Assembly: GCA_051362555.1 (NCBI GenBank) | Contig: CM120645.1 | Coordinates: 16,988,001 to 17,052,000, forward strand | Length of the DNA: 64,000 bases | Reading direction: 5' to 3' | Source: Lingula anatina | Lineage: Eukaryota; Animalia; Brachiopoda | In this document: positions 1 to 64,000 of the stretch, in pieces | Position numbering within the stretch: position 1 is the first letter of the stretch | Layout: every line of letters starts with the position of its first letter | Translations under genes and position numbers: made by a program | The notes under the pieces: generated by a model | The model's database searches: none | What the model saw: the letters and a program-made list of their open reading frames with translations, nothing else | Told to the model about the DNA's origin: nothing

Positions 1-1640
1 GCAAACATAGTTTGACTCACTAAGGTAATTAGGAAGAAAGTAGTCAAAATTTGATCTAGAGTAATATACAGTAATAATCTTGATAACCACGTTCAAAACT
101 CCTTGTATTGTCAAAAGACACAAAACAAGAAGAGCTCCATTTTACTTAGGGAGCAAAAATGCATCAAACGCTAAAAATCCCCAAGGAAAAAAATATTCAA
201 TCTTTTTCATTACCTATGTCGATTTATCAAGAACGATGAGGTTTATGACATTTGTCTGCAACTAGAAAACGACGGATACTCAGCACGGAGAGTAAACTGA
301 AGAGAGATTAATTCTCACATATCAGTTGGCTTAAATTGTTTAGTTTGACTCCTTTGATCGTTTAAGTACGTATTTAAACCAAGATAACAATAACGCATTG
401 ACACTGATGCAACTCATTAAGCATGCTATTATTCACAAAAATGTTTTAATACCAAGATATTGGCACTCCTGACACTGTCAGGAAAACGCAATCGTCACTG
501 TGGAAAATGATAAATTTGTTAACATAACATTATCAGGTTAATAACCTCGCTGTAACAGCCCAGGGACGTTCATAGTGGCAGTTCAGAATTTTTGAAATAT
601 CAGACAACCCAATTTATTTCATGTGTTCTTATATTCCAGATATTTATAGAAACAGTACAATTACTATTTCATATGTGTTTTCTAGATGTGTTATGTGAAA
701 TTATGCAGCAATGCATGGAGGGCTTTCCCCTTATTCAGCTTGATACAAAACTTAACGTATCGTTTTAAATATACGTTTGTTCATTTATTTATTTATTTAT
801 TTATGCTTTAAAATAAATAAACCATTTTTTGTTATAAATACTTTTTGCTAATGTTAACACATAAACGTCATGAATTAACGCCGTAAAACTTATCTAATTT
901 GTCACCTGCTGCCGAACCATGTCACCTGCCAAACATCTTGACACAGTTTTGAATCGTGCGCAACCTGAAAGTAGGCTATCGATAGTGCTCGAAGTGATGG
1001 CGGACGCTAAGGTTAAGGTCTTTTTAATTTCCCCAGATTGTGTCGGGGAAGAAGAATCAAAGATTGTTTAGCCAGAGAAAAGAGTCTCAGGTATGCGCGG
1101 AGAAATTTTTCGCTAGGCATCTTTTAGAGAATTTTACAAAATATGGTCTTAAGTAACGCGAGACTCCCTACCAGTATATGCACAATATTCTAGGCTTATA
1201 TACCAACTGGCTGATGAGTGGTTAGTAATGGAAATTGCTGAAGACCTCAAGAAATATAATTGACTGATTAGCCATCTCCAAGACCCTAATTCTTTCGCCG
1301 CACACATGGCATAGTGCCGATAAGCTTTAAGAAACAGTCATTGCTGCTCGGTTCTCAGGCTGATAGTTGCTACCCAGATAACATAAATTGAAGTGACCAA
1401 TGTTATTGTTAGTCAGGTTCTTCAAGGGCTCGATTGAGAAGTTATTGAATGTACTGCATGTTTAAAAGGGAGTATTCATGCTAACACAAAGGGTTAGAAA
1501 ATTATGATCTTGCTGTCCTAGCTACCGGCATTACCAATCCATAAACTGTCTACACAAAGATTACTACTTACGTATATGTATATCAGTTGCTATATTGACT
1601 AATCTACATATAAAGTTACTTAATAATATTAATAAAATAA

Positions 1641-1695
<55 letters not shown>
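1641..1695. repeat. (ATT)n microsatellite
   Basis: About 18 ATT units seen directly. Confidence 0.95.
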
Positions 1696-1697
<2 letters not shown>

Positions 1698-2167
1698 CAC
1701 TAAGCTAAAATGGCACATATAATTATGTTGTAGGCTCCTTATACTGCAACCGATATAAATACAAATAAAAAAGTCAATGCATCCCATTGCAGGTACACCA
1801 ACAATGTTAAAGTAATTCAAGCCAGGAATCTGAAAGCATTCAAAGAGCATTAATAGCTTCTTGTTGAACTTACCGGGGGACAATTAAAACTTTTAAAACA
1901 AATTTACTGATAAATAGCCTATATAAAAATCATTATATTCACCGTCCTCTATTGAAACTCGTTAGACAGCCATCTTGACGAACTTGTGCTTTAGCTCGGG
2001 TGATTATCTTTCCCTTTTCCGGAAATATGGCTAGTGTCAGAAAGGAAATATTAAAGGTGGGTTGGTGGGGTAAAATGCCGTTTACCCCAGAAAAATTTGT
2101 AAACATGAGTTTTGGAGGGAAAATCCTGCCTTGATAGGCTTTAAAACACACAATAAAGGGCGTATCC

Positions 2168-2520
2168 TACGGGGAGGGGGGGTGACAAAAGTACTGCGCC
2201 GTGTGTATAGATAGTCGTCGCAACCAAGTGATAGGGCTTTTGGTGAAATCTGTTTGGCGGTTATTTGTCGCAAGTGATGTGGATTCTTTTATGTGCCACA
2301 TAAAAGTGGCATCGAATGTGTACATTGTCCCTCTGGCTGCCAGGAGCTCACAAATCAACAAGGTCAAGAGATTGTTTCTCAGTAAGGAGGGCGTTTAGAT
2401 CCCCCAAATGTAGTGTAGCTGCCAGATATACTGTGTACCTAGACTGTATACAAGGTTTGCAGACGGATGGAGGACACTGGCTATGTCCAAAATTTACCAC
2501 GAAGTGCCCTTTTCAGGACA
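2168..2520 (+). mobile_element. 5' fragment of a related decayed Tc1-like element
   Basis: Starts TAC..GGGGTGACAAAAGTA like the 10905 TIR. 2400-2490 resembles 11145-11230 (GCCAGATAT..TGTG...CTGTATA..GG.TTGCAGA.GGATGG..ACACTG). Confidence 0.6.
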
Positions 2521-3174
2521 AGGAAAATAAAAACTTACTGGAATATTCTTGTTTTTTTAAATGAATAGATAAAGTCCAGAAACGTTCTGACTTAAGAGGT
2601 GTTTAATTTTATGACGTCATCCAGATCCTTGCTTGCTTCCTGTGTGACTTCAGCCTTCAAGACGCTATGGAATACCCTGGCTGTGTATACCGCCGATATT
2701 GCATAAACTTACATTCAGATGAAATACCAAGTATTATATACCCTGAAATTTTAATCTAAAGAATTAAGACAAGATACCCAGTGCAAACTCTTGGAGCTGA
2801 AACTTAAATTACATTTTAGAGGCCTTAAATCGCTACATAAATGCAGCAGTGCTGTGCATAGATAAAGCGCCAATTATAAAGATTGTAAAGTGGGGTATTG
2901 AGCAGCAGCCCAGGAGAGTAACGAGGTCATATATCATTTAAATGGTCTGACGCTGTTCAAGAAAGTCATTCTATTCTGGAGGCGTGCTGCCGAGAACCTT
3001 TGCTGTTTTTAACACATATTACAATTTCATTTCCGATGGCATTTGATTTTAAGAAAAGTTATTTTGATGTTTCTACAGAAAAACAAGTGTGCACTTGAAA
3101 ACAGGAGAAAAGTAAGAGAGAAAGAGTAGATATAGACAATATTAATAAGGAAAACTCTTGGGTGACTCTTAGAA

Positions 3175-3502
3175 ATGGATTACAATTTATTAAGAGAACT
3201 ATCCCTCCTACTTGACCCCGTTGATCCCCTGGGGAACGACTGGCGAATGATGGCACACACTATGGGGTATTCTTACTCGGAAATAAGAAAACTTGAACGC
3301 GAAACGGAACCAACCAAGATGCTCGTGGCGTCTTACGCGGCAAAGACCGGGAAAACAGACACTGCTATTATGTGCGACGTCAAGAGTTTTGCTTTGGAAC
3401 TAGATCGGGCAGACGTTGTGGATTTGATAGAAAGTGCACTTGATTCGGAATATGTAAGCCAAAGACCAGCAGATGTAGCATGCGTCGTTCTACAAGAAAT
3501 AG
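3175..3502 (+). CDS. Exon 1: Death domain (MyD88/UNC5/NF-kB p105-like)
   Basis: [46 protein letters not shown]...[11 protein letters not shown] fits the death-fold pattern (DW..LA..MG....I..LE....PT..LL; R.DVV..I). Donor AG|GTAGGT at 3502/3503, phase 1. Confidence 0.85.
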
Positions 3503-6500
3503 GTAGGTTCGAAGGCTATACTAGTCAAAAATAGGTTGGTATGATGCACAACTTCAGTTACACTGTTACCTAACATGTAATGTCAAAATAAAAATAACAA
3601 CTTTATTCCAAAAAATATGTAGTTGAAGCCCGAATACTTCAAATCTCTATACATTGAGCAATCTCTGTAAATGTATGGATCACATAACAAAGAATGTCAG
3701 CTTTCCCCTGGTTTAAAATAATTCTTCAATATTAATTTTATCTCATATGACACGTTTCTAGTTCAACAAAGGTACCTTGCGTTCGTGTAAATGTCAGCCT
3801 CGACATAAAAAAATTACAACCCCCACCACTGTTTCTCTTGTGGAGATCTGTATAATTTAGTAAAAGTGTCTCGCAAATGTAAAGTATTGCTGCCGACTGC
3901 GATACTTAAAGGCCCAGTCACAAATCAGTTGCGATGCGTCGGGGATGGGTAAAACCCGGGAAATTTGAACAAACTCTTGAGACAGATCTCACGATTTTGC
4001 ACCCGTCGGAGGCGCTCTCCGGACGCCTGCGGGTTGTCGCAGATTTTTTAGACATCGCCACTCCCGTCGCGGTCCCCAACTTTGAACTTAAAATTTTAAG
4101 ATTGCTCGCAAGATTTTTCCCCCATTTTGGGCATCCCAGACACAATCTCCGATGACCTACGATGCCCTCCGATTAATCGGAGGCGTCCTCCGAATATATA
4201 TCCATATATAACCACATATACCCAGGGGGAAAAAATTACGAGAAAAGACGCTCGCAGATATCGTCTCCGATCGCCTCCGATGCAATCGGAGGCTAATCCC
4301 ATGATTTTTCGACAAAACCGGGTCAAAATCCTTGAAAAATCTCAGACAATGTGACTGCTCCACTTTTATTAGGATTATTGCTAGGATTGTTCAAGGATTC
4401 TTTATTTTCTACGACGACCCCCGGCCAAAACTAATCCCCGACAGATCGCCGACATTGTGACTGGGCCTTAAGTAAAGATAACGAGGACGTTGACTTAGGC
4501 TTAACATAGCTGCCAGCTGGAAAGCTTACACACGAAAGCTAAAAAGTTGGACTGACACCGACTAGACTGGTATATCTTTCATTGTTAAATGAACAGGAAA
4601 GTCAGTTTATGATAGTTTTATAAATGCATACCAATAGATTTTACAAGGTCATGACATAATTCATATCATATTTACTAAATCTTCTCGCTTGAAAAACGCT
4701 ACGACCTTGTAACTGCATGTATATGCCATGACCTTGACCTGCCTTTGAAAACGCTTGTAAAATTTTGGATATATATTACTTCGCAGAAATTGCTATTTCA
4801 GACATGTTCCTGTGATATCATATTGTGTTGCCAAGATATGTACTCCCCTAGCAAAAAAGATGTCACCCCTAGCGCAATGTTTAAACTAATACAGAAACGC
4901 ATGTCATTAACCAATGTTCTTAATTCAACTTCTAAACAGAATTTTTTCACAAATATTTACTGATTGTACAACCGATGAATTAGCTAACCACAGTAAAAAT
5001 AACAAAGCCACACCTTGGTATTTTATGCAGTATCCTCCGGATTGGAGGACGTGCCGTCTGTGCGTGGAGTCAAAAGGTTCTGTAACGTTTGTGCAGTGAT
5101 GGCGTTCCACACACGTTGCCAAGATAGCATGAGGTCATTTTTGTTCGCGGTGTTTTTCCCCTCATTTATCCATTTCCGAAGATATCCAACACATTCTTAA
5201 TGAGGCTCTGATCTAAGGATTGAGCTGGCCATTGGGGGTATGATGGATCTGAATCGCATATAACCTGCCTAATGTTGAATTGGCTGTAGGTAGAGTAGCA
5301 CTATCATGCTGAAACATGAATTGGTGGTCATGGTCCCCAAAGATATTCACGACAGAATTTTTTTAGTTTCTTGTAAGTACTTGGATGCAAGGGTCTGTGG
5401 TAAGGTTCCGTTGACCACTGCCTGCTCGCCTACAACATAGTAGCCATTACACCCCATGCTGTGATTTATGTGGGGTGCGTTTTGTCAAACAGAGGCAAAT
5501 AATTAGGAAGATACTCCTTACCAGCTGTTCTCCAAACCCTTACGCGCCCATATATTCTGACAACGCTTAACTTGCTTTCATCTGAGAACAGCATCATTGC
5601 CCAGTCATTGGCTTGTGTTCATGCCAGAGTTCAAGTATACCATCTGACTGGACGTAGACGGTTCATGGTAGTGATCACTGGTCTCCTAACAGAAACCCTG
5701 TCTAAAATATAAAGGAACAAAATCTTGCAAAGATAGTTCATGTTGAAAAGTAGGTCAAAGGTCAATTTGAAGGTCACAGTAAGATTGCCAGTATATGATT
5801 TTTTATTCAAGTTCAATAGTAACTATGGCCCTATCTCTGCCAGTTTTTGAAATATAAGGGACTGAAATGTTGCAAAGTTCAGTTCATAGTAAAAAGTGGC
5901 TCAAAGGTCAATTTCAAGGTCACAGTTAGATTGCAAGTATATGACTTCCTATTCAAATCCGTAGAAACTATAGGCAAAACTCTGCGAGTTTTGGAGATAT
6001 AAGGGATTAAAAATGTGCAAAGTTTAGTTCATGGTGAAAAATAGGTCAAAGGTCAATTTCAAGGTCATAGTAAGGTAGCCAGTATATGACTTCCTATTCA
6101 AGTACAATAGTAACTATGGGCATATCTCTGCTAATTTTAGATTATTTCACATTTTACTTTCACCAATGAATATTGCAACATTGTACTTTTTGATATAGCG
6201 CAACTCCTAAACCATATCGAAACAAAAAGGATCCCAACTTCAGTATTGCGCTTATCAAGTTCTATAAAATGCAAATAGCCATAGTTCTACAGCATTTATG
6301 GTTTGGAGAATTATGGAGAGTTTTCAGTTTTGCCATTAGATTTTCTAATGGCTGTGTCTCCTGTGAAAATGCACTGATTGACCCCAAACTCTTGAAAATG
6401 AAAGAAGTCCCTAATTGTAACCCCCCACTGTAATATGAGAGCTTAGGTCTGTGTAGTTTCTGAAAATTGGCAGAAACAAATATTTTTTTGCAAAAAATTC

Positions 6501-9500
6501 CCATTTTTAGAAAATTTTGGCCCATTTGACCTTGAAATAAAGGTCAAAGGTCAAATCCAAGGGCATATTTGGAATCTTCACATATGACTTTTGGTCAGAC
6601 TTCTATAGAATTTTTTCCCATAATTCCTTCAGTTTGGGAGATATTTGGCATTGAATTTTCAAAAATTTTGACAAGGGTGCATTTCAACGAATGCCACGCC
6701 CAGGCCATTGCACCATTTGAGACAAAAAAAAAAAAAAACAGGGGGTTCAAGTTGAGATTATATGTGACCTAAATCCAAGAGATGGGGACACGGGCCCTTG
6801 CGGTCTAGGAGGAGAAGCGGTAACGGTGACTTGTATCCCTCCTATGTCAACCGCTTGGGTAATAAATGTATCCTTCTTACTTAGAGCCGCGTATTGAAAA
6901 AAATAATTGAAGCATTAGACCCCATTCCCATACATTTTAGATCGATCTATCCCTGTGGGGAGTCTCACTAGATTAATGTCAGCGTGAACCCCCAGGGAGT
7001 TGGATCGATCTAAATATCTGGGAATGCACTCTTAGATTGAGTATTTCGATGATTATACTTTGTAGGTCAGTGTTCTGCTACTCACATCCTCGATTTACAC
7101 TATGTTCGGTTGCCTAGTTGTTATGTAATAGAACAATTAAAACTATGGGTACCCTTTTAGTAAAGTACACCTTGCTCAGCCAGCGTACATAATCCGGGGA
7201 GTAACTAAATATAACCTTGTCGCGCAAAGTGCAGTAAGGGTGACACCTTTTTTGGAAGGGGATATTTTATATCGCTTGGAAAACCTCAAGGAAAACCTTG
7301 TAATCTTTTATCAAAACGATATCTAATAGTGTGCACAAGAGGCCTCAAATCTGCAAGAAAACCGACGTTTTTGAACAGGCATTCCTTTATAGGCCCAATT
7401 CAGCCTTTTTTACGCAAAACCATTAGCATTATTTTTCATACCGCTGGCGATCGATCCTCGCCACATTGTCTTTGTGATTGGTAGCTCTCAGCGTGTGAAG
7501 CTAAATAATAAAAAAGGCCAACCCGGGTGAGAGAGGCGGGGTACCATTTTGTTTTGTTAATGAAGACTAGCCTCACGACCTGTCTTTGTAATATAACTTG
7601 CCTATTTTTTGCAGACACAATGAAAACGGAAGAGATGTGCCGACGTGCTATTCAAGAGTGCTGCAAATGCTTACGTCGATACCTTACAGAGGAAATAGTT
7701 CATGAAGATTCTAGTCTTCGGAAATTATTATCGATGAGAAAGATTCGTGCAAAATTCACAACTTTATTAGAAAATGATATGCTGACGCCGGCACAGTTTG
7801 CCTCATTGTACCCCGAGCACAAGGATGATTTAGACATTAAGCTTTTTGATTTTGACTTTTTATTTTTACTCATTCGGAATCTCAACCCTCCTACTAGCGT
7901 GAACTGGAGCTCGTGCCCAGGGCAAGACGAGACGGAGCCATTACATGATATTATAAGACTTCGGGAATTTTACAAGAAGGTGACAGAGATATCTCAAAGC
8001 ACTGAGAGCATGATGGCATTGGTAAAAGCAATGGAGCTTCCAATTAGAAGACTTTTTGGCGATCCGATATATATTCTTTCAGGAGAACGACAGTTTGCCC
8101 CAGAAACGACCTCTGTAAAGTCGGAAAATCCAAGAAGCAAGAAATATATCTTCACTGCTGTTCTGGCTGTAGTATTTACAACGTCAGCCGTTTCGTTTGT
8201 TGTTAGTTGGTTGTTAGTTAATCCGTGTGATCATCCAACTACAGAAGAAATTTCTGTCCATTTCAATGGTAGGTACCTTTGACCGAATACACTCCATAAA
8301 TCTTCCACACGCTACCCCTTGTATAACCGTAATATATGAAATGAAATTAGAATTATTTTGTTTTTTGTTTGGATAAACAAACACTTTTCTGTAAATTTGT
8401 TGTCAGTAATCTAATCTCTATAGAGAGACTAATGTCTAATCTAAACTCTAGAGACTAGAGACAAAACTGATTACAATTGAAAAATATGACACCCAAATAC
8501 GCTATGCCAATGCTATTACTTGTACCATTTACGAGCTAAAGTAACTAACTGAATGTCTTTTTTATATAAAGGCTCCCAAAGATACGTACATTACGTCAGT
8601 CGAAGACACTGGGGTGCAATGCTAGGCCGTGACACGCCTAACGAGTTCCTCACGCACCCCGTGAAAAATGTCATCATCATTACACGTAATCTGTACAGGT
8701 TTTGTAACACAAGCACCGAATGCTGCCAAAAAGTACAGTTATTGCAAAAAGAAGACATGTCGGAAAAATTCAGCAAGTATTTTTGTCAAATGATTTTACG
8801 CACCACGTTGATTGTGTTGTTAATGGTAACCTTTAATGGTGTGATTGTAGGAAAATAATGAAATGCAAATAGCTTTTGACTTTACTTGTCAATTTGGATT
8901 TTGGTTCTGTTCCATTTGGTTTTATTCTGGCGAAAAAAATACTAGACAAAAAAGAACACACTGTCTATAATTCTTAAGAAATTTATAGCAATCATTTGTC
9001 TCATTAAATGGTCGGCATTTATTTTGGATTTAGCCATGCCAGCACTGCCCCGACCTAACCAAATACGCGTTATTCTAAGGGGAAAAGAATGCACTGTATC
9101 TGGCAAATCATCTTGATGAATGCCACGCAAGAAGGTCGACAGAGTGATAAAAATACATTACCCTGCTTTGGGGTGTATGTGTTCGTCTTTTCTTACTTCC
9201 CTAGTCAGTGTGTACTTCCTAGAGATGAGAAGAGGGTTGGCGGGCTGGCGGTTTAAACAATAATCATCAAAGGCTGAATAAGGCGATTTAATTCTGATGT
9301 GTGTAGAGTGCAACGCGGGTAAATAAGGTGATTAGATATAGATAACTGTACTCAAATTGAACTCATATAAGTTAGCACACGTATACAATTAAAAATGTAC
9401 ACGAGGCAGTGCTTTCTTTTATTTCTCAAACAGATTACAATGACATCGCGTACAACTTTGTGGTCGGATATGATGGTGTTGTCTACGAAGGAACAGGATG

Positions 9501-10468
9501 GGACATACAAGGGGCTCACAGTTTAAGGTGAGACACTTTCGTGAACATATCAAAAGGAACGGACTTGTGCAAAACATATAATTAAGTGTAATTTCACTTA
9601 CCTCAACCAGATTTGTAATTCAAAATTTAGGAATTGGAAGTGTTAATGGCGAGCAGGTTTTTTGATCAGATTATTTTGAAATCATTATTATTCGGGAAAC
9701 TGTGGAAGACTGAGATGGCTTTTAAAGGCATACAGTGCGCGTTACACTTTTATAAAGTTTTGAAATTTCCAGTAAAATGTTAATCTTACAGTTTTATTCA
9801 GTAAAGATCAAAATCTCATTTTGTGCCTTCAGCGTTAGAGGGAGGAGTGTTAAGTAGTCTTTTGTGCCGTTTTTCATAAGTAGTTTTTGTCATAGAAAAT
9901 AAGCCGTTTGAGTAAAGCGTCATATTTTGTCTTCCTGGACATAATTTGGCATAATCTGTGTCTAGTACATTTACTCAGTGAAAATACTGTTTGATTATAT
10001 TGAAGATTGACAATTCCCAAATTTTTATCATTTTGCAATCACCATTTGAAAAAAAAACGAACCATTCATTGCCTCCAATCTGCTATTTGTTTAGAAATTA
10101 ATCGCATTTGCTCGTATTATGTCGATAAATCTACATCTAAATCTCGAATGTTACAAACCACCGCTGATTTTGTTTTGAACCTCTTTAATGAAGTCCGCAC
10201 TTTATGCTTTAGATGGAACGAAAAAAGCATAGGAGTTGCTTTTCTTGGGATGGAACAGCTCAAACCGTCTCCAATTGCACTTGAGGCAGCGCAGACTTTA
10301 CTCCATTACGGCGTACAGATTGGAAAGTTGGATAACAACTATTCTCTATATGCCCATTGCCAGGTGACAAACGCCGATAAAAGTCCCGGTGTTGAAGTCT
10401 TGCAGCATATGAGGGAATGGGATCCTCCTTTAGTAGGTCTAATAGTTATTAAAATAGCAGATATATAG
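3175..10468 (+). CDS. Spliced gene: Death domain - DZIP3-like HEPN - TM - PGRP (non-catalytic) receptor, ~510 aa, 5 coding exons
   Basis: Exons 3175-3502, 7615-8268, 8572-8772, 9434-9527 and 10213-10468 join in frame (intron phases 1,1,1,2; 1533 nt including stop). Introns are GT-AG except intron 3, which needs a GC donor. Motifs are given per exon below. Confidence 0.8.
3910..4468. mobile_element. PIF/Harbinger-like MITE in intron 1 of the PGRP gene
   Basis: TIR AGGCCCAGTCACAA...TTGTGACTGGGCCT flanked by TAA on both sides. Confidence 0.85.
5090..5690 (-). mobile_element. Decayed Tc1-like transposase relic
   Basis: The reverse strand near 5185-5235 reads QWPAQSLD...LIKNV, a degenerate WP..SPDLNPIEN.W. 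Boundaries are approximate. Confidence 0.5.
5720..6860. repeat. Interspersed repeat with ~140-bp internal subrepeats containing AGGTCAAAGGTCAATTTCAAGGTCA
   Basis: Three tandem degenerate units at ~5735-6140 plus a further AGGTCAAAGGTCA at 6541. Boundaries are approximate. Confidence 0.65.
6918..7031 (+). mobile_element. Harbinger/Tourist-like MITE family A, internally deleted copy
   Basis: GACCCCATTCCCA...TGGGAATGCACTC with TSD TTA. Shares sequence with the copies at 52800, 59519 and 61827. Confidence 0.85.
7615..8268 (+). CDS. Exon 2: DZIP3/hRUL138-like HEPN domain plus a single transmembrane helix
   Basis: [11 protein letters not shown]...[15 protein letters not shown]...W...[14 protein letters not shown] matches the HEPN_DZIP3 pattern (L...Q...L.P; FD..LL..L.RN; P...W...P...D.....DI.R.R). 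The hydrophobic stretch [25 protein letters not shown] (~8145-8219) is preceded by RSKK. Acceptor ttttttgcag at 7614, donor G|GTAGGT at 8269. Confidence 0.8.
8572..8772 (+). CDS. Exon 3: PGRP domain, N-terminal part
   Basis: YVSRRHWGA...[11 protein letters not shown]...[19 protein letters not shown] fits the PGRP pattern (IV.R..WGA; L..PV..VII; C....C...V..IQ..HM). The 3' boundary is inferred from phase (GC donor at 8773). Confidence 0.85.
9434..9527 (+). CDS. Exon 4: PGRP domain core (too short for the ORF track)
   Basis: Translates [30 protein letters not shown], the classic PGRP signature DI.YNF.VG.DG.VYEG.GW...GAH. Acceptor aaacag at 9433, donor AG|GTGAGA at 9528. Confidence 0.95.
10213..10468 (+). 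CDS. Exon 5: PGRP domain, C-terminal part to stop
   Basis: [12 protein letters not shown]...P...[30 protein letters not shown]...SPG...REW matches the PGRP C-terminal half. The phase-2 acceptor ctttag at 10212 joins exon 4. Confidence 0.92.
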
Positions 10469-10904
10469 CTGGTTTTTATACGGTAGTTTTTCTTTATTAT
10501 AACGCCATTTTTGGATTGTTTGGATTGCTAGCAGACGGGGGAAAGAGAGAGGGATTCAGATTTTGTGTTCTTTTTCATATCGTACCCTGAGTGTCAGAGC
10601 AACGTAAAAGCTAGCTTGCTAAATATACCTTGTGGTGGAGTCGCTTTTAGTAGTATTGGTATTGCTACTATGGGTTATATATGAAATCAAGATCGAGCTG
10701 GCAATACCGGAATCTAGAACCAAGGGTACATATCGAGGCCAATGGAGTATTTTTCACCGTGTGCATTTCTGCATCATAATTTAAATATATGGGATTACTT
10801 TTGATAACCTATTGTAGAAGAAACTATAAACTGTGGGTTTCACGTTTGGAGGCTATTCTACTTAAAATGGCGGTGTGACATTTTTCTTTTGAGCAAATCA
10901 ACTA

Positions 10905-12177
10905 CAGAGGGTGACAAAGTATTGCACCATCTGCTTGAATTGTGTGCATTGTGACGGGGGGGGGGGGGGGGTCGTTTGTAAAAAGAGATCTGTGACGTAT
11001 TTTCATCCATGTGCACTATAAAGAATGCCATTAAAGGTGTAACGCCCATTTGGATGTCAGTTAAGTTTCTACCATGGTGCAGGTTTTGGAGCTCACAAAT
11101 GAAAGAAGATAAGAAATTGTTTCTCTGAGGGACAAGGGAATAAATGTCCCCCAAGTAGTCGCCAGATATGGTGTGTCTGCATGGTCAGTCTGTATAAAGG
11201 GATTGCAGAAGGATGGGGTACACTGATGCCACCCGAAGAACACTAGTGCCAGAGACGACAGGTGTCTTTTTATGCTGTCAATTAAGGCTAAGGAGATCTG
11301 TGTCATGCCGCGAATAAGCTTTGCAGTAGTCGCTCAATTAGCAAGTTATGGCCAGCAGAAGTAATGTCCAAAGACGGCTCCATTCTACAGGAATTCACGC
11401 CAGGGTAGAAAAGAGGAAACCAACCATCACCTTGGTAAACAGACGAAAGAGAGCGCATGGGATACAAGAACCGTTGCATGGACCGTAGGTCAGAACTGGC
11501 GCCTTTTTGTAATGTATAAAATCGTCAGCCAATTATGCCTGCCTGCTAGCAGTCCACTTCAATAATGGTTCGGGGATGCATTGCTTTCTAAGAAATTGGT
11601 GAACTGAGGTTAGTGCATCGAAACCTGAGCCACAAGCGTCACACTGAATTTCTAGATCAGCACCTTTTACCATCGGTGGAAAACATTTTAGGATTGGAAT
11701 CATCCGTTCATCTTCCAAGATTTTAACGCTACACCCAACAGGCCCATGCAGGGCTATACAAGAGTGACCTTACCAGCCTGGCATCAATAGGGTGGATTGG
11801 CCTGCCCAATCACCAGACACAAACCTCATTGAAAACCTCTTGAATGAGATTGTAAGTAAATTGACATAGCACAAACGCTCTTACCCATAGTTTCTTATAA
11901 CAGCTTAGGCAAACAGCCCCCAGAAGATTACTGAACCGTTATTAGGCTACACCCAGAAGGATAGTAGTATATTGAGAACACGAAGGTACACTGTATCCTT
12001 CAGAATATTAATACTGACATAATAGCATGGGTATGTAAGTGCAAATTACTGGTCTATAAATCTGGAGTAAAGATACTTATATAACCGGTTTTCAATAAAA
12101 CACTAATTGAAAAACCTAACAAATTCAGCTTTTGTTTCCCATTAAGCAACTGGTGCTATGCTTTTGTCACCCCTCTG
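10905..12177 (+). mobile_element. Decayed Tc1/mariner transposon
   Basis: TA|CAGAGGGTGACAAAG...CTTTTGTCACCCCTCTG|TA. Relic motif DWPAQSPDTNLIENL at ~11795-11840 corresponds to Tc1 WP..SPDLNPIEN.W. No intact ORF. Confidence 0.88.
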
Positions 12178-14396
12178 TACTTTTACAGACACATTTGATA
12201 GGTTCGTGCGATGTGCAGTAGTGGGGCAGGTGAGGGTGGGGGGGAGGGGGACCGTGTCCAGATTAGTAACGCAGTTGGCAAAAATAACCTGTTTATTTGT
12301 ATTAAAGGTCTGTTCCCCGAGATTTTCTCAGCCCACAGATTGGAATATATAGGAACTGCACACTAAAATTACGTCAGACATTAGGAAACGCTTTACTTAT
12401 TGAAAAATTAAAATATATGTTTTCTATGTATATTGAGAGTTAACCTTGCCTGGTTTATACCTAATTCAGCTTATGTAATCTGCAAAGTTGCATACATGTG
12501 TTCTGCACGCCCAGGGTTCCTTTCTGTTGGTTTTTAACATTTGATTTGATTCGCCCCTTTAAAGGTTTTACTTTTTAGATTAAAAATTTTACCTGGTTCA
12601 AATCTATTTTCAAACAGCCAAGAAAAAGAACATAACAATAAAGTCAAATTATCATATCTGTCCATTCAGAGACATTCAATTCATTATCTTCCGATTGAAG
12701 CTGCAAGAAGAAAATAGGAAAATAGTAACGGTTCAAAAAATGTTCAGTTCAAGCAAGTTTTAGTTTCACAAAGGACGCAAAACACCGGCTGATCCAAATT
12801 CAGTGTTGATTCTGTGTTGCTTGTTAATTGTGTTGATTGTATGTTTTAGCCAAAATTTCATGAAATATCCTTTACCCGTATCTCACCCTAACACAGCATA
12901 CCACTAGTTTAAATGACACTAATGAAGAAAATACTGATTTCTTTTTTCTCTAGGAAAAACGTCTTATTTCCATTGAAGATCAAGCGACCAGGAGGCGCAT
13001 TCGAGAAAAGAAAGGCTTTTGGTGCTGTTTGGAATTCGAGCATGACCAAACGAATAAATCCTTTGAGCTTCCGTGTGGAGATGGTTTTGACGAACTGTAA
13101 TCTGCCTCTATAACCCAAGGTGGACTTCATTATCTCATTTCACCGCTGTATAGCTACCCGTGCTTTTCTGTTCTACAATTTTGGCATCAGTTACGAACCT
13201 CTGGGTTATATTACTGAATAACGACTTGACAACATCCTTGATAAACTATAAGCAATCGCTACGTCTTTCAACTATACAACCGCATTGAAATATATAATAT
13301 GAAAGTAAAAGATACTATTGTGAAAAAATTTTCGTTCATTTGTGACATTTTTTATGGTTCAATCCCCAGATTTTCAATTAATTTTTGGTCATGGAACTGT
13401 CATTAAATAAATATATAATTTATTCTATTCTTTTAAAAATTATCATGTTAATCTCATACCCAGTATTTTATGTTCGTAATGTTACCGGACCACGTGATCA
13501 ACAGTTTTAAAACGCAGAAGATATTTATATCGTCAAATTCTCCCGATTTTCCGATTTAAAATTTGTAACGTTTTACATATTTCCTATAACCTTAGAGTAC
13601 ATGTGATATCGTAAATTCAGGAACAATGTATTCCCATGGTTTAAAAGACAGATCTTGTCACTAAGACGGGGCCAACTTACCCAGGGTTCCAACTAGCCCC
13701 GGTCTCCCCTACAGCCGGAGGTGGAGTGAGCTAGGCGGCTAATAATCTTTTCAGTTGAATGCGGTATAAAGTACAGGATAAATGTTTTGTTATTATAGAA
13801 CCTAGGTCTAGGAGAGAAAGTATTGGAAATGTCTGATGTACATGTGCTATGTTACACAACATCATAATCAGGCTCAGTGGCAATAAGACGCCTTTTCCCG
13901 AGCTGTCCGAGATCAATCCGCTACTTAGATTCATTACTGTTTTGTAGTCTTCAGATAAGAATACTGGTAAGTCGGAACTTTTTTTATTCATAAAGATAAA
14001 ACATATCAACAAAACACGGGGGGCATTGCACCGGTGGTTTTAACAAAAAAGAACCCTCGTCGGGATCATGTCGATACTCCCCCGCACCGATACTCCCCCT
14101 AGTAGTATGCACATCGATAAAACCCACACCGATATCCCAGCATCGATTCGTCCCTGTAAAATTACCGTTATACGCACACCGTTACCCCCCTCCCCTAATC
14201 GACATCCCCCCCCCCCCGCATCGTTGCTTCCCCGCATCGTTACTCCCCTGATGCAATTTTCATATAACCGACATTGTTACACATCGATATTATAGATTAT
14301 ATCAAAAATAACCATATAAATTTGATGAGTTGGCCAACTAGCCAGGAGCGAGGCCTACCCTAAGGAGGATTTTTTTTCAAATGGAAAGATGCATTG

Positions 14397-17059
14397 TAGT
14401 CCGGTGGCTTAAGGAAAAAATCGTGACACGGCGGATAAAAGCACTAAATTTTGCATGTGGGTACCTTTTGACATACTAAATCAAATTAGAGCCGTAGCCC
14501 ACGCAAAAAAATTACCGTTTGGCCAAAAAATCCAAAATGGCCGCCAATTTATGGATTTCTATAGAAATGTGTACATACCTATGTTGATTTTTATCAAATA
14601 AATTATTTTCTCAGAGTTTTCCACGCCCTTATTACCCATTTTATTCATATATGTCAGATAGCAAACAAGTTCCCTTGGACTTTTTGAAAAAATCCAAGAT
14701 GGCTGTCATATGCCATAGAAACAGCCATAGAAATACTAGTGCACATCTAATACCAGCTAGAAAGATACGTTGTCCACTATCAAATTAAGTCTGTTTCTCA
14801 GATTTTTGTTACCCACATAATATGTTTGTGGTGAGTAACTACGAAGTGTTCTTAGGCATTTCGAAAATCCAAGATGGCTGCCATGTGCCACAGGAATTCT
14901 AGAATTCAACTAATGGCAACTGGAAAGATTAATTTTCCACTATCAAATTAAGTTTGTTTCTGGGTGTTTTCCACATCCTGTCCACCCACACAATATGTAT
15001 GTGGTAAGTAACTAACATGTATTCCTGGGCATTTTGAGAAAATCCAAGATGGCCGCCATATGTCATAGGAATACTTGTAGTATTACAAAGGGTTGGAACT
15101 AATGACAGCTAATTCACTATCAAATTCAGTTTTTTTAGTGTTTAACACATAATTATTACACCGTGATACAAAACTAGCAGGTAATAAATGTGCATATTTG
15201 GTCATTTTGAGAAAATCCAAGATGGCCGTCATTGGCCATAGGAATACTACTGGAATTACAACTGCACATCCATGGCTTTTCATCTACTGCCAGGGTGCAA
15301 TTGTGTTTGCTTATCAAGTTTTGCCCATCCTTATTAGTCCTATGATATATATCTGGTGGGTAAATAGTGTGCATCCTTGGATATTCTGAGAAAAATCCAA
15401 GATAGCTACATTTTGACATAGGAATACAAATGGGCGGGTTTCAATTGCTGCTAGAGAGGCATATGGTTTATTATACAATTACATTACCATGGGTTTCTTT
15501 TAAAAATAATTTATATTTTTCATTTCATTTATTATTACTTCTATGTTGTATACCTGGTCTGTAGCATGTGTGTATCTTTGGGTATTCTGGAAAAAATTCA
15601 AGATGTCTGCCTTTTGTCATTAGAATATTTGAACACATAATCAAATAATGCCCGAGATACAGTGATTACAATTTTTAAAAATGCAATTAACTTTAGATCG
15701 TTTTTAAATGTTTTTCATATCCTATTTATCCTTATGAAAGACTCTGTGTGTGTAGAAAGTGTATGTATCCTTGAGTATTATTCGGAGAAAACCCAAGATA
15801 GCTGCCACTTGTCATAGGAATATATCATTCAAACGCAAATAGGTGTCAATTAATGGAACAGTTCAGACATTGATTCCAACATGAAATAAAGCCGTTTGAT
15901 GTTCAAACATGTTGACATCCTTATTAACCTTACTCTATATAAATCTGGTGTGTAGCAAGTGTGCATCTTGCACATTTGAGAAAATTCAAGATTGCTGCAA
16001 TTCACAATAGGAATAGTACATTCAAAAACTGCCAGAGAGACATTGGGCTCAGTGTAAAATTAATTTTGTTTTTCTGTATTTCCCACTTTCTTTTTGGACT
16101 TTGAGATATCTATCTGGTGGGTAACAAGAGTATACCCTTAAGTATTTTGACAAAATATCATGATTACCCTCATTTGCCTTAGAAGTGCCTTTACAATCTA
16201 ATGCAGTTTTCCTATAGGGAAAAGAAGGCCATCTCCAAAATGATAAAATATGGACATTAATTACCTAACAGATATGTATCATGGGATAATAATACTAAAA
16301 AAAAAACAGAATAACAACTGAATTCAGCTTCATTTTATATGTAAGCCTATCTCCCGCAGGTATTAACTGAATCCCACCTTCTATGGCTAATGGCCGCCAT
16401 TTCGTTTTGTTTTCTTTTCAAACAGGATACACATAACATTCTCATCATATATATATTATGTGAATTAAAAAGATGAGGAAAATACTCAGAAACAAACCTT
16501 ATTTATCATTTAATATTATATCTCCATGGCAGAAGAAGCCCTATGTGTATACTAGTATTCCGTTGATATGGCGGCCATCTTGGATTTTTCTCGAAATGCC
16601 TGAGAATAAAGGTTAGTTACTCACCACAAATATATTATTTGTGTAATAAGAAACAATTAGATAGTGGGCAATGCATCTTTCTAGACGGCATTAGTTAGTT
16701 GAAAACCTGTGTACATGATCTAGTATTCCTATGCCATATGGCGGCCATCTTGGATTTTTCAAAAAGTCCAAGGACACTAGTTTGTTATCTGACACATGCA
16801 TAATATGGGTAATACGGATGTGGAAAACATTGAGAAAATACTTAAAATTTGATAAAAATCAACATAGGTATGTATATATTTCTATAGAATTTCACAAATT
16901 GGCGGCCATTTTGGATTTTTTGGCCAAACGGTAATTTTTTTCCATGGGCTACGGCTCTTATTTGATTTAGTATGTCAAAAGGTACCCACATGCAAAATTT
17001 GGTGCTTTTATCCGCCGTGTCACGATTTGGCCATTTTTTTGCCCTAAGCAACCGGACTA
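14397..17059. mobile_element. 2.7-kb non-autonomous foldback DNA transposon with long TIRs (Academ-like)
   Basis: Ends TAGTCCGGT...ACCGGACTA, flanked by TTG on both sides. Inverted arms exceed 300 bp (14420-14780 vs 16660-17025). The motif AAAATCCAAGATGGCYGCC recurs inside. No ORF. The superfamily call rests on TAG..CTA ends and a 3-bp TSD. Confidence 0.8.
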
Positions 17060-17689
17060 TTGGGTAGGCCCATTGGTGTGTTATGTGGAAAATTTACAAT
17101 TGACTGCAGGGAAACCCTTGATGACGTTGCTTTTATGCTTTTTAATCACCTACACTTTGGACTTGATATACCCCTTTGAATAAACAATATTTCTTTTAAA
17201 TTCCAAGCCCAACGGACAATAGAATTTAGTTGCTATGCTCATTAACCGTATTTGAAATAAAAAAATTGGGGTCCGCCATATAGATAAACGTCCCAATAAA
17301 ATATTCGTCCCGATAGATACGTCTCTATACATACACGTTTCAATAGATTTACGTCTCGTTAAATTTACGTTCCGATAGATCCACCAACAGATTCCTATAA
17401 ACCCACGTATCTTTAGATCCAGGTACCGCTAGATCCATCTATCTGACATCGTAATCGGCTAAAAGGCCGATATCAACTTGTGATACAGGTATGAGGCTTT
17501 CGAGTGATAGTCTGGCTGCGAATACTGATCCACTTAGTGATCTGACTTAATTACAACCTGATATTTATTATTTATTCATTTATTTATGTATTTATATATT
17601 TATTAGGTGTTCAAACAAGACATACATGTACGTTCGCGTCTACACGTGTATCACTCAAGTTCGGGAACGCGTCGTAAACATGAAACAGA

Positions 17690-17960
17690 ACACATTTTAA
17701 GTGTGCAAATATTACATTTTGAGAACGCTTTAAACAGTGTTCTGGCACCAGAACACTGAGCGTTGTGAAATATAGAACACATTTTTATGTTCTTTTTTTT
17801 GTTTTGTTTTGTTTAGAACACGTGCATTAACATGAAAATTCAGAACACTTTTTACGTGTTCGAATGTTACATTTTGAGAACGCATTAAACAGTGTTCTGA
17901 CGCTAGAACAGTAAGCGTTGTGAAATATAGAACACATTTTTTTTCTTTTTGTGTTCTTTC
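17690..17960. repeat. Direct duplication with ~157-bp period
   Basis: TTACATTTTGAGAACGC.TTAAACAGTGTTCTG...GCGTTGTGAAATATAGAACACATTTTT occurs at ~17712 and ~17867. Confidence 0.75.
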
Positions 17961-18079
17961 ACTGAGTATTGTGTGAAAACGATCTAGTAGAATAATATAT
18001 ATCTGAAAGGATTAATATGTGTACTGTCGTTTTAAAGAAGTGCATTTTATGTATTATGTAGTAGTATACCAACCATTTT

Positions 18080-18510
18080 CAGGGCCGTAGCCTGAGAAAA
18101 ATGCCAGGGGGGGCAGTAAGCGGACACGAGGGGGGTGGGTGTAATATTTAGTCACTTTCCACGGTGTGGAAAATTTTTAAAAACTGTATGTATAATACTG
18201 CATTCTGGTGTCAGAAATTGTGGGTTCATTTTGCCATAAGTACAGTCATTTTTTCAACACAACACGCCAATTGGACTTTTTGGCATGAACTGAGTTGGCT
18301 AAAAACAGTACACCTTTGTAAACAGATTGTTGAATGATTGTCTAGTGGCCATGAGTGCATTTTCTCACAGATTTGATACCAACTTTGCAATTATTTATTT
18401 TTTTTTTACCTTTGCGATTATTATTTTTTTTTTTGCACCTCAAATCCCAGGGGGGGGCAGCTGCCCCCCCCCCCCCCTGCCCCCCTCCCCCCCCGGAGGC
18501 TACGGCCCTG
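18080..18510. mobile_element. hAT-like MITE with 5-bp TSD
   Basis: TIR CAGGGCCGTAGC...GCTACGGCCCTG flanked by ATTTT on both sides. Confidence 0.8.
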
Positions 18511-19000
18511 ATTTTGAGCAAAAGCATACCTGTAATGGATCTATCGGTATTTGGATCTCAAAATACGTGGATCTATAGGTATGTGGATTTAAAGAACGTG
18601 GGTTTATGAGGACGTCGTATCTATAGGAACGCAAATATATAGGACAGCAGTAAAAAATCGGATCTATCGGTATTTAAATCTAAAAAGACGTTTTTTCAGT
18701 TTTTCCTTTATGTATCTATCGGTAACGGGAGTATAGGGACGTGTAATATTTTGGGACTAAATTTTATCCGTACGTACCCAAAAAATTCATCTACCGACCA
18801 TCATTGCCTGTAGAAATAGTCTGAAAGTTCGTTGGTCCGAAGGTTCGATAGTCCGAGTAAAGTCAATAATGCATTATTGGTAATATATTCTTGATAAAGT
18901 GGATAGTGTAATGGTAATTAAGTTAAGTTCATCAGAGGGGCGTTCATACAATTTTTAACGATGAACCTTTAGATTATCGAGACGCCCTCATCAGTGCGGC

Positions 19001-19364
19001 GGGGGCGTCTCGATAGTCCGAAAGTTCATTGGTCCGAAGGTTCATTGGTCCGAAAAGTAGTAACATTTTCATCGATTTTTTAATCAAGGGTTCATTGGTC
19101 CGAAGGTTCTATAGTGAACATTCGGACCAATGAACCTTCGGACTATTGAACCTTCGGACTATCGCTACGGCCCCGCTAGGACGTTAAGGGGGGGCCGTAG
19201 CGATAGTCCGAAGGTTCAACAGTCCGAAGGTTCATTGGTCCGAATGTTCACTATAGAACCTTCGGACCAATGAACCCTTGATTAAAAAGTCGATGAAAAC
19301 GTTACCACTTTTCGGACCAATGAACCTTCGGACCAATGAACCTTCGGACTATCGTGACGCCCCC
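19001..19364. mobile_element. Two ~175-bp MITE copies in inverted orientation forming a ~360-bp palindrome (MULE-like)
   Basis: Copy A 19001-19174 and copy B 19191-19364 are near-perfect reverse complements built from GGTTCATTGGTCCGAA subrepeats. Copy B is flanked by a 9-bp direct repeat CGTTAAGGG. A third, older copy lies at ~18825-18987. Confidence 0.8.
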
Positions 19365-20629
19365 CGTTAAGGGACGAGGATGCTCAATTCCTCGCCCTGT
19401 CCCGAGGGTCGGTGCTGGAGTTTCAATCGACTGGTGCATTAACTGATATGAAGAAAAAAGTGTTTAATAGGACAACTCCTTACTATGTCTATGGATATAA
19501 TGCCAATCAGGAAATATAAAATCACCGATAATACTTAACATCTACTCAGACCACAAAATGTTCAATTCTAATAAGATCAAATATTTTTTGTAACTAAGTT
19601 CTTTTGTACGTGTTAAACGGAGATTGATAATTAGGAAAGCACTTGATCTTTCGAGGATCTCATAAAGCTGCCTGGAGATAATATGGCATCTGTCAATCAG
19701 CTGTCACAAAACAACATGTCAGCAAATGTAATTTGGGTCAATCGGTAATCAATTCCCGATTTAATAGTCGATGCAGCTGTCTAACAATAAATTGGTTGGT
19801 TTAGTCTAATACTCAGGTGCTTTAAAATGCTTTTAACATCTCTGATGTTGTATTCACTGATATTTGTTTTTATTGAGAAAGAAGGGTGACAAGGGGGGGG
19901 GGCACAGGAATTCTGTGGAAATAAGAAGTGTGCTACTAATCAATATATATATCAACAACACAAAGACAACAGGATCCACATCTAGTATTAGCTAGTGGAT
20001 CAGGGGTCGGCCTGAGGCGGCTTTTACTCAACAAACAACACGAATGCACGAAGGACAATTTTTCTTAATACATAAAATACAGAAGATTTAAAGTTTTTTT
20101 AAATCTTATTGATAGAGAGATAACATACAAGTAAGTATTCAGAAAAATAGAAATTATATGTTAAACTTTTTAATTTTCACAATATTACCCGACTTAATTT
20201 GATAATTGGTTACAATGATACGTAAAGATGGCTCTAAACTACAGCCACTGAACGGAAGCAGGCGCGGTTACCAGGCTATGCAAGAAATGTTACATAAATA
20301 ATTGAAAGGTTTTGAAGAGAAGCACTCCATTTGACGTACCTGTGGGTATTTGATATAAGGCATCGAAGGTAAAGCTTTGTAAGTTTATTCAGCTTTCAAT
20401 GAAATTGTATACTTGGTTGCCCAGCATATGCACATGAAACCATCTCTGATATACGTAAGTTGCTATTATCAGCTTTCCGTAATTAACGAATTTAGGTGTA
20501 ACATGGAGACTACAATTGCATATTACACAGAAAAAACATAGAGACTGTGGCACAATTGTTTATTAAACAAAAACCGCCTAGTTTATTTGATATTGAAAAA
20601 AAAAAAAACTGTGGCAACTCGTCGAGTGA

Positions 20630-20830
20630 AGCCCCTTTCACACTGGACGGCGTCCTTTCTGCGTCCCGTAGTACGGCCCTGTTTGGAAAAATAATACGAT
20701 GCGTGCCGACAGCTGGCCGATCATTGGGCATTCATTCTCCAACCAAAGCGATGCTTGTGCCTCCTTTCTACGACCACAGCGCTGCCAGTTTGACGGTCGC
20801 ACGAAGGACGCAGTCCAGTGTAAAGGGGGT
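20630..20830. mobile_element. PIF/Harbinger-like MITE
   Basis: TIR AGCCCCTTTCACACTGGAC...GTCCAGTGTAAAGGGGGT flanked by TGA on both sides. Confidence 0.75.
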
Positions 20831-21479
20831 TGAACAGACTGTAGTCACTATTATGCCCCCCTCCCCTGAGCCCACTTTTTTCCCCAAACACACCAGCCTT
20901 TAAGCCAAATGTATACTAGTACTCGATACTTACATGAGTCATCAATATATCTGATGACGCCGCAGACCTAGACCTAGTCAGCTGAGGTACCCTTTTATTT
21001 ACCCCCCCCCCTGTTGCTGATTTGCTTATCTTTTTTGTTTATAACATCATTGTTATGCTTTGTTTTGTAAAATGGCTAGGCCCACTCAAAATTTGCTTTC
21101 AAAAATGATCTTGCTCAAAGGGCGAGACAAATCTTGTAAAACTACACAGCAGTAGGGCTACCAATATATTGTCCCTTTACCACTTTACTCAGAGGAGAAA
21201 AAGTTCGACTCATCATCCAAGATACTGAGATAACCGTAAGTTTTGCAAATTAGCACAAATATATGAGAGTTGCTTGTTACTTGTTTTTTGCCTATATCTT
21301 AGGCCTACTCGTTTTACATTTTATCACGTACAATTCATGACGACTGCATCGTCAAAAATATCAAAAATGTTAAAAATGTTAACTTTAAATTAGGAAAAGT
21401 AAAGTAAAAAAGAAAATAGTATACATATCTGGCATTATTCTTCCCACTTCTTTTATTTATTCATTTATTTTTTATCCCC

Positions 21480-21794
21480 GTCACTACCGGCCAAGCGCCT
21501 GTAAACATTTATCGCCCAAACCCTCCTGCCAGCCAATTTGCAGCCACCTAGCGGCGATCTTTGAAACAATATTTCTCGCGTATTCTCGCCAGTGTGCGAG
21601 AGTTCGCCATCTTTAACAACCTATAAACAAATGGATGTAGCGGGTGAATGAAAATTTGTCATATATTCCAGAATGAAGGGCCATATATGTATTTCAGTCA
21701 AAGACGTATTTTAATAGAAGAGGTTGGAATGAATCAGCACTGAAGATTAGGTAGGAAATAATGCAACAAAAAGCGGATGCTAATAGAAATCACG

Positions 21795-21834
<40 letters not shown>

Positions 21835-22440
21835 TAGCTCTCTCTCTCTGAAGGCTAAAGTACTATGAAGAAAAGATGTCATTCAATTTTCTGCGCGTTT
21901 CTTTCAGAGACGCACCCTGACTGACTATTATTTAAAAGCAATTAAACAGTGAATAAGACCAATAAAATCACAACGCTTGACTCTTTGTTATTGATTTTAT
22001 CATAATAAAGCAATGAAGCAGAGAATGCATGCAAATACAGTATTGACCCATTAGAGCCTGCGTCATCAAAACAAACGGCAGCCATACTGGAGGGAGACCG
22101 GAATCGTCTGCTGCGCATGAACAAGCCACGTCTGTAGTTCAGTTTTCGTGTTCTGTATTTTCTTTGATATTTAACCGCTCAAAATGATGAATTACTGCAG
22201 GTTATTTGATCGAGAGAAGATAACTAATTATATAAGCGTTCACAGACTGCCTGCAGTGGTAACAATCCATGGTGAAGGAACTAAAACCATAAACGGAGGA
22301 GAGACGGCGAGGTGGCTTTGAATCAAGACTCTTCGGAAAAGTAAAGGATAAAACTAATTTATTTTATAGCAAAGAATGAAGAGCCAGCTGTGCAGATTTT
22401 ACCATAAAAGAAAAAACAGTAGAAAACCAAAGACCTAGGT
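21480..22440 (+). promoter_or_regulatory. Probable promoter / 5' UTR exon region of the WD40 gene
   Basis: Local CpG enrichment that drops off in the downstream gene body. CTCF-like GCCACCTAGCGGC (~21543), TCTCGCG, YY1-like CGCCATCTT (~21605). Candidate donors AG|GTAGGA (21751) and AG|GTGTGT (22439). Confidence 0.4.
21795..21850. repeat. (CT)n/(CA)n compound microsatellite
   Basis: Seen directly. Confidence 0.85.
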
Positions 22441-24374
22441 GTGTACGTTTGGGGCGCACGTACACTGCATATGTATTTAAAGTAGTGCCCAAAAAGTTTG
22501 GGTGGAGAGTGTGTTAATTTGTTAAAACGTGTGGAAATACCCAGGCAGGGTTTCGACTTTTATAATGAAGACTCACCTATTGCCTTGGGTGTAATTTGTT
22601 ATCAGTTACGGTGCTCTCTAGATTTTATCGGCTGTCACCTACCTCTTTAATACCTGGTTAGCATTATTGCCAATTAGTGTCAAGGCTATATTTGTACTGC
22701 ACACAGCTGAGCTGGGCCAATTAAATCAATTACCTGTATGAAGTGTATTTGGAAGTTAGTGACTTAATTTTCGATTTGGTGTAGTGATAAGAGTAATTTT
22801 ATTTTGCAAGTAAATTCTACCTCAGGTGTAATTGACATATAACCTCATGAATTGCACTTTCCTCCGTAAAAATGTTAAAATTCTGCTCCTTTCAACTGTA
22901 ATGTTGTAAGTTACAATATGATTAAAAATCACTATTGTTATCTTTCTATTAATTTACATTTAGGAAATTGATCAGGCATTTCCCACCAAGCCACACTGAT
23001 TGGGTGCAAGTAAATTATCAAAAATAAATAAATAAATAAATAAATAAAATAAAATAAAAATAACGGAAGCTTTTGATGACAGGTACAAAAGGCACCTAGA
23101 TGACACACAAGGTAGAAGCAGCAAAAAATATTCCTGGATCTTTGTGACCAGCTGAGGAGACAGGATCTGAACATCAGGAGAGTGAAATCCAGTGTATGAA
23201 AGGAGTTATTTAATTGAAGCAACACTCAGAACTCAGCATTTCATGTTCACTTTTATTCATACAAAATGTGCACTTTTCCTATATGTTTAAGCAAATGGTT
23301 GCAGAAATGAAGACCAATTCATGAACTGAATTATTGATATTTTACATTGCACATCATAAATACACAAGTGTGAAAAATGCCTTGCTTCTGTGAATGACTG
23401 AATAATAAAAAAATCCTAACAATGTTGCTTATATGAATGGTTGCATTCATGGTGAATATTAAACTCTCTCAAACAACAGTCTTGTTACTAGTACATGTAC
23501 TTTCTAATGAACCAATATGAAGTACAAGAATGCTGAAATAATTTCTGACAGCTTCACGATGTAGAGATAAGTCATAACTGACAGCAATATTTCATGTCAT
23601 AAGACAATCCTGCATACATTCTCACTTGAGTCCACAAGGGTTTATCCTGATGATCAGCTCAAATTTCTCCTTATATCTATCCTTTATGAAAAAAGTTGCT
23701 TCTATGTAAGGTTAAACTTATGATTACACATTAAACTCTCTCAAACTATAACAGTTATTACCCAATGAACAAGAAAAATGAAGTACAAGATGACTGAACT
23801 ATCTTCTGACAACAAGATGTTGGATAAGTAGCATTTGGTAGGATTTCACGTTTTTAGACTGTCTTGAGTTCATATTGGTCGATCCCGCTAATCAGCTAAA
23901 TCTTCAGCTTGTATGTATCCTTATCCCTTTGGTGTACCTGATCGCGATATGAAGTTTATTTTATTTTATTTGGTTCACCTATATTACCGCTACTATTCCC
24001 CGTCGTTCATTCCCTCCAGCATGGCCGCGGGACTAGTGTTACGGAGCAAATATGACGTCACTGTAATGGGTTAATATTTAAACTGTTACAAAATTTGTTT
24101 ATTTCAAGTCAAATGGTACGATTCCAGTACTATAGTCTAAGCTCACTGAGCAACTTCTTAATTCAAGCTACACTGTACATTTACTGTATGATACTGTAGT
24201 GTATGATCTATGTACATGTACATGTATGAGCCTGAACCATTTGAAATTACTAGTAAAATGAGAAGAAAAAGGAGCTGTCACTTTGCTTTGAATGAATATT
24301 TTTTGTCATTTTAAATATTTTAGGGTGGTTAACAAGAGAGTGTCCATGTGAAGAAAAATACTAGTAGCTTGGTT

Positions 24375-62277
<37,903 letters not shown>

Positions 62278-64000
62278 CAAGGAGATGAGATTGTTGCTCT
62301 GTTGGTGAAATAGCAGACTTCCTGTGCAATGTAACACAACACCGACAAAGCCACACAGTGGCTCTGAAATTAGATGATTGAGTGACATGAAATTGTTTTT
62401 TTTTTTTTTTGTAAGACCAAATATAGCAAACAAGCGCCAGTAGTTGACCTTATCAAGCATAGCGTAGTAAGGAAAACTGGCAGCTAAACTTGAATTATGC
62501 AGGAACAGCTTCCATTATCATACTTTGCCCAAAATGTCTGAATGGCATATTTTGCTCAAGCCATCAAGTTTGTAGCAAATGAATGAAACTAGAATACACA
62601 AAAGGTTCAGAATAGTTGGAGGGTTGGAGTAAAGTGTGGGAAAATACTTTAGACCAAGTGCCATATGCCTGAGAACCCATCATGCATAGTTTTTATATGC
62701 CAGCATTTTTATTGTAGACTCTGAGCTGTAAGTATGTAAACTTTTATAATTATTTAAAAAAAGATTTGTGATAGCAAAGAATGTTATGTGACAAAGCGTA
62801 CAGTTAGTTGTGTTGTTTAGATGCTATGTTGTGTTTGTTTTTGTCTACTGTTTGTGTAAACAGTAGCTGGTATAGTATATTGAGAGATCTGTGATGTTGT
62901 AGTTCTACATTGAAAGAATGTGCAAAACTGTGATCAAGTTATTTTTAGTTAACAACATTTTGTTTTACAGTCAATGTTTTAATAAGAGTAATGGATATTT
63001 GAATGTAAACTCAAAGTTGATATTTTTGCTTGTGATGTATAAATATTATTGTCATTATCCAAATATATACAACATTTGTGTCTATAAAATGTTTTTGTTA
63101 TGTAAAACATCTAGCAAAGGACATAACAGTAACATCAACATTATGTCAACTGTAAACATGACGTTGCTGCTGATAATTATCTACAATCTATTAGACATAA
63201 TAATGCATATGCTTGAGCTTCAGCTAATTCAAGTTATAAATTTGTTATATTTGCCAGTTGTATAATGAACATGTACTTTACTTAATAGGTACTGGCACCA
63301 TGTATGTATTCATACTATACATTGGCAATTTCCAATAGAACCTGCTGAATTCAGCTACAATTCATAACAAATACTATCAAAATTTCAAACTGTTTTCTAG
63401 GTAAAAATGACACCAAGAGATTGCTTCCATTCAAGGTAAACAAAGACCTAAATGTTGCAAATTTTTAAAAAGTATGTTATCAGTAAAATTAGCCATTTTC
63501 ATTCAGAAAAAAAAAATGCTGTTATGAAATTAAACTTCACAACAGTTACATAATAATAACCTTTACAATAAGGTTGTTTCAAACTTCTTGAATATATATA
63601 TCTCACCATTAATCAAAATACTAAATCATTACAATCTTGTAAAACTTCTATCTGTATGCAAAATTTACAGATATAAATTATTAAATTCATAACATAATAT
63701 AGCGATTGATAGTGAAATCAAATATTGGCATAAGCTAAAAAATTAGCAAAACTTATCAGCACATAGCCTCGATATCACTGTAACTTAAAAGATGGTAGGA
63801 TTAACTGTGCTCAATAATATTATTCTACCATATTAAAGTATGCTGTATTACATAATTTCAGCTGAAATTGAAAAATTCAAAGGGCATCTCACATTTTTGA
63901 GTAATGTGGGAATCACTTGAATGTTTGACAATCATCAATCAGCTACCAGTATCTCTGTCAATCTTAGTCTAATTACAAATCAAATTAAATTTGATAGCAC

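Follow-up and report, generated by a model that had tools for sequence, protein, structure and literature searches.

The Drosophila receptor PGRP-LC clusters on peptidoglycan, and its cytoplasmic part is a tail that bears a RHIM. Death domains that come close together build helical oligomers. Spiralians possess FADD, Dredd and Relish, and no RHIM-bearing PGRPs are reported to have been found in molluscs or brachiopods (PMC9835746). HEPN-fold domains occur in the ribonucleases IRE1 and RNase L, as the KEN domain is a HEPN (PMC3710099), and 194 of 202 oyster proteins keep the Rx4-6H motif (PMC9646362).

The window, i.e., the whole 64-kb stretch of DNA analysed here, contains a locus whose predicted product can be set beside these systems. 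As in Drosophila PGRP-LC (LCx and LCa), the C-terminus carries a PGRP domain that is non-catalytic and has Ser in place of the zinc-ligand Cys, and the single-pass type II topology, predicted here, is common to both; LCx is the best PDB match for exon 5 and for the Lingula relative P0001. Unlike PGRP-LC, the cytoplasmic part consists of two folded domains (Death and HEPN), and Thr stands in for the DAP-binding Arg, giving GTGW as in Drosophila PGRP-SA. The death domain is nearest, among solved structures, to that of MyD88 in the Toll-like receptor Myddosome, but the protein has neither a TIR domain nor leucine-rich repeats, and its death domain is joined straight to the sensor. Like IRE1 and RNase L (KEN/HEPN ribonucleases), it combines a sensor and a single membrane helix with a HEPN-fold domain in the cytoplasm, while it lacks a kinase, is reversed in orientation, uses a PGRP as sensor and has lost the RNase motif. 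The DZIP3-type HEPN NLRs of corals and bivalves carry the same HEPN family N-terminal to an immune sensor (P0003), but these are cytosolic NACHT proteins, unlike the predicted membrane protein of the window.

Gene model and domain order

The original prediction had joined five exons into one gene. Splice sites were enumerated using canonical donors and acceptors up to 12 nt from the junctions proposed there; eight combinations yielded more than 480 codons, and the proposed set (3502/7615, 8268/8572, 8772/9434 and 9527/10213) gave an open frame of 510 codons with intron phases 1,1,1,2. The proposal of a single gene was supported; the same fusion is annotated independently in Lingula and Owenia. 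The features are as follows.

Exon 1, 3175..3502, plus strand: start codon, then a death domain like that of MyD88 (matched by Pfam at about 3196-3435).
Intron 1, 3503..7614, plus strand: 4.1 kb, GT-AG, phase 1, with repeats inside and no ORF above 94 codons.
Exon 2, 7615..8268, plus strand: DZIP3-type HEPN at about 7626-8078, linker, basic RSKK, TM helix and start of the stalk.
HEPN Rx4-6H motif position, 7971..7988, plus strand: YKKVTE here, with neither Arg nor His (alignment and motif scan).
Predicted single TM helix (signal-anchor), 8148..8219, plus strand: aa about 288-311, from hydropathy.
Exon 3, 8572..8772, plus strand: first third of the PGRP, with the conserved His absent and the family CC motif and sequon NTS present; a GC donor closes the exon.
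Exon 4, 9434..9527, plus strand: PGRP core, DAP-binding Arg replaced by Thr (GTGW).
Exon 5, 10213..10468, plus strand: end of the PGRP (HCQV; SPG, in which Ser replaces the zinc-ligand Cys), divergent tail and stop codon.

Intron 3 requires a GC donor whose exon side is weak (TCA, then GCAAGT in the intron; 5/9 consensus matches). The GT donor at 8776 was rejected because it causes a frameshift, and two further GT donors, which keep the frame (8784 and 8838), because they scored lower (143 and 139 bits vs 149). Beyond the last Trp, the C-terminus diverges from the family, and an additional donor may lie at 10432.

Exon-wise Pfam searches, hydropathy and PDB matches bore out the proposed order of Death, HEPN_DZIP3, TM helix and PGRP. 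The expected Death (exon 1, E 6.4e-11) and HEPN_DZIP3 (exon 2, E 1.8e-12, 47.7 bits vs 27) matches exceeded their curated cut-offs, whereas Amidase_2, also expected, fell below its cut-off in each single exon (exon 5, E 2e-5; exon 4, E 0.07), and exon 3 had no Pfam match. PGRP structures in the PDB were matched by exon 4 (E 1.2e-10, PGRP-SA being the best), by exon 5 (E 3e-10) and weakly by exon 3 (E 0.04), and the joined domain scored 145 bits against a profile built from 129 PGRP domains outside the family. No TIR domain was detected by Pfam in any of the five exons.

A single hydrophobic helix (Kyte-Doolittle 2.2) follows RSKK, a second one being absent, and the net charge is +3 before it and -3 after it. 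The sequons that had been placed beyond the helix were found there (NTS373 and NYS468), together with NGS327, missed earlier; NWS206 lies on the predicted cytoplasmic side. All 7/7 full-length family members have a positive net charge ahead of the helix, and sequons in six members number 19 per 1271 residues after the helix vs 7 per 2093 before. Hydropathy, charge asymmetry and this skew agree with the topology proposed originally, and the protein is predicted to be a type II membrane protein.

Relatives of the window protein

The product matches Lingula P0001 from end to end (aa 1-496 to 1-506, 36% identity, E 1e-101), and P0001 also begins with MDY. The death domain is the best conserved part between the two (52% identity), followed by the PGRP (44%) and the HEPN (27%). 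In the full-length model of P0001 (pLDDT 72.5, pTM 0.41) the domains are separated and their mutual arrangement is not fixed; its ESM Atlas search returned no feature match, and the structure rows were driven by the PGRP only. Three Lingula and three full-length Owenia proteins, annotated independently, are identical to the window copy in architecture and have the CC and CQV signature in common with it. The siboglinid gene models have the same HEPN and PGRP core, but no Death domain in their rows. These uncharacterised Lingula, Owenia and siboglinid models are XP_013382779, XP_013399167, XP_013403046, CAH1777915/19/26, FUN_039675, RPACG00000026840-44 and OFRAG00000006827. Relatives are named 'uncharacterised' or after one domain only.

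In a midpoint-rooted PGRP tree that included 43 of the 129 non-family domains, the window copy and the Lingula and Owenia members form one group (99/97), separate from the 26-row insect group that holds LC; the window branch is long (1.86). The CC and CQV motifs occur in 7/7 family members, and CC in 1/129 other PGRP domains. Family support in the HEPN tree is weak (76/73; 17/18 rows). The Owenia accessions share one contig and four Riftia genes have adjacent ids, while tblastn found no second family copy within the window. The Osedax member, the sole PGRP listed for Osedax, is expressed at 35.0 in roots vs 1.7 in body, and the Riftia members at 23-51 in crown vs at most 3.3 in other tissues.

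The original prediction knew of no described PGRP with this architecture. A Death-HEPN-TM-PGRP receptor was likewise not described in the literature searched, whose coverage did not extend to a key Lingula immunity paper, but the unnamed Lingula and Owenia gene models share it. Nor was a pairing of an extracellular bacterial sensor with a HEPN RNase domain found described.

Domain features kept and lost

The fused death-fold module held up: Death is above the Pfam cut-off in the window and the same fusion recurs in the Lingula and Owenia proteins, whose death domains score E 1e-37 or better with the family profile, the nearest outsiders reaching 2e-13. The best PDB match of exon 1 is MyD88 (E 1.5e-5), and the family profile gave 46 bits for MyD88 (E 4e-11), 26 for p75NTR and 15 for RIPK1 (E 0.2), so that the domain resembles MyD88 rather than RIPK1. 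The PDB chains behind this likeness are mostly mammalian. No IMD or FADD chain was among the 24 PDB matches of the profile, and no annotated MyD88 was among its seven matches at E 1e-5 in the longer proteins (7991 scored candidates).

The AlphaFold model of exon 2 is all-helical (mean pLDDT 83), and its structural matches, all below Z 8, are led by HEPN proteins: Csm6 (Z 7.0, rmsd 3.6, 108 aligned), followed by Roquin (6.4), AF_0298 (6.1) and sacsin (6.0). Foldseek with this model gave none at E 0.001, and the ESM Atlas offered HEPN-like leads below 0.9. A predicted two-copy HEPN complex scored 0.00 in both runs, which were made without alignment, and weighs neither way. Among longer proteins, a word-based search with exon 2 found none (846 candidates) and a full HMMER scan found 12. 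The Rx4-6H motif is missing in the window copy and in 3/3 Lingula proteins, but kept in 3/3 full-length Owenia proteins and in FUN_039675, a death-less Lamellibrachia member. As its Arg and His are lost, RNase activity was rejected for the window copy, and its HEPN is likely inactive as an RNase. Since some members have no Death domain yet keep the RNase motif intact, HEPN plus PGRP is, judged by sequence, the constant core of the family and Death is optional.

In the PGRP domain the first zinc His is absent and the zinc Cys is Ser, while the second His and the catalytic Tyr are kept. Amidase function was rejected on account of these lost ligands, in keeping with the receptor-type, non-catalytic PGRP proposed at the outset; Ser occupies this site in 7/7 full-length members, as in PGRP-LCx. 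When compared with the PGRP-LCx contact residues listed in PMC7177551, the window copy keeps 4/11 and its relatives 5-9. The equivalents of H365, H388, D395 and R413 are lost and small indels flank the groove, while those of H473, Y399, N426 and T366 have been retained; according to the same source, bumblebee PGRP-LC uses its counterpart of H473 as the anchor residue. The window copy is also the lowest in the PGRP profile (145 vs 177-195 bits for relatives). Its predicted peptidoglycan groove is eroded, most so in the family.

Proposed signalling and rival explanations

We consider it about an even bet (roughly 0.5) that the protein is a type II receptor which likely recognises peptidoglycan through its PGRP and, once clustered, nucleates a Myddosome-like complex. 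The outer, non-catalytic PGRP would likely bind peptidoglycan, perhaps weakly or in an altered manner in the window copy, which may pair with a less degraded paralogue. When receptors gather on polymeric peptidoglycan, their inner MyD88-like death domains would be drawn close to one another and might seed an IRAK/MyD88 (Myddosome-type) complex, likely activating NF-kB. The catalytically dead HEPN may serve as a spacer or pairing scaffold; in relatives with Rx4H the same clustering would turn the RNase on. The fused design would likely let the sensor start immune signalling alone. Counting against the Myddosome reading are the 4/11 LCx contacts, the lowest PGRP score and the long branch, the mostly mammalian origin of the PDB chains behind the MyD88 likeness, the lack of an annotated MyD88 among the profile matches in the longer proteins, and also the death-less members, in which the receptor core can lack this output.

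The main rival is a co-receptor or brake that binds peptidoglycan poorly by itself and either pairs with a binding-competent paralogue (a PGRP-LCa-like role) or ties up death-domain partners (a PGRP-LF-like one). The lost groove residues, the groove-side indels, the dead HEPN motif and the paralogue sets of Owenia and Riftia speak for it, but H473 and the three other contacts are kept and tblastn counted one family copy in the window, and we regard it as rather unlikely. The eroded features can also be read as those of a decaying duplicate, a true family member on which selection has relaxed or which broke recently, and which is now functionless: the PGRP branch is long, the GC donor is weak and lies 4 nt from a GT donor that would shift the frame, the terminal HW and a Cys are lost and the last HEPN helix is shortened. 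Set against this, 510 codons are open across five exons, the death domain is 52% identical to that of Lingula and the CC and CQV motifs are retained, which leaves decay quite improbable.

The original prediction had left the output between FADD/caspase and IRAK/Myddosome. Because the death domain is MyD88-like and not RIPK1-like, the Myddosome branch is favoured over FADD/IMD. Binding partners are not fixed by sequence likeness as regards MyD88 vs FADD. An IMD-like wiring, in which FADD and a caspase-8/Dredd homologue would be brought in by the death domain to replace the missing RHIM-IMD link, would draw on the spiralian repertoire cited above (FADD, Dredd and Relish, with no RHIM-bearing PGRPs found in molluscs and brachiopods), but it is improbable given how much nearer the death domain is to MyD88 than to RIPK1 and the absence of FADD among the PDB matches. 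That a death-domain gene lies upstream of a separate HEPN-TM-PGRP gene is very improbable: death-less HEPN-PGRP genes are known, a Met lies in frame close to the beginning of exon 2 and intron 1 is long, but the death domain is of the family-specific type that the fused proteins of Lingula and Owenia carry, and phase and spacing match.

The Myddosome reading addresses how peptidoglycan is signalled in non-arthropod protostomes in the absence of RHIM-bearing PGRPs (PMC9835746): a receptor that itself carries a death domain would be a direct, testable answer and points to wiring of the Toll type, not of the IMD type. Across the wider family, a sensor for bacteria outside the cell is joined to a HEPN RNase domain. 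More tentatively, and at somewhat less than even odds, it may be an annelid-brachiopod family of peptidoglycan-gated membrane ribonucleases, combining the logic of IRE1 with a PGRP sensor, in which some lineages also carry a MyD88-like death domain, the window copy having kept Death while its nuclease died. Expression in Osedax roots and Riftia crown means that the family bears on bacterial perception by symbiotic worms, and under the same tentative ribonuclease reading gutless symbiotic worms might use it to read their bacteria, the Osedax member being 20-fold higher in roots.

Gene model and relatives

The five exons of the original prediction (forward strand; 3175-3502, 7615-8268, 8572-8772, 9434-9527 and 10213-10468) were borne out in the window sequence, as were its junctions, which splice to 510 aa with intron phases 1, 1, 1 and 2. 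When canonical sites up to 12 nt from each proposed junction were combined, eight splice combinations gave more than 480 codons. The weak point of the model is intron 3, which requires a GC donor with an off-consensus exon side; a GT donor 4 nt further on causes a frameshift, and two in-frame GT donors further 3′ score lower than the GC donor model. A candidate extra donor (TTA/GTAGGT) lies at position 10432, just past the last PGRP Trp, and since the C-terminal Cys of the family is absent from the window copy, a small last exon with this donor may have been overlooked.

Each exon was scanned singly against Pfam. As expected, exon 1 matched Death (E 6e-11) and exon 2 HEPN_DZIP3 (E 2e-12); the expected Amidase_2 was matched by exons 4 and 5 only beneath the cut-off, and exon 3 had no Pfam match. 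Solved PGRPs were matched by exons 3, 4 and 5 (E 0.04, 1e-10 and 3e-10, respectively). One hydrophobic helix follows RSKK, as had been described.

Searching with exon 2 by full HMMER scan gave 12 proteins. Among these, P0001, P0002 and P0004, gene models of Lingula anatina and Owenia fusiformis named uncharacterised, have the domain order of the window gene: Death, HEPN_DZIP3, Amidase_2. This shared order supports the gene model and backs the claim of a single gene; that the exons come from separate genes seems very improbable. P0001, a Lingula protein, aligns with residues 1 to 496 of the spliced window protein (36%, E 1e-101), and tblastn recovered all five exons in sequence and found no further family copy within the 64-kb window. 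Identity to exon 2 was at most 37% for any match, so the window gene itself is seemingly absent from the searched protein library. Members P0013, P0021 and P0141, and the partial P0022, came from cluster look-ups and from a further search.

A death-domain profile built from five members matched 7 of 7991 scored candidates. Five were family members (E 1e-37 or better); the other two (E 2e-13) were P0142 and P0143, unnamed 221-aa proteins with two death domains each, the closest non-family matches. In a midpoint-rooted PGRP tree of 50 rows, including 43 of 129 non-family domains, the seven family domains formed one group (support 99/97). All seven carry the CC and CQV motifs, found in 1 and 15 of the 129 non-family domains, respectively. 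The grouping of the window copy with P0001 is weak (91/37 in the PGRP tree, 88/77 in the HEPN tree).

Other elements in the window are as follows.

About 3910-4469, intron 1: 560-bp stretch with inverted GGCCCAGTCAC ends, noted by eye; resembles a non-autonomous DNA transposon
5719-6141, intron 1: 145-bp unit with TCAAAGGTCAA words, present in about three copies, plus one more incomplete copy near 6544; probably satellite or mobile-element sequence
24333-24995, 45181-45531, 49767-50207 and 60412-60798, forward strand: protein-like low-complexity ORFs without Pfam match; possibly exons from one or more neighbouring genes
53932-57738, reverse strand: open LINE-type frame of 1269 codons with endonuclease, reverse transcriptase and zinc-binding domains
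58435-58791, reverse strand: short ORF upstream of the LINE-type frame, without Pfam match

The wider family and its literature

The family extends beyond Death-bearing members, Death being optional. The supplement to Moggioli et al. 2023 (PMC10192322) has at least ten rows with PF18738, every one of those found lying among PGRPs. Owenia accounts for three of these, in which Death, HEPN and Amidase_2 occur together. Of ten Riftia rows in the PGRP section, four combine HEPN and Amidase_2 without Death, with values of 23-51 in the crown and at most 3.3 elsewhere. Lamellibrachia has two PF18738 rows among those listed, and Oasisia none among 14 listed PGRP rows; no Paraescarpia or Capitella row figures among the PF18738 rows listed. 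The single listed PGRP of Osedax frankpressi carries HEPN_DZIP3 (sheet 11), at 35.0 in roots versus 1.7 in body (~20-fold). PGRP, HEPN and death do not occur in the consulted main text of that paper. Inspected by eye, the Lamellibrachia member FUN_039675 has HEPN at its start with RNMLFH kept; basic residues and a hydrophobic helix come next, along with a CC-bearing PGRP domain. RNxLFH is also kept in P0005, P0139 and P0010, unnamed short-contig proteins that look like the HEPN-plus-helix portion of such genes.

In a full-text literature search on PGRP/HEPN, Lingula, brachiopod and Owenia, no title or abstract start found described the architecture; subscription journals and supplements may bear on it. 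The consulted parts of PMC9835746, PMC3308963, PMC7308585, 10.1101/2021.10.31.465852, PMC12403961 and PMC3710099 hold no account of it, nor do those of PMC9646362, PMC8662601, PMC8476170, PMC10192322 and PMC7177551. Brachiopods and molluscs have transmembrane PGRPs without RHIM (PMC9835746, citing Gerdol et al. 2018). Automatic domain strings for the family are public; in the literature searched they were found neither named nor commented on, nor given a mechanism. The 2018 survey by Gerdol and colleagues reportedly included Lingula, and we judge the odds about even that it already noted the death domain of Lingula PGRPs.

Domain properties and proposed signalling

The HEPN domain was confidently modelled as a helical bundle (pLDDT 83). 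HEPN proteins lead its structural neighbours (Csm6, Z 7.0; Roquin, 6.4; AF_0298, 6.1; sacsin, 6.0), all with Z below 8 and unrelated bundles intermixed. The HEPN RNase motif Rx4-6H is lost in the window copy and in 3/3 Lingula proteins, and kept in 3/3 Owenia proteins. The proposed type II topology is supported as a prediction by the charge before the helix, net positive in 7/7 full-length members, and by sequons, commoner after the helix (19 in 1271 residues) than before it (7 in 2093) in six members, P0013 being excluded as a near-copy.

The PGRP domain is non-catalytic, with Ser occupying the zinc-Cys site in 7/7 members. Of the 11 contact residues listed for the PGRP-LC isoform LCx (PMC7177551), mapped on an LC isoform of Drosophila biarmipes that stood in for LCx, the window copy retains 4 and its relatives 5-9. 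The window domain lacks the first His and has Thr in place of the DAP-binding Arg, as does PGRP-SA. It scores 145 bits against the PGRP profile, versus 177-195 for relatives, and has the longest branch within the family in the PGRP tree.

Death domains assemble helically, and PGRP-LC clusters. We consider it most likely, with a probability of about one half, that peptidoglycan clustering lets MyD88-like death domains seed IRAK/MyD88 assembly and NF-kB signalling, the steps beyond the anatomy being those that we infer. Polymeric peptidoglycan would gather the receptor ectodomains, the dead HEPN would act as a spacer or pairing scaffold, and the death domains thus brought together would nucleate IRAK/MyD88 assembly, leading to NF-kB with no TIR or RHIM needed. 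Because the peptidoglycan groove of the window copy is eroded, the main rival is a co-receptor or brake role for this copy, which we hold possible though tentative. The death domain, the module most conserved between the window copy and Lingula, scored 46 bits against MyD88, 26 against p75NTR and 15 against RIPK1; given the MyD88 and RIPK1 scores, IRAK/Myddosome is preferred among the two outputs first proposed, and FADD/caspase wiring, ranked below the co-receptor or brake role, is unlikely. That the window copy is a decaying duplicate is also doubtful, and slightly more so.

Since the inner part of some members is a motif-intact HEPN alone, the wider family suggests a ligand-gated RNase on the logic of IRE1, whose KEN is a HEPN (PMC3710099); RNase output is not expected from the window copy. 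On its sequence, the window locus holds a genuine gene from a conserved and apparently so far undescribed HEPN-TM-PGRP receptor family; the copy here has a predicted MyD88-like death domain, its nuclease motif is dead and its ligand groove is worn.
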